A stretch of DNA of 64,000 nucleotides from Vulcanimicrobiota bacterium (GTDB lineage Bacteria; Vulcanimicrobiota; Vulcanimicrobiia; Vulcanimicrobiales; Vulcanimicrobiaceae), in NCBI GenBank assembly GCA_963714015.1, contig OY970223.1, forward strand, positions 1,664,001 through 1,728,000, given 5' to 3'. This document shows positions 1 to 64,000 of this stretch, one piece after another. The notes below the pieces were generated by a model. The model searched no databases and was not told the origin of the DNA. It worked only from the letters and a program-made list of their open reading frames with translations. The position numbers and the translations under genes are program-made. Positions within the stretch are counted from its first letter, which is position 1; every line of letters begins with the position of its first letter.

Positions 1-509
1 AGAATCAGTGGTAATGCCCGAAAATATTTGACGAACCAGGATCATTCTTCCGTTATAGGACTCCTGATCGTAGAACGCGCCTCGGCCGTTCGTGAACTTT
101 CCGAACATGGGCTGCCCTAGTGTACCTTCGCTGCTGTTTGCGCCGTTCAGACTCCACTGGCCGGACTGCGCGTTGTACATACGCAGGTTCATGATTTCCA
201 GGTGACTCGGCCCGTAAGCTTCGATTTGCTCGAGATTCGCGAATCCATTCGAAATTTTTCGGGCGGTGACCGTTCCCGCATAAGTGGCCCATTGGTTCGA
301 ACCGGAAAGTGGGTGAATGAGTCGCTTGATATGCGTGCGCCAGGTGCCCAAACCAAAGTCAAAGTCGTGTTGACCGCTTTTGACTTGAACGGAAGCGGCG
401 GCCCGGGACGTCATTACGCATACCAGCACCATTAAGAGCATCATCAGTGTTCGCTGCACACGGCAAAGCATGGAATATGTCCTAAAATGCCTTTTGCTCG
501 GAAGAAGTG

Positions 510-1064
510 TCATGATTGCTTGTCGTACGTTGCGATCCAAACCGGAGTCCAGGTCTTGCCTCCGTCAGACGACTGTGAAATCACGTCGCGATATGAGGTG
601 GTTGAAATCGTCCGCGACACTGCCCGCACGAGCGTGTCATTTCCGTGGGCCTGTTCTCTATCGCAGAAGATCCCCACGCCATGATGAAAGGAGCCTACGA
701 GTGGAATGCCCAGCAGGCCGTCGACGCTGCTTGCGAACGACAGACTCCACTGCTTTGTGCCGGGGTCGTACAGACGTAGTTGCAAGCCTTCAATACTGCC
801 CGCGGCGCCTTTTATCTCCAGCACGCCGATGTTTGCCCGACCGTTCCATAATGGGGTCACCCGGTGCGTGCCGGCATAAGCGACCCAATGCGGCGGCCCA
901 TCCGGCGGCTTCACCAAACGCGAAACGCGCACGTTCCAAGCCCCGAACTCGTAATCGAAGTCGTGGTTGGAGTTTGTCCTTCCCGAGGGCCATGATACGG
1001 CCGTTGCGCTGCCGGCCAAGCTCATCCAAATCAGGGCGGCGGCGAGAACCTGGATATAACGCAT
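510..1064 (-). CDS. Secreted DUF1579-like beta-barrel protein
   Basis: Signal peptide; HDFDYEFGAW, LRLYDP..KQW and S.DGGKTW motifs typical of this family; divergent from a MocR regulator. Confidence 0.65.
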   Translation of the reverse strand: MRYIQVLAAALIWMSLAGSATAVSWPSGRTNSNHDFDYEFGAWNVRVSRLVKPPDGPPHWVAYAGTHRVTPLWNGRANIGVLEIKGAAGSIEGLQLRLYDPGTKQWSLSFASSVDGLLGIPLVGSFHHGVGIFCDREQAHGNDTLVRAVSRTISTTSYRDVISQSSDGGKTWTPVWIATYDKQS

Positions 1065-1085
1065 GCCCTTATTTTAAATGAAGGA

Positions 1086-1131
1086 CTGGACCGGTGTAAC
1101 GGGCCATTTCTGTTCAATATGAAGGAGCCAC
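1086..1131. promoter_or_regulatory. Putative MocR-family operator (CTGGACC / GGGCCA / GAGCCA boxes)
   Basis: Three related short boxes, one inverted and two direct, at the divergent junction, as is typical for MocR regulators. Confidence 0.4.
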
Positions 1132-2581
1132 TTGAGCTCGAGCCGTTCTTTCCCGATCGCCGTTCCGGCGAGGCGCTCGGGATTCGAGCTGTCTCGGAGG
1201 CTTCGAGCTGCTATCGAGACCGGAGCTCTCCCACCCGGAACAAAGATGCAGAGTACACGCGAACTGGCAAGGCGGCTCGGGCTCGGCCGTAACACGGTAG
1301 CAATCGCGTTCGAGCAACTTATCGCGGAGGGCTACCTTTTGGCGCGCGTGGGGTCCGGTACGTTCGTAGCGCGTTCAACCAATCGACAACCTTTGAAGAC
1401 TCGCAGGAGCGGAGCAGTAAGACACGAGCGAGCCGAACGACTTGCGGGACTGCGATCGCACTTTGACGCCGCGTTGGGTAGCGGTCCGTTGCGTCCCGGA
1501 ATGCCGGCGCTCGAACTCTTTCCGTCAAACGTCTGGAAACGATGTGCCAGACGCGCGCTAAACGTCTACGATGAAGATCTCGGATATACCGCGGCCTCCG
1601 GTTCACAGTCTTTACGCGAAGCAATCGCGCTTCACGTCACGCAATTTCGTGGTATAAGCGCCCAGCCCGAGCAAGTCGTCATTGTCGAAGGTGCCCAAGC
1701 GGCGCTTCACCTGGCGTGCACGGTTTTATCTAGAACCGGGGATACCGTCGTACTGGAAGATCCATCGTATGCACTCGCGCGAGCCGCGTTCGAGTTGCAT
1801 GGATTAAAGCTTCATCCGGTTCTGGTGGATCGTGAAGGAGTCCGCACCGACCGCCTTCCAAGCAACGCGCAACTTGCGTTCGTAACCCCGACACACCAAT
1901 TTCCGCTGGGCGGCACACTTCCCATTTCACGCCGACTCGAATTGATCGCTTGGGCAGAAAAACGGAACGTTTATATCCTCGAAGACGACTACGACAGCGA
2001 ATTCACCTCCCGCATCCGTCCATTGCCCGCACTGCAAAGTCTCGATCGCAACGGCCGCGTCCTCTATATCGGAAGTTTTAGCAAAACGTTGGCGCCCGGG
2101 ATAAGGGCGGGCTATCTTATCGTACCACCTCATTTGGCGAACGCTTTTCGCGCCGCGCGCGCCAGCAGCAGTCTTGGGTTTGTCAATTCATCTTCAGGAA
2201 ACGCTTTCATTATTTATTCGAGAAGGCCACTTCGCGCGTCACTTGCGTCGCATGCACGCCGCTTACGAAGTGCGCCGGCGGGCACTTTGCGAGGGCCTGG
2301 AACCCCTATGCCGCGACGCATTTGAGCTGGGCCCGATGGGAGTGGGCCTGCACGTCGCTTTGATCGGGCGCCCGCCGTTTCCGGATCGGGATCTCTCGCG
2401 AACAAGCGACCATCAACGGTTGATTCCGCTTTCGCCGCTGTGCATCAATAGGCGCGATTGCTTTGGATTCGTCCTGGGCTTTACCAATGGGACGAGCGAA
2501 CAAATTCGTCGCTCCGCGATGCATTTGGCGGCCGACCTGTCGCTCAAGCCGCGAAGCAGGCCGGCCAAACCACGCCGTTAG
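1119..2581 (+). CDS. MocR/GabR-family PLP-dependent GntR regulator (two apparent frameshifts, ~1180 and ~2178)
   Basis: wHTH (STRELARRLGLGRNTV..A.EQL.AEGY), TPTHQFPLG, EDDYDSEF, GSFSKTLAPG; ATG at 1119 gives MKEPLELEPFFPDRRSGE; C-terminus continues in ORF 2174-2581. Confidence 0.88.
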
Positions 2582-2596
2582 TGTGGATAGGAACGA

Positions 2597-3838
2597 TCAA
2601 ATGCCGAGCGGATATGCCTCTTCGCCGTGCAATTCGATGTCCAATCCACGTTCTTCGGTTGCGCTGTCGACTTTCGTCAGCGTTACGCGACTAATCAGCC
2701 AGAGCATTCCATACGTGAATACGAACGCCCATGCGCTGCAAAAGACAGCGGCGGCGACCTGTTTGCCGAAGAAGGCTGTGCCGCCGAACAACAAACCATT
2801 CGCGCCGGCGGGATTCCACGCGGTGGTTGCAAAGACGCCGAGCAACACGATGCCCAGTACGCCTCCGACTCCGTGCACACCCCATACGTCGAGTGCGTCG
2901 TCCCAGCGCAGGCGATTCTTCAGCGCTACTGCGTAGTAGCAAACCGCGCCCGCCAGTAAACCGAACAATATCGCAGCGATTGGCGAAACATAACCCGCGG
3001 CGGGAGTAATCGTGGCAAGACCCGCAACAGCGCCGGTGAGCAAACCAACGAACTTCGGCTGTCTGCCGCGCGCCCATTCAATCAGAAGCCAGGCAACGGC
3101 TGCAAATGATGCGGCAATATCAGTGTTCAGAAATGCCGCGGCGGTGACGGCGTCGACGCGCAGCTCCGAGCCCGCGTTGAATCCGTACCAGCCGAACCAG
3201 AGCAACCCGGTGCCTAAAGCGATCAGCGGAACGTTGTGCGGTTTTTCATCGACCACGTGCCGCCGCCCGATAAAGAGTACAGATGCGAGTGCAGCGAATC
3301 CGGCGGACGCATGCACCACCAGGCCGCCCGCGAAATCGAGTACGCCCCATTTCGCCAGCGCGCCGTCAGGGCTCCAAAGCATGTGCACGAATGGAAAATA
3401 GACGAAGAGCAACCAGCCCGTAAGGAAAAGAAAATACGCCTTGAATGTGACGCGGTTCGCAAACGCTCCGGTAATGAGGGCGGGCGTAATAATCGCGAAC
3501 ATCATTTGATATGCGATGTGCACGACGAGCGGAATGCCCGCATCGTTGCCCATGAACATAGTGTGCAGCGTGACGCCGCGCAAAAAAAAGTATTGCATCG
3601 GGTTGCCCACAATGCCGTGCCAGTCGGCGCCGAAACACATGGAATAGCCAACGATCACCCAGACCACAGTGGTCCACCCTAACGACATGAAACTCTGAAT
3701 CATGATGGTTAGGACATTCTTGCGGCTGACCAATCCGCCATAAAAAAACGCGAGTCCGGGCGTCATCAACATGACGAGGCTCGCGCAGATTAGCATGAAC
3801 GCAGTGTTTCCGATGTTGAGTGGAACCGGATGAGTCAC
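2597..3838 (-). CDS. amtB: Ammonium transporter
   Basis: LMTPGLAFFYGG, DFAGGLVVH, LWFGWYGFNAGS, DDALDVWGVHGVGG; GTG start at 3838 after SD AAGGAGG. Confidence 0.96.
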   Translation of the reverse strand: MTHPVPLNIGNTAFMLICASLVMLMTPGLAFFYGGLVSRKNVLTIMIQSFMSLGWTTVVWVIVGYSMCFGADWHGIVGNPMQYFFLRGVTLHTMFMGNDAGIPLVVHIAYQMMFAIITPALITGAFANRVTFKAYFLFLTGWLLFVYFPFVHMLWSPDGALAKWGVLDFAGGLVVHASAGFAALASVLFIGRRHVVDEKPHNVPLIALGTGLLWFGWYGFNAGSELRVDAVTAAAFLNTDIAASFAAVAWLLIEWARGRQPKFVGLLTGAVAGLATITPAAGYVSPIAAILFGLLAGAVCYYAVALKNRLRWDDALDVWGVHGVGGVLGIVLLGVFATTAWNPAGANGLLFGGTAFFGKQVAAAVFCSAWAFVFTYGMLWLISRVTLTKVDSATEERGLDIELHGEEAYPLGI

Positions 3839-4101
3839 GGCTGTCCCTCCTTCGGGCGAACCTAGCATTCCTTAGGCAGGCTGCTCGAATGTTCCGCTTC
3901 CGAGCCGGCCTCACGAGCCCGACATGGATGGGATCTTCATCGAGTACTGCAACGCCGAGCGGCCGGACTCAGCACTTGACGGACGTTCGCCCGAGGCGGC
4001 ATACTTCACAACGCCGGCTTTTTTCGCCTAACTGCGCGCGTCACTTAATGTCCGCAGCTCGGCAATTCGGAGGCACCTCTAAGTGCATCCGTAGGGGCTA
4101 T

Positions 4102-4521
4102 ATGCTAATCTCTATCATCCTGGGTTACTTACTAAGCGGCGAACTTTTCGCGCATGAGGATTTATGCTTGATTCCCTCGCCCCCGCCCTTGTCGACCTTA
4201 CATACGCGATCCGAATGGGCGAATGCCAGTGACATCCAGGTGAAGGCCGCCGTAGCGTTCATGCGGTGCTCTTTGCATCGAAAATCTCGGGTCCTGGAAC
4301 TAACCGATCTTGCCCGAAGCGAGTCGGCCTTCGTTATGGCAGCTATAATATCTCACAAAATCGGTGACATAAAAAAGGCAAAAGAGTACCTTAGCATTGC
4401 GTACTCGACGCACAAGAACCTCAAAGAGCAAGGCGCCCTGCCCTCGCAGGTCGAGGAAATTATGAGCGATGAGTTACCGCTTATTAAAGACGCCCAACGA
4501 GGAGATTGGCCAATACTGTAA
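4102..4521 (+). CDS. Hypothetical protein (lower GC, hydrophobic N-terminus, helical)
   Basis: Open frame from ATG 4102 after AGGGG; no family recognised. Confidence 0.45.
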   Translation: MLISIILGYLLSGELFAHEDLCLIPSPPPLSTLHTRSEWANASDIQVKAAVAFMRCSLHRKSRVLELTDLARSESAFVMAAIISHKIGDIKKAKEYLSIAYSTHKNLKEQGALPSQVEEIMSDELPLIKDAQRGDWPIL

Positions 4522-4765
4522 CTTGGCGTCGTATCTGCTCCGGCGTAGTCGAGCTCCCATGGTATCTGGCGTTTTGGAGCGTAAACCATCCGAAACGGCA
4601 TTCGCCGGATGAATCGGAATCGCGTAACGTGCTGCACACGTGCGCCGAATTCGCTATAATGGCAGCATGCTTTGCTTGATCGATCGGAACTTGCATGACG
4701 AACCCGGCGCGTGAAGCGCAAAACGATACTCTTCGCGTAGAGTTTGACCGCCGCGTGACGGGCCG

Positions 4766-5233
4766 ATGAAGGTGATAGCAGTGCTCCTCTGCAGCGCATC
4801 GCTCGCGGCATGCGCCCCCAATGCTCCCGCGGGCGGCTGCGGCACGCCGGCGATCCCATCGATGTTGCTCGTATATCCGATAAACGCCGCGACCGCCGTT
4901 CCGGACTCCACTAACGCGATCATCGTCGCGATCGAGAGCAGCAGCACCCAAGGCGCGAGCGTGACCTTGTCGCCGGTGCCGAGTTTGCAGCCGGGCAGCA
5001 TGTTCACGGCAGCACCCTCGCCGCTTCCCTCGCCGTATGCAGCGCCGCCGACGCCACCGCCCGGTTCTACGGGAACACCCCTTCCATGGAATTTTTACGC
5101 CGTTCCCGTGGGTGCGCTGACGCGCGGTACTCTGTACACCGTGAGCTATACGTATACGTTCAATTTTACACCCACGCCGGGAGAGTGCTCCAACAAAGTT
5201 ACGCTGTCTCTCGGAACTTTCACGACGAAGTGA
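4766..5233 (+). CDS. Hypothetical Pro-rich lipoprotein
   Basis: Lipobox LAAC; PSPLPSP segment; Ig-like C-terminal strands. Confidence 0.7.
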   Translation: MKVIAVLLCSASLAACAPNAPAGGCGTPAIPSMLLVYPINAATAVPDSTNAIIVAIESSSTQGASVTLSPVPSLQPGSMFTAAPSPLPSPYAAPPTPPPGSTGTPLPWNFYAVPVGALTRGTLYTVSYTYTFNFTPTPGECSNKVTLSLGTFTTK

Positions 5234-5281
5234 GATGGAGTTCAGATTATGTGCGGCGTGTCGAATACGCGGCGGTCTGCG

Positions 5282-5827
5282 GTGAAAAAAGTTCTTGTCA
5301 CGATTGTAACGACTTGCGTTTCTTTAGTGGTTATTACCGGCATGCCGAGCCTTTCGGCGGCGGAGCAGGGAAAAACATCAGTGCCGGTTCAGAATCGAAG
5401 AATTGCTTCGTCGATCTATGAAATGCGGCTCGACCCAGGTCTTAGCCATTACTGGCTTACGGTTCACACCGGTGGCTGTTACGCCTCAACTCCTGTCACC
5501 GTCGGGAAAAATTCAACGCGTCACCTCGTTTCAGTACCGGGGCCCTTTGAGGTTTTCGCATACCACGGAGAGAGCTGGCTATTTGGCAGAGTGCCTCCCG
5601 GCATCGGAGTGATCATGCTCAGGGACCCTCAATCGGGCCATCCAATGAGCGATGGATTTATTGACGACGGTTACTACTACTTCGAGTTATTGCCCCCGGG
5701 TCAGTACCGTTTGAGTTTTGAGGCGGCCGGCCGTACCTTCGAACTTCCGGTCAAAGTGATACGCGGCGGGACCGAGGTCGACATAGGCGTTAAAGTGCTT
5801 AGGAATCTTCTGCCGCCCGGTCAATAG
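5282..5827 (+). CDS. Hypothetical secreted protein with C-terminal carboxypeptidase-regulatory-like (LPPGQYRL) domain
   Basis: Signal peptide from GTG 5282; DGYYYFELLPPGQYRLSF motif. Confidence 0.55.
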   Translation: MKKVLVTIVTTCVSLVVITGMPSLSAAEQGKTSVPVQNRRIASSIYEMRLDPGLSHYWLTVHTGGCYASTPVTVGKNSTRHLVSVPGPFEVFAYHGESWLFGRVPPGIGVIMLRDPQSGHPMSDGFIDDGYYYFELLPPGQYRLSFEAAGRTFELPVKVIRGGTEVDIGVKVLRNLLPPGQ

Positions 5828-5914
5828 TCTAGACGACACCGTAAGAGGCGCAGATGACGGCGCTTAAAATCCCGGCAAGAATTTGCAAATGCCGCCGCAG
5901 CCCGTGCCTAGAAG

Positions 5915-6388
5915 ATGTGGTGGATGAAATGTGCCGTCGCGTTCACGATCGTAGGACTCTTACTGCTTCCGGCGGCGGTCCGCGGCGCTTCCCAAGAACC
6001 GGCCAAAGCACAGGTTCTCGCGCGTGAGTCGCTGTGGGTTCATGCGGTAGCTTCCCACGACCCTCGAACGCTGTCGGCGATTCTCGACGACGGCTTCGTG
6101 CATATAAACTATCAAGGCCATGCGGAGGGCAAGGCGGCAATGTTGGCGAGGATCCATTCGCGCGTGCCGTTCGAGCAGCACACGAGCGGGCAGTCCGTCA
6201 CGTTGGAAGGCCCGGTAGCTATCGTGCACGGCCTGAACACGATCGCTGAAAACGGCCGCGTCATTTTGATGCTGTGCTACACCGACGTATACGTGAAACG
6301 CGGAGCGACATGGAAGGCCATCTCAGCGCAAGAAACGGCGGTAAGCTCAGCGAGCGCCGCTTCGGGCTCGGTCCCAACGCACCGTTAA
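5915..6388 (+). CDS. Secreted NTF2-like/DUF4440 protein
   Basis: Signal peptide; ILDDGFVHI..G...GK and YTDVYVKRGATWKAISAQ motifs. Confidence 0.8.
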   Translation: MWWMKCAVAFTIVGLLLLPAAVRGASQEPAKAQVLARESLWVHAVASHDPRTLSAILDDGFVHINYQGHAEGKAAMLARIHSRVPFEQHTSGQSVTLEGPVAIVHGLNTIAENGRVILMLCYTDVYVKRGATWKAISAQETAVSSASAASGSVPTHR

Positions 6389-7666
6389 GACGGCGACGTC
6401 ATCTTCATGGCGCGCCGAATCGATGACGCGCTCGCGTATCGCATGCGCCGGATGCAGTGCTTCCCGCACCTCTCGCCTGCCGATTGCGTCATGGAGGCGC
6501 GACCACGCTTCGGGAATGTCGCGATTCCATTCGAGCAGGCCGTCCGTAAAGAACGCAATGAATGAGCCGGTCTTGAGCGTCATTACTTGAGCGGTTTTGG
6601 CAACCGGTCCAAAGTTTCGCAGGCCCAGGGGCAAGCCGCGCTCGCTGAAAGGATCGATTACTTCCCCGGCTCGGTCCCAAACAAGTGGGCCCGGGTGTCC
6701 TGCCGAGGCACATGCCAGCGTCTCGTGACCGCAATCGATCAAGGCAACTAGAGCAGTCGTAAACTCTTCACGCGATTCGGTTTGCAGCATTTGATCGGCG
6801 ACTTCGAGTGCATTTGCAGGATCGGGTTCGCTAAAGAGCGCAGCGCGCAATCCGTTCCGCAGGCGGCTCATCCAGATCGCGGCATCTATTCCGTGCCCGA
6901 GCACGTCGCCAATCGTCATGGCGATGCGGCCGTCGGCCAGTTCGAACGCATCGTACCAATCGCCGCCGACGAGCAAGTTCTCTGACGAAGGTTCGTAAAA
7001 TGCATCGAAACTGATTCCCGCAGGCGCCGGTAATCGCTCCGGAAGTGCGGCTTTCTGGTACACGGTCGCGATGTGTAAGGTCTGTTCGTAGAGCCTTGCC
7101 TTGGCGATGGCGGTAGCGCACCTGCGGGCTAAGTCTTCAACGAATCGGACGGATTCCTCATCGTAACGTTCCTCGCTTGGATCGGTACGAATGAGGCTGA
7201 GTGTTCCGATTCGCCCTTGCGTAGCCGAGACGATAGGCGCGACGATAATCGACCGGTAGCGCATGCGCCGCATGTACTGCTCGTGCTCGGCGCTTACCGA
7301 ATGAGAGCGCAGGTAGTCGTCGTCGACGTTCTGCACCAAAATCGGCCGGCCGCTCCCAAGCGCGACGATTACCGGATGCGTTGCCTGACGGGTCCGCTGG
7401 CGAAGAAAAATTCCGGCCGCCTGAACGTCCGGTGTTAATTCCGGATTCGAGTGTGCGGCGGCCGCAAGATAGAGATTTCCGTCGTCGTCCTTGAGATCCA
7501 GAATGCAAATGTCGGCCACGGTTTCCACAGCCGCCGCGCATACGCCGGTGATTGTTTGATGCCAGTCGAGCGTCCCACCCAAGACCTCGCCCGCTCGCAA
7601 CAGTAGTTGCAAGTACCGGTGTTCGCGTTGTAACCGGCCGAGCGGAATCGGCGCCGGGTTTTGCAT
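6347..7666 (-). CDS. GAF domain + SpoIIE/PP2C phosphatase
   Basis: VGGDWYD, IGDVLGHG, ASAGHPGP, FTDGL, DDVAVL; N-terminal GAF. Confidence 0.92.
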   Translation of the reverse strand: MQNPAPIPLGRLQREHRYLQLLLRAGEVLGGTLDWHQTITGVCAAAVETVADICILDLKDDDGNLYLAAAAHSNPELTPDVQAAGIFLRQRTRQATHPVIVALGSGRPILVQNVDDDYLRSHSVSAEHEQYMRRMRYRSIIVAPIVSATQGRIGTLSLIRTDPSEERYDEESVRFVEDLARRCATAIAKARLYEQTLHIATVYQKAALPERLPAPAGISFDAFYEPSSENLLVGGDWYDAFELADGRIAMTIGDVLGHGIDAAIWMSRLRNGLRAALFSEPDPANALEVADQMLQTESREEFTTALVALIDCGHETLACASAGHPGPLVWDRAGEVIDPFSERGLPLGLRNFGPVAKTAQVMTLKTGSFIAFFTDGLLEWNRDIPEAWSRLHDAIGRREVREALHPAHAIRERVIDSARHEDDVAVLTVRWDRARSGAR

Positions 7667-7844
7667 GGGGGTACTTTTCCCAGGCGAGCCCCTTCTAGAA
7701 CCCCCACAGACAATTGACTTAAGGCAACATCATTCCGCACAAGTCTTCGGCTGCCAAGCAAGTGGACGGCCGGACGCGTTAGGCCCCTCTGCAGACTCGG
7801 GTACGTTCTACGTGGGGAATGCCAATCAAAGGAGGCCTCTCACC

Positions 7845-8264
7845 TTGAAATTCTTGTTTTCCGTCTTAATAACGTCGTGCCTGGCAATGAGCGCTTTGCC
7901 CGCATCCGCGCAAATGGTCCCGGGATCTTATCCGAATTGCGGATACTGGCAAAATGGCGTATGGGTCGGCAACGGTACGTGCAACAGCAACCCAAGGTGC
8001 GGTTCGATGCAGGGCGGCGTTTGGGTGCCGAACGGCAACTGCCCCGATCGCCGAGGCATGATCGGCGGCCGCGCGCGAGTCATCGGTACGATTACGAGCG
8101 TCAACGGGCATTTGGTCACGGTGCAGCAATCGCGCGGTACCGTCACAATCGACGACACGCGAGCACTCAACCGGCAAACCACAGGCCGAGTTGCGGTAGG
8201 AAGGCAGATCGTTGCATTCGGGCGCTGGCGCAACGGGACGTTCTACGCAACGCGCATAGAATAA
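7845..8264 (+). CDS. Secreted protein with two Cys-bracketed repeats and an OB-fold-like C-terminus
   Basis: TTG start after AGGAGG; signal peptide ending ASA; CGYWQNGVWVGNGTC / CGSMQGGVWVPNGNC. Confidence 0.7.
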   Translation: MKFLFSVLITSCLAMSALPASAQMVPGSYPNCGYWQNGVWVGNGTCNSNPRCGSMQGGVWVPNGNCPDRRGMIGGRARVIGTITSVNGHLVTVQQSRGTVTIDDTRALNRQTTGRVAVGRQIVAFGRWRNGTFYATRIE

Positions 8265-8282
8265 CGAAATAAACAAAGAGAG

Positions 8283-8307
8283 GCCCGGCAATTTCGCCGG
8301 GCTTCTT
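8283..8307 (+). terminator. Intrinsic terminator (possibly bidirectional)
   Basis: GCCCGGC-AATTTC-GCCGGGC followed by TTCTT between convergent genes. Confidence 0.7.
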
Positions 8308-8332
8308 CGTAAGAGCGAGCGAGATCGGCCGT

Positions 8333-8677
8333 TCAAGCTTCGCTGACGGCCGTGGAGTCTTGGGCCTTTGCATCAACGCTCGGGGCTGCCGAAATAATGG
8401 TAATACTCTTCGCGAGTCCGGCAATCTCGAAGATGCGGCGTGCGGACGGCTCGGCAATGACGACGATGTTCAGCGGATCGCCGCCCGCTTCAGCGTACAG
8501 GCGGCGGTAGCGCATAAAGATGCCCAGAATGGAAGAGTCGATAAGTTCGACCCCCGAGCAGTCGATTAAGACGCGAACGGCAGGACTCGGCGGAGGCAGG
8601 TTCGCGGCAATCTCGTCTTTTCGGTAGACGTCCAAGTCACCCCGGAAGGTGACGCGCACCGTGGGCTCTTCGTTCAC
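8333..8677 (-). CDS. STAS-domain anti-sigma factor antagonist
   Basis: GDLDVY, IDCSGVELIDSSILG (phosphorylatable Ser), RRIFEIAGL. Confidence 0.88.
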   Translation of the reverse strand: MNEEPTVRVTFRGDLDVYRKDEIAANLPPPSPAVRVLIDCSGVELIDSSILGIFMRYRRLYAEAGGDPLNIVVIAEPSARRIFEIAGLAKSITIISAAPSVDAKAQDSTAVSEA

Positions 8678-8791
8678 ACTTCGTTCATCCAGGCACAGCA
8701 AAAAGGGCGGCCGGCGAGCCGCTCGTCGAATATACCCGCCCTGAACCCTCAATAAACTGGTGGGTGCCGGCACTCGAGAGCCGCGCCGGAA

Positions 8792-9625
8792 CTAGGCGGC
8801 TGCGAGCCTCGAAGGCGTGCCGGCGGCGTACCGTTTCGACGTCAACGCTATGATTATGGCAACAGCCGACATGAGAACGGCAAAGTCGATGAACCCGCGC
8901 TGATCGCCGTGATTCCGCTCGACCACCGCGTAAAGGTTGAACGCGAGGTTACTCGACGTATGAAACAAGAGCGTGGTAAAGATGCTCTTGCGGGTCGATT
9001 CGTACCCCCACGTGTAAATGACGCGCTGTGAAATCGTGAAGATCAGGAAGACTCCGAACGGCATATACGATTGCGTCAAACCTGGGATGAAAAATAGCGG
9101 AAGGTGCCAGCACCCCCAGATGGCACCAAGCAAAACGGCAGCAGTCAACGGATTGCGGCGCTGTTCCAGGGCGTCGATCGCATAGGCCCAGCCGAACTCT
9201 TCACCGCACGAGCCGCCTATAAAAAATAACATGACATAGAGCATTGGAAGATGCCCGAACGAGACGGTCCAAGCAAAAGCCGAACCCGCCTGCGCGGCGT
9301 GAAGCAGCGCAGCTGCCAGACCGACGAGCGGAATCAGAAAAAACGCGGCGAGCAAGTACCGCGCTCCGACTCTCAAACGGACCGCTCGCAACGCGAAGCT
9401 TTTCATTGCGGGCCAGCCGCCCTGAATTCCAAGCGTCGCGAAGGCCGCCACAAACGGTCCGAACGATCCGATGACAAGCACCCAAAACATCAGGCCCTGT
9501 GCCAGGTGGAAAGCACTCCTGGAGGCTAACACTGCAACGATCCACGGACACCACGAAAAAGCAAAGCAGATCGTAAAATACAAGGCCGGCCGTAAGCGCC
9601 CAGCCTGCTCGCTCGGGTAGTTCAT
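8792..9625 (-). CDS. CPBP (CAAX/Abi) intramembrane glutamic endopeptidase
   Basis: GEEFGW, WGCWHLP, FHTSSN motifs; multiple TM helices. Confidence 0.9.
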   Translation of the reverse strand: MNYPSEQAGRLRPALYFTICFAFSWCPWIVAVLASRSAFHLAQGLMFWVLVIGSFGPFVAAFATLGIQGGWPAMKSFALRAVRLRVGARYLLAAFFLIPLVGLAAALLHAAQAGSAFAWTVSFGHLPMLYVMLFFIGGSCGEEFGWAYAIDALEQRRNPLTAAVLLGAIWGCWHLPLFFIPGLTQSYMPFGVFLIFTISQRVIYTWGYESTRKSIFTTLLFHTSSNLAFNLYAVVERNHGDQRGFIDFAVLMSAVAIIIALTSKRYAAGTPSRLAAA

Positions 9626-9726
9626 ACGCTACCTATACAATGCAAGCGCCGCCTATGTTTCGAAGCGCAAAAGCCGGCCCGTCGCGCAGGCAGCTCTGCA
9701 TGCGAAAGCGTAACGTCCAAATCCAA

Positions 9727-11688
9727 ATGAAAGTAACGAGCATCGCAGCGGCCCTCGGCCTCGGCAGTTTATGTGTATTAACAGCTTCCGCTCAAACGCA
9801 ACCTTCGATGGCGCAGGTATTGCAGGCGACGTTTTCGATCACGGGCTACGGCGGGGTTGCGATTTCGCCGCGGGGCGACGAAGTCGCGTATGCCGTTACG
9901 ACGCGCCCCGGCGGATTGAAGGATCCCATGCCGCAGACTGCTCTCTACGTTCAGCGAGGAACGAGCGCTCCGGTACGTCTGACGGCCGGCGACGGTACCA
10001 AGTTCTTCGAAGAAAGGGACGCGCAATTCTCACCCGACGGTTCCCGCATCGCCTTCGTCTCCAATGCCGGCGATAAAGACCAAGAACAAGTTTACGTGGC
10101 GCGCAGCGATGCATCTGCGGTTCGGCCGCTGACCCATTTGACCGGCGCCGTCGCGACGCTGCGCTGGTCGCCCGACGGCAAATATCTTGCGATCCTTTCG
10201 ATTCCGCATCCGCATCGCAGCGCAGGCGCTCTCGCTGCAGGCGCGCGCCAAGTCGGCGTGATCGGATCGGTCGTCGACGAACAGCAATTGGCGCTCGTCG
10301 ATACGTCCACGGGCTCCATACGAGAACTGACGCCGTCGAATGCGTACGTTTACGAGTATGGCTGGGCTCCGGACTCGAGACGATTGGCCTATACCTATGC
10401 GTACGGCAGCGGGGACAACAACTGGTGGATTGCGCGTCTTGCCACAATCGACACGACCGGGCACGCGCGCGACCTGCTTAGGCCCAGTTTCCAAATAAAC
10501 GACCCGGTGTGGTCGCCGGATGGACGCAGCATCGCCGTTATCGGCGGCACGATGAGCGACTTCGGCTCCGTCGGCGGCGACGTGTACCTAGTCGATCCGA
10601 ACACCGGACATGCGCGTGATATCACGCCGGGCATGCCGCTCAATGCCGCGGCACTTCATTGGACGGGCCCCTCGCAGCTGCTCATGAGCGCACACGATCT
10701 CGGTTCACTCATGCTGTTTCGATTGAACGCCAAAACAGGCGGCCGGGAAGCCATAGGATATAACGGCGAAACGATCTTCAATTGGGACGCGACGCCGGAC
10801 GGTTCCCGTCTAGCGTTCGTGCGCACGTCGTTCTCGCGCGCGCCCGAGGTGTGGATGGGCGCACCCGGTGCGGCAAAGCCAATCACGCAAGGAAACGCGA
10901 GCGCTCCGCGCTTTTGGAGCAAGGCGGTCTCGCTTCGCTGGCAAGACGGTGCGTATCGTCCGCAAGGCTGGCTCGTTTATCCGCTCGATTTTCGTGCCGG
11001 CAAACGCTATCCGATGATCGCGATCGTGCATGGCGGCCCCAGCGCCGAGAGCTTGCCGGGTTACACGAATACGACGATTGCAGCGCTCACGAGTCACGGC
11101 TACTTCGTGTTCGAGCCCAATCCTCGCGGCAGCTACGGACAAGGCGAGGCGTTTACGAAGGCAAACGTCAAGGATTTCGGATACGGCGACTGGCACGACG
11201 ATCTCAGCGGCGTCAACGCCGCAATTGCGCATGCGCCGATCGATCCGCAGCGTCTTGGCATGTGGGGCTGGAGTTACGGCGGCTACATGGGCATGTGGGC
11301 CGAAACCCAGACCCGGCGCTTTAAAGCGATCGTCGCCGGCGCTGGAGTCGCGGACTGGCTCTCCTACTATGGCCAGAACGATATCGACCAGTGGATGATC
11401 CCGTTCTTCGGCGCCTCGGTCTACGACGACCCGCAAGTTTACGCCAAGAGTTCGCCCATTACGTTCGTCAAAAACTCGCATACACCGATACTGATGCTGC
11501 AAGGGGAGCGCGACGAGGAGGTCCCCGCACCGCAATCGTTCGAGTTCTATCACGCGATGCAGACGTTGGGCGTGCCCTCGCGCCTAGTGGTCTATGCCGA
11601 TGAGGGCCACAGTCCGCGCAAGCCCGCCGATCAAATCGACATCTTGGAACGCACGGCGGACTGGTTCGACCACTACCTCTCCTCATAG
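9727..11688 (+). CDS. Secreted S9 family peptidase
   Basis: Signal peptide, WSPDG propeller repeats, HGGP, GWSYGG nucleophile, DEEV, EGH. Confidence 0.93.
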   Translation: MKVTSIAAALGLGSLCVLTASAQTQPSMAQVLQATFSITGYGGVAISPRGDEVAYAVTTRPGGLKDPMPQTALYVQRGTSAPVRLTAGDGTKFFEERDAQFSPDGSRIAFVSNAGDKDQEQVYVARSDASAVRPLTHLTGAVATLRWSPDGKYLAILSIPHPHRSAGALAAGARQVGVIGSVVDEQQLALVDTSTGSIRELTPSNAYVYEYGWAPDSRRLAYTYAYGSGDNNWWIARLATIDTTGHARDLLRPSFQINDPVWSPDGRSIAVIGGTMSDFGSVGGDVYLVDPNTGHARDITPGMPLNAAALHWTGPSQLLMSAHDLGSLMLFRLNAKTGGREAIGYNGETIFNWDATPDGSRLAFVRTSFSRAPEVWMGAPGAAKPITQGNASAPRFWSKAVSLRWQDGAYRPQGWLVYPLDFRAGKRYPMIAIVHGGPSAESLPGYTNTTIAALTSHGYFVFEPNPRGSYGQGEAFTKANVKDFGYGDWHDDLSGVNAAIAHAPIDPQRLGMWGWSYGGYMGMWAETQTRRFKAIVAGAGVADWLSYYGQNDIDQWMIPFFGASVYDDPQVYAKSSPITFVKNSHTPILMLQGERDEEVPAPQSFEFYHAMQTLGVPSRLVVYADEGHSPRKPADQIDILERTADWFDHYLSS

Positions 11689-11733
11689 ACACGGTGCCCT
11701 GCACCGCTGCGGCATAATGGGTCCATTGGCTCA

Positions 11734-11796
11734 TTGACAGTACCACTGAGGAGTGGTTTAGTCAATCGCATAAACGGTTTAGTCACTTGACTAAAC
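11734..11796 (+). promoter_or_regulatory. Promoter (TTGACA -35) with tandem 20-bp palindromic operators
   Basis: GTTTAGTCA-CT-TGACTAAAC (11777-11796) and degenerate GTTTAGTCAATCGCATAAAC (11756-11775). Confidence 0.75.
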
Positions 11797-11820
11797 GCTC
11801 AGTCTGTAGTGGAGATTGTT

Positions 11821-12480
11821 ATGACGACAACGACAACGCGCGCCGGCGAGACGCCAAAGCCGTCGGCGGCCGGTTACGTTCTTCAGGGAACCCTGCTGGA
11901 AGCATGCTCGTGCAACGTGCTGTGCCCGTGCTGGATCGGTGAGGATCCCGACAACGGGACATGCGAGGCGTTAAACGCGTACCACCTCGATAAGGGCACG
12001 ATCAACGGCATCGACGTCAGCGGCCTCTCGTTTGTGAACGTGGTGAACATTCCCGGAAACGTTTTGACGCCGAAATCGTGGAAGGTCTTGATGCTGGTCG
12101 ACGAACGCGCTACCGACGAACAGTTGCAGGCACTGGTCGACGCATACTCGGGCAAGCTGGGTGGACCGCTTGCCGACCTTGCCGGCCTGGTCGGTGAAGT
12201 TCTTGCGGTCGAACGCGTTCCGATTCAACACGATGTGCGCGAAGGCAAAGGGACCCTCCGCATAGGCGATATGGCCGAAGCCGAAATGCAGCCGTACAAA
12301 AGCGCCCAAGGCGTCGTCACGACCCTGCGCGATTCGATCTTCTCAACGATACCCGGATCGCCCGCATACGTTTCGAAAGCGACGTACAACCGCGTCGACA
12401 TCCCCAAATACCACCTGCATTGGCAATTTGAAAACCGCAACGCGATTCAAGGCGATTACACCATCACTTACCAGGGCTGA
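11821..12480 (+). CDS. DUF1326 family protein
   Basis: EACSC...CPCW.GEDPD.G.C motif; VDERATDEQ..AL; SGKLGGP. Confidence 0.88.
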   Translation: MTTTTTRAGETPKPSAAGYVLQGTLLEACSCNVLCPCWIGEDPDNGTCEALNAYHLDKGTINGIDVSGLSFVNVVNIPGNVLTPKSWKVLMLVDERATDEQLQALVDAYSGKLGGPLADLAGLVGEVLAVERVPIQHDVREGKGTLRIGDMAEAEMQPYKSAQGVVTTLRDSIFSTIPGSPAYVSKATYNRVDIPKYHLHWQFENRNAIQGDYTITYQG

Positions 12481-12485
12481 CATCG

Positions 12486-13238
12486 ATGGTTATCTCCAGA
12501 CCGCTATTGCGCGTTCCCCCGGCGATCGCTATTGCGATCGCCGCTGCGTGGGGACTCGCGCTGCTCGCGCAGCTCACCGGTTCCACCGCGCTGCTGCATC
12601 ACGATCGCCTAATCGAAGGCGGCATTCCGCTCTGGATTGCCGCGGTCGTGTTTCTGGTAACGTGGCAGGCAATGATCGCCGCGATGATGCTGCCTTCGAG
12701 CCTGCCGCTGATCCGTTTGTTTACGATTGCCTCGGCAAATCAGCCGCGCCCCGCGCAGGTTCAGCTGGTTTTTCTTATGGGGTACGCCGCGGTATGGACG
12801 CTCTTCGGCATCGGCGCGTTCGGCGGTGATCTCACCCTTCACCGCCTCGTCGACAGCACGCCGTGGATCGCGGCGCGCGCCGCATTCATTCCTGCGGCCA
12901 TCCTGCTGCTCGTCGGGGCGTTCCAATTCTCCGCGCTCAAGGATCGCTGCTTGAAAAAGTGCCGGCTTCCGTCAAACTTTCTCGTGCAGCATTACAAACG
13001 CGGATTGCGAGCGGCGTTTTCCATTGGTGCTCGCCATGGGGCGTTCTGCGTCGGCTGCTGCTGGGCGCTCATGTTGCTTGGATTTGCGGCGGGAAGCGCG
13101 AATCTAGCGTGGATGGCGCTCTTGACCGCGATCATGGTTTACGAAAAAACCGGACGCTACGGTCAGGGGGCGTCGCGGGTCTTCGGCGTCGTATTTCTCG
13201 CGTGGGGAGGCGCCATGCTCGTGCACGCAGCCGGATAA
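12486..13238 (+). CDS. DUF2182 predicted metal-binding membrane protein
   Basis: M.AAMMLPS, K..CL..CR.P, G.FCVGCCWALM, EK motifs. Confidence 0.9.
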   Translation: MVISRPLLRVPPAIAIAIAAAWGLALLAQLTGSTALLHHDRLIEGGIPLWIAAVVFLVTWQAMIAAMMLPSSLPLIRLFTIASANQPRPAQVQLVFLMGYAAVWTLFGIGAFGGDLTLHRLVDSTPWIAARAAFIPAAILLLVGAFQFSALKDRCLKKCRLPSNFLVQHYKRGLRAAFSIGARHGAFCVGCCWALMLLGFAAGSANLAWMALLTAIMVYEKTGRYGQGASRVFGVVFLAWGGAMLVHAAG

Positions 13239-13251
13239 AAAGGAGAATCAC

Positions 13252-13866
13252 ATCGCCCTAGCCGACCGTCGCCGTCAACTCGTCGCCGCGGCCCGAGAAC
13301 AAACCGTAGAGGCGTTCCTCGATGCCGCGGAACGCCTGCTCATTACCAATGGGTACGCGCAAATCAGCACACGGAAGCTCGCGGAAGAGGCGGGGGCTAA
13401 CCACGGATTGATTCATTACTACTTCGGATCGATGGAAGAAGTCTTTCTGCAAGTCGTGGAGCGATTCACCGAGCGCATTCACCGGCGCCAGCGCGCGATG
13501 TATCTTTCCGAGGGACCGTTCATCGACAAATGGCGCAAAGCCATGAATTACATCGACGAAGACCTGGAAGCCGGTTATCCGAAGGTATGGTTCGAACTCG
13601 AAGCGATGGCGTGGAATCATCCCGAAATGCGTCAGCGGCTGGCAAAAGTGCACCGGGCGTGGCGCGAACTCTTGAGTGAGGCGATCGGTCTGGCAATGAA
13701 AGGCTACGGCATAGACACCCGGCGCTATCCGGTCAGCGCCCTTACGGCGCTGGTCCAAACCTTCAACTTGGGAATCCTCTTCGAGCGGCTCATCGGCGTG
13801 CGCGACGGGCACGATTCGTTGCTGCGCACGATCGACCGCTTACTGCAGGCGTTCGAGAAGGGCTGA
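13252..13866 (+). CDS. TetR/AcrR family regulator (probable ATC start)
   Basis: FLDAAERLL...GY..ISTRKLAEEAGANHGLIHYYFGS HTH lies upstream of the ORF-track start; SD AAGGAG precedes in-frame ATC. Confidence 0.88.
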   Translation: MALADRRRQLVAAAREQTVEAFLDAAERLLITNGYAQISTRKLAEEAGANHGLIHYYFGSMEEVFLQVVERFTERIHRRQRAMYLSEGPFIDKWRKAMNYIDEDLEAGYPKVWFELEAMAWNHPEMRQRLAKVHRAWRELLSEAIGLAMKGYGIDTRRYPVSALTALVQTFNLGILFERLIGVRDGHDSLLRTIDRLLQAFEKG

Positions 13867-13868
13867 AG

Positions 13869-15962
13869 ATGCGAGCGGTGCAGCCGCTGTACTCCGGTGA
13901 CGTCGACCGTGACGGCGTCAGGCTGCACTACGAAGTCTTTGGAAACGCGCCGCAAAGCGTGTTGCTGCTGCCGACATGGTCGATCATTCACTCCCGCTTT
14001 TGGAAAGCGCAGGTTCCGTATCTGTCGCGCCATTTTCGCGTGGTCACGTTCGACGGGCGCGGAAACGGACTGTCGGATCGCCCTTCAGACGCGCGAGCCT
14101 ATGCCGACGCGGAATTCTTGCGTGACGCGATCGCCGTCATGGACGCGACGAATACCGCGTCTGCCGTGGTCGTCGGCTTCTCATCGGGCGCCCGGTGGGC
14201 GCTGATCCTTGCCGCGGAGTATGCGCAGCGCGTCGACCGTGCGGTCTTCATCGCGCCCGCAATTCCGCTGGCGCAGCCTTTCGCCGAACGCGCGGCGGCA
14301 ATCGCGTCATTCCAGAGGAAACGCCCGCGATCCGAAGGCTGGCAGAAGTTCAACGCGCACTATTGGCTCGAACACTATGAAGAGTTCTTGGAATTCTTTT
14401 TCGGCAAGGTCTTCAGCGAACCGCACTCGACTAAACAGATCGAGGACTGCGTCGGATGGGGGCTCGATACGGATCCGCGGACGCTGATCGCCACCCACGA
14501 TGCTCCGGGTTTAACGGCAGAAGAAGCAAAGGCGTTGTGCCGGCGCGTCCAGTGCCCCGTCCTCGTCATCCATGGCGACCGCGATGAAGTTGCGCCGATC
14601 GATCGAGGCCGAGCAGTGGCCCGCCAAACGGGCGGCGAGATGCTGACCCTGCCGAAGTCGGGACACGCACCGCACGCACGAATTCCGGTCAAAGTGAACC
14701 TTGCACTTCGCGGCTTCATCGAAAAAGACGAAACCCCCATGGCGCACCCTCATCGATCGAGGCGCAAGCGCGCGCTCTACATCTCTTCGCCGATCGGGCT
14801 GGGCCACGCTCAGCGGGACGTGGCTATCGCGCGGGAATTGCGCAAGCGGCATCCCGATTTACAGATCGATTGGCTCGCGCAGCACCCCGTTACCGCCGTG
14901 CTCCAGCACTTCGGCGAACGGATCCACCCGGCTAGCGCGCTCCTTGCCAACGAGGCGGGCCACATAGAGAGCGAAGCCGCCGAACACGATCTCCATTGCT
15001 TTCAAGCCCTTCGGGATATGGACGAAATTCTGATCGCCAATTTCATGGTGTTCCACGATGTCGTGCGCAGCGAGCGATACGATCTGTGGATCGGCGACGA
15101 GGCGTGGGAACTCGATTACTTTTTGCACGAAAACCCGGACCAGAAATCGGCGCCGTACGTCTGGATGACGGACTTCGTCGGATGGCTTCCAATGCCCGAT
15201 GGCGGCGAGCGGGAAGCTTTCGTTGCAGCCGACTACAACGAAGAGATGATCGGGCATGTCGCGGAGCACCCCAACCTGCGCGACCTGGCAATCTTCGTCG
15301 GTAACCCCAGCGATATCGTAGCGGATCGATTCGGCAAAAATTTGCCGGCAATCAGAGACTGGACGATCGGGAATTACTCCTTTGCCGGATATGTCACGGG
15401 GTTCGATCCGCGAGCGCTTCCGGGCCGCGAGGCTGCTCGGGCCGCCCTTGGTTGGCATCAGGACGAGAAGGTCTGCATTGTCAGTGCCGGCGGCTCAGGA
15501 GTCGGCACGGCGTTGCTCTCGCGCGTCATGCAAGCGTACCCATACGTAAAACGCGCACTTCCCGAATTTCGGATGCTCGTTGTCGCCGGGCCGCGCATTG
15601 ACCTCGGAACGTTACCATCGGTGCCCGGCGTCGAACTTCGGGCCTTCATCCCCGAACTGTACCGAATGCTGGCGGCCTGCGATGTTGCCGTCGTTCAGGG
15701 TGGACTTACGACCACGATGGAGTTGACCGCGGCGAAAATCCCGTTCATTTACTTCCCATTGCGACATCACTTCGAGCAGAACTTTCACGTTCGTCATAGG
15801 CTAAACCAATATGGCGCCGGACGATGCATGGAGTACGAAACGTCGTTACCGCAAGACATTGCCGAAGCGATCGAGCAGGAGATATCGCATCCAGCCCGTT
15901 GGATGGACGTCGAAACGGACGGCGCTTCACGGGCGGCGTCTCTTATCGCATCCCTTCTGTGA
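13869..15962 (+). CDS. Alpha/beta hydrolase fused to a GT-B glycosyltransferase domain
   Basis: FDGRGNGLSD, GFSSG, HGDRD, SGHAPH; then SSPIGLGHAQRD, VSAGGSG, DVAVVQGGLTTTMEL. Confidence 0.85.
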   Translation: MRAVQPLYSGDVDRDGVRLHYEVFGNAPQSVLLLPTWSIIHSRFWKAQVPYLSRHFRVVTFDGRGNGLSDRPSDARAYADAEFLRDAIAVMDATNTASAVVVGFSSGARWALILAAEYAQRVDRAVFIAPAIPLAQPFAERAAAIASFQRKRPRSEGWQKFNAHYWLEHYEEFLEFFFGKVFSEPHSTKQIEDCVGWGLDTDPRTLIATHDAPGLTAEEAKALCRRVQCPVLVIHGDRDEVAPIDRGRAVARQTGGEMLTLPKSGHAPHARIPVKVNLALRGFIEKDETPMAHPHRSRRKRALYISSPIGLGHAQRDVAIARELRKRHPDLQIDWLAQHPVTAVLQHFGERIHPASALLANEAGHIESEAAEHDLHCFQALRDMDEILIANFMVFHDVVRSERYDLWIGDEAWELDYFLHENPDQKSAPYVWMTDFVGWLPMPDGGEREAFVAADYNEEMIGHVAEHPNLRDLAIFVGNPSDIVADRFGKNLPAIRDWTIGNYSFAGYVTGFDPRALPGREAARAALGWHQDEKVCIVSAGGSGVGTALLSRVMQAYPYVKRALPEFRMLVVAGPRIDLGTLPSVPGVELRAFIPELYRMLAACDVAVVQGGLTTTMELTAAKIPFIYFPLRHHFEQNFHVRHRLNQYGAGRCMEYETSLPQDIAEAIEQEISHPARWMDVETDGASRAASLIASLL

Positions 15963-16021
15963 AACGGAAAAGTTCGGACGCGCTGCGCATCCGCGCGTAG
16001 TTTTGCCCCTAGTGTGGGGAA

Positions 16022-17668
16022 CTACGCACAGTCCTGAGAGGCTTGAGCCAAAACGCAACGATCGCGTCCGGCGCGCTTGGCCGCATATAAGGCACGATCG
16101 GCGCGAGCGATAATGTGTCCAACCGCCTCGGACGGTTCGGCGATGGCAATGCCGAGGCTCACGGTCGTCTCTATGCGGCTGTCGACCGTAATGCGAATGC
16201 GTTCCGCAATTGCCAACGCGTCCGCCGATGCCGGTTCGGAGAGGAGCATCAAGAACTCGTCGCCTCCGTATCGCGCCACTACGTCGCTTTCACGGGAATA
16301 TTCTTTCAGGATGCCGGCAACGGCCCGAAGCACCTCGTCCCCGCGCAAGTGCCCGTGATTATCGTTGACCAGTTTGAAACAATCGATGTCCAGCATCATG
16401 GCGATGCCGAATCGCCCGCTCCTGCCCGTGGCGGCGTAGGTTTCCAAACCCGAACGGTTGAGCACGCCTGTCAAACCGTCGGTGTTCGCGGCGTACTGGG
16501 TGGCGGCTATTTCGTTCAGATTGCGGATGACCGGTGTGAGATCGTCTGCAAGCGATTGAAAATCCGGACGGGCGATGGGCTCGGAAAGTTCATGGTTCCG
16601 GTAGATCAGCAGCGTTCCAAGCAGGACGGCGTTGCTGCGAATGGGATACGCCGCCCATGCATCTCCGGATTCGCACCGCAGCTCCGGATGCTCGCGCAAT
16701 CGCAGGAGCGCAGCTTCGATGCTTGTAGCCACTGTATCGGAAAGTTCGAGCGGACCTGACTGTTCGATCAGTTCGAACCCGCGGCCGCGGCTCGGCGTCG
16801 ATACCACGATTGCCAGAGTCTCGTCGAAGAGATCGGATTGCACGCTCATCAGCAAGTCGCGGACGTACGGACGCGCGTCACCCTTTGCGAGCACCGCTTC
16901 GTACGCGAGCCGGCATTTCGAGATGCGAATGTATTCGATGCCATGGCGGTGCTCGCGCCGAAGAAACATCGCTATCAGCGGGAGCGGTAAGAAGATGCCG
17001 ATTGCCAACAGCGGCTGAGCATCGCGATAGACCTCGACGGCGGCATATCCCCAGAGCCACTGCACAGCGACGACGCCCCACAAAAAGACGTCCGATATTT
17101 GCGCTCGCCAGAGCCGCGTGATGCGTTGGCCCGTTCTCAGTGCGACGAGGCTATCAAACCACGCAAAGACGTAAGCTGCGTGCAGTGCGAGCATGAGAAC
17201 GAAGAAAGCCGCCAACCCTTCGAACGAATACCGGAGGTACACGCCTCCGAATGCGGGGCGAAAAAAGCCCGCTAGATACCAGAAAACCACGCCCGGCGCA
17301 GTTCGGAGCAGACGTTCCAGCGGCGTATATTTCAGACGAAGGTTCAGCAGAAACATCGAGCCCGCGACGTGCAAAATTGCCGCGGCGTACCAGCCGAACG
17401 TAACGAACGCGAATGCGAAGATCGCGCCGTCCAACACGAAACTGCCCAGGTCCGTCGCGCGCCGCCCGAAATTGTGCAGCGCCAGCAGCGGAATGTGCAG
17501 TTGCGAGAGCGCGAAGACCAGGACGGCCAGAGCGCCGAATGTGAACAGTTGGACGGAGTCGACGCCGCGAACGGCGGCCGGTGCATGCAATACGAAAAGC
17601 GCGACCGCAAAAACTACGCACGCGGCGCGAACGAGGCGGTCGGCCGTTGTGCGCAGTCGCTTCGCCAC
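16022..17668 (-). CDS. Membrane-anchored diguanylate cyclase
   Basis: Multi-TM N-terminus, GAF-like linker, TDGLTG, DID.FK.VND.HGH.RGD, RESD I-site and RYGGDEF. Confidence 0.9.
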   Translation of the reverse strand: MAKRLRTTADRLVRAACVVFAVALFVLHAPAAVRGVDSVQLFTFGALAVLVFALSQLHIPLLALHNFGRRATDLGSFVLDGAIFAFAFVTFGWYAAAILHVAGSMFLLNLRLKYTPLERLLRTAPGVVFWYLAGFFRPAFGGVYLRYSFEGLAAFFVLMLALHAAYVFAWFDSLVALRTGQRITRLWRAQISDVFLWGVVAVQWLWGYAAVEVYRDAQPLLAIGIFLPLPLIAMFLRREHRHGIEYIRISKCRLAYEAVLAKGDARPYVRDLLMSVQSDLFDETLAIVVSTPSRGRGFELIEQSGPLELSDTVATSIEAALLRLREHPELRCESGDAWAAYPIRSNAVLLGTLLIYRNHELSEPIARPDFQSLADDLTPVIRNLNEIAATQYAANTDGLTGVLNRSGLETYAATGRSGRFGIAMMLDIDCFKLVNDNHGHLRGDEVLRAVAGILKEYSRESDVVARYGGDEFLMLLSEPASADALAIAERIRITVDSRIETTVSLGIAIAEPSEAVGHIIARADRALYAAKRAGRDRCVLAQASQDCA

Positions 17669-17787
17669 AGTGGAGGCTACGACGGGCGCAGCCCGCGGCC
17701 TTCCGATTCGGCAATTCGATCCGAAAGATTAACCGAATTGCGGCCGCACTCTATCGAAATCGCGCGGCTCCGTTTCCTCCAATGACG

Positions 17788-18639
17788 TCAATAAGGAAAG
17801 TTTCCGCTGAGATCGCTGACCTCGTAGGGCCCGATGGGCAAGAGAGCTTTCACGATACGTCCCTCGTGCGTCTTGAAGAGTAATAGTGCAGCATCGACGG
17901 GCGCGAACTGCGTTCCGGCGTTTCGCCATTGACTCGCGGCTATCGACGTAAACGCTTGCACTGATACCGAAGGCAAAAGCACTCCGCCGTACGGCGTATG
18001 CCAAAGCTCGGTGGTGCCGGGTGCCGTCGCCAGCGGCGACTGATAGCACGGATCGAGCAGTTCCAGCTGATTTGCCGGCGCCGTGTCGTACAAGTCGCCG
18101 CTGCTCCAGTTCGCCTCATCTTGCATCAGCGCAAACCGGTCGGGGTCGAATGCCCACGCCGGCTCGAATCTAAAGTCGCAACCAAAAGACAAAGAGTGGT
18201 AATGATATGCGGTGATCGCGGCAGTGATATTCGTACCAGCGATCTTTGCGGCGATCGTCGATGTGCCGTAAGCATTGCCGGTCTGGACAAACGTTTCATT
18301 GGGAGGCGCCGTCGGCGCAGGATCGCCCGGAAGGCTTCCCGTGAACGGCTGCTGCTGTTCGAGCGGCAACGCCGCACTGTTGGATGACGTCCACGTTACC
18401 GTGCCTGCAGAGCCGGCAGGGGAAAAGGTTACACCAAGTATGTAACTCGATGCCCCGAAATCCAGGAATTGCTGATCGTAAAGAACGAGCGGCGCAGCCC
18501 CAACGCTCGGCGCTGAAAAGGAGCCGAACGCCGCCGCATACTCAATGGCGGCGCTCCGCGGCAGCGGCGGTGATCCCGCGGCGCCTGTGCATCCGGCTAC
18601 GGCAGCAGTGCCGGCCATGAGCAAAAGCAGTTTTCGCAT
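17788..18639 (-). CDS. Hypothetical lipoprotein with Ig-like segment
   Basis: Lipobox VAGC after GGAG SD; VTWTSSNS Ig-like motif. Confidence 0.7.
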   Translation of the reverse strand: MRKLLLLMAGTAAVAGCTGAAGSPPLPRSAAIEYAAAFGSFSAPSVGAAPLVLYDQQFLDFGASSYILGVTFSPAGSAGTVTWTSSNSAALPLEQQQPFTGSLPGDPAPTAPPNETFVQTGNAYGTSTIAAKIAGTNITAAITAYHYHSLSFGCDFRFEPAWAFDPDRFALMQDEANWSSGDLYDTAPANQLELLDPCYQSPLATAPGTTELWHTPYGGVLLPSVSVQAFTSIAASQWRNAGTQFAPVDAALLLFKTHEGRIVKALLPIGPYEVSDLSGNFPY

Positions 18640-18750
18640 AGCACTCCCGTACTGACGTTTCAGCTCAGTACGCATCCATATCGCCGGCCGGCGCGGTGTT
18701 TCCTCAGCTCGGTCGGGCCGAGCGCGTAGTCTCGGCCCTATTCTTTTCGA

Positions 18751-19548
18751 CTACGGCGTGCCGTAGCGATCGTGATGCCGCAGCCAAGGCTCCGTTTCAA
18801 AACTTTCGTTGCGGCCGCGGGGTGCGCGGTCGAGCCACTGGTACATGTTCCACAAACCGTCCAGCCCGCGCGCGAAAGCGGAGTAGGTGTGATAGACGAC
18901 GCCGTTTTCCAGCACGAAAGCGCTCACACCCGGGGCTTCCCGGCCATACGTCGGTCGATCGACTCCGGCCATCGCCGCAAAACGCGTGGACCACTTATGT
19001 TCGTTTTCAGCGTCTTGTCCAACGGCGGGAGCGGGCGCAGCCTCTTCCCGCCGGAAGTTGTAGACGACGTCGCCTGAGCGCTCCTGATCTTCCGTGTACG
19101 AGACGTTGAATTGAAAATTGAAGTCGCTGTCCGAAGAGGAAGCCCACGGGAAGCTCCAGCCCATGCGTCTCTTGTATGCCTGAAGTTTCGCTAAGGGTGC
19201 GCGCGAGACCGCGCTGAACGCCACGTCGTGACCCTCCAGATGTGGGACGATGCCGTTGAAGCCGTCCGCGATGGATGAGCAGGATGGGCATCCGGCGCTA
19301 TAATCGGGTCCAAACATGAAGTGGTAAATCAGCAACTGAGAGCGGCCTTTGAACAGGTCCGTCAGCGAAGCCGGACCCGCGTCCGTCTCGAACCGGTAAT
19401 TCTTCTCGATCGGAACCCACGGAAGTTCCATGCGGCGGCGCGCCAGCTCGTCGCTGCGCCGCGTCAGCTCTTTTTCCGACTTCAGCAGCTCCAGCCGAGC
19501 GGCCAACCATTCCTCGCGTGTCGCGGTCTTGGGGTGCGTCATCACCAT
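18751..19548 (-). CDS. DUF899 thioredoxin-like protein
   Basis: REEWLAAR.ELL..EKE.TR..D, QLLIYHFMFGP, GCPSCS, LDRAPRGRNE. Confidence 0.92.
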   Translation of the reverse strand: MVMTHPKTATREEWLAARLELLKSEKELTRRSDELARRRMELPWVPIEKNYRFETDAGPASLTDLFKGRSQLLIYHFMFGPDYSAGCPSCSSIADGFNGIVPHLEGHDVAFSAVSRAPLAKLQAYKRRMGWSFPWASSSDSDFNFQFNVSYTEDQERSGDVVYNFRREEAAPAPAVGQDAENEHKWSTRFAAMAGVDRPTYGREAPGVSAFVLENGVVYHTYSAFARGLDGLWNMYQWLDRAPRGRNESFETEPWLRHHDRYGTP

Positions 19549-19583
19549 CCGTTCCTTTCCTCTGTTTGGGGGTAGCGCATACC

Positions 19584-19718
19584 TCTGGTCGAATTGCGGC
19601 ACGGAAAATCGACACCAAGGGCGCGAAAAATCCGGGCGCGCCGGCGACCAGGGGGACGACGGCGGGGATGCATTCTAAACACATGCTTCTGGTCGAATCC
19701 GGACGGTCAAAATCGACA
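19584..19718. promoter_or_regulatory. Two copies of an ECF42-type promoter motif
   Basis: TCTGGTCGAAT-N10-AAAATCGACA at 19584-19614 and 19688-19718; minus strand reads TGTCGA-N17-CGAC. Confidence 0.65.
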
Positions 19719-19742
19719 ATAAGGTACAGGAGGACTTATGTA

Positions 19743-20093
19743 ATGAAATATGCGTGTCTCATTTTTGGTGACGACGAACCGTTGCCCGAAGGCGAGCAGT
19801 CGAAGCTGCGCGACGACAGCATCGCCTATCATGAAGAGCTGAAGCGGAAGGGTCACCTCGTGGCCCTGGAGGCACTTGAGGACCCGGAAACGGCAACGAC
19901 GGTTCGTAAACGTGAGGGCAAGCTGTCGATGACTGACGGCCCATTTGCCGAAATCAAGGAGCATTTGGGAGGGTTCTTCATTATAGAAGCTCGCGATTTG
20001 AATGAAGCGATTCGCCTGGCCGGCGACCATCCGGCAGCCCGCTGGGATGCTGTTGAAATCCGTCCCGTGCGCGAAATTCCCAAACCGTCGTGA
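19743..20093 (+). CDS. YciI/DGPF family protein
   Basis: MKYACLI, ATTVR, TDGPFAEIKEHLGGFF, EIRPV. Confidence 0.92.
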   Translation: MKYACLIFGDDEPLPEGEQSKLRDDSIAYHEELKRKGHLVALEALEDPETATTVRKREGKLSMTDGPFAEIKEHLGGFFIIEARDLNEAIRLAGDHPAARWDAVEIRPVREIPKPS

Positions 20094-21340
20094 TTCGAAG
20101 TCCGGGCGATCCCGACGATGCCGCCGCTGCATTAGGCCGGATCTACGCGGCCGAATCGCGTCACGTCCTGGCGACGCTGATTCGGCTCCTCGGCGATTTC
20201 GAACTCGCTGAGGACGCGCTGCATGAAGCGTTCCTCGCGGCGGCAGAGCAGTGGCCGCACGAAGGGACGCCGGGCAATCCGCGGTCGTGGCTCATTTCTG
20301 CCGGGCGGTTTCGCGCAATCGATGCCGTGCGCCGGCGCGCGCGCTACGATGCTTCCGTCAAGCGGCTTGCCGGCCAGTGGAAAGTCAGTGAGGAATTGGG
20401 CGTGGATCTCGACTACATTGCGGACGACGACCTGCGGCTCATCTTTCTATGCTGTCACCCTGCTCTATCGATAGACGCTCAGGTCGCGCTGACGCTCCGC
20501 GAAGCGTGCGGTTTGACGACGGAAGAAATCGCGCAAGCGTTCGTAGCAAAGGCGCCGGCTATCGCTCAACGCATCGTGCGCGCCAAGGCCAAGATTCGCG
20601 ATGCGCGCGTTCCGTACGAGCTGCCGCCTCCCAAAGAAGTGCCGTCGCGCTTGCGCGGCGTGCTGCATGTGATCTATCTGCTCTTTAACGAAGGGTACGA
20701 AGCATCGTCCGGCCCTACGCTGCTGCGTGTCGACCTTTGCGGCGAAGCGATCCGCTTAGCGCAGTTGATCGTCGAAATCATGCCGGAGCCCGAAATTTAC
20801 GCGTTGACTGCTCTGATGATGTTCCAGCATAGCCGGCGGGACGCGCGCACGGACCCCTCCGGTGACCTCATTCTTCTAAGCGATCAAGACCGTTCTAAAT
20901 GGGATCGATCGGAAATCGCGCGAGCCGAAGCGTTTTTGGAGCATGCGCTTCGGTCCGGGTGCAGCGGGCGTTTCGCATGCGAGGCGTCCATCGCGCAGGT
21001 CCATGCGGCGGCGGAAAGTCCGGAAGCCACCGACTGGTCCCGAGTCGTTCGGTTGTACGACGCTCTTCTCGAGATTGAGCCCTCTCCGATCGTCGAGCTT
21101 AACCGCGCCGCCGCCATAGCAATGCGTGACGGTCCGGCCGCGGGACTGGCTATCATGAACGACGTCATGGCCCGTGGAGGATTGACCGAGTATCGGTTCG
21201 CTCACGCAGCGCGCGCGGATATGTATCGGCGTCTGGGACGAACGCAAGAAGCCAGATCCGCATACGCCGACGCTTTGGCGCTCACCCGGCAAGAGACGGA
21301 ACGCCGGTACCTCCTGCGCAGACTGAGCGAATTGAATTAG
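20090..21340 (+). CDS. ECF42-type sigma factor with C-terminal TPR
   Basis: DDDLRLIFLCCHPAL, QRIVRAKAKI, YLLFNEGY, SPIVELNRA; overlaps YciI stop (GTGA). Confidence 0.92.
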   Translation: MIRSPGDPDDAAAALGRIYAAESRHVLATLIRLLGDFELAEDALHEAFLAAAEQWPHEGTPGNPRSWLISAGRFRAIDAVRRRARYDASVKRLAGQWKVSEELGVDLDYIADDDLRLIFLCCHPALSIDAQVALTLREACGLTTEEIAQAFVAKAPAIAQRIVRAKAKIRDARVPYELPPPKEVPSRLRGVLHVIYLLFNEGYEASSGPTLLRVDLCGEAIRLAQLIVEIMPEPEIYALTALMMFQHSRRDARTDPSGDLILLSDQDRSKWDRSEIARAEAFLEHALRSGCSGRFACEASIAQVHAAAESPEATDWSRVVRLYDALLEIEPSPIVELNRAAAIAMRDGPAAGLAIMNDVMARGGLTEYRFAHAARADMYRRLGRTQEARSAYADALALTRQETERRYLLRRLSELN

Positions 21341-21364
21341 CGCAAAGCAGTCCGGTCGCGCGAC

Positions 21365-21391
21365 GGTCACCTTTTACGGTTTCCGCGCGTC
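21365..21391 (+). promoter_or_regulatory. ECF41-type promoter GGTCACC-N16-CGTC
   Basis: Close to the ECF41 consensus TGTCACA-N16-CGTC, directly upstream of the ECF41 gene. Confidence 0.6.
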
Positions 21392-21401
21392 GAAGGGACG
21401 G

Positions 21402-22294
21402 ATGATACGGAACAGTGTCGTTGTGAACAAAACGTCCGGCGGCGATGCGCAAAAGGCCGTGACGTTCCAAAGGGAACGCCCGCATCTGCTTTCGGTTGCG
21501 TTCAGAATCCTGGGTTCCGAGTCCGACGCCGAAGACGTCGTGCAGGATACCTGGATTAAGTTTTCGCTTGCGGACACGGACGCCGTTCGAAATATCTCTG
21601 CCTGGTTGACGACGGTGGCGACGAGAGTTTGTCTCGATATGCTGCGTCGGCGACGGGAAATCTCACTCGAGGCAGAGTTGTCGCAAGATATGCGCGATGA
21701 ACCTCAGGAAGCGGCATTGTTAGCGGAGGAGTTGACCGCTGCTTTTGTCGTCGTTCTCGACGAGTTAACTCCCGCCCAACGTGTGGCGCTCGTTCTCCAC
21801 GATGCGTTCGGCGCGACGTTCGAAGAGATAGCGCGTATCTTAGGAATAAACAGCGTTTCGGCCAAGAAATTGGCGAGCCGGGCGCGAGGTCGGGTTCGGC
21901 GGTCCATTCCGGGGTCGCCGGAGCATCCCACTGAGAGCGCAGCAAATCGTGGAGGCATTTCTGCAAGCCGCTCGAGAGGGTAACGTCGATCGCCTCGTGG
22001 CGCTTCTCGATCCTGACGTCATTCGGCTTGCCGATGCGCACGTTCTTCCGCCAGGGAGGACGCCAGCGCATTCAAGGGCGCGAGGCGGTCGTGGAACAGA
22101 CGCTGGCGTTTAGAGCGAATGCCATGCGGGCGAAGACGGCGATCGTCGACTTCCGCCCCGGCATCGTGGTTTTGGCCGGAGGCATTGTTCAGGCGGCGAT
22201 CGTCATAAGCGTGCGTAACGAACGGATCGTCCGATACGAAGTCGTTGCAGATCCCCAACGTCTACACGTGCTGAACGTCGATCCGGCGAAATGA
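21402..22294 (+). CDS. ECF41 (SigJ-like) sigma factor with SnoaL-like C-terminus (frameshifts ~21936 and ~22055)
   Basis: AEDVVQDTW, WLTTVATRVCLD.LR, VLHDAFG..F.EIA, LASRAR; then IVEAFLQAAREG...LLDPDV and ADPQRL in shifted frames. Confidence 0.85.
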
Positions 22295-22638
22295 CCCACA
22301 TCTATCCTGCCGTTGCAGGGGCGACGATATTCGTAAACGCCGGAGCCGCAATCGGCGACTTTGTAAAAGCGCGCTTCGTCGTGAAGAACGCCGCCCAAGT
22401 CGGTGTTCCGGCGTCATGGATTCCGATTCTGGGTGCGCTAAAAGCTGCGGGTGTGGCGGGCCTGCTCTTGAGCGTGCTGGGCGTGCCGATCATCGGAACC
22501 GCCGCCTCTGCGGGTCTGACCGCGTTCTTTATCGGAGCGCTTACTGCGCATGTGCGCGCGGGCGTGTTCTACAATATCGCCTTTCCGGGCGTGTACCTGG
22601 CGCTCGCGGCGACGTCGTTAGTGCTGTCGATCCGGTAA
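22291..22638 (+). CDS. DoxX-like membrane protein
   Basis: LGALKAAG.AGLL, FFIGAL.AHVRA; 4 TM; ATGA overlap with the sigma gene. Confidence 0.85.
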   Translation: MTHIYPAVAGATIFVNAGAAIGDFVKARFVVKNAAQVGVPASWIPILGALKAAGVAGLLLSVLGVPIIGTAASAGLTAFFIGALTAHVRAGVFYNIAFPGVYLALAATSLVLSIR

Positions 22639-22649
22639 GACGCCGGGTT

Positions 22650-23465
22650 CTACGCGGATCGTTCGTATCGTGCGATTGCGTTGACGGCCGCGGGCTCGGG
22701 CGAGGGCACGAGCCAGAGCATTGCGCAGAGCGTCAGGATCGCCGAAACCGCCAGCGTCGGCGTAATGCCTATCCAACCGGCCAAGATACCCCCGGCGGCG
22801 GCGCCGACCGGCGCGCTGGCCGAGTTGATGGTTCGCATCGTGGCGTGCATTCTGGCCTGCATCGGGAGCGGGGTAATGCGCTGGCGGTATGTCAGTTGAA
22901 CGATGTTGTAAAGGGGAGCGGCCGCGCTGGACAACAGCAGCGCGACCGCCGAGATTATCAGCGGGGAGCCGAAAACCGCCATCGGCAGCAGTGCGCGTGC
23001 GGCGAAAGTGAGCATAATGCCGGCGCAGAGCGCACCGGTCAAACCGAGCCGCGCCTCGATCCTGGGCGTGAACATTACGCCTAGAAAACCTACGTTCGAG
23101 AATGCGAACAACAACCCAAGCACGAGCGGGCTAACGCCCAGCGTGCGATAGAAGAAGATCAACGAAACGACCTGCGCGATGGAACCGGCCATATTCAGCG
23201 TAGCCGACGAGAGCGCGATTCGTCCGAGGTTTCCCGTCGAGAATACAAACCGCAGGCCGTCCAAAATATCGGATGCTACCGACGTGCTCCGCTCTTCCTT
23301 AGGAACGCGCGCCTCGGAGTCTTTGACGAGGAGCAGCGTGGCCGCCGACCCCAAATACGAGAACGCGTCGACGAAGAGTGCGAAAGGCGCGGCAAAAACG
23401 TGAATGAGAATGCCGCCTACCGCCGGACCGGCCGACTGGGCTGCCGTGTTGCTGAAGATTCTCAC
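22650..23465 (-). pseudogene. MFS transporter fragment lacking its first ~4 TM helices
   Basis: Begins at the TM5 motif AQSAGPAVGG; the upstream sequence is AT-rich non-coding DNA. Confidence 0.65.
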
Positions 23466-23515
23466 AACTTAAACGCACAGGTTAAAAGGGGGCACTTATT
23501 GGCAACAAGCGATGC

Positions 23516-24834
23516 ATGCACGCAGTCGCGGTATTCGGATGCGGTTACGTCGGTCTGGTTACCGGAGTCTGTTTGGCGCACTTAGGGAACGACGTGCGCT
23601 GTTACGACACCGATCTAACGAAGATTCGCATGCTGCAGTCTGACGGCGTGCCGTTTTACGAACCGCAGTTGCAAGCGATGCTTCAAAGATGCAGCGGCAA
23701 GGCAGGCTGCATTTTACCGGTTCCGCGCAAGCCGCGCTCGCGGGCGCAGACGTAGCCTTTATTGCCGTCGGCACACCGAGCGGCCCAACGGGCGAAGCGG
23801 ACCTCACGTACGTCAGGCAGGCAGCGCGCGAGATTGCGCAATACGCCGGCGGTAATTTGCTGGTCGTCAATAAGTCGACGGTTCCGGTCGATACCGCCGA
23901 TTTGGTAGAGCGTATAGTACGGGAGAATGCGACGGCCGGATGCAGTATCACCGTTGCGTCAAACCCCGAATTCCTGCGCGAAGGCAGTGCGGTTGGGGAC
24001 TTCATGCATCCGGATCGGATCGTGATCGGCTGTAACGATCGAAACGACGCCGAGCTGCTGATGCGGCTCTACGCGCCCCTGGGGGCGCCGGTGCACTTGG
24101 TCGACGTCCATACCGCCGAGATGATCAAGTATGCCGCGAACGCTTTCTTGGCCGCGCGCATCTCTTTTGCGAACGAGATCGCCAATCTTTGTGCCGCGGT
24201 GGGTGCCGACGTCGATGGCGTCATCGCCGGAATCTCCGCCGATTCCCGAATCGGAGGCGGCTATTTGAATCCGGGGCTGGGGTTTGGAGGATCGTGTCTG
24301 CCGAAAGACGTCAACGCGCTGATTCACCTCGCTCGAACGCGCGCGGTCGAACCGACGATGCTGGAAGCCACCCTCAGCGTCAACCGGCGGCAAGTCGTGC
24401 GCGCGGTGAACCTTATGGAAGAGCTCTTAGGCGATCTCTGCGATTGCCCTATCGCCATAGCGGGCCTGGCATTTAAAGGCGGTACGGACGATTTGCGAGA
24501 GTCGCCCGCTCTCGTTCTGGTGCAATCACTCTTGACGCGCGGCGCGCGGATAACTGTTCACGATCCGCATGCACTCCAAGCCGCCCGTAAGTCGCTCGAA
24601 GGGAGCGTGCGTTACGCTGACTCTGCATACGCAGCGGCGAGGGGGGTCCGTGCTTTTGCGATCGCGAGCGACGATCGCAGCTATGCGGCTCTCCAGTGGA
24701 AGCGCATCGCCGCCGTCATGAAAGGAACGGACGTGTTCGATTTACGCAACCGGGCCAACCCCCGCTCCGTGCGATACGCCGGTTTGAATTATCATGGCGT
24801 CGGCAGAACAGTACGGGAGGCGCTCGTTTCGTGA
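23516..24834 (+). CDS. ugd: UDP-glucose/GDP-mannose dehydrogenase family protein (frameshift ~23688)
   Basis: GCGYVG, IAVGTP, NKSTVP, SNPEFLREG, GFGGSCLPKD, GLAFK..TDD.RESP. Confidence 0.9.
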
Positions 24835-25796
24835 AAGTGTTGATTGCCGGAGCGGCCGGCTTTCTCGGATCGCACTTGGCGCAAGCATGCCGAGCCCGCG
24901 GTGATCACACGATCGGCGTGGACAATTTCGCATCTTCGAGCATCGCCAATCTCGCCGGGCTGGCGAACGATGCGGGCTTTTCTTTTGTCGAGGCCGACGT
25001 TGCCCGGGGGCTGCCGGATGCCGGGCCGATCGACGCCGTGCTGCACTTTGCTTCGCCTGCGAGCCCCAAAGACTACGCCTCAATTCCTATAGAAACGCTC
25101 GAAGTCAATTCCCGCGGAACGCAAAACTGCTGCCGGCTGGCCCTGCGCTATGGCGCGCGCTTGCTTTATGCGTCGACGTCCGAGGTCTACGGCGATCCCG
25201 CCGTGCATCCGCAGCCCGAAACGTATTGGGGAAACGTCAACTCGATCGGCGAGCGCTCCTGTTACGACGAGGGCAAGCGCTTCGGCGAGGCGATGGTCAT
25301 GGCGTACGCGCGCATTCATGGCCTGGACGCGCGAATCGTTCGCATTTTCAATACATACGGTCCGCGCATGCGCGCGAACGACGGCCGGGTCGTTCCGACG
25401 CTCGTACGCCAGGCGCTTGCGGGCGAGCCCCTAACGATCTTCGGTGACGGAACCCAGACCCGCTCGCTCTGCTACGTCGACGATTTAGTTGACGGTATTC
25501 TGCGCTTTCTGGATCATCCGCGACCCGGCGAGCGCGTGATTAATCTCGGTTCCGAAGACGAACTTACGGTAAACGAGATTGCGCAAACCGTCGCCCGCCT
25601 TTGCGGCGTGGCCGTTACGATGCGCCGCGAACCGCTGCCGCCCGACGATCCGGCGCGCCGGCGTCCCGATCTTACACGCGCGAAATCGATCTTGGGGTGG
25701 TCGCCGCAGACTCCGCTGCAGGTTGGACTATCCAAGACGATCGCGTGGTTCAAAGAAGAGTTGCAAACCGAAAAGGGAGTACCCGCACGATGCTGA
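24831..25796 (+). CDS. UDP-glucuronate decarboxylase-like extended SDR
   Basis: GAAGFLGSH, HFASPASP, STSEVYGDP, YWGNVN, CYDEGKR, RIFNTYGPRM. Confidence 0.9.
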   Translation: MKVLIAGAAGFLGSHLAQACRARGDHTIGVDNFASSSIANLAGLANDAGFSFVEADVARGLPDAGPIDAVLHFASPASPKDYASIPIETLEVNSRGTQNCCRLALRYGARLLYASTSEVYGDPAVHPQPETYWGNVNSIGERSCYDEGKRFGEAMVMAYARIHGLDARIVRIFNTYGPRMRANDGRVVPTLVRQALAGEPLTIFGDGTQTRSLCYVDDLVDGILRFLDHPRPGERVINLGSEDELTVNEIAQTVARLCGVAVTMRREPLPPDDPARRRPDLTRAKSILGWSPQTPLQVGLSKTIAWFKEELQTEKGVPARC

Positions 25797-26515
25797 TGAC
25801 CGCTGGTGACATAGACAATGCTGCCCGTCGAACGCTGCAGGGCACGTTCATCGTAACGGGCGGCGCTTCGGGGTTAGGTTTGGCAATCGCACAGGCTATC
25901 GATGCGGCCGGCGGGAGGGCGATCGTCTTCGACATCAACTCTCCGCCCGGCGATATCGAGCACCGGATCGTCGACGTGTCCGAGGGCGCCGGCGTAAGAG
26001 AGCACGTCGATGCGATCGCCGCGCAGTACGGCGAGCTCGCCGGTGTCGTCGCAAACGCCGGCGTCGACGCTTGCGGCAAGTTTCTGGACGTTGAAGCGGA
26101 TGCGTGGGAGCGCGTGATCAAAGTCAATCTCATCGGAACTGCGTCGCTGATTCGCGCGGCACTGCCGCATCTGCAGCCGCAGCGCGGGCGCGTCGTGACA
26201 GTCGCCTCGACTTTGGGGCTGCGCGCGCTTAGCGATGCGACGGCCTACTGCGCGAGCAAATTCGGCGTCGTGGGATTCACTCGCGCGCTCGCAGCCGAAC
26301 TCGGCTCGCAAGTTGGTGTAACGCTGCTTTTGCCGGGCGGAATGCGCACGCATTTCTTCGATGGCCGCGACGAGAAGTACAAGCCGGCCCCCGATGCGCA
26401 TCTCAACCGGCCGGAAGACGTAGCGCAGGCGGTCGTCTTCGCTCTATCGCAGCCGCCGGGGTGCGACGTGCGCGAGATGCTCATCTGCCCAGCCGGAGAA
26501 ACGTCGTGGCCGTAG
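25790..26515 (+). CDS. SDR family oxidoreductase
   Basis: TGGASGLG, ANAG, YCASKF. Confidence 0.9.
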   Translation: MLMTAGDIDNAARRTLQGTFIVTGGASGLGLAIAQAIDAAGGRAIVFDINSPPGDIEHRIVDVSEGAGVREHVDAIAAQYGELAGVVANAGVDACGKFLDVEADAWERVIKVNLIGTASLIRAALPHLQPQRGRVVTVASTLGLRALSDATAYCASKFGVVGFTRALAAELGSQVGVTLLLPGGMRTHFFDGRDEKYKPAPDAHLNRPEDVAQAVVFALSQPPGCDVREMLICPAGETSWP

Positions 26516-26883
26516 ACGTTTTCAGGGGGCCGGCGTTCTCGGACGCGCTCGCGGAGCATTTGGCGGCGATTGCGGTTCGCGACGCCGAGCGCTTTGCCGC
26601 AACCGTCAGCACGCGCGACGTGCGGCTCGTCGGAGGCGACGGCTCGATCATTGAAGGTCATGCGAACGTGGTTGCTGCGCACCGGGGCTGGTTCGCACAA
26701 GCCGGTTGGACGTTCGAACCGGAGATACTTTGGATGCGTGAGGTCGACGGTTGCGGATGGGCGCTCACGCGCGTCCGTTACACCGAGGCAGACTCTTTGC
26801 GGACGTTCTTGCTCTTCTTGCTTTTCGCCCTGGAAGAAGACGGGTGGAGACTCGTCTTCGATCAGAACACGCCCTTAGGCTAA
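26506..26883 (+). CDS. SnoaL/DUF4440-like protein
   Basis: HLAAI..RD...F, GWRLVFDQNT. Confidence 0.75.
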   Translation: MAVDVFRGPAFSDALAEHLAAIAVRDAERFAATVSTRDVRLVGGDGSIIEGHANVVAAHRGWFAQAGWTFEPEILWMREVDGCGWALTRVRYTEADSLRTFLLFLLFALEEDGWRLVFDQNTPLG

Positions 26884-27136
26884 ACATACACGCCGCGGGA
26901 GTATCCGTCCGTTGCTTTGTAAGAGGGAGCAACCTCGCCGCAATGGCTGTGACTCTAACGTCTTTGTATTGCGTTGTACACAGTAGATATCGCGCTCAAT
27001 CGTCGTCACATTTACCCTAAAGCCGGATACCCGCTTGTCCGATATTCGCGATTAGGAAACTCAAGGCGCTGCAGTTTTACGCAGACGGCTTGATTACTTT
27101 CCTCGCTGATGCTTTTCAGGTTGATGGAGACGAACT

Positions 27137-27559
27137 GTGCAAACTCAAATTTATCGTGAACAGCACGAAAAACTCAGAAAGATCGCCGGTGAAATTCCGA
27201 CTGTAGCGTCGCAGGCTTCTGAAGCCGTGATTCGTGGGCAGATGGTTAAGTTCATCGGGACGCTTCGCGCGCACCTCGCCATGGAAGATACCTATCTCTA
27301 TCCGGTGATGCTCGAGCATGCGGACCCGAACATCCGCTCAAAGGCTCAGTCTTTCAAGCAAGAGATGGGAGATCTTGCCTCCGTCGTTGACGCCTTCCAC
27401 CACAAATGGTCGAGAGCCGGCGCCATTACGGACGATCCGAACGCGTTCGTACAAGCATGGATCGGAGTCCGTTCTGCGCTGCTCAATAGGATGAATCGCG
27501 AGGACTCGGATCTGTACGAACTGATTGACAAGAAAGTCGATCTGCGCCGTAGCGCATAA
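27137..27559 (+). CDS. Hemerythrin-like domain protein
   Basis: QH, HLAMED.YLYP, R..RED..LY; SD GGAG. Confidence 0.8.
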   Translation: MQTQIYREQHEKLRKIAGEIPTVASQASEAVIRGQMVKFIGTLRAHLAMEDTYLYPVMLEHADPNIRSKAQSFKQEMGDLASVVDAFHHKWSRAGAITDDPNAFVQAWIGVRSALLNRMNREDSDLYELIDKKVDLRRSA

Positions 27560-27596
27560 GCGTCCCCGGGGGATCGCAACTGCACCACCTTTCGAA

Positions 27597-28358
27597 TTAT
27601 TCGGGCTTGACCTCTTCGGGAGGTGGGGTGCGGCGGAAAAACGTCCAGTACAAGGCGGCGTTGACGAGCTGAAGCGTTGCGGCCGCTTCGACCATAGCGC
27701 CGATCCAAAACGAGTGCAGCAATATGCCGGCGATGGAAGGGCCGACCATCGAGGCGAACTGCGACGGCACATTCGCGATGCTCGCTGTTGACGAGAACGC
27801 GCACGAGAAATATGGATCCGGCGAGCCACACGGTCGGCATGAACGGCAAACGGCCAATAGTGGTCAAAATATATCCGAAGGCGCCGCCGACGGCCACAAT
27901 CATCGAAAAGGCTGCAAAGATTCGCGTACGATTCTCGTGCTGCACATGTTCGGCAACCAGAGCGCCTGCTCTGCCGAGTAGAACGGACCGTAGGACCCAC
28001 CGGATGCCGGTCCGCCGCCTCGGCCGATGGTTCCGACCGCGCCCGCGATCGCCGGCAGCCATAGGGGCATATCGAAGTAGAACGCCAGTGCCGCAACCAA
28101 GCTCAATAAGCTGAACGCCGCCAGAACGATCTTGCGGCCGAAGCGGTCGCTCAAGAAGCCCGCCGCAAGACCGAGTACGGCGCTTCCGCTTGCCCAGACC
28201 GTTACGAACACGCCTGCTTCAGCGACGCTCGCGCCCCGGGCGAGTAAATAAATGGGCGTTATGATCCCAAGGTACGCCTGATTGAAGCTGCGCAGCATGC
28301 GGCCGATCGAAAGAAATCGCAACGACGTCGAGGCGGCAAGCGCGCGATATGTGTCCAC
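27597..28358 (-). pseudogene. MFS transporter with internal deletions and frameshifts
   Basis: Intact start (SDRFGRK) and end (FFRRTPPPEE) but only ~250 codons across three frames. Confidence 0.7.
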
Positions 28359-28432
28359 GTAAAGCCGTATTCCCTTTGGGGCAATGCGACCTACAATGAC
28401 TTTTCGAGCTGTTCAACCAAATGAGCTGCCGG

Positions 28433-29213
28433 ATGAAGATCGGCGATGCGCTCAAAGCGACCGCGAGTCTGTGGCAAAAACATCGCGTCTCTCGCGTCGG
28501 CGCCGCGCTGTCGTTCTATGCGGTCTTTTCCCTTGCGCCGCTCATTCTCACGCTCGTGGTTCTTTCGCGCCTGCTGCTGGGACCGCAGTATGCCCTGCAT
28601 GCCGTAGAGGCTCAATTGCAACCTCTGCTCGGATCGAAAGGGACGCAGGGCGTCGACGTGCTGGTACGCGCCGCGCAGCACAAGATTTCGGCGACACCGC
28701 TGATTGTCGGCGCAGGTCTCGTGCTGCTTTCCGTAGGTGCAATCTTTATGCAGTTGCAGGAAGCTCTTGATGACGTTTGGGGAATTCCCGAAAAAAAACG
28801 CGGCGGATTCTGGGAAATCGTGGGCCTGCGTCTGCACGTCCTCATTTTGATTGCCGCCTTACTGGTCTTTGCGCTGGTTTCGCTGCTGGCGGTAGCCGCA
28901 GCCGGTTTGACTCTCGCCGCGGTAGTGAACATCGCCGCGCTTATCATCTTTCTCACCTTGACGTATCGCGTGCTGCCGCGAACGAACGTAGGGTGGAGAA
29001 GCGGCCTGCTCGGCGCGCTCGTGACGGGCGGCATTCTGCTCATCGGAGAGGTTTTGATCTCAGTCTACTTCGATCGCTTTCACCCGGAGGCGGCATATGG
29101 AAGCGCAGGTTCGTTCATCATCGTCCTCATCTGGATTTATTACTCAACGCAGTCTGTTCTTGTTCGGGGCGGTATTGACGCGCGTTTTGGAGAGCGACGT
29201 CGCTCGGGGATAG
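28433..29213 (+). CDS. YihY/BrkB family membrane protein (frameshift ~29153)
   Basis: AALSFYAVFSLAP, LQEALD.VW, YGSAGS...LIWIYYS; QLFLFGA continues in the shifted frame. Confidence 0.88.
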
Positions 29214-29261
29214 ACAGCGGGCGCGCGCCCGTGGTAGTATTCACCTAAAATCTTAGGTGAA
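29211..29261 (+). promoter_or_regulatory. Promoter (TAGACA-18-TAGTAT, extended -10) and palindromic BlaI-type operator
   Basis: TTCACCTAA-AATC-TTAGGTGAA at 29240-29261, immediately after the -10. Confidence 0.78.
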
Positions 29262-29274
29262 CACCGGAGGGGCC

Positions 29275-29649
29275 GTGCCCAGGGCAAAATCCGAGAGTCT
29301 TACCGAGGTCGAGCAGCGCGTCATGGAGGTGCTCTGGTCTGCCGGCAGCGGTACCGTAAGTGAAGTCGTGAGCGTTATCAAAGCGCCGCGACCGCTTGCC
29401 TTCAATACCGTTCAGACGATTCTGCGGATTCTGGAGCAAAAAGGCTACGTGCGCCACACTGAAGAGGGCCGCGCGTTCCGGTATCACGCGGTCGTCGATC
29501 GCTCCGCCGCTTCGCGCTCCGCAGTGCAGAACGTCGTGCGGCGCTTCTTCGGATCGCCGGGAAAACTGGCGCTGAATCTGATTGAAAGCGACCGGTTAAC
29601 GCCGGAAGAGCTTGCGCATCTTCGCCGCCTATTGGATGGCCGGAAATGA
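29275..29649 (+). CDS. BlaI/MecI/CopY family repressor
   Basis: LTEVE..VMEVLW, LAFNTVQTILRILEQKGYV, GRAFRY; SD GGAGG. Confidence 0.92.
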   Translation: MPRAKSESLTEVEQRVMEVLWSAGSGTVSEVVSVIKAPRPLAFNTVQTILRILEQKGYVRHTEEGRAFRYHAVVDRSAASRSAVQNVVRRFFGSPGKLALNLIESDRLTPEELAHLRRLLDGRK

Positions 29650-31283
29650 ACGCGCCGCTTTTACTTGCCGCAATTTTCAACGGTACCTGGCAGGGTACGC
29701 TGCTTTGCGGTGCCGCCTACGCGGTGTTGCGCCGCGCGCGAAGCTGGAACGCCTCTACGCTGTTTACCGTGTGGAGCATACTGCTTGCGATTTGCGTTGT
29801 GCTGCCGTTTGCCGACTACGCGTTTGCGACCCGCGCGGATACCGTTTGGGTCGAAAAAACGCCGGTAGCCGCGATGCATTCGGTTCATCAATTCGTTGCG
29901 CCGGCGGTTCCTGCGGCCGTTCACCCGTCCGTGCGCGTCGTCGCGGAGCGTGCGGGATTGGAATTCAGCATATTTGCGCGACCGCTGCTCTTGGCGATTG
30001 CGCTTTTAGCGGCGCTGCGGCTGCTGCTTTTGGCACGCGACCTCGGCGGCATGATCGCCGCGCGGCGCGCGGCGCGTCGAATTCAGGCGCCCGTCACCCT
30101 CGCCCGGCCCGTTTGCCGTCCATACGCTTTTGCCGCATCACGATCGCTGACATCACCTTGCGTGCTTGGTTTTCTCCCGGCGCTGATCGTCATTCCGGAG
30201 GCGCTGCTGGAGGCCGGCGCCGCCGAACTGCGTGCAATCGTTTTGCATGAGGCCGAGCACGTGCGCCGGTACGACGACGTGCAAAACGTCCTGCACCGCG
30301 TGGTCGGGGCGATCGGATTTTTTTCTCCGGCGGTGCGAATCGCCTTGCGCGAATTGGCACTGTATCGCGAACAAATCTGCGACGACGCCGCAGTCGACGG
30401 ACTGGGCGATGCCGGGGCCTACGCGCGGGCGTTGACGGATATGGCACAGTGGGCGCAAGGGCGGGGCGTTCCCGTACCGAGTTTCATCTTCACGCGAAAG
30501 CAGCTCGTGCGGCGTTTGGAGATGCTGCTCGACAGCGCGGTAAATCATTCGCTTCGCGTGCAGCGCAAATTTGCGTTTACCGCGGCGGCAGCGGGCATTG
30601 TCACTGCAGTACTCGTGCTGCGTCTGCAGATGCCTGTTGTGGCGCAAGGCGTTATCGTCGCGCAAGCAAGCCGCCCGATCGTGGAGCACCACGCAACGGC
30701 GGCGCGTGCATCGTCACACCACGCCTCACCAAAAGCGGCGGTACGCCCGCCGCCGGCTGCGACGCCTACCGCTGCGCCCGCAGTTTCCCAGCAAGCGACG
30801 CGCGTAATTGCGCCGGAAAAGCGTAAACGCGTGTACTCATCCGCTTCCACATACAAAATAACTGCCGCGCCTTATGCAGTCGGCTATTCCCGATACGCCG
30901 CGGCACCCACCTCGCCGCCCGCCCCGAAACCGCGATCGGAAGATTTACTGGATGCTCTGAACGGCGCCGGGCTCTCGCACCTTTCGGTGGATGATCTCAT
31001 TGCGCTGCACGATAACGGTGTGAGCTCCCGGCTCATCTACGCGGCGCAAGCCTACTTCGGCGCCTCGGTGACTGCGCATATGCTCGTGGAACTTGCCGAT
31101 CGCGGTGTAGCACCGGAGTACCTCCAGTCGCTCAGTTCCGTTGGTTTGCAGGGCTTGGCGGTCGGTGATGTGGAGCGTCTTCGCGATCACGGCGTGACGG
31201 CGCAATACATCCAACGCATTCGCGCGTATAATCCGCGGGCGAGCGTCGACGAAATCGTCCGCCTTCGCGACTCGGGTTTTTAG
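29646..31283 (+). CDS. M56 (BlaR1-type) metallopeptidase with C-terminal helical repeats
   Basis: SPCVLG, HEAEH zinc motif, REQICDD, YARAL; Ala/Pro linker; 4 DxGV/F repeats. Confidence 0.88.
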   Translation: MNAPLLLAAIFNGTWQGTLLCGAAYAVLRRARSWNASTLFTVWSILLAICVVLPFADYAFATRADTVWVEKTPVAAMHSVHQFVAPAVPAAVHPSVRVVAERAGLEFSIFARPLLLAIALLAALRLLLLARDLGGMIAARRAARRIQAPVTLARPVCRPYAFAASRSLTSPCVLGFLPALIVIPEALLEAGAAELRAIVLHEAEHVRRYDDVQNVLHRVVGAIGFFSPAVRIALRELALYREQICDDAAVDGLGDAGAYARALTDMAQWAQGRGVPVPSFIFTRKQLVRRLEMLLDSAVNHSLRVQRKFAFTAAAAGIVTAVLVLRLQMPVVAQGVIVAQASRPIVEHHATAARASSHHASPKAAVRPPPAATPTAAPAVSQQATRVIAPEKRKRVYSSASTYKITAAPYAVGYSRYAAAPTSPPAPKPRSEDLLDALNGAGLSHLSVDDLIALHDNGVSSRLIYAAQAYFGASVTAHMLVELADRGVAPEYLQSLSSVGLQGLAVGDVERLRDHGVTAQYIQRIRAYNPRASVDEIVRLRDSGF

Positions 31284-31296
31284 AAAGGCATACGAA

Positions 31297-32242
31297 GTGA
31301 AAATTGCACTTGCACTCTGCAGTCTACTCTTAATTCTTTCGTTTCCTATGCAGGCACGGAGCGCGGAAACGTACACGGGCACGTGGCACATCGATCCCTC
31401 GGGCGGCGCCGGCACCGTGTCGTTGACGTTGACGTATCGCCGGCAAGACTCCGAAGGCAACGACAGACTGGGAAGAAAGCAACGATACGCCGATCTCGCG
31501 ATTGCAGGGTCTCTCCCAGAGCGATTTGAGTTCATCCGGCGAGCATAAGCATTTCATAATCGCCGGAGATGCCGGCAACTTTGAAGCCGACGGCTGGCTC
31601 GCCCGCGGCCAAGGCTCAGGTACCTGGGTTTTCGTGCCGAACGCGTCGTTCGGTGACGAGCTCCAGCGGCGCGGCATCGGCCGGCCCTCCGGCAAGCAGC
31701 AATTCGAACTTGCAATCGGCGGTTTCCGGTTCTCCATGCTCGACGATCTGAACAGAGCGGGGTTTGAGCGCCCGGGCGTTGACGATCTCGTCCGCATGAG
31801 CGAACACGGCGTCGATTCGCAGTACGTCGATGCGATGCGAAACATCCCGCTACGTCCGAAGACCGTCGGCCAACTCATCCGTATGCGCGATCACGGCGTC
31901 GACGCGGCCTTTGCCGCCGATATGCTGCGGCGCGATCCGCGCCTGACGGGCGACGATCTGGTAAATCTGCGCGACCACGGCGTGAGCACGCAATTCATGG
32001 CTGCACTTCAGGCGTCGGGTCTAAATATTTCCGCCGTCGATGCGATCCGCTTGGCGGACCACGGCGTGAGCACGAGCTTCGTGCAAGGCCTGCAGCGCAT
32101 CGGCTATCATCCGAGCCCCGATGAAATAGTCCGCCTCGCGGACCACGGCGTAAGCATCGATTTTATTCAGCGGATGCGCAGTCACGGTTACACGCATCTG
32201 AGCGTCGACGATCTCATCCGCCTTCGCGACAACGGATTCTAG
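31297..32242 (+). CDS. Secreted protein with ~28-aa LRDHGV repeats (frameshift ~31464)
   Basis: Signal peptide ending ARS; joins ORF 31502-32242 via DWEESNDTP; 6 repeats. Confidence 0.75.
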
Positions 32243-32257
32243 AGAAAGGAAACGCCG

Positions 32258-34331
32258 ATGCGCATTGCTTTGGCATTTATACCTATAATTCTAGGTCTAA
32301 TCGCAAGCGGCGAAGCCGCGGCGGCCGAGCAGGCGAGCTCCAAGTTTACGCTCGTTGCGAAAACGGTGCAGACGCCGCCCCGGATTGACGGCACCTTGAA
32401 CGATCCGCTTTGGCAAACGGCCGCACACGTGCAGCTCGACTGGGACATCACGTTTCAGCGCGCCGCCGACGAGACGACCGACGCGTATCTTCTGGTCGAT
32501 GCGCACTTCCTGTACGTGGCGTTTGTCGCCAAGCAGAAGGAGGCCATCGTCAGCTACCCAGCGCACGAACGATCAATCGCTCAGCAGCGACGACGACGTC
32601 TCGGTCTATGTCTGGCCCGCAGGCGTCGACGGCAATGAATATGGATTCGAAGCGAATCCTGCAGCTACGCGCTACGCCTTCTCCACGGAAAATACAGCGT
32701 TTGCTCCGGTATGGCAGGCGGCGGCAACCCGAACGGCAGACGGCTACGTGATTACGGAGCGCATCCCGCTCGACGTAATGCGCGGCGACGGGCGCGGTAC
32801 ATGGCGGCTGCAATTCGATCGGCGGGTGCGGGCCACCAACCGGCAATTCGAATGGGCGCACAATCCGGCCGCGGGAAGTACCGACACGACGATTTATTCG
32901 GGCTACTTGCAAAATATGGGTATCGCGGCGCGAACGACCCGAACCAAGCCGCGGCTTTCGGTTTATACGCTCGGTGAGATCGCGGACTCGCAGGCAGGCG
33001 GTTCGACCTCGCGCATGGGAGCGGATCTTTCCTTGCCGATAACCAGCACCTCGTCATTCGAGGCGACGTTTCATCCCGATTACTCCAATGTGGAACTCGA
33101 CCAGCAGACGATTTCCCCAACGGCGTTCCCCCGCCGGTTTTCCGAAGTACGCCCGTTCTTTACGCAGCAGCAGAATTTTTTCAATAACTTCAACTGCAAT
33201 GATTGTCTCGACTATCCGCTTCTGTATACCCCTGCCGTCCCGACACCCCGCGACGGATATGCGATGGAAGGCAAACAAGGCCAGTTTTCCTTTGCCGGCT
33301 TTGACTCGATAAGCGACGGCCGCGATGACAATGCGCAGGCGCTTACGTGGAAAACGGACGATCGCCATTTCCAATTCCTGTATCAGCGCGAAGACGTGAA
33401 CCTCCCGGGCGTCGCGGATGACACGCAGTACCTTCAGTCCGTCGTTGGAAACGGGCATAATTTCAACGTCTACTCGACGTTGGGAAATGAGAGCGGTACG
33501 CAGGTAAGCGATCCCGGTGAAGGCCGCTACGGTGAATTCGGCCTCAACCTGTATACGCCGAAGGAAGGGATTTATGCGGCCTACCATGACATCGGGCCGG
33601 AGTATGCACCAATTGACGGTTTCAATCAAATCAACGGCGTGCATGGTCCGACCGTATACGTCCAGCGTGAATTCGATAACGGACCGCACGCCTACGTCCA
33701 AAGTGTCATCGCCTCACAGGATTTCGGCGATATGGAAGATTCGAGCGGCGTCACGAATTACGCTTACAACAGCTCGTACGTCACGGTGCAGACGCGCGAC
33801 GCGTGGTTCTTGGGAGTCTCGGCCGGCGATCAGTACATCCGTTTTCCCGGTCAACCGGGCGGCTTTACGAATCAGGACGGCATCCAACTGTTTCACGGCC
33901 AAAATACGTCGACGCCGAACGGGTTCAGCTACGATTTCGGGCGGTACGGGCAGGGCTATTTGACCAGCATTGACGTACAGGATGCGATCAGGCTCACACG
34001 CCTCGGAACGCTCAGCACGGAGCTGTTTGAGACGAGGGACGCGATGGACAGCGGCGGCGCGCTCACGCAGTGCCTCGAACGGGTTTCGTTGGGCTACCAA
34101 ATCTCGCCCGGACAATCGCTGGCCGTTGGATGGCGGCGCATCATCGGCACTACGCCGCCCTTCTTTACACCTCTGCAGTACATCGACGCGACGAATCTAT
34201 CCCTGGCGTACTACCGTCGCTGGAGCGGAAACGAGTTATACCTGGCGTTCGGAGACCCAAACCAGCTGGCGACCCAACACGATTGGATCCTCAAACTCAT
34301 CCGGTACTTCGGCGCCGACAAGGGCGTCTAG
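32258..34331 (+). CDS. CBM9-like/DUF5916-type outer-membrane protein (frameshift ~32552)
   Basis: PPRIDGTLNDPLWQ, LYVAF, ERIP, PDYSNVELD, F.EVRPFF; beta-strand-rich C-terminus. Confidence 0.72.
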
Positions 34332-34348
34332 CGGCATCTGCTAAGCCG

Positions 34349-37300
34349 TTATGGCGCCGAGAGCTGCTGCAGCCGTGCTTCGCCGCTTCCGGCGAGTCCC
34401 TTGAGTTCGTCGAACGTTTGATACTCGGCCGGCGTGGGTCTGCGGTACGCGCCTTCGAGCGAATTCAGGAGATAGCCCAGCCATTCGCGCAGTTTGGTCG
34501 GGTGAACCACGTCGTACTCGCTGGACGTTCCGCCTAACAGCACCAGGTTTGCGATCTCTGCATCGAGCTGCGCGCGCCGGGGTGCGGGCAGACGGCTGCG
34601 CGCGCCCATCGCTGCAGCGATCGAGCGATCCAGATGATCCATCGTCGCGAGAATTTGTTGCTCGAGCGCCAGTCGCGCTTCCATGTCCCCGGCTGCCGGA
34701 TGTACACGAGGATCCAATTGAATCGTCATTGGTGCGGTCAACCGCTGCGAGCCGTATTGGAGCGCCACGGTGTACGATCCGGGTAATGCCGTCGGGCCGT
34801 CGCCGGCATCGGCGAAGTCGTCCGTTACGTCGTTTGCGTAGCCCGGCGGATCGTACGCCGGCGCCGATTTCATATCCCACTGGAACGCATTCATGCCGGG
34901 TTTTACGGCCGTTTCGTCGGCCAAGTCGTGCGCGCGCTGCTGATTGGCGTCCATTGCGTTACGCTGGTCTTCCGTGAGTTTTGCCTGCTTCTTGGGCGCA
35001 AGGTGTAAATTGAAGGTGCGTATGGCCGTTCCCGCACTGTTGACGAACGCAAGCGTCGCCGGCGTGCTGCCGTTGTACGAGGGGGGCAGGTTGAAGAAGA
35101 CGCGCGCGCCGTAACGCGGATTCTCACCAACGCCGGGTGAGGATTCCGACGAGGAGCCGTACGTTTGCGTCAGCCAAGCGGTCTCAGGCGCGAAGAGTTG
35201 CGCGGTTCCAACGCTCCAAGCGCTTTGGCGCGCGAGTTGCTCGAGCAGCGCTAAATTATCCAAAATCCAGTACGCGCGGCCGTGCGTCGCCGCGACGAGT
35301 TCGCCCTCCCGCGCCGAGATCGCCAAATCCCGAACTTGAACTCCCGGCAGATCGAGAGTGAGCGGCCGCCAATGCGCTCCACCGTCGAGACTTACATACA
35401 CAGTGCTGCGCGTTCCGGTGAAGAGCAGGCGCGGCTCGCGCGGATCCTGCCGAATGACGAAGACGTATTCATCGGACGGCAAGCCGCTGGTAATCGTCTT
35501 CCAATGCGCTCCATAATCGGTCGTCCGATACACGTAGGGATGAAAGTCGTCCCACATGTATCGCGACGCGGTCAGATAAGCGGTCCCTTTATCCGCGCGT
35601 GAAGGCTCGATCGAACTGATTTGGCACCACTGCGGCAGCTGGGGCGGCGTCACCGCGGTCCACGTTGCGCCGTGGTCTTTGGTAACGTGCACCAGTCCGT
35701 CGGCGGATCCGGCCCACAACACGTTCGCGTCAAGCGGCGAAACCGCCAATGAAGAAATATCGGGAAAGGTTTCCACGCCCGTTTGATCGCCGAAAACAGG
35801 TCCGCCCGTCGGTCCTTCGGTGCTGGGGTCGTTGCGCGTCAGATCCGGACTGATGACCTTCCAGTTCTCGCCCTTGTCCATGCTCGAGAAGACGACTTGC
35901 GCCGCAACGAGCAACTCGTGGGGGTCTGAGGGCGAGAAGAAGATCGGATGCGTCCAGCCGAAACGATACTTCGTCTGCGCCGAACTTGCGCCGGCCATAT
36001 AGAACGGCCACGGACTCACGTTTTTTGCCTGATTGGTCTCGCGGTTCAGCTGCAGCATCGAGCTGTAGTATCCCGCTCCATAGGTGACGAGCGGGTCGTC
36101 CGGATCGGGTGCCACGAACGTGCTCTCTCCCGTAGCGGCGGGCTGCCACGAGTTGAAAGCAATCCCTCCGCCGTTTGCGGCGCTCACGTATTCCCACGCG
36201 CCTTCGTCTTGCGATGCGCCGAAAATGTGGAATGGAAACTGATTGTCGAGAGCGACGTGGTAAATCTGTCCCGTCGGCTGATTCGATTCAGTGCTCCAAC
36301 TCTCTCCGCCGTTCGCCGACACCGTGGCACCGCCGTCGTTGCCCTCGAGCAGAATCTTGGGGTCCTTAGGATCGATCCATAGGGTATGATGGTCGCCGTG
36401 CGCGATGCCTTCAAGACCTTTCCACGTCTTACCTGAATCGGTCGTGACGTACATCGAGTCGACGTTCGGAGCATACGCTTTCTTCGGATTAGCCGGGTCC
36501 GCAAAGATGGCGGTGTAGTAAAACGCGCGCTGCCGCAGCTTCCACAAGCTCGTGGTGCGGGTCCATCTCTTGCCGCCGTCATCCGATCGAAAGACGCCGC
36601 CGTCGGCTGCTTGCACGATAGAATACACGATGCGGGGATCCGACTGCGCGACCGAAACGCCGATTTTGCCGAGCGTTCCGGTCGCATAGCCGGGATTGCT
36701 CGAAATCTTCGTCCAGTGCGCGCCGCCGTCGATCGTCTTGTAGAGCCCGCTTCCCGGACCGCCGCTGGTCAACTTCCATGGCACTCGCTGCGCCTGCCAC
36801 ATTGCCGCGTAAACCGTGGCGGGGTCGTGCCAATCCATCGAAAGATCCACGCCGCCCGTGTTTTCGTCAACGAACAGCACTCTGCGCCACGTCTTGCCGC
36901 CGTCGGTGGTCTTGAAAATTCCGCGGTCGGAATTGGGTTTGAACACGTGTCCCATCGATGCCGCGTACACGATATTCGGATCGCGCGGGTCGATCGCCAA
37001 AGCCATAGTGGTGTGCGTGTCGCGCAGACCGGCATACGACCAGCTTTTTCCGGCGTTCGTGGACTTGTAAATGCCGTCACCGGTATCGAAGTCGCCGCGA
37101 ATGTCGGACTCGCCGGTTCCGGCATAGATTACGTTCGCGTTCGACGGGGCAACGGCTAAAGCGCCAATCGAGTCCGCAATGCGCGGAATGTGGCCGTCGG
37201 TAACGTTCGTCCAGTTGGAGCCGTAGTCGGTGCTCTTCCACACGCCGCCTTCCACGCCGCCGAAATAAAACACGTTTGGCCCGCTCGAGGCTCCCGCCAC

Positions 37301-37453
37301 GGCGACGACTCTTCCGCCGATGAACGGTCCGATGCTGCGCCAGTGGAGCTTGCTCATGAGTTGTTCGTCAGGACTCGCTTTCGGCGCGGCCTGTGACGTA
37401 ATGGGTGCCGCCAGCAGAAAGGCGGCGACGACGACGCTGAAAGGACGCTTCAT
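34349..37453 (-). CDS. Secreted VPS10/BNR-repeat glycosyl-hydrolase-like protein
   Basis: WRSIGP..GGR, many (S/T)xDGGxxW Asp-boxes, ISPDLTRND, ATHGR. Confidence 0.88.
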   Translation of the reverse strand: MKRPFSVVVAAFLLAAPITSQAAPKASPDEQLMSKLHWRSIGPFIGGRVVAVAGASSGPNVFYFGGVEGGVWKSTDYGSNWTNVTDGHIPRIADSIGALAVAPSNANVIYAGTGESDIRGDFDTGDGIYKSTNAGKSWSYAGLRDTHTTMALAIDPRDPNIVYAASMGHVFKPNSDRGIFKTTDGGKTWRRVLFVDENTGGVDLSMDWHDPATVYAAMWQAQRVPWKLTSGGPGSGLYKTIDGGAHWTKISSNPGYATGTLGKIGVSVAQSDPRIVYSIVQAADGGVFRSDDGGKRWTRTTSLWKLRQRAFYYTAIFADPANPKKAYAPNVDSMYVTTDSGKTWKGLEGIAHGDHHTLWIDPKDPKILLEGNDGGATVSANGGESWSTESNQPTGQIYHVALDNQFPFHIFGASQDEGAWEYVSAANGGGIAFNSWQPAATGESTFVAPDPDDPLVTYGAGYYSSMLQLNRETNQAKNVSPWPFYMAGASSAQTKYRFGWTHPIFFSPSDPHELLVAAQVVFSSMDKGENWKVISPDLTRNDPSTEGPTGGPVFGDQTGVETFPDISSLAVSPLDANVLWAGSADGLVHVTKDHGATWTAVTPPQLPQWCQISSIEPSRADKGTAYLTASRYMWDDFHPYVYRTTDYGAHWKTITSGLPSDEYVFVIRQDPREPRLLFTGTRSTVYVSLDGGAHWRPLTLDLPGVQVRDLAISAREGELVAATHGRAYWILDNLALLEQLARQSAWSVGTAQLFAPETAWLTQTYGSSSESSPGVGENPRYGARVFFNLPPSYNGSTPATLAFVNSAGTAIRTFNLHLAPKKQAKLTEDQRNAMDANQQRAHDLADETAVKPGMNAFQWDMKSAPAYDPPGYANDVTDDFADAGDGPTALPGSYTVALQYGSQRLTAPMTIQLDPRVHPAAGDMEARLALEQQILATMDHLDRSIAAAMGARSRLPAPRRAQLDAEIANLVLLGGTSSEYDVVHPTKLREWLGYLLNSLEGAYRRPTPAEYQTFDELKGLAGSGEARLQQLSAP

Positions 37454-37548
37454 GAAGGTATTTATGGGCTCGCGAACCGGCGTCTCCTTCTCCATATTAA
37501 CTGCGGCGCGTGCTTGCAGCGATTCTGCGTGGGTAAACCCCCCAATAT

Positions 37549-38739
37549 ATGGGCGACGCGATGCAGGCTGCGTGCAGAAAAACCCAAGCCGGGGCCGATC
37601 GCTTGCCGTTGATACGCCTGCCCAGAGCCATCCTGCCCATATATCTGACCACTTTTGTGGATATGCTCGGCTATACGCTGCTCATTCCGCTGCTGCCGGC
37701 AATCGCGCATCGATACGGTGCTCGCGATTGGGTCGTCGGCATGCTGCTCAGCATCCCCGCAGCCTGCGCCATGGTGGCCGCGCCGGTTTGGGGGAAGGCG
37801 AGCGATCGCACAGGCCGCAAATTCATCATCGTCGTCGCACAAGGATTCACGCTTACCGGATATCTGATTCTCGCGCTCGCCGGTTCGCTTTTCTGGATCT
37901 TCGTGTCGCGTCTCGTCTCGGGCATCGGCGCGGGAAGCATCGGCACGGCGCAATCTTACATCGCAGACGTCACTCAAGAGCAGCAGCGCGATCGCGCCTT
38001 CGCAATTTATGGTGCGGTGTTCGGGGCAGCGTTCATTATCGGACCCGTCGCGGCCGGCGCTATGCTTCGTTACGGTTTGCAATTTCCGTTCTACGTCGCC
38101 GCTGCTCTGGAGGTCTTGAACGTTCTCCTTACCTTATGGCTGCTGCCTGCGCGCACTCGTCAAGAGCGCAAAGAAACGAGTGCGAAAAAATCGATCAAGG
38201 CCGCGTGGAGCCCGAAGATCCGAACCATCCTTATCCGGCAATTCTTGTTCATCTTTGCGGTAGTTTACCTCTTGGCGGATTTTGCGCTCTACCTGCACGA
38301 TCAACTGCATGAGGGAATCCCCCGCGCCAGTTGGCTTCTTGCCGTCACGGGGGCCGTCGGAGGCATAACGTTGATCGGTGCGGTAACGCCGCTCACGAAG
38401 CGGCTTGGTGACCGCACCGTTGCGCAGATCGGCCTGCTCTTGTTGTTTGCCGCCTACGCTTTGATCTATTTCGTGAAGACGCTTGCGTGGTTCTTCCCCG
38501 TGCTCGTGCTGTGGGCGATCGGCGCGGCGATGGTTGAGCCGGCGCTCATGGCGCTTCTGTCGCGGCGCGCTCCGGAAGAAGAACGAGGTGCCATCATGGG
38601 GCTGAGCGACGCAGTGAACAGTGCTGCGCTCGTCGTCTCACCGGCAATCGGCACCGCCATTGTCGGCGCCGATCCAAAGCTGATCGGTATTCTGCCTGCT
38701 ATCGCCGTAGCAGCGGCTTGGATTATCGCGGCCAAGTAG
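37549..38739 (+). CDS. MFS transporter, DHA1/TetA-like (start uncertain)
   Basis: WGKASDRTGRK, AQSYIADVT, FIIGP. Confidence 0.88.
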   Translation: MGDAMQAACRKTQAGADRLPLIRLPRAILPIYLTTFVDMLGYTLLIPLLPAIAHRYGARDWVVGMLLSIPAACAMVAAPVWGKASDRTGRKFIIVVAQGFTLTGYLILALAGSLFWIFVSRLVSGIGAGSIGTAQSYIADVTQEQQRDRAFAIYGAVFGAAFIIGPVAAGAMLRYGLQFPFYVAAALEVLNVLLTLWLLPARTRQERKETSAKKSIKAAWSPKIRTILIRQFLFIFAVVYLLADFALYLHDQLHEGIPRASWLLAVTGAVGGITLIGAVTPLTKRLGDRTVAQIGLLLLFAAYALIYFVKTLAWFFPVLVLWAIGAAMVEPALMALLSRRAPEEERGAIMGLSDAVNSAALVVSPAIGTAIVGADPKLIGILPAIAVAAAWIIAAK

Positions 38740-38751
38740 TCACCGCGCCGG

Positions 38752-39492
38752 CTACGGCGCTTCCTGACTTTCGAGGTATTCGGAGAGCACCGCTCGATCC
38801 AGGAAGGCGATGTGGCCGTGCTCGCGCTTCAACGCGCCCGCCGACTCCAGATAGCCGATCACTCTTGCAGCGGACTCCTTTACGCATCCGGCCGCGGCGC
38901 CGAGGTCGCTCTGCGTCATTTCCGTGAGGTCGCGGCTTGCCGGCAACAGGCCGGTTTCCTGAGCGCAGTAACGCAGAAGTACCGCGGCAACGCGCGCCGT
39001 GAGAGGCCGGCCTTGCGAACCCAGTAGGTCCCTTGCAATGAGATACGTTCGCCGGGCGACGTGGGCGGCCAGGCGGCGCAGCAGACTCGGATCTTTTTCG
39101 ATCGCACTCTCGAAAAGGTCCGAGCGCAACAGCGCATAGGTCGCGCGTTTTGAAACGACGAGCACGTCGCCCGGCGCCGGCACTTCAGCCAGAAATGCGA
39201 CCTCGCCGAATAGCGCGCCCGCGCGGGCTTCATAGAGCTGCAACCGATGGACGCCTCGCATCGGACCTTCGGCGTTTACCGTCACGGCGATTGCGCCCGA
39301 GCAAACGACCCCAATAAAAGGAAACGGTGTTCCGGAAGGTGCGATTCGCGTTCCGCGACGCGCGGCGTCGATCGACGCTCCTACGGCGAGCGGACGAAGC
39401 AGTTCGTCGGCGCATGGCGCAAACAACGGATTTCTTTTCAGGCGACTGAGCACTTCCGACGACCCTGCGCCGGCCTCGCGCGCCTTCGGCAT
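38752..39492 (-). CDS. Crp/Fnr family regulator
   Basis: cNMP-binding fold (GALFGEVA) and HTH MTQSDLGAAAGCVKESAARVI. Confidence 0.85.
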   Translation of the reverse strand: MPKAREAGAGSSEVLSRLKRNPLFAPCADELLRPLAVGASIDAARRGTRIAPSGTPFPFIGVVCSGAIAVTVNAEGPMRGVHRLQLYEARAGALFGEVAFLAEVPAPGDVLVVSKRATYALLRSDLFESAIEKDPSLLRRLAAHVARRTYLIARDLLGSQGRPLTARVAAVLLRYCAQETGLLPASRDLTEMTQSDLGAAAGCVKESAARVIGYLESAGALKREHGHIAFLDRAVLSEYLESQEAP

Positions 39493-39617
39493 TACGGCTG
39501 CGGCAGAATAGGCGGAATGGTACCGGATCTCGGGTCCTGCTGCTCGCACACGGAGTAATTTATCCATGCCGAGCGTTTCGGACCTGCCGCATGCAGCCAG
39601 GTGCGCGCTTGCCGATG

Positions 39618-40334
39618 TCATGCGCGGTTAGCCGCGATGCGCGTAATGGGCCGAACGGCGTCCCACCCGCCGAGTAAAGCGAGGGCGGCAATCGGTTCGA
39701 GCAAAGCCGCCGGACCGTTGCGAAGCTCGATGAATGCGCCGGTGATTCCGCCCGCGGCAAAGCAGATCCAAATGCTTGCGTAAAATGCAAACTCGGCGAA
39801 CTCGCAAGACGCGAGTTTATTGGCGGCCGTTGCAAGCATACCCGTAATGAATGTCGTTCGTACGGGTTGTCCTCCGACGCGCCGGAGGAGCGCATTTTGA
39901 ATCCCCATTGCCGCTGCCGGCCAAAGCACCATCCATTGCATCGCCGGATGGGCGAGCAGCAGAAACACCACCAGGAAAGCCGCCTCAATTGCGGCCACGG
40001 CGCCGAAAATTCGCGAGAATCTTAGTTTAAGCAGTATGCCGGTTAGGGCCATACCCAGCAATGCGCCGGCAAAAAATACGGCAATCGGTTCGAGATGACG
40101 CCACGCCGCCTTCCAATTTCCCGACGCTACGTCGATCGTGAAGGTTACGGTATTGCCGCTCATATGCGAGGTGAAAATATGCGCTAGAAGCAGATAGCCG
40201 ATGCCGTCTACGCTGCCTGCGATCGCCGATAAGTAGAGAGCGATCCACCAGTACTGCTTGGCGATCTCCCGCTGCGGTTGCTTCGTTTTGACTTCCGGCA
40301 CACACAAGAGATACCCGCCCGGCAACTCCAGCAA
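39618..40334 (-). CDS. YoaK/DUF1275 membrane protein
   Basis: AGSVD, FTSHMSGNT, AMGIQNA, RTTFITG. Confidence 0.88.
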   Translation of the reverse strand: MLELPGGYLLCVPEVKTKQPQREIAKQYWWIALYLSAIAGSVDGIGYLLLAHIFTSHMSGNTVTFTIDVASGNWKAAWRHLEPIAVFFAGALLGMALTGILLKLRFSRIFGAVAAIEAAFLVVFLLLAHPAMQWMVLWPAAAMGIQNALLRRVGGQPVRTTFITGMLATAANKLASCEFAEFAFYASIWICFAAGGITGAFIELRNGPAALLEPIAALALLGGWDAVRPITRIAANRA

Positions 40335-40436
40335 TGTTGATCCGGATCAACTTTGCGGCAACAAAGAAGCGCTTTGCGCGTAATGCAATGACAAGCCGGG
40401 AACCAATTTACGGGAACCGCTCCCGGAGGAGTCTTC

Positions 40437-43400
40437 ATGCGCGCATCGGGCGCTTCGTCAAAGGACGGCAAAAGCGCGACTGCCCTATCTTCCAAGGCCG
40501 CTGCACATCTGGAACGTGATTTGCGCCAAGCTATCGAAGGCGAAGTGCGTTTCTCTTCGGGCGATCGGTCGATGTACGCCTACGATGCATCCGTTTATCG
40601 CGTTATGCCGCTCGGAGCCGTCATTCCGAAAACACTCGAGGACGTCGTTCGCTCCATGGAGATCTGCCGTGGTTACGGCGTGCCCATTCATGGCAGGGGC
40701 TGCGGCACCAGCCTTGCCGGGCAGTGCTGCAACCGCGGAGTTGCCATTGACTTCTCAAAGTATCTGCACGGCGTCGACATCGATAAGGAACGTAAGATCG
40801 CCCGCGTGCTGCCGGGCCTTGTCTGTGATTCGCTGGATAGCGCCGTTACCGCAGAGGGGCTCTTCTGGGGAATCGAGCCGGCGACCCACGATCACTGCAC
40901 CCTCGGCGGAATGATCGGCAACAACTCCTGCGGCACGCATTCGGTTATGGTCGGCAAGACGGTCGACAATGCTATCGAACTCGACGTGCTCACGTACGAC
41001 GGCTTGCGTATGCGCGTCGGAAAAACGCCGGAAGCGGTGCTCCGCGAAATCATTGCCGGGGGTGGACGGCGAGGGCAAATTTACCGTGACCTTCTCTCGC
41101 TTCGCGACAAATATGCCGACCTCGTCCGTAAGCGCTTTCCGAAGATCCCGCGGCGGGTTTCCGGCTACAATTTGGATCAGCTTCTCCCCGAGAACGGATT
41201 CAACGTGGCTGGGGCGCTCGTGGGCACCGAGAGCACGTGCGCGCTCACGCTGCAGGCGTGGCTGCAATTGCACGACCCGCCGAAGGTCAAGACGATGGTG
41301 GTGCTCGGATACGAATCGATTCCTAGAGGCGCCCATGACGTGCCCTTCATTCTCACCTTCAATCCCATTGCGGTGGAGTTCTTCAGCGGAAACGTCTTAC
41401 GCAATATCGATATGCACGGACTCCATTTCAGCGGTCGCAAAATGCTTCCGGGCGGCACGCATTTCGTCATCGTGGAGTTCGGTTCTCAAACCGGTGCCGA
41501 GGCCAAGGAACGGGCGCGCGCGTTCAAAACGGCCATGCAGCAGCGCGGCACCGCAGCCGGCTATGCGGAATTCGAAAACAAAGAAGACGAGGAATCCGTT
41601 TGGGAGATTCGTCGCCATTCGGCCGGAACGTCGCGAATGGGCATCAGCGTAGGCGTCGGCACCCCGGGATGGCCCAACTGGGAAGATGCAGCGGTACATC
41701 CGGATGTTCTCGGCGATTACCTCAGTGATTTTGAAAAGCTGCTGGCCAAGTACGGCTACGATGGAACGATGTTCGGCCATTTCGGGCAAGGATGCACGCA
41801 TTGCCGCATCGATTTCGATCTGCGCAGCAGCAAAGGCGTCAAGGAATTTCGCAAGTTCATGGAAGAGGCGGCGGATCTGGTGGTCTCCTACAACGGCTCT
41901 CTTTCGGGCGAACACGGCGACGGTCAAGGCCGGTCCGAACTGCTGCCAAAGATGTTTGGTGAAGAACTGATCACCGCATTTCGGCAGTTCAAGGCCATTT
42001 GGGATCCGCAAAACAAGATGAATCCGGGCATGATGGTGGACCCGTATCCGCTGGATCTGAATCTGCGCGAGGGAACCCGCTATAAGACCATCGATCTGCA
42101 AACCTACTTTCAATTTCCCGAGGACAAATTCAGTTTTGCAGAAGCGGCCAATCGTTGCTTCGGCGTAGGTAAATGCCGCCACCTCAAGGGCGGAACGATG
42201 TGTCCAAGTTTCATGGCGACGCGGGAGGAAAAGCATTCCACGCGCGGTCGAGCGCGATTGCTGCAAGAGATGATGCGTCCGGACGGCGGCGTCGAGCATA
42301 CCTGGCGAAACAAGGACGTAAAAGAGGCACTCGATCTCTGCTTGGCGTGCAAGGGGTGCAAGGGTGATTGTCCGGTCAACGTCGACATGGCGACGTACAA
42401 GGCCGAATTTTACGCGCACTACTACAAAGGACGCCCGCGCCCCGCAAGCGCGTATTCGATGGGCCTCATTCCCGTGTGGGCGCCGCTCGCGGCGCAGATA
42501 CCCGATTTGATCAACGCGATGATGGACGCGCCGCTTCTCTCCGGCGTGCTCAAAGGCGTCGGCGGCATTGCGCCGCAGCGGCAACTTCCGCATTTTGCAA
42601 CCGTACCGTTCGATCGGTGGTACGCAAATCACAAACCGAAGGAACGAAAGCCGGACGCGCAGCGCGTCGTCCTTTGGGCCGACACCTTCAATACATACTT
42701 TACGCCCGCCGTAGCCTGCGCCGCCGTCGAGGTGCTCGAGGATTTGGGCTGGTCCGTCGAGGCTCCCGCCGAGCGAGTCTGCTGCGGCCGCCCATTTTAC
42801 GACTATGGATTCCTAACGGTGGCCCAGCGATACCTGCGCGATGCCCTGAACAAGATGCAGCCGTATCTGCGCGATGGAACGCCGATCGTCGGATTGGAGC
42901 CCAGTTGCATTGCGGTGTTCCGCGACGAGCTGCTCAACATGTTTCCAAACGATTTGGACGCTCAGCGGCTGGCTCAGCAAACATACACCCTGGCGGAGTT
43001 CTTGGAGCAGCGCGCCGGTGACTGGCACTGGAAGATTCCAAAGTTGCACCGTCGCGCGCTGGTGCAATCCCATTGCCATCATCAAGCGGTCATGCGCTTT
43101 GAGGCGGATATGGCAGTGCTGGATAAACTTGGGCTGGAAGTGGAAAAACCCGATTCAGGCTGCTGCGGCATGGCGGGCAGTTTTGGATATGAAGCCGGAG
43201 AGCGCTATGACGTATCCCGGAAGTGCGCAGAGCGAGTGATTCTGCCGAAGGTTCGCGAGGCGCCTTCGGATACGCTTATTCTCGCGGACGGCTTCAGTTG
43301 CCGCGAGCAGATCGGGCAGGGCACGCAGCGGCAGGCGATTCATCTGGCTCAGGTTCTGCGTATGGCTCAAGAGCATGCGCGGGACGAAGAAAGCGTATTG

Positions 43401-43532
43401 CATGCGCTTGGAAACGGACTAGCGCGGTCGACGCGCATTCGCGAGGTTGCGCTGGGCGCCGGGATCGCCGTGTGCGCAGGAGCGGGCATTGCGCTCGGAA
43501 CCCAGATTTTCAAAGGAAACAATCACTCATGA
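40437..43532 (+). CDS. FAD-binding and Fe-S/CCG-domain oxidoreductase (YdiJ/D-lactate dehydrogenase-like)
   Basis: RGCGTSLAGQ, GGMIGNNSCG, SGEHGDG, CFGVGKC, CLACKGCKGDCP, CCGR, CCGMAGSFG. Confidence 0.9.
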   Translation: MRASGASSKDGKSATALSSKAAAHLERDLRQAIEGEVRFSSGDRSMYAYDASVYRVMPLGAVIPKTLEDVVRSMEICRGYGVPIHGRGCGTSLAGQCCNRGVAIDFSKYLHGVDIDKERKIARVLPGLVCDSLDSAVTAEGLFWGIEPATHDHCTLGGMIGNNSCGTHSVMVGKTVDNAIELDVLTYDGLRMRVGKTPEAVLREIIAGGGRRGQIYRDLLSLRDKYADLVRKRFPKIPRRVSGYNLDQLLPENGFNVAGALVGTESTCALTLQAWLQLHDPPKVKTMVVLGYESIPRGAHDVPFILTFNPIAVEFFSGNVLRNIDMHGLHFSGRKMLPGGTHFVIVEFGSQTGAEAKERARAFKTAMQQRGTAAGYAEFENKEDEESVWEIRRHSAGTSRMGISVGVGTPGWPNWEDAAVHPDVLGDYLSDFEKLLAKYGYDGTMFGHFGQGCTHCRIDFDLRSSKGVKEFRKFMEEAADLVVSYNGSLSGEHGDGQGRSELLPKMFGEELITAFRQFKAIWDPQNKMNPGMMVDPYPLDLNLREGTRYKTIDLQTYFQFPEDKFSFAEAANRCFGVGKCRHLKGGTMCPSFMATREEKHSTRGRARLLQEMMRPDGGVEHTWRNKDVKEALDLCLACKGCKGDCPVNVDMATYKAEFYAHYYKGRPRPASAYSMGLIPVWAPLAAQIPDLINAMMDAPLLSGVLKGVGGIAPQRQLPHFATVPFDRWYANHKPKERKPDAQRVVLWADTFNTYFTPAVACAAVEVLEDLGWSVEAPAERVCCGRPFYDYGFLTVAQRYLRDALNKMQPYLRDGTPIVGLEPSCIAVFRDELLNMFPNDLDAQRLAQQTYTLAEFLEQRAGDWHWKIPKLHRRALVQSHCHHQAVMRFEADMAVLDKLGLEVEKPDSGCCGMAGSFGYEAGERYDVSRKCAERVILPKVREAPSDTLILADGFSCREQIGQGTQRQAIHLAQVLRMAQEHARDEESVLHALGNGLARSTRIREVALGAGIAVCAGAGIALGTQIFKGNNHS

Positions 43533-45380
43533 GTACAGACAAAGTCGGGGCGGATCTTCTTGTGGAACGGCTTCTCGATTGGGGCGTCGATACGATCTTC
43601 GGTTTACCGGGCGATGGCATCAACGGATTCATGGAGGCGCTTCGCAAGCAGAAAGGACGCATCTGGTACATCCACGTGCGCCATGAAGAAGTCGCGCGCA
43701 ATGGCAGCGGTCGGATACGCCAAGTTTACCGGCAGACTGGGTGTGTGCTTCTCGACAGCAGGGCCCGGCGCAATTCATATGCTCAACGGCTTGCTGGATG
43801 CCAAACTCGAGCAGGCGCCGATCTTGGCAATTACTGGGATGGCGTACCATGACTTGGAAGGCACGCACTATCTGCAAGACGTGGATACCGACTACATCGC
43901 CGGGCCGGTGTGCGTGTACAACGAACGAATCATGGGGCCGCAGCACATCCACAACGTCGTCGATATTGCGATCCGCACCGCACTCGCCCAGCGTGGGCCC
44001 GCGCACATTGCGTTCCCGATCGACTATCAGGCGGCGGACGCGCAAGGCGGCTCGCGTTCGGAACGCAATATCAAGGGTCACACTTCAACGGTTTGGCAAA
44101 AGCCGGTCCAGGTTCCGCTGCGCTCGCAGGTCGAGGCCGCTTCAAAACTCTTCGAAGGCAAGAAGAAGATCTGCATCCTCGCCGGTGCGGGCGCGCGCGG
44201 CTGCCGGGACGAACTCGAAGCCGCGGCGGAGCGCCTCGCCGCGCCAATCGTCAAAGCGATGCTCGGCAAGGATTGCGTTCCCGATGACAGCCCGTATACG
44301 ACCGGAACGGTAGCGCTCGTCGGAACGAAGCCTTCGGAAGAAGCGCTCAAGGGCTGCGAGCTGCTGCTGATTGTCGGCAGCGGTATGCCCTATATCGAAT
44401 TTTACCCCAAGCCCGGTGAGGCGGCGATCGTTCAAATTGACGATAAGGCCGAACGGATCGGTTTACGGACTCCGGTCGATTACGGCCTCTGCGGCGACGC
44501 CAAGATGACGCTGCAAATGCTGCTCAACCATTTGCCGCGTAACGACGACCGGTCGTTCTTGGAACAGGCGCAGCGCGGCATGAAAGAATGGTGGCAGCTC
44601 ATGGAAGAGCGCGGAACGCGCACCGACGTTCCGATGCGGCCCCAAGTGCCGGCATGGCACCTGTGGCCTCTGCTGGCGGACGATGCCATTATCTGCGGCG
44701 ATTCCGGCACGGTGACGACCTGGGCCGCGCGTCAAATCAAACTGCGCGCAAATCAGAAATTTTCGTTCTCCGGAACGAACTGTTCCATGGCGGCGGGTTT
44801 GCCGTACGCCATCGGCGCGCAGGCAGCGTATCCGGGCCGTCAAGTCGTCGTTTTTACCGGCGACGGTTCGCTTACGATGCAATTGGGAGATTTTCTGACC
44901 TGCGTGCAGCATGGCTTGAACGTCAAAATTGTGGTAATCAAGAACAACACGCTGGGGCTTATCAAGTGGGAGCAAATGGTCTTTCTCGGAAATCCGGAAT
45001 ACGGGGTGCAGTTTGCGCCGCTGGATTTCGTGAAGTTCGCGGAAGCCTGCGGCGCGCGCGGCGTTCGCATAGAAGATCCGCAGCGGTGCGGCGATCAACT
45101 GAAGGAGGCGCTAAATATCCCCGGGCCCGCAATCGTCGAGTGCGTGGTCGATCCGCACGAGCCGCCTATGCCGGCCAAAGTCAAACGCGAACAGACGATT
45201 CACATGTATCAGGCACTCCGGCAAGGCACGCCGAATCGCAAGAAGATCGCGCTCACGATAGTAGGGGACGTCCTCGAGGAATCCGGGTACGAAGCCGCCC
45301 CCGCACTCGTGATTCCGAACCCTGTCGGAACGGTTGCCCGCAAGATCGTTGAAACGATAACGCGTAAGGACGGTGAATAA
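43529..45380 (+). CDS. poxB: ThDP-dependent pyruvate oxidase/dehydrogenase-like enzyme (frameshift ~43697)
   Basis: FGLPGDGING, HVRHEE, GPGAIH..NGL.DA, GDGSLTM...N ThDP motif; ATGA coupling to the upstream gene. Confidence 0.82.
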
Positions 45381-45416
45381 GTAGAAACTCCGGCAGAACG
45401 CCGGGAGGAGGTCTGC

Positions 45417-46721
45417 ATTCTCACCGTATTCGTTCTAGCGCTCATTGGCGGAGGACCGCCTCAGCAACTGCCGCCGGTGCCGCACAAGCAAGTTATTACG
45501 CTGACGCGAAAACCCGGATTTCACTCGGAGCCGGCCGTTGCGATCGATCCGCGCGACTCGCGCAACGTCATAGCAGCCTATCAGACCGACGGAAATGTGG
45601 CGTATTCGCGAGACGGCGGGCTCTCCTGGCACACCGTGGCCGCAATTCCGCACGACCACAAGACGATCGCCGGCGACGTGTCTCTTGCATTCGACGGCCG
45701 GGGCGATGCGGTACTGTGTTACATTGCATTCGACCGTTTGGGAACGGACGAATACTGGGCCCACGGCGGTTCGAGCAACGGCATCTTTACGGTGCGCTCG
45801 ACGGATGGTGGAGCGCGCTGGTCTTCGCCGGAGACGGTCGTTGCGAAGGCTCGGGCAAACACCGGCGTTTTCGAAGACAAGCCTTACGTCGTTGGAGACG
45901 GCTGGAGCTCGCGTCGCAATTCGTTTTATATCGGCTGGACCGATTTTCACCTCGGCTTCAGCCGGATGCTGTTCGCACGCTCCACCGATGGCGGACGCAC
46001 GTGGTCGACGCCGATGGCGATGAGCTCGATGCGCGGTTCGCCCCGCGACGACAACGGCGCGGACGAGGGTTTCGACGGCGCCGTCGGTAGGGACGGCACG
46101 CTTTACGCGGTGTGGCAGGACGGCACGCACGTGCTGCTCAGCATCTCGCGCGACGGCGGCCGTTCGTTCGAGGCACCGCGCGTCGTGCAAACGGTGCCGT
46201 CGATGTTCTTCGGCCTCGAAGGCTATTACGGACGCGGCGGCAACGGCTTTCCGCAGATCGTGATCGAGCGCTCCGGGCGAATGTACGTAAGCTGGGCGGA
46301 TTACCGCAACGGCGAGGTCGACGTCTTCGTCTGCTATTCGTTCGATCGCGGCTTGACGTGGAGCGATCCCGTTAAGGTCAACGACGATGCAGCGCACGAC
46401 GGGCGCGATCATTACTTTCAATGGCTCGCGGTCGATCCCGTCAACGGCGACGTGTACGTGATCTTCAAAGACCGCCGCGACGACGCGCATAACGAAAAGG
46501 AAACCGTAACGCTCGCCCGTTCGACGGATCGCGGACGTTCCTTCAGGAACTACGCTTGGACCGGCGTTGGAAACGATCCGGCGCTGCATTTCATGGGCGA
46601 CTACAACGGGATAGCGGCCTGGAACGGGCACGTCTACGGCGTTTGGACCGAAGCGGTTCCGTCGAAGACCCTGCGAAAGCCCACCGTCGTTCGCTTAGGA
46701 ATGGCGGATTTCACAGAATGA
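45417..46721 (+). CDS. Secreted sialidase-like Asp-box protein (probable ATT start)
   Basis: Six S.D.G..W/F boxes, DKP, GDYNG; hydrophobic leader from ATT after GGAGGAGGT. Confidence 0.8.
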   Translation: MLTVFVLALIGGGPPQQLPPVPHKQVITLTRKPGFHSEPAVAIDPRDSRNVIAAYQTDGNVAYSRDGGLSWHTVAAIPHDHKTIAGDVSLAFDGRGDAVLCYIAFDRLGTDEYWAHGGSSNGIFTVRSTDGGARWSSPETVVAKARANTGVFEDKPYVVGDGWSSRRNSFYIGWTDFHLGFSRMLFARSTDGGRTWSTPMAMSSMRGSPRDDNGADEGFDGAVGRDGTLYAVWQDGTHVLLSISRDGGRSFEAPRVVQTVPSMFFGLEGYYGRGGNGFPQIVIERSGRMYVSWADYRNGEVDVFVCYSFDRGLTWSDPVKVNDDAAHDGRDHYFQWLAVDPVNGDVYVIFKDRRDDAHNEKETVTLARSTDRGRSFRNYAWTGVGNDPALHFMGDYNGIAAWNGHVYGVWTEAVPSKTLRKPTVVRLGMADFTE

Positions 46722-47716
46722 GATGAACGTCACCGAATTCGTGCTGAAAGTATTCCGCCTTCGACGCTTCGGCATACGCGTCTTCGAGCATGTTAGGATC
46801 GAGGAAGGCTTGGAGAATCCACTGATGGGTTGCGGCGGAATCGTGGAATCCCGTAAGCAATCCGTCAACACTGCGCACGCGATGATTCTCGTCGATGATC
46901 AGATCGGTCCAGCCCGACGCGGGCAGAACCTCGCCGTCGCAGGAGGCGCTCTCCAGCGCCCGGAGCGCCGTGGTCCCGATGGCGATAACGCGCCGGCCCT
47001 GGCGTCGAGCGGCGTTCACTGCCTGCGCAGCTTCGTTGGAAACGAAGAAGCGTTCGATGGATGGACGCTCGGGTGCCTCGAAGCTGGCGACGCCGCAATG
47101 AAGTGTTACTTTCGCGATTTCGACGCCGCGGCGACACAGCGAGTCTGAGTACTTGCGGGGTGAATGGCCGGGCGGCGGACGCCATTTCGGAAGACCCCGG
47201 CCGGCGCGCAAAGATCGTCTGGTAATCCGACAAAGGGAATTCATCAGCGACGTAACCGTACCGGACCGGACGGCCGTACCGCGCTAAGTATTCGTACATC
47301 GGAAGGGGAAGTTGAAACCACACGTACCATACACGTGGACGTTCCGGATCGAGCGGCGCGATCAGCGCCGCCGAACCGCCGCCGGGCAACTGCAACTCTT
47401 CGCCGAGAAGTAGGCCCGATTTGCGCGGCTCCGCCAGCCACAATCGCGAATCGATTGCCGTCGCCACGTGCAGCGTCAGGCTTTCGCCGTTTGCGCGCTG
47501 AACCTCGAGCGCTGCAGGAACGGTTGCCGAGTCGTTGACGACGAGAAGGTCGCCCGGCTCTAGGAACTGCGCGAGATCCGCGAACCGGCCGTGCTCGTGT
47601 GTGCCGGCGGAACGCCGCGTTACCATCATGCGGACTCCGTCGCGCGCTATACCGCGGCGCTCGGGCGGAGCTGCGGCGCTGCGCAGTCCACCCGCGTATC
47701 GTTCCGCAACGCTCAT
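46711..47716 (-). CDS. QueA-like protein (divergent; frameshift ~47148)
   Basis: RDGVRMMV, GDLLVVNDS, YQTIFA, TLHCGV, IAIGTT..RALES, LLTGFH, HEFGD. Confidence 0.82.
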
Positions 47717-48438
47717 ACGCGCACCAGTTCTGCGACGCGTATGCGTTCGTAAGGTTCCTGCATCTGCGCCACCGCCCGCAGGATCGCCGCCGCCGACTCG
47801 GCCGGGTCGCGCAACTGATCGGGATCGGCATCGGGGATTGCGTCGCGATGCATCTGCGTATTCATATCGCCCGGATCGGCCACGAGCACGCGGATAGGGC
47901 CGCCGGCGATTTCGGCGGCGAGCACGCGTGAGACGTGTTCCAACGCGGCTTTGCTCGCTCCGTAGCCGCCCCAGCCTTCGTAGGCTTCCACCCCTGCGTC
48001 GGACGTGACGTTAACGATCGTTGCGAGGGGGCAGGTTCGCCGCATAAGGCGCGCAGCGTGCTGCGAGAGATGGATCGGTGCGAAGACGTTCGTGTCGAAA
48101 AGCCGGCGGAACGCTTCGTATGAAAGCTCGTCCACGCGCGGCAACGGAACTTCGCCCAGCGTCGATGCGTTATTGATCAGCAGATCCAAACGTCCCGTTC
48201 GGGCTGCTGCGGCAACGAGGACATGCGCGTGTTCTCTGTCGCTGACGTCGCCGGCAATGGCAATAACGTTGCCGATGCCTCGAAGCTCCTGCGCCGCCGC
48301 TTCCAGTGCGGCGGCATCCCGCCCGTCCACAATTGTCGTTACGCCCTGCGCGAGCAGAGCTGCAGCCAGCGCTTTGCCTAATCCACGCGAGCCGCCCGTG
48401 ACGATTGCCACGTGGCCCGCTTCAAACCAATTGCTCAT
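47713..48438 (-). CDS. SDR family oxidoreductase
   Basis: TGGSRGLG, NNAS, YGASKAAL, DPGDMNT. Confidence 0.92.
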   Translation of the reverse strand: MSNWFEAGHVAIVTGGSRGLGKALAAALLAQGVTTIVDGRDAAALEAAAQELRGIGNVIAIAGDVSDREHAHVLVAAAARTGRLDLLINNASTLGEVPLPRVDELSYEAFRRLFDTNVFAPIHLSQHAARLMRRTCPLATIVNVTSDAGVEAYEGWGGYGASKAALEHVSRVLAAEIAGGPIRVLVADPGDMNTQMHRDAIPDADPDQLRDPAESAAAILRAVAQMQEPYERIRVAELVRV

Positions 48439-48444
48439 ATCGAA

Positions 48445-48475
48445 ACCTTACAACCTCAAGTAAGGTTTAGGTCAA
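48445..48475 (-). promoter_or_regulatory. SoxR-activated promoter with sox box
   Basis: Minus strand TTGACC-19 bp-TAAGGT; box CCTCAAGTAAGGTTTAGG (48454-48471) resembles CCTCAAGTTAACTTGAGG. Confidence 0.85.
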
Positions 48476-48479
48476 TACC

Positions 48480-48926
48480 ATGGATCGACTTCTGACCGTC
48501 GGCGAGGTCGCCAAGCGCAGCGGCGTCGCCGTTTCCGCAGTTCATTTTTACGAGTCGAAAGGCCTCATTAAAAGCGTGCGAAGCGCAGGAAATCAGCGCC
48601 GGTTCGAGCGCATCGTGCTTCGGCGCATTGCCATCGTCAAGGTGGCGCAGCGCGCGGGCATTTCACTTGCCGAAATCCGTGCAGCTCTGGCGTCACTCCC
48701 TTCCGGCGAACACCTCTCGGCGCGGAATTGGGCCGCCCTCTCGAAGCGCTGGAAGGACGACCTGGACGAACGGATTTTGCGCCTGACGCAACTGCGCGAT
48801 CAGCTAGGGGATTGCATCGGCTGCGGTTGCCTCTCATTGCGCAGTTGTCCGCTGCGCAATCCGGGCGACGTACTCGCGCAAGAAGGGCCGGGCCCAAGAT
48901 TGCTCGAGCCTACGCCCGGCAGGTAG
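48480..48926 (+). CDS. soxR: Redox-sensitive transcriptional activator SoxR
   Basis: [35 protein letters not shown] [2Fe-2S] motif. Confidence 0.96.
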
Positions 48927-49040
48927 CGGCGGCTTACAGTCCGAGAAGAGCGCAAACCTATTCGATTCGTGCGGAGTGCCGGAAGTGATGGGCCACCGAA
49001 TTGAACATTCCAGGCCCGCGAATCGGTGCGCGCGTGCGCA

Positions 49041-50036
<996 letters not shown>

Positions 50037-50049
50037 TTGATGCTCCCTA

Positions 50050-52113
50050 TCAAGGATTCGTTTGTATTCCGATGCTGAAAAGTGAGGGCATCGCCCAGCG
50101 GTCGACGCTCGAACGGTAGCGCGCCGAAAAAATATTGCTGCCGCTTACGGAGAACGAAAGCGCGCTCGAGAACGGAACGAGAAAGCGCACGTCTCCGACC
50201 AGCGCGGTACCGAGCGGCTCGGTGTTCAGGTCGTCTGCGTACGTCTGTCCGATGTAAGACAGATCGGCGCCGGCGCGGACCCTCCCGGCGAGTGTTTCAT
50301 ACGCCAGCGATGCACTCGACCGAGGGACGTACTGCAGCTGGTCTCCGAGAATCGCCGAAGGCCCTTGCGTGACGCGCGCCAATTGCTGCGTGGCAAAGAA
50401 GCTCAATCGAGACTGCGCCGTCAGCGCATCCGTGAACGTGGCGCTGAGGCCGTCGGTTTGCGCCTGTGGAATGTTGCTGCGCAGCTCCTGCGTGGAACTG
50501 ATGGTGCGAAACATGATCGCATCGTTGACGACCGTGTGGAGCAAATCGGCCGAGAAACGGTACCTTCCGCTGCTCCAATCGGCCCCGGCGGACGCCGTCC
50601 AGCTTCGCTCGGGACTTAAATTGGGGTTGGCGGCATACGTAACGCCCGCGATGACGTAGCTGCGCAGCAGCTCGTTCAGATACGGTAAGCGAAATCCGGT
50701 TCCGGCTGACGCGCGCAGATTCCACTGATGCGTGAGCGCGTACCTTACCGCGGCCCGGGGGGCAAAGACACGATCGACGCGCCCGCCGAGAATCGTTTCC
50801 CAACGGCGGCTGCGCATCGTCTCTTGTAATGAAAGACCGCCCAAATTCTGACGGCCGAAGACGCTGCTCTGGACCGTTCCCGAACCGCTGTACTGATACG
50901 TCGCGCCGCGGATCCAGCGTCCGTCCGCGCGCATGCCGAATGTCGAAGCCGGCGAGTCGACCGTCCATTGAGCTATTGCGCCGCTCTCGGTTGTGGGGAC
51001 GTCTTGAAGGTAACGCAAGATGCCGGGTTTCGCCGGAAACAAGTCGGCGATGTTGACGATGTAGGCGTTGCGCTCGTAGGCGATCGCCGTAATAGAGCTG
51101 TGCTGCCCGGTGTGCGTAAAGTGCGTGTCGAATTGATTGAAACGGCGTCCCATGCTGTAGTTCGGGCGCCCTTCATCCTGAGCGTCCGAAGCGATCCGTT
51201 CTCCCGCTTCGATGACGTCGTTCGGCGAAAACGCGTATGCGGTTTGCAAATCCGCCGCTCCGCTCCGCGCAACGGCCGCAGTGTCAATCGGACTCGAGTA
51301 CCCGGGCGGTAGATCGAAGTATGAAGCGCGCTGCTGCTGCAAAGCAATGGAGGCGGCGAATCTTCCGCCCTCATTAGAGCGCGCGTTCAACCATTCCTGA
51401 CCGTAGGAATCGGTGCCCGCATTCAGCCCTCCGGCGATCTGCGATCCCGAAGCCCCGAATTGCGGTCGGTATGTGTGCAAGTCCAAAACGCCGCCGATGG
51501 CGCCCGTGCCGTACAGTGCCGATCCTGCCCCGCGCAGCAATTCTGCAAACGTTAAATCGCTCGACGGATAGGCGAGCCAATCCACCTGCCCTCCGAAACC
51601 GTCCTGTGCCGGGATCCCGTCGACCAAGACGAGTCCGCGATCGTTACCGGCACCGGAAAACGAAGCACGCAGCTGACCGTAATTGGTGAAGGCGCTGTTA
51701 CTGCGCTGCGGATCGAATCCGGGCAGCGTGCGCAGCAATGCGTCCGTAGCCGGCGCGCTGCTCAGTGCGATCGTCTCGCGATCGAGCGCGGCCGCGGCCA
51801 CCGGCAACGCGTGCAGAGTTTGCGGGGAACCTGTTGCGACATTGACCGACGCCACCACGGGAAGGAGCGGCTCGAGCGTCAGGTGTTGGACCGGCGCAAC
51901 TATCGCCGCGTCCGCCGGCTCAAAGCCTTTCGCCTGAACGCGCGCTCTGACTGCATCGAAATCGGCTGGAGCCCGCGCCGCACCGCCGGCGTCGCTCGAG
52001 ACTTGCACTGAATGGCGCGCCGAATCGATGAACGTTACGCTTGCTCCCGCGATCGGTGCGCCATTGGCGCCGGCCAAATACAGCAGCGCACTGACGACTG
52101 CAATCAAAAACAC
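50050..52113 (-). CDS. TonB-dependent receptor
   Basis: Plug [36 protein letters not shown] near C-terminus. Confidence 0.88.
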
Positions 52114-52220
52114 GGGCAGATCGCTTTTGCGCGATTGAAGGGAACCCTTTAGGGTGTTGCCCCGGGCCGCGGTTCGGATCGAGCAAGGCTCCGAGCGTCG
52201 AACCGCGTAGTTTGCATTTT

Positions 52221-53316
52221 ATGAAGCGGAGCGATTTTCTCAATTCGACGGCCGCTGTCGCAGCGGCGGCAGCCCTCCCAGCGCCGGCCAAGGCGCAGGG
52301 CAATCCGTTCGACCCGCTACCAGGGCGCTGGAGAACGTTCGAGATTACGACGACTGTTACGCTTCCGCGCGGCAAGGAAGCGAAGCTGTGGATCCCGGTT
52401 CCGTCCTATCGTGAGATCGAGCTGGATGCTGCCCGGTTTGACGACGTGGGACGCCGGGAGCGCTCGCGCGGAACTGACTGCAGACGATCGTTGGAAGGCC
52501 GGGATGGTGTACGCGGAGTTTCCGCCAGGCGCAAATCCCCGGCGCATCGTCGCAAAATCGAAGGTCTCCATTCGCGATCGCCGGGTGGACTTACTGCGGC
52601 CCACTCCCGCGCCGGTACTGAACGCCGATGAAGTGGCGCTCTACACTGCTCCGACGAAGTTCATTCCGACTGACGGACTGGTCAAGCAAAAATCGGATCA
52701 GATTACGGATGGGGCGCGGGACGATCTCGAGAAGGCGCGCCGCATCTACAATTGGGTCGTGGAAAACACGTTCCGAAAACCTGCGACTCGAGGTTGCGGT
52801 TTGGGTAACGTCGAATTTCTGCTCCAGACCGGCGATCTCGGCGGAAAGTGCGCGGACATCAACGGTTTGACCGTGGGCTTGGCCCGCGCGGCCGGCCTGC
52901 CCGCGCGCGACCTTTACGGCGTCCGAGTTGCCCCGTCGCGCTTCGGCTATCATAGTTTGGGAGCGAACACGCCGATCGTAACAAAAGCGCAGCACTGCCG
53001 CGCGGAAGTCTTCCTTGGCGATTACGGGTGGGTTCCTATGGATCCGGCCGACGTGCGCAAAGTGATGCTCGAAGAACCGCCGGGCAATTTGTCCGCAAAC
53101 GATCCCAAAGTGGTGGATGCCCGGCAAACATTGTTCGGCGCTTGGGAGGGCAATTACGCCGCGTACAACGACGGCCATGACATCGTTCTGCCCGGATCGG
53201 TCAACGGCCCGGTTCCGTTCTTGATGTACCCGCAGGCGGAGATCGACGGCGAGCGGCTCGACTCGCTGGATCCGGCCGGCTTCGTCTATACGATAAGTTC
53301 TCGCGAGCTCGTGTAA
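52221..53316 (+). CDS. Transglutaminase-like protein with Tat-like leader (frameshift ~52415)
   Basis: MKRSDFL leader; catalytic GGKCAD, QHCRAE, MDPAD. Confidence 0.85.
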
Positions 53317-53339
53317 CCGCACGAGCGATTTGACTCACA

Positions 53340-53750
53340 ATGCCTGATCGCGACTACAGTCATCGATCGCTCATGGATAAGCTCGGTGTTGCGCCCGGAA
53401 TGCGCGTCGCCGCCGTCAACGTTTCAGATCAAGGCTTCATCGAGCTGCTGAGCGGAACTGCAGGAACAAAGCCGGCGCACTCGCTGCAAGGAATTTACGA
53501 TCTCATCTTTCTGCAGATTGACGCCGGCAAAGATCTCTCACGCATTGAGCGGGCTGCCGAACATTTGACGAATGCCGGCGCGCTCTGGGTCTTGCATCCC
53601 AAAGGGAAAAGCGCCGTAGTAAAGGATGCCGAGGTCCGAGAAGTCTATCTTTCATGCGGCCTAGTCGATAATAAGGTAAGCTCGTACAACGAAACGCATA
53701 CCGCTACGCGATGCGTTATCCCAGTGGTCCGCAGAAAACGGCGCGGTTGA
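53340..53750 (+). CDS. DUF3052-like protein
   Basis: SL.DKLGV.PG, GALWVL.PKG, GLVDNKV. Confidence 0.75.
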   Translation: MPDRDYSHRSLMDKLGVAPGMRVAAVNVSDQGFIELLSGTAGTKPAHSLQGIYDLIFLQIDAGKDLSRIERAAEHLTNAGALWVLHPKGKSAVVKDAEVREVYLSCGLVDNKVSSYNETHTATRCVIPVVRRKRRG

Positions 53751-53763
53751 TCCGTTGTCGCGC

Positions 53764-55731
53764 TCAATGCGACGCCTCCACGTCGTCCACTGGTGCGGCG
53801 TCGCGCCGCAGCGACCATGACGCAAGAAGTCCGATCGTCAGCCAAAACGCAACGGCGCCCGCAATGGAAAGCTCGAGCATATAGGCGTCGGGCGCCCATT
53901 GCTCTACGGCAAGCGACGTCTGGCTCGCATTTGCGATTGCGGCATTTGCGCCGGCACTTTCTGTAGCAACGTCCCGGCGAAGCCGCGCGATATCCGAAAG
54001 CGCCGAACCGGCCAGTACGATGTGCAGTTCGTAATCGTCCCAAAATGAGTAGTATTCGAGTTCGCCGTACGCCTGGGTCCGCCGGGCCGCTTCGAGAACA
54101 TCTTCCTCGCGCTGAGCGGCTCTTCCCAACTCGGAGTCACTGAGCTTGTTTGGATCGGCAATGGAGTTCATAACCTTCAGGTCAATGGGGCGCAGACGTA
54201 AGTTCCCGAAAAACGTTGGCCCCTCGTGATTTTCGGCCAGATGAGCGCGCTTTTGGCGAAGGAGCGCGTAAATCGTCATCCGGTTTGCAACGGCGGCCGT
54301 TTGCGCGCGCTGGTCGACAAGCGCCAGTCGCGCTCGCCGCTGCGGGTACGGCAGAGAGTCGAGATCACTCAGATGCGCCGCAAACCAATGCTGGTGCGTC
54401 TCCCGATCGACGATGTCGCCCAGATTCGCGATTTCCGACCGGCCCGGGGTTGCGATCGACGCGGGCAGATTATTGATAGCGCTTACATCGCTTAAGACAG
54501 TGTGAAACGAAGCGGTCACATGAAGTAGCCAAAGCGTGCACACGGTAACGAGCGCTGCGACGGAAAGACCCAGCGCGGGCCAATACGGCTCCACGTCACG
54601 GTCGCGTCTAAAGATCAGCGCGGCGATGAGCAAGACGACGGCGGCAACGACCGAGAATGGATGGATTTTGCGCAGGACGGTCAACAAGATCAAGACTGCG
54701 GCGGCGAGTGCGGCAACGATCGCCCAAAGCGATGCGCGTTCCGACGGCTTTTCCGTTAACGGAACGCTTAAGCCGAGAACGGCGCCCGGCGTAAACCACA
54801 CGATTGCCGCAAGCAGCGGCACCGCAGCGACCTGCGCCAGATCCGTCGCGAACGGCGCAAGGACGCCGGCGCAAAAGCCAACCGCGACGATGATGAGCGG
54901 CCACCAGCTTGCACGCGTTTTCGACATTGCCACGCAGACGGCAAGGAGTGCGGCGGCGCCGACTTTTCCCCACAGTCCGAACTGCCATAGAGTCGTCAGC
55001 ACCAAAATCGCAAGGAGGCCAAACATATAGACCGCGCCCGGCAACCCCGCTTGGGCGGCCTGGCTATGTTGAGCGGAGTTCAATAGGGTTTCGTAATGCG
55101 CCGTCCATTCGGAGGGCGAACGAATCGCGAGCGTCACCGCGTCAACGAAACGGATGCCCACGATGTAAACAACAACGGAAAACGGCGCGACGAGCAAAGC
55201 CGCCGACCCTCCGATGAGGAGCCCCCGCGTCCATCCGGGTTCAACGTCGTCGGTTTCGTAAACGGCAAAAGAAAGCGCCACAGCCAGCGCTGCCCCGGTC
55301 AATACCCAAAGCGCCGCGAGCACCATTAGATCGCGCGTGGCGCCGGGAGCGTTTTGCAATTCCGGACCGAGCAGCGCGGAGCGCAAGTTGAGAATCTCTT
55401 GCGGGCTCTGAAAAATTCCGATCGCCTCGTGCGAAGCCAGAATGAAAATCTCAAAAATTCCCAGCATGACGATCGTCGAGACAGCGCGCGACAGGCGGGA
55501 GACTCGCCGCTCTTGCGGCTTGGTCCCTTCGATGATCGCGCGTAGTGACTCGATAACGAATGACGCTGCAACCGCTGCGCACAATCCGAGGACGAAGCTG
55601 AACGCCGAGGTGTGCGTGACCTGCTCGCGCCACCACAAGATGAAGACGGCAAAGCCGCTCAGGACGCCCCACGCGCCGGTGAATGCACAGAGCAACGCCG
55701 CAGCTCTCCAAGACGGAGTAACGGCGCCCAA
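53764..55731 (-). CDS. Hypothetical polytopic membrane protein
   Basis: Roughly 13-14 hydrophobic segments plus a helical soluble domain; start placed after the XdhC stop. Confidence 0.7.
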   Translation of the reverse strand: MGAVTPSWRAAALLCAFTGAWGVLSGFAVFILWWREQVTHTSAFSFVLGLCAAVAASFVIESLRAIIEGTKPQERRVSRLSRAVSTIVMLGIFEIFILASHEAIGIFQSPQEILNLRSALLGPELQNAPGATRDLMVLAALWVLTGAALAVALSFAVYETDDVEPGWTRGLLIGGSAALLVAPFSVVVYIVGIRFVDAVTLAIRSPSEWTAHYETLLNSAQHSQAAQAGLPGAVYMFGLLAILVLTTLWQFGLWGKVGAAALLAVCVAMSKTRASWWPLIIVAVGFCAGVLAPFATDLAQVAAVPLLAAIVWFTPGAVLGLSVPLTEKPSERASLWAIVAALAAAVLILLTVLRKIHPFSVVAAVVLLIAALIFRRDRDVEPYWPALGLSVAALVTVCTLWLLHVTASFHTVLSDVSAINNLPASIATPGRSEIANLGDIVDRETHQHWFAAHLSDLDSLPYPQRRARLALVDQRAQTAAVANRMTIYALLRQKRAHLAENHEGPTFFGNLRLRPIDLKVMNSIADPNKLSDSELGRAAQREEDVLEAARRTQAYGELEYYSFWDDYELHIVLAGSALSDIARLRRDVATESAGANAAIANASQTSLAVEQWAPDAYMLELSIAGAVAFWLTIGLLASWSLRRDAAPVDDVEASH

Positions 55732-55745
55732 ACCGGGAATGCGCC

Positions 55746-56654
55746 TTAGCAACGCGCGCGTATGGGACCCTCGGTTTGGTCTAACGGCGCCCCGGAACGG
55801 CCGTTTGCATCTGCAACGATCTGTGCCAAAATGCTGATTGCCGCCTCGCCGTTGCCCGAGCCGCCTAAATCGAGGCCCACCGGTCCGTGGATACGCTTGA
55901 GCGCCGATTCGTCGAAGCCTAACTCGCGAAGCGCGTCGCGCCGCGCCGTCTGCGTGCGGCGGCTTCCGAGCAAACCGATGTAGGGAACGGCGGAGCGCAA
56001 CGCCGCCGCCAATGCGGGAACGTCCAGCTTCGGATCGTGCGAAACAACCACCACGGCGGCGGCATCCTCGAGAACGGCGGGCAGATAGTCGTCGGGCCAT
56101 TCCGTAACGACCTCGCTTGCACTTGGGATTCTCTCGTTCGTTGCGAATGGCGGGCGCGGATCAATTACCGCCACGCGAAAATCCAAAGGGCGCGCGAAGT
56201 AAGCAATCTGCTCCGCCAGCATCGTGGCGCCGATAACCGTTAAGCGGCGCTTTCCCGGTATCGTGAAATGATAACCGTCTTGCAGTTCGACGATAACGTC
56301 TCGTTCGCCGGAGATAATCCCGGCGGTCTTTTCATGGAATGTCGGCAAAGGTTTCCATACGGCGATTTTGAGATTGCCGCCGCAACCCGGACTTCCGGTT
56401 ACTTCATCCGCAACGGCGAGATCGATATTCAATAAACGGAATTGACCGTCCGCCAGCGTCTGTAAGCATGACTCGACGATATCGCTCTCGTAGCAGCCGG
56501 CGCCGATATTTCCCGCGATTCGTCCGCAAGCATCTACGGCGAGCGTTGCCCCGAGCGGCGCGGGCGCGGCTCCAATCGATTCGACCAGTGTTGCCAGCGC
56601 GCACGATGCGCCGCCGGCCATCCACTGCTCAACGACGGCGAAGGTTTCGCGCAC
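55746..56654 (-). CDS. XdhC/CoxI family molybdoenzyme accessory protein
   Basis: ALATLV...G.AP, GAGCYE, GCGG, SHDPKLD, YIGLLGSR, GPVGLDLG. Confidence 0.9.
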   Translation of the reverse strand: MRETFAVVEQWMAGGASCALATLVESIGAAPAPLGATLAVDACGRIAGNIGAGCYESDIVESCLQTLADGQFRLLNIDLAVADEVTGSPGCGGNLKIAVWKPLPTFHEKTAGIISGERDVIVELQDGYHFTIPGKRRLTVIGATMLAEQIAYFARPLDFRVAVIDPRPPFATNERIPSASEVVTEWPDDYLPAVLEDAAAVVVVSHDPKLDVPALAAALRSAVPYIGLLGSRRTQTARRDALRELGFDESALKRIHGPVGLDLGGSGNGEAAISILAQIVADANGRSGAPLDQTEGPIRARC

Positions 56655-56915
56655 GACGGCTCAAGACGCGCGAGAAGAGCTTATCTGCGACTGCGCAGGC
56701 GCCGGCGTCCGCGTCCGCTTGTTCGTTCTTCGATTCCTGCTCGCTGCGGCATTCATGATCCGATAGTTTCCCGAGCCTGGCGCCTGGGCCTGGCTTCGAC
56801 TTCAGCGCCGGCCGGACAAATGCGGGACGTTACTGCGCTTCGTCGGTTCGGCCGGAATGCGAACGGCGCTTGCGTCGTTAGTCACGAATCGTTAGTATTG
56901 CGCATTGGTACCGGC

Positions 56916-57905
56916 ATGCGGCTTTTGAAGCTCGCGGGCGCACTTGCGTTCGTGGTGACGGCGATCGCGGTAACGGATTGGCCCGCTGCCGCGCAGAGCG
57001 TTCCGGCGCCTTCGCCTTCGCCTTCGAACCGGCAAGATTTGCGTGACGCATGGTGGACTGGGCCAATGCTGGCGCCGTCGGCGGGCACGCTTCCCCGCGG
57101 GCACGTCTTGGTGGAACCGTACGTTTACGACGTTGCGCAGTACGGCAGTTATGATGGTAAGGGCGCGGTAAAAGGGACGGCACATTCCAACAGCTTCGGC
57201 TCGCTTACCTACATCATCTATGGGCTCGCGGATCGGTTCAGCGTCGGTGTGATTCCGACGTTCGGCTTCAATACGATTGCCGGCGGCGCAGGCAGTTCGG
57301 GAATTCACGCCGGCGATCTCGCCGCGCTTGCGCAGTACCGGATTGCGCTTTTTCGTCCAGGCAAGTGGATTCCAACGACTTCAGTGTCGGTGCAAGAGTC
57401 GTTTCCAACCGGCGCGTACGACAATCTCGGCGAACGCCCGGCGAATGGATTCGGCAGCGGCGCTTATACCACCACACTGTCCCTATATACTCAGACGTAC
57501 GTTTGGATGCCGAACGGCCGCATACTGCGCATGCGGCTCAACGCGTCTCGCACGTTTTCCGGCAATGCGCCCGTCGACGGCGTGAGCGTGTACGGAACCG
57601 GCCCCAATTTTCACGGATACGCAAAGCCCGGCGGAACGCTTACGCTGGACGAGGCGCAGGAATACAGCATCACCCGCAACTGGGTCTTTGCGCTGGACGT
57701 GGTTTATCATCACAGTGCCGCTACGCAAATATCCGGAACGACGCCGGCCGACTTGGGCCAAAGCGACGCTTACGAATTAGCGCCGGCCCTCGAATACAAC
57801 TGGACGTCGAACTGCGGCATACTCTTTGGAGTGCGCACGATACCGGCGGGGCTGAATACCTCTGCGACCGTGACCCCGGCTTTCGCCGTCAACATGGTTC
57901 GATAG
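56916..57905 (+). CDS. Outer-membrane beta-barrel transporter-like protein
   Basis: Signal peptide, PSPSP linker, WWTGP.LA, EPY, PTG.YD.L, APALEYNW. Confidence 0.7.
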   Translation: MRLLKLAGALAFVVTAIAVTDWPAAAQSVPAPSPSPSNRQDLRDAWWTGPMLAPSAGTLPRGHVLVEPYVYDVAQYGSYDGKGAVKGTAHSNSFGSLTYIIYGLADRFSVGVIPTFGFNTIAGGAGSSGIHAGDLAALAQYRIALFRPGKWIPTTSVSVQESFPTGAYDNLGERPANGFGSGAYTTTLSLYTQTYVWMPNGRILRMRLNASRTFSGNAPVDGVSVYGTGPNFHGYAKPGGTLTLDEAQEYSITRNWVFALDVVYHHSAATQISGTTPADLGQSDAYELAPALEYNWTSNCGILFGVRTIPAGLNTSATVTPAFAVNMVR

Positions 57906-57916
57906 GCGCCTAAAGG

Positions 57917-57949
57917 TGACATTGCCTGTCATATATCCCATGCTAGAGT
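57917..57949 (+). promoter_or_regulatory. TGACA-N5-TGTCA palindrome plus extended -10 (TGCTAGAGT)
   Basis: Seen directly upstream of the VOC gene. Confidence 0.55.
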
Positions 57950-57980
57950 GATAAAAAACAGAGACAAAAAGGAGAGGAAC

Positions 57981-58367
57981 ATGACCGCAAGTCAGACCAC
58001 CCCCACGGTCAAGGGCAAAATCACGGGGACCGATATCTCAGGATTCCTCGTGCGCGATGCGCAAGCCATGATCGCGTTTTATCGCGACGTTCTCGGGCTG
58101 CAGCCGACCGAGGTCGACGACCAAGGACGCGGCGCGGAATTTACCCTCGCCGACGGCACGACGTTCGGCGTGTGGAAGACGGACTCGGGCGAAACGGGCG
58201 GCTTCACCATGCTTGCCGTCGACGACATCCATGCCGCGCGCGACGCTATGGCCGCCAGGGGATTGCAGTTCAGCCCCATCGACGAGAGTCCGGTGTGCCA
58301 CATGGCCTTTGCCAAAGATCCGGAAGGCAACGCGATCATCATTCACGCGCGCAAACAGCGAGACTGA
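57981..58367 (+). CDS. VOC/glyoxalase family protein
   Basis: FYRDVLGL, AVDDI, DPEGN; SD AAGGAG. Confidence 0.9.
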   Translation: MTASQTTPTVKGKITGTDISGFLVRDAQAMIAFYRDVLGLQPTEVDDQGRGAEFTLADGTTFGVWKTDSGETGGFTMLAVDDIHAARDAMAARGLQFSPIDESPVCHMAFAKDPEGNAIIIHARKQRD

Positions 58368-58387
58368 ACTCGCTGCGGTCACGTCAA

Positions 58388-58418
58388 GACTCCGAGGCCG
58401 AGGGGCCTCGGAGTTTTT
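58388..58418 (+). terminator. Intrinsic terminator
   Basis: ACTCCGAGGCC-GAGG-GGCCTCGGAGT followed by TTTT. Confidence 0.85.
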
Positions 58419-58466
58419 GGCAAATGCGCCGCGCAATGAACGCGGCTCCCCGGGAGCCGCCGGAGG

Positions 58467-58798
58467 ATGCCCGTGATTGATCTTAAGACGAAGTGGATCT
58501 CAGCGCTGTCTTTCACGGTTTCGCCGGACGATCAGCCGCAATTAGCGCACGAAGCAGCTTTAGTGATGCAGCGCATCGTCCCCGTGCGAACGGGCTTCAT
58601 TCAAGGCGTCGTTATGGCAAACGAGCCACGCACGCAGCTGATCATCGTTTCCCAGTGGGAGTCTCGCGAAGCGTGGGCAGCCGCGCGGTGGGATGAAGGC
58701 ATCGCATCGGCGATTAGCCGTCTGGTTGAAAGTCGAAGACGTTCGAATTTCATACCTACGAACCCATTACGGTCGTTCGCGGACCTGCCGGTGATTAG
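58467..58798 (+). CDS. ABM (dimeric alpha-beta barrel) family protein (frameshift ~58734)
   Basis: GFIQG, VSQWESREAW; C-terminus KTFEFHTYE in the shifted frame. Confidence 0.7.
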
Positions 58799-58859
58799 CG
58801 CGCTGGTGGTCGCCTAGCAATAGTTCATAGCCCGCCAGGAACAGCGGGCCGGTTCCGTC

Positions 58860-58906
58860 CCAATGGTGATTGGCTAGCCGATACAGGCTAGCCAATTCTC
58901 CATTGG
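58860..58906. promoter_or_regulatory. Nested inverted repeat upstream of the lipopeptide gene
   Basis: ATTGGCTAGCC-GATACA-GGCTAGCCAAT flanked by CCAATGG/CCATTGG. Confidence 0.6.
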
Positions 58907-58934
58907 CCACCATGGCCGGAAGGACGGAACATTT

Positions 58935-59156
58935 ATGCGCAACCTCTTGCCCATTGCAGCGCTCGCGGCTTTAATCGGAACGCTGGCCGCGTGCGGCTCC
59001 GCCGACGTTCTCCCGCAAACTCGTCTTCAAAAGACTCCGCTCTCTCATCGCTACCCAAGCAATACCGGTAAGCGGTCCACCGGCAAGTCACCGATCATGC
59101 CGGATGTGGTTCCGACGCCGTCGCCGCCCGACTCGGGCGGTTCCATGCCGGGCTAG
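58935..59156 (+). CDS. Small lipoprotein/peptide precursor ending DSGGSMPG
   Basis: SD GGAAGGA; lipobox LAAC; 73 aa. Confidence 0.75.
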   Translation: MRNLLPIAALAALIGTLAACGSADVLPQTRLQKTPLSHRYPSNTGKRSTGKSPIMPDVVPTPSPPDSGGSMPG

Positions 59157-59176
59157 AGCCGGTCTTTTGGGCCTCG

Positions 59177-59212
59177 TGGCGGCGGGTAAGCACTAACCCG
59201 CCGCCATAATCT
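59177..59212 (+). terminator. Strong hairpin after the peptide gene (weak U-tract)
   Basis: TGGCGGCGGGT-8nt-ACCCGCCGCCA followed by TAATCT. Confidence 0.55.
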
Positions 59213-59219
59213 TCCCGAG

Positions 59220-60758
59220 ATGCCCAAAACGCGCCGGGTCGATCGATCGTGGGAATTCCGAATGTCCGCCGCTTTCGAAAGCGCCGAGTTTGGCGAAGCT
59301 TCGGCGATCTTCGTCGAAGCGGTGAAAAACGGCGCACGCCCCGACATTGGGACGACGCTCCTCCAAGGCCGCACGCTGCTCAAACTCGACGCGGACAAAG
59401 CTGTTCCGTTCCTACTGAAAAACCACGCGCGCGAAGCTTCCGGTGCGGTTCGCGGACGGTGGCATTTATATCTTGCAATTGGGTTTGCAAGATTGCGCGA
59501 GTTTGCACAGGCTGACGAGCATTTCGCCGCGGCGGAACGCGAGTTCAAAGGACGTCGGGAAGGTTTGGCCGAGATTTCCTATCAGCGCGTGCGCCGGTAT
59601 TTGCTCGAACAGGATATTCCGCGCGCGTGGCGTTTTTGGGATGAAGCGGCAAAAGATCCTTCGCGCCTCGGGGCGATTCGCGCAGAACAGCTGCGATCGT
59701 TTATCTATGCATTTGAAGAAAACTATGTCGAGCAGGCGCGCTGCGTCCTGAAGGTCCTGGATCTCATCGGCACCGATCGCCGATCTGCAATTGAGGAATG
59801 GTGCACCTCCGTCCATACTGCCTCCGTTCTCGCGCGAGAACTCTCCATGAAAGATCTCTGGGTGCGAGCCGAAGCTGAGGTCAACGCCGACGTGCAATGG
59901 CCGGAGTTTTATAGCGCCGCCAAATTCCAGGCGTTCAAGGCAGTGGGATGGTGCCGCGCGCTTCAGGGTGACGGCCTTGGATGTTTCCGGTATCTTCGGG
60001 CCGCGCAGCTTGCGGCGCCGTCGGCAGCGTATTCCGTCATCGTTTTGCTGGACCGGGCCTACTTCGCCGGGACTCTAGGTGAAGAGCGGTGGGCCGCAAA
60101 CGAACTAGCTTCAGCCGAGGAACTCGCCGGCGGCGTCGATTGGGATGCCACTACGGAGGACGAGCGCGTGGGCTTGCTGCTGCTGGCGCAGCTCAGCGCA
60201 CCCCTCGACAGCACTCGGGCGGCCTACTATTTGGCGCGCTTCAAAAACCTGGGACGATTGCGCTCGAATCTGCACCACTTTGCATTCGATCGACGCTTGG
60301 ATGCGATTGCGGCGTACAGCGCCGGCGTCGTGAAGAGCGTGGAGGGAGATGCGGAGCAAGCCCTCGAGCAATTTCGTTCGGCTTGGGCGACATTCGATCG
60401 CATCCGGTACGATTGGCGCGCGGGCCAAACGGCGATACAGCTTTTTAGGTTAACTCAAAAAAACCGCTGGCGTTTACTGGCTGAAGAGAAACTCGAGCTT
60501 TATCGGTTTTCGTGGCTGATTCGGGGGTTTGGCTCCGGCGCAGGCGACCCAGCGCATTCAGTACCGGCGCTGACGCCTATGCAGGATCGGATCTTCCGGC
60601 TGATTTGCCAGGGCCGCACGACCCAGCAAATCTGTACGGAACTAGGTCGCGCCGACAATACCGTGCGCAACCACGTGAAGGCGATATTCAAAGCGTTCGG
60701 CGTGAACACGCGAGCATCGCTGGTCGCCGAAGCCGTTCGCCGCGGTTTGGTGAGATAA
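59220..60758 (+). CDS. TPR-like helical sensor with C-terminal LuxR HTH
   Basis: LTPMQDRIFRLICQGRTTQQICTELGRADNTVRNHVKAIFKAFGV; ~440 aa Ala-rich helical N-terminus with no REC or ATPase motif. Confidence 0.85.
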   Translation: MPKTRRVDRSWEFRMSAAFESAEFGEASAIFVEAVKNGARPDIGTTLLQGRTLLKLDADKAVPFLLKNHAREASGAVRGRWHLYLAIGFARLREFAQADEHFAAAEREFKGRREGLAEISYQRVRRYLLEQDIPRAWRFWDEAAKDPSRLGAIRAEQLRSFIYAFEENYVEQARCVLKVLDLIGTDRRSAIEEWCTSVHTASVLARELSMKDLWVRAEAEVNADVQWPEFYSAAKFQAFKAVGWCRALQGDGLGCFRYLRAAQLAAPSAAYSVIVLLDRAYFAGTLGEERWAANELASAEELAGGVDWDATTEDERVGLLLLAQLSAPLDSTRAAYYLARFKNLGRLRSNLHHFAFDRRLDAIAAYSAGVVKSVEGDAEQALEQFRSAWATFDRIRYDWRAGQTAIQLFRLTQKNRWRLLAEEKLELYRFSWLIRGFGSGAGDPAHSVPALTPMQDRIFRLICQGRTTQQICTELGRADNTVRNHVKAIFKAFGVNTRASLVAEAVRRGLVR

Positions 60759-60984
60759 CAGGAAGGCTCGCCGAAAGGCGAGCCCTGCGCTGCCGTCGCG
60801 TATGCGGTTGCCCGCATACCGGGTGTGGGCGACGCTTTGCGCGGCACACTCACCGCATTTGCCCTCGTCCCAGCGATCGGACTCTTTAGATTCGGCGCTG
60901 TGTTTAGGCTACCTTGCAGAGGTATGGCGCCAGGAGTACCGCGCTAATTGCGAAAACAAGCATTAGCCGATTTCGGCCAAGCGA

Positions 60985-62242
60985 TTATGATTCTCGGGTG
61001 TGGTGCCGGGTGTGGGCGACCTCCGTCAGCCGATCGACGCGCTTCAATTCCGGGAACAGCTTGATCCACAGCCCGATCACGGCGAGCGTCGCAGCGCCTC
61101 CCAAAACGACTGAGGCTTGAGGGCCGATCAGCGCCGCTACGCCGCCGGATTCAAAGGCGCCCAATTCATTGGACGCGCCGATGAAGATGTTCTCCACGCC
61201 GCCGACTCGTCCGCGCAGATGGTTCGGCGTGCCGAGCTGAACCAAAGCGGAGCGCACGACGACGCTGACCATGTCGAAAGCGCCGGTGAGTGCCAGAGCA
61301 AAAACCGAAATTGCGAAATTGCGCGAAAGGCCAAAGGCGATAGTCGCAAGGCCAAACCCCGAAACACATGCAATGAGCAGCGGACCGGCACGGCGCGAGA
61401 TGCTGTGCCGCGCTATATATAGGGCAACGAGCGCCGCTCCAAAAGCCGGCGCCGCGCGTAGAATCCCGAACCCCGTTGCGCCGACGTGGAGCACGGCCGT
61501 TGCGAAAATCGGAAGCAGCGCCGTTGCTCCGCCGAACAACACCGCGAAGAGATCGAGTGAGACGGCGCCGAGAATGACGCGCCGTGAGAAGATGAAGCGG
61601 ATGCCTTGGACCGCTGCAACGAGCACCGGTTCGTCGTGCGCTTCGATTGCATGCGGTTCGAGCAGCGCGAACGCCATTGCGGCGACGACGTATGCTCCGG
61701 CCGCTGCAATGAACGCAAAGCGGGTTCCCAGCGCAATAAGCACACCCCCTACCGCAGGTCCTGCAATCCCGATGCAGCTGCGTTATCGACGAAGAGAACG
61801 CCTGAGCGCGGGCAAAAGATTGATGTGGTACGACGTTGATGAGCAACGAGCGCTGCGCCGGAATTCCGGCGGCATGCGCAATACCAGCTACGGCCACCGC
61901 CAAAAAATACCACGCGGCATCGCGGACGTGCACCGCGATCAGCACGGCGAATAGAGCCAGGCCGCACGCCTCGGCAATGGACGATACTACGCAGATAAGG
62001 CGGCGATCCGCGCGGTCGGCCAGCACGCCGGCCGGGAGCGCCAGAAGCAGCTGCGGCATGAACAGGATGAGGCCCACCAGCCCTAAGTCGAAGGCGCTAT
62101 GGCGCAGAGAGTAAATCTGCCAGCCGACAGCCGTGTCCTCGATGGTAAACGCCGCAACCGCGCTCTGACGCGCAAGAAAATATCGGTAGAATTCGGCGCC
62201 GAATACGGGTTTGGGCGAGCCGTGCGACGTAGGAGCGCTCAT
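60985..62242 (-). CDS. MFS transporter (EntS-like; frameshift ~61773)
   Basis: VGWQIY, AGVLADRADRR, SLDLFAVLFGGATALLP, RGRV, GASNELGAFESG. Confidence 0.88.
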
Positions 62243-62813
62243 GCGTAATTCTTTAACTGTAGTATTGTTTGCAGCCGCAGCCCTGCCCCTCAGCGCAATT
62301 GCCGCGATGCAAACGTGGACCGTCGACCCTGTGCACTCTACCGCCCAGTTCACAGCTCGGCATTTCGGAATCGTCCCGGTGATCGGAACCATTCCGATTC
62401 AATCAGCGGCCGTCAAACTCAACGAGGGGAGCCCGATCCCCGTATCAGTTTCCGCCATTCTCGATCCGACGCAGCTCGATACGCACAATTCGATGCGCGA
62501 CGGCGATCTCCGATCCGACCATTTTTTCGACGTTACGACGTATCCGGCAATGACCTTCAGCAGTACCAAGATAACCGGCACCGATCCTAAACAGTTCACG
62601 ATTCAAGGCGACCTGACGATGCGCGGCCAGTCGCATCCCGTAACCCTTGCTGCTCAAGTCATCGCTTCGGGAAAATCACCGAAGGGCCGTGAAATTATTG
62701 CATACGGTGCCACGGGTACCATCGATCGCACCCAATGGGGCATGACGTTCGGGCCGATGATCGTCGGCAACAGTGTCGACATCTCCTTGAATATCGAGGC
62801 CGACGGACCGTAG
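62241..62813 (+). CDS. YceI family protein
   Basis: WTVDPVHS, RDGDLRS.HFFD...YP, GDLTMRG, IDRTQWG. Confidence 0.93.
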   Translation: MRNSLTVVLFAAAALPLSAIAAMQTWTVDPVHSTAQFTARHFGIVPVIGTIPIQSAAVKLNEGSPIPVSVSAILDPTQLDTHNSMRDGDLRSDHFFDVTTYPAMTFSSTKITGTDPKQFTIQGDLTMRGQSHPVTLAAQVIASGKSPKGREIIAYGATGTIDRTQWGMTFGPMIVGNSVDISLNIEADGP

Positions 62814-62821
62814 GGTGGATG

Positions 62822-63415
62822 CTAGCCTGGAAGCTCTTTGAATGACTGCTTCACGCGATACTCGCTGAGCGGATAGCGTGAGCGCAAATTAGCCCACTGA
62901 TTGGGTAATTCGTCGCTATTCGGATCCCGCCGGTAGCGCACGACACCCAGATAGTATTGCGCTTCCGGTGCGGCGTAACTCGTCGAAAATCTCGCAAGCA
63001 CGTCGGCATAGCACCGTTCGGCTTCGTCCCAACGCTTCAATCGGAGGAAACTCATCGCGAAGCCGCATTGAATGCGCGCAGCAAACTCGAAGGGCGGCAG
63101 AAATCCGTCCCAACGGTAGAGTTCGTAGCCGTCGGTGTGGACGATCCGCACGTCCGGCGTCCAAATATGATGGATCGCGTGCAGCAATCGTTGGCTTTCG
63201 GACTTGGAGTTGTCTATCTGCACCGGAATCGCATGCGCTAAAATCGTTTCTCGAACTAAGTCTTGCGGATACGTCACGGTATCCAGCGCGTGGCATCCCC
63301 CTCAACCAGGATTGAATACGTCGAGCAAGACGAACTTGCGCTCCGTCTTCGCCCTTTCTAGAGCAGCTTCGTAGTCGTGCTCCCAAGGAATGTCCGTTCT
63401 GCTTTGCGTTTCCAT
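62822..63415 (-). CDS. Thioredoxin-fold + TPR probable selenoprotein (U-G-G-C), 197 aa
   Basis: ATG 63415 METQSRTDIPWEHDYEAALERAKTERKFVLLDVFNPG-TGA-GGCHALDTVTY continues in frame into ORF 62822-63277. Confidence 0.82.
63265..63287 (-). other. Candidate bacterial SECIS hairpin
   Basis: GC-U-GGAUAC-(CGUGAC)-GUAUCC-GC starting 15 nt after the UGA. Confidence 0.65.
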
Positions 63416-63596
63416 AGGGCCAGACTAGCACATCCGAGCTCCGGTTCGGCAAAGAATGGTCTTGAATGTGCGGTAAGGCAAGCGAACCAGCTCTTGCCGC
63501 CGCAGTGGTCGCCAGCAATTTTCATTCCATTCTCAGCGGACTGTGCTATGGTTGACTGACGGGCGAACGCTCACGTCATGCCGGTAGGTGCGCACG

Positions 63597-64000
63597 ATGA
63601 TTATTGAGCCCAGGAAGACCGCGGAGGAAATCGACCGCCGTCTCTCCGCATTCACCGACCCCGCTTTAGCGGATTTGCTTGAAGATCTCAAGCGCGGGTT
63701 CGCCGGCGACGACAGCGAGAGTTATACGTCTGCGTCCGCCCCCTATTGGAGGCGGCGGATCGGTTTCGTCGCTCTTGCCGGCTTGTTTGCCCTCTCTGCC
63801 GGGTACGCAAGCATTGCGACGGCGTCGCATACTGCTCTCCGGGCTAAGCCTCGAGCCGCGGCCGCGATTCCGGCGCCGCGGCATCGAAAAGCGGCGATTC
63901 GCCGGCTCGTCGTAAAGCGCAAGACCGCTCTTGCGAAGGCGATCGTGACGCCGGCGATCCATGCCGCTCCGGCCGCAGCTCAGAATGAGGCGCTAGTGCG
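63597..64000 (+). CDS. Hypothetical single-TM Ala/Pro/Arg-rich protein (partial, runs off the window)
   Basis: MIIEPRKTAEEIDRRLSAFTDP...IGFVALAGLFALSAGY; appears open to the window end. Confidence 0.6.
   Translation, partial: MIIEPRKTAEEIDRRLSAFTDPALADLLEDLKRGFAGDDSESYTSASAPYWRRRIGFVALAGLFALSAGYASIATASHTALRAKPRAAAAIPAPRHRKAAIRRLVVKRKTALAKAIVTPAIHAAPAAAQNEALV

Follow-up and report, generated by a model that had tools for sequence, protein, structure and literature searches.

A putative lipoprotein precursor gene paired with a TPR-LuxR regulator gene in Eremiobacterota: a candidate peptide-signalling cassette

A small gene for a predicted lipoprotein was found next to a gene for a helical-repeat regulator with a C-terminal LuxR-type DNA-binding domain, with a nested palindrome ahead of the pair, in a 64,000-nucleotide stretch of DNA (here termed the window). 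On a modest balance of probability, we favour the interpretation that this is a peptide-signalling pair that operates like the RRNPP systems, with a receptor combining a MalT-like sensor and a LuxR-type DNA-binding domain. Gene-encoded peptides sensed by cytoplasmic receptors are regarded as characteristic of Firmicutes and their phages, and literature searches gave no prior description of a TPR-LuxR peptide cassette. A large survey of RRNPP systems was confined to Firmicutes and viruses (PMC10075063). The features of the locus were as follows.

58852..58930, no strand assigned: nested inverted repeat with three arm pairs, 5′ of the peptide gene (repeat search, fold)
58869..58896, no strand assigned: candidate operator with two GGCTAGCC boxes (58872-58879 and 58886-58893), 14 nt from start to start
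58935..59156, plus strand: putative pro-peptide gene, 73 aa (ORF list, rule-based signal scan)
59177..59206, plus strand: GC-rich hairpin between the genes, arms 59177-59190 and 59193-59206 (14 nt, 93%)
59262..60758, plus strand: regulator gene, 498 aa with the start at 59262 or 512 aa with that at 59220, the first ATG (ORF, public gene call P0001)
59262..60542, plus strand: sensor domain, a TPR-like superhelix of ~22 helices, residues 1-427 of the 498-aa form (AlphaFold2, fold matches)
60576..60740, plus strand: C-terminal LuxR/GerE-type helix-turn-helix, residues 439-493 of the 498-aa form (Pfam, structure matches)

A rule-based scan of the 73-aa product detected an arginine in the n-region, a hydrophobic core and a lipobox cysteine at residue 20 (58992-58994), and the product is accordingly predicted to be a lipoprotein with a Sec-type export signal and a signal peptidase II lipobox. 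One LspA is encoded in the genome. The middle part of the product is basic and proline-rich, and the conserved eight-residue tail is encoded at 59130-59153; the LAAC lipobox, basic linker and C-terminal PD...PDSGGSMPG tail described from the letters of this gene were all present. The product matched no Pfam family, and the window's genome contained no second ORF of this kind. The strong hairpin reported after the gene was also present, with a fold of -32.9 kcal/mol (z -4.2) for the intergenic region. It is not followed by a T-run, a consensus scan of 58700-59300 detected no canonical terminator, and a comparable stem was predicted in the equivalent gap of six related loci (L003, L004, L005, L007, L008 and L027). 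The hairpin is possibly a partial terminator or a stabiliser.

The pairing of a small exported ORF with the regulator recurred among relatives. The 450 nt ahead of each of 70 related regulators were scanned automatically for small ORFs on the same strand whose N-terminus is hydrophobic. Such an ORF was detected for 31, one with a GG/PPY-type motif for 24 and one with a repeated 5-mer for 12, compared with 165, 17 and 7, respectively, for the 1563 ORFs of at least 350 aa in the window's genome. An antisense control gave 9, 5 and 4 of 69, the last of these counts not being independent, as a tandem repeat in the DNA gives a repeat in whichever frame it is translated. Manual reading of the listing found an upstream small ORF with the motif or with tandem units in 31 of 69 non-duplicate regulators and no small upstream ORF in 26. 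A contig search with the regulator protein alone gave 5 loci, and the counts rest on the related-genome places and on a metagenome scan. In the latter, a small motif-bearing ORF was present at 14 of the 18 loci whose regulator was at least 43% identical to that of the window; below 43% identity, a small ORF was present at 4 and absent from 31 of 35 loci. The expectation that homologous regulators would have small exported ORFs beside them was borne out by the close metagenome loci and by the related genomes. Two whole regulator clades in the tree have no small ORF, and a recognisable one is missing in about a third to half of the family members. The sensor family comprised 708 cluster representatives at E ≤ 1e-30 and, in a sample of the phylum, was nearly confined to one family of Eremiobacterota.

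The many regulators with no small ORF favour a different account, in which a local transcription factor senses a cytoplasmic ligand or protein through its helical repeats and the small exported protein is an output, not a signal. The protein could then be a lipopeptide of the surface or periplasm, its repeated motif binding a metal, a cell-wall component or another envelope protein. A well-supported clade of 7 regulators argues in the same direction: a full-size lipoprotein gene (DUF4382 + CarboxypepD_reg, 320-346 aa) occupies the position of the peptide gene, which fits an upstream gene that is simply a regulated product, and this lipoprotein gene has its own conserved repeat ahead of a TATAAT element. 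The N-terminal tether of these DUF4382 lipoproteins bears a motif resembling that of the small peptides, a further point in favour of an output. We consider this account unlikely, while giving it more weight than any other alternative discussed below, and the evidence against it comes from the motif itself.

Upstream ORFs carry D-x-G-G-x-x-P-G, or a clade-specific variant of it, in 1 to ~16 copies. In the mature part of the peptide the motif alone was conserved, while linkers and lengths varied; a tblastn search with the 73-aa product gave alignments largely confined to its signal peptide and tail. Among 25 copies of the motif, the conserved Gly positions used all four Gly codons and Ser used both TCN and AGY, and this synonymous variation indicated that selection acts on the motif at the protein level. 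A check of D-x-G-G-x-x-P-G conservation came out as the sequence-only reading had anticipated, the motif being kept next to related regulators and the mature peptide otherwise not being conserved. The precursor architecture was less constant than had been proposed. Relatives' precursors were 41-154 aa long, many had an uncharged hydrophobic leader with no Cys, and precursors with 2, 3, 5, 7 and 14 or more units separated by variable spacers were observed. Thus, of the lipobox and C-terminal tail as family traits, the motif was retained, but the lipobox was not universal and the motif was often repeated and not always C-terminal. Confinement of selection to eight residues, with linkers and lengths free, counts against an envelope component, as do the amplification to 14 or more units and the variable spacers, which are typical of multi-copy precursors of short products.

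A tree with peptide-motif labels was computed from the sequence data. The window's clade of 4 regulators (support 100) had a lipobox throughout and a single motif type, and motif types in general followed regulator clades; related genes share descent, so this match alone does not demonstrate co-adaptation. Paralogous cassettes in one genome bore different motif variants (G011, G033 and G034); for an envelope component, there would be no obvious reason to keep distinct motifs side by side.

Precursors with a leader at the N-terminus and several repeated cores after it also bring to mind RiPP or antimicrobial precursors, for which the regulator would be a pathway-specific LuxR-type activator like the LAL/LuxR regulators of biosynthetic clusters. 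LuxR-type regulators next to secondary-metabolite genes are well established, which lends this some plausibility. A scan of 60 flanking ORFs (57 from 14 related loci and 3 from the window) found no conserved modifying enzyme, protease or exporter, the neighbours differing by locus, and the leader is a lipoprotein or plain hydrophobic export signal and not a recognisable RiPP leader. We regard a RiPP origin as highly improbable. A double-glycine bacteriocin leader was considered and dropped, as the Gly-Gly is located towards the C-terminus and there is no adjacent C39 transporter. With neighbours that are not conserved and with neither a modifying enzyme nor a dedicated exporter, the cassette is, as judged from its gene content, a self-contained module.

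The regulator ORF spans 59220-60758 on the same strand as the peptide gene, leaving a gap of 63 or 105 nt depending on the start. The start at 59262 (P0001, 498 aa) matched the alignment of relatives better than that at 59220, and the true start is probably ATG 59262. The earlier description of a 512-aa TPR-LuxR regulator thus held for the helical domain and the C-terminal helix-turn-helix but probably not for the length. An AlphaFold2 model had a mean pLDDT of 93.3 and a helical repeat from residue 1, and an alignment (A1) showed invariant Trp, Asp, Arg and Glu columns. GerE (PF00196) was the sole Pfam family above its cut-off (residues 450-503, 30.4 bits versus 23.5, E 3.1e-07); in a PDB profile search the GerE structure 1fse was matched at E 5.6e-13, and the DNA-binding domains of NarL, DegU and EvgA superposed at an rmsd of 1.2-1.6. 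NCBIfam TraR-type matches were confined to the helix-turn-helix and fell far under their cut-offs. At E up to 0.1, Pfam reported neither a receiver nor an autoinducer-binding or ATPase family, in agreement with the absence of such motifs claimed earlier, and NCBIfam likewise gave no ATPase family. Longer family members have a doubled sensor, again with no ATPase.

For the sensor, TPR profile matches were weak, with consensus TPR proteins reached at E 1.3e-08 in the PDB profile search, and Pfam TPR_MalT was unmatched. The best fold match was RapI (Z 21.8, rmsd 4.8, 332 residues), followed by domain III of MalT (1hz4_A; Z 21.5, rmsd 6.2, 343 residues, 12% identity). Other peptide receptors among the fold matches were a phage Rap with peptide (Z 18.4), AimR (Z 17.7) and NprR (Z 16.8). 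Generic TPR proteins (Pins, LGN, APC subunits, OGT) scored Z 19-20.6, near RapI, indicating that the fold does not single out peptide receptors; Foldseek against the PDB returned only generic TPR matches, with phage Rap at rank 42. Look-alikes in the Atlas, which serve as leads only, scored 0.90-0.91, and clusters with TPR_MalT were among them at 0.90. That the small-molecule sensor of MalT matched as well as RapI is a further argument for a regulator that senses something other than the exported product. A complex prediction for sensor residues 1-430 with the last 30 peptide residues (score 0.02, mark 0.32) was neutral on binding.

Upstream of the peptide gene, the nested palindrome described from the sequence, with two boxes inside an 11-bp inverted repeat, was recovered. 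The 11-nt arms (58869-58879 and 58886-58896, 100% complementary) each contain one box, starting at 58872 and 58886. They are enclosed by an arm pair at 58860-58869 and 58897-58906 (10 nt, 90%) and by a further pair at 58852-58860 and 58922-58930 (9 nt, 100%), the outer arm of which overlaps a purine-rich stretch (58918-58924) for ribosome binding. Only one copy of the core palindrome exists in the 3.56-Mb genome, and for this reason a REP or MITE-like repeat was considered and dropped. The two-box pattern was found nowhere else in the genome, where 4 sites differed from it by one mismatch and 179 by two; no output is visible beyond the operon, which weighs against the signalling reading, and any further targets would be a matter of conjecture. 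CTAG is scarce in this genome (0.57 per kb). A reversed-genome control for the pattern was uninformative, the reversed hexamer being a common GC-rich word. Location of the only strong operator 5′ of the small gene is also what would be seen if that gene were the regulator's output.

Two GCTAGC-type boxes, 13-14 nt apart, recurred 5′ of the peptide gene in relatives, and in L003, L008 and metagenome loci the two-box arrangement was about as far from the start codon as it is in the window. This conservation of the boxes across relatives identifies a conserved candidate operator. In the window, a consensus scan of 58700-59300 found no sigma-70-type promoter. In relatives with a readable promoter, the operator was just downstream of the -10 element, a position that fits a repressor better than an activator and that favours a repressor released by the peptide.

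Boxes placed after the -10 element would be transcribed, and this raises the question of whether the palindrome works mainly as RNA, namely as a 5′ stem-loop masking the ribosome-binding site or stabilising the transcript, with the regulator binding elsewhere and adjacency reflecting co-transcription only. In keeping with this, pairing of the outer arms in the window takes in the purine-rich stretch ahead of the start codon, and the single-strand fold of 58840-58940 (-52.7 kcal/mol) was better than all of 200 shuffles (-31.4 +/- 3.2; z -6.6). In many relatives a further hairpin, small and GC-rich, separates the boxes from the start codon. Across loci with regulators 34-50% identical to that of the window, however, the box sequence was kept, the spacer varied and no compensatory changes were seen in the palindrome, which is the pattern expected for a protein-binding site. 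Other regulator clades had different palindromes at the equivalent place, and Rfam gave 0 matches at E up to 1 (58400-61200). A mainly RNA-level role is, in our estimation, quite improbable.

Adjacent exported ORFs, a conserved motif and a conserved two-box site lend substance to the proposal of peptide signalling made from the sequence alone; its further steps (processing, re-import, binding and an effect on DNA binding) would run as follows. The Sec pathway would export the 73-aa product, and lipoprotein signal peptidase would cleave it at Cys20, leaving the product tethered to the membrane. Extracellular proteolysis may then release a short peptide with the conserved C-terminal motif. The genome encodes an Omp85 protein, suggesting that an outer membrane probably lies between the peptide and the medium, which counts against this scheme. 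Re-import would be the task of an oligopeptide permease, and SBP_bac_5 binding proteins are encoded at about ten places in the genome. Inside the cell, the short peptide could bind the groove of the helical-repeat sensor and alter occupancy of the two-box operator by a dimer of the LuxR-type helix-turn-helix; such control, of whichever sign, would close a feedback loop on the peptide-regulator operon.

A wider proposal is advanced more tentatively, and we hold it to be possible, at a little under even chances. One family-level lineage of Eremiobacterota, an abundant, largely uncultured and probably diderm phylum of soil and peat, may possess a large and fast-diversifying set of portable cassettes, each with a precursor of one to many peptide copies, a cytoplasmic MalT-like/LuxR receptor and a clade-specific palindromic operator, that would amount to peptide quorum sensing of an origin independent of the RRNPP systems of Firmicutes. 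Several orthogonal channels could then operate in one genome, and the peptides may derive from the DUF4382 tether. If this is true, such signalling logic arose more than once, and a first handle on social behaviour in Eremiobacterota would be available. A class of LuxR-type, peptide-responsive regulators would be added to the parts list for synthetic circuits. The cognate peptide, receptor and operator would be predicted for each cassette and could be tested without culturing the organism.

Several known systems resemble the cassette in part. LuxR-type AHL receptors share with it a C-terminal GerE/LuxR helix-turn-helix, a palindromic site 5′ of the signal gene and autoregulation; here, by contrast, there is no autoinducer-binding domain and no adjacent synthase gene, and the proposed ligand is a peptide. 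MalT and other LAL regulators combine a helical-repeat sensor with a following C-terminal LuxR-type helix-turn-helix, as does the window's regulator, which lacks their N-terminal NOD/AAA ATPase module. The ligand of MalT is maltotriose, unlike the gene-encoded peptide proposed here. Enterococcal sex pheromones are cut from lipoprotein precursors and sensed by PrgX or TraA after uptake by a permease, and thus provide a precedent for a signalling peptide that comes from a lipoprotein precursor and reaches a cytoplasmic receptor. The enterococcal pheromone is part of the signal peptide itself, whereas the motif described here is located towards the C-terminus of the mature product or in the DUF4382 tether.

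The closest likeness in organisation is to the RRNPP/RRNPPA systems of Bacillota and their phages (Rap, Rgg, NprR, PlcR, PrgX, AimR), in which the gene for a small exported pro-peptide adjoins one for a cytoplasmic helical-repeat receptor of ~250-500 aa and the active motif is in the C-terminal part of the precursor. Several diverged paralogous cassettes per genome are possible in both, and RapI, phage Rap, AimR and NprR ranked high in the fold search (Z 16.8-21.8). Some precursors of both contain the motif in tandem, and Phr pro-peptides are described as having undergone tandem duplication (PMC11343458). All five operational features of RRNPP systems given in PMC10075063 were found in the window's pair: a small pro-peptide of 10-100 aa (73 aa); a Sec-type export signal (by rule-based scan, with many relatives' leaders having no charged n-region); a receptor of 250-500 aa (498 aa, or 512 aa if ATG 59220 is used); TPR-type repeats (a ~22-helix superhelix, TPR profile E 1.3e-08); and adjacency of the receptor and pro-peptide genes (gap of 63 or 105 nt). 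The systems differ in that the helix-turn-helix is of LuxR/GerE type and C-terminal here but N-terminal and of XRE type in RRNPP receptors (or absent, in Rap), in that the window's precursor starts with a lipoprotein signal and those of many relatives with a hydrophobic leader lacking charge, and in that the host is a member of the Eremiobacterota with Omp85 and not a Firmicute. The regulator matched none of the Rap, Rgg, NprR, PlcR, PrgX and AimR families in Pfam/NCBIfam at E up to 0.1 or in the PDB profile search. Convergence with the RRNPP receptors is at least as likely an explanation of the resemblance as homology.

In the window, which spans 1,664,001-1,728,000 of its contig, the succession of palindrome, peptide gene, hairpin and regulator gene described in the sequence-only reading was confirmed. 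The names that public records give to relatives of its proteins assign it to Eremiobacterota (synonym Vulcanimicrobiota). The features of the locus and its surroundings were as follows.

Features of the cassette and neighbouring genes (window coordinates)
56820-58817 and 62211-62813: neighbouring genes, encoding a 361-aa protein without a Pfam family, a glyoxalase-family protein, an ABM-like small protein and a YceI-like protein
58852-58930: nested inverted repeat, consisting of a core and two further arm pairs
58869-58879 and 58886-58896: core inverted repeat with perfect 11-nt arms, a GGCTAGCC box in each arm
58935-59156: peptide ORF, 73 aa, with a lipoprotein-type signal peptide (Cys20), a basic proline-rich linker and the C-terminal tail PD...PDSGGSMPG
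59177-59206: GC-rich hairpin between the peptide and regulator genes
59262-60758: regulator ORF, with the start of the public gene call
60985-62392, minus strand: MFS_3/MFS_1 transporter gene

The regulator had been read as a 512-aa protein with a C-terminal LuxR domain; the domain was upheld, being the sole Pfam match (GerE/LuxR), and the length is probably the 498 aa of the public gene call. The 73-aa peptide belonged to no Pfam family, and Rfam gave no match for the palindrome or locus. As a single strand, the palindrome of the 58852-60758 locus had a folding energy of -52.7 kcal/mol (z -6.6 versus shuffles), and its core occurred once in the genome, a single contig of 3.56 Mb with an estimated completeness of 89.6%. 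A third, degenerate half-site copy is present just past the palindrome (58902-58914; 77% pairing over 13 nt with 58884-58896). The adjacent genes look unremarkable and are not kept with the cassette; the ABM-like protein scored slightly under the Pfam cut-off. The transporter gene is divided between two ORFs that overlap and are out of frame with each other (N-terminal part within 61166-62392, C-terminal part within 60985-61743), which reflects a frameshift or else an error in the assembly.

Loci of regulator relatives were obtained by genome search (20 loci) and from 40 more places in related genomes, with three paralogues in the window's own genome and 80 metagenome loci in addition; the genome set contained 73 regulator-like ORFs. 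An automatic same-strand scan reaching 450 nt upstream detected a small ORF with a hydrophobic N-terminus for 31/70 regulators, compared with 165/1563 of all ORFs of at least 350 aa in the window's genome. The difference extended to small ORFs that also had a GG/PPY-type motif (24/70 versus 17/1563) or a repeated 5-mer (12/70 versus 7/1563). When the upstream genes of 69 non-duplicate regulators were classified by eye from the listing, 31 were small ORFs that combined an export-type N-terminus with the motif or with tandem units, 8 were genes for a 320- to 346-aa lipoprotein in place of the small ORF (one of these loci, L014, from a genome marked unpublished), 3 were ambiguous and 1 encoded a different, 149-aa lipoprotein, with nothing recognisable upstream of the other 26. 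Among non-redundant metagenome loci whose upstream DNA was long enough, a small motif ORF was found at 14/18 loci whose regulator was at least 43% identical to that of the window and at 4/35 of the remainder (below 43%). The counts for the close metagenome loci (14/18) and the genome set (31/69) bore out the expectation that small exported motif ORFs would accompany homologous regulators. The many regulators lacking a small ORF support the main rival explanation, namely, that the upstream gene is a regulated output of the regulator and not a signal. One paralogue in the window's genome (L069, G000:C1:1317539-1320901) was broken into consecutive ORFs of 250, 244 and 117 aa, had no small exported ORF visible upstream and is probably a pseudogene.

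The pro-peptides of the window and its closest relatives, whose regulators are 45 to 52% identical, share the signal peptide and a D-x-G-G-x-x-P-G motif, and their linkers differ in length and sequence; this is the motif that the sequence-only reading had proposed to look for. Over a set of 25 motif copies, the pair of conserved glycines was spelled with all four Gly codons and the conserved serine from both codon families, and this synonymous variation indicates that selection acts on the motif at the protein level and not at that of a DNA or RNA element. Tandem repetition of the unit, with spacers that vary, is frequent: there are two or three copies in relatives inside the window's clade and 2, 3, 5, 7 and 14 or more copies in other clades. 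Variant units of other clades mostly contain an acidic residue, one or two small residues, two glycines and a proline, and those of one clade end in two prolines and a tyrosine. An output function of the upstream gene accounts less well for the conservation and amplification of nothing but an eight-residue unit. In the window's genome, the motif close to the end of a short frame was found at this locus alone. At L051 (genome G006), a single precursor of seven tandem units precedes a row of three regulator genes, and at L060 (genome G032) two neighbouring cassettes have precursors with at least 14 identical units, of nine and eight residues, without the Gly-Gly core. Non-lipobox precursors at L070-L088 and other metagenome loci share a conserved first 17 residues that lack a positively charged n-region, an atypical trait among Sec signal peptides; the leader may have a function of its own or use a dedicated route of export.

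In one clade, a DUF4382 plus CarboxypepD_reg lipoprotein gene sits at the position of the small ORF, which again favours the upstream gene being an output. Right after the lipobox, the DUF4382 lipoproteins have in their tether a motif similar to that of the small peptides, and this resemblance suggests that the two kinds of upstream gene are evolutionarily linked, in either direction. Two tandem cassettes of this lipoprotein type, each followed by a regulator paralogue, are present in the window's genome (L067, G000:C1:3420383-3426932); the lipoproteins have 327 and 337 aa, and the second regulator is split into ORFs of 318 and 219 aa.

In a regulator tree of 68 rows with SH-aLRT support, the window's regulator clustered with three others (support 100), all of them with a lipobox precursor and one shared motif type. 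A type of its own was likewise seen in the proline-proline-tyrosine clade, in the large-lipoprotein clade and in each of several clades of two or three members, and genomes with several paralogues (e.g., G011, G033 and G034) held different variants side by side. The match of clade and motif is consistent with co-diversification of motif types and regulators and is not proof of it, as kin share features by descent.

Two GCTAGC-type boxes, 13 to 14 nt apart, stand at a near-equal distance from the start codon in the window and at L003 and L008, and the majority of the close metagenome loci have such boxes too. CTAG is rare in the window's genome (0.57 per kb), and the two-box pattern had 1 perfect site, 4 single-mismatch sites and 179 double-mismatch sites; the lack of another strong operator in this genome is a further point for the upstream gene being the regulated output. 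A GATAAT-type -10 element immediately preceded the boxes at 9/22 related loci, 4 of these 22 having a TTGACC -35 element 17 nt further upstream, and where the promoter was readable in those loci the boxes lay at or just past the transcription start. Such a position suits repression, and hence a scheme is favoured in which the peptide would release a repressor from the boxes. No consensus promoter was readable at the window's own cassette. Other regulator clades have different palindromes at the equivalent position, which fits a DNA-binding specificity that may have diverged along with the regulators. Loci L036, L038 and L067 have a conserved inverted repeat of their own (CGTAAACG ... TTTACG) upstream of the DUF4382 lipoprotein genes; it overlaps the -35 position, and the -10 element is TATAAT or TATACT. 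The intergenic hairpin recurs as a structure, with a different sequence, in six relatives and may govern how much peptide transcript there is relative to that of the regulator. A second short GC-rich hairpin between boxes and start codon was observed in many loci (including L003, L008, L028, L070, L075 and L077); in the window (58897-58930) it consists of the outer arms paired with the purine-rich ribosome-binding stretch, and RNA-level control may add to the action of the operator.

A profile of 46 sensor domains (alignment A2), searched against 1.84 billion cluster representatives, gave 708 matches at E <= 1e-30, 9,875 at E <= 1e-10 and 65,962 at E <= 1e-3, the last band surely taking in unrelated TPR proteins. 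Within the phylum sample, which counts genomes marked unpublished, 250/401 genomes had a match at E <= 1e-20. By family, leaving out the window's own genome, these were 245/296 in the window's family, 3/5 and 1/30 in two others and 0/69 in the remaining 18, and single genomes have up to four or more copies. A few public records containing the regulator protein are named as other phyla, with binning errors possible. The window's genome encodes SBP_bac_5 binding proteins (Opp/Dpp type) at about 10 places and has one lipoprotein signal peptidase gene and an Omp85 gene; LptD was not found in this genome at its estimated completeness. Genes flanking the cassette vary between loci, and no conserved modifying enzyme or exporter was detected among those of the loci compared.

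An AlphaFold2 model of the regulator, with 50 relatives (alignment A1) as input, had a mean pLDDT of 93.3 and a pTM of 0.82. Residues 1-427 were predicted to form a TPR-like superhelix of about 22 helices, joined by a poorly predicted linker to a four-helix LuxR-type DNA-binding domain (residues 439-493). In an all-against-representatives structure search, the best matches were RapI (4i1a_B; Z 21.8, rmsd 4.8, 332 residues) and MalT domain III (1hz4_A; Z 21.5, rmsd 6.2, 343 residues), with a phage Rap with bound peptide (Z 18.4), AimR (17.7 and 17.4) and NprR (16.8) further down. Generic TPR proteins (Pins, LGN, APC subunits and OGT) scored Z 18.7 to 20.6, and Foldseek returned generic TPR matches; the predicted fold would, therefore, suit a peptide receptor and is no proof of one. 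Longer members of the family have a doubled sensor and no ATPase.

Full-text literature searches gave no account of a peptide-receptor pair with this architecture or of peptide quorum sensing in Eremiobacterota. PMC10075063 defines a five-point RRNPP signature and describes a scan covering Firmicutes and viruses alone, to which, by its text, any candidate subfamilies in its supplementary tables would belong; table entries of PMC4748050 place TPR with LuxR_C-like domains in actinobacterial genera, giving no ligands. The interpretation of the cassette as a peptide-signalling system survived all the in silico tests that were run. The cassette is best filed as a new form of cytoplasmic-receptor peptide signalling rather than as a proven RRNPP family member, and its regulator has the architecture of MalT minus the ATPase module.
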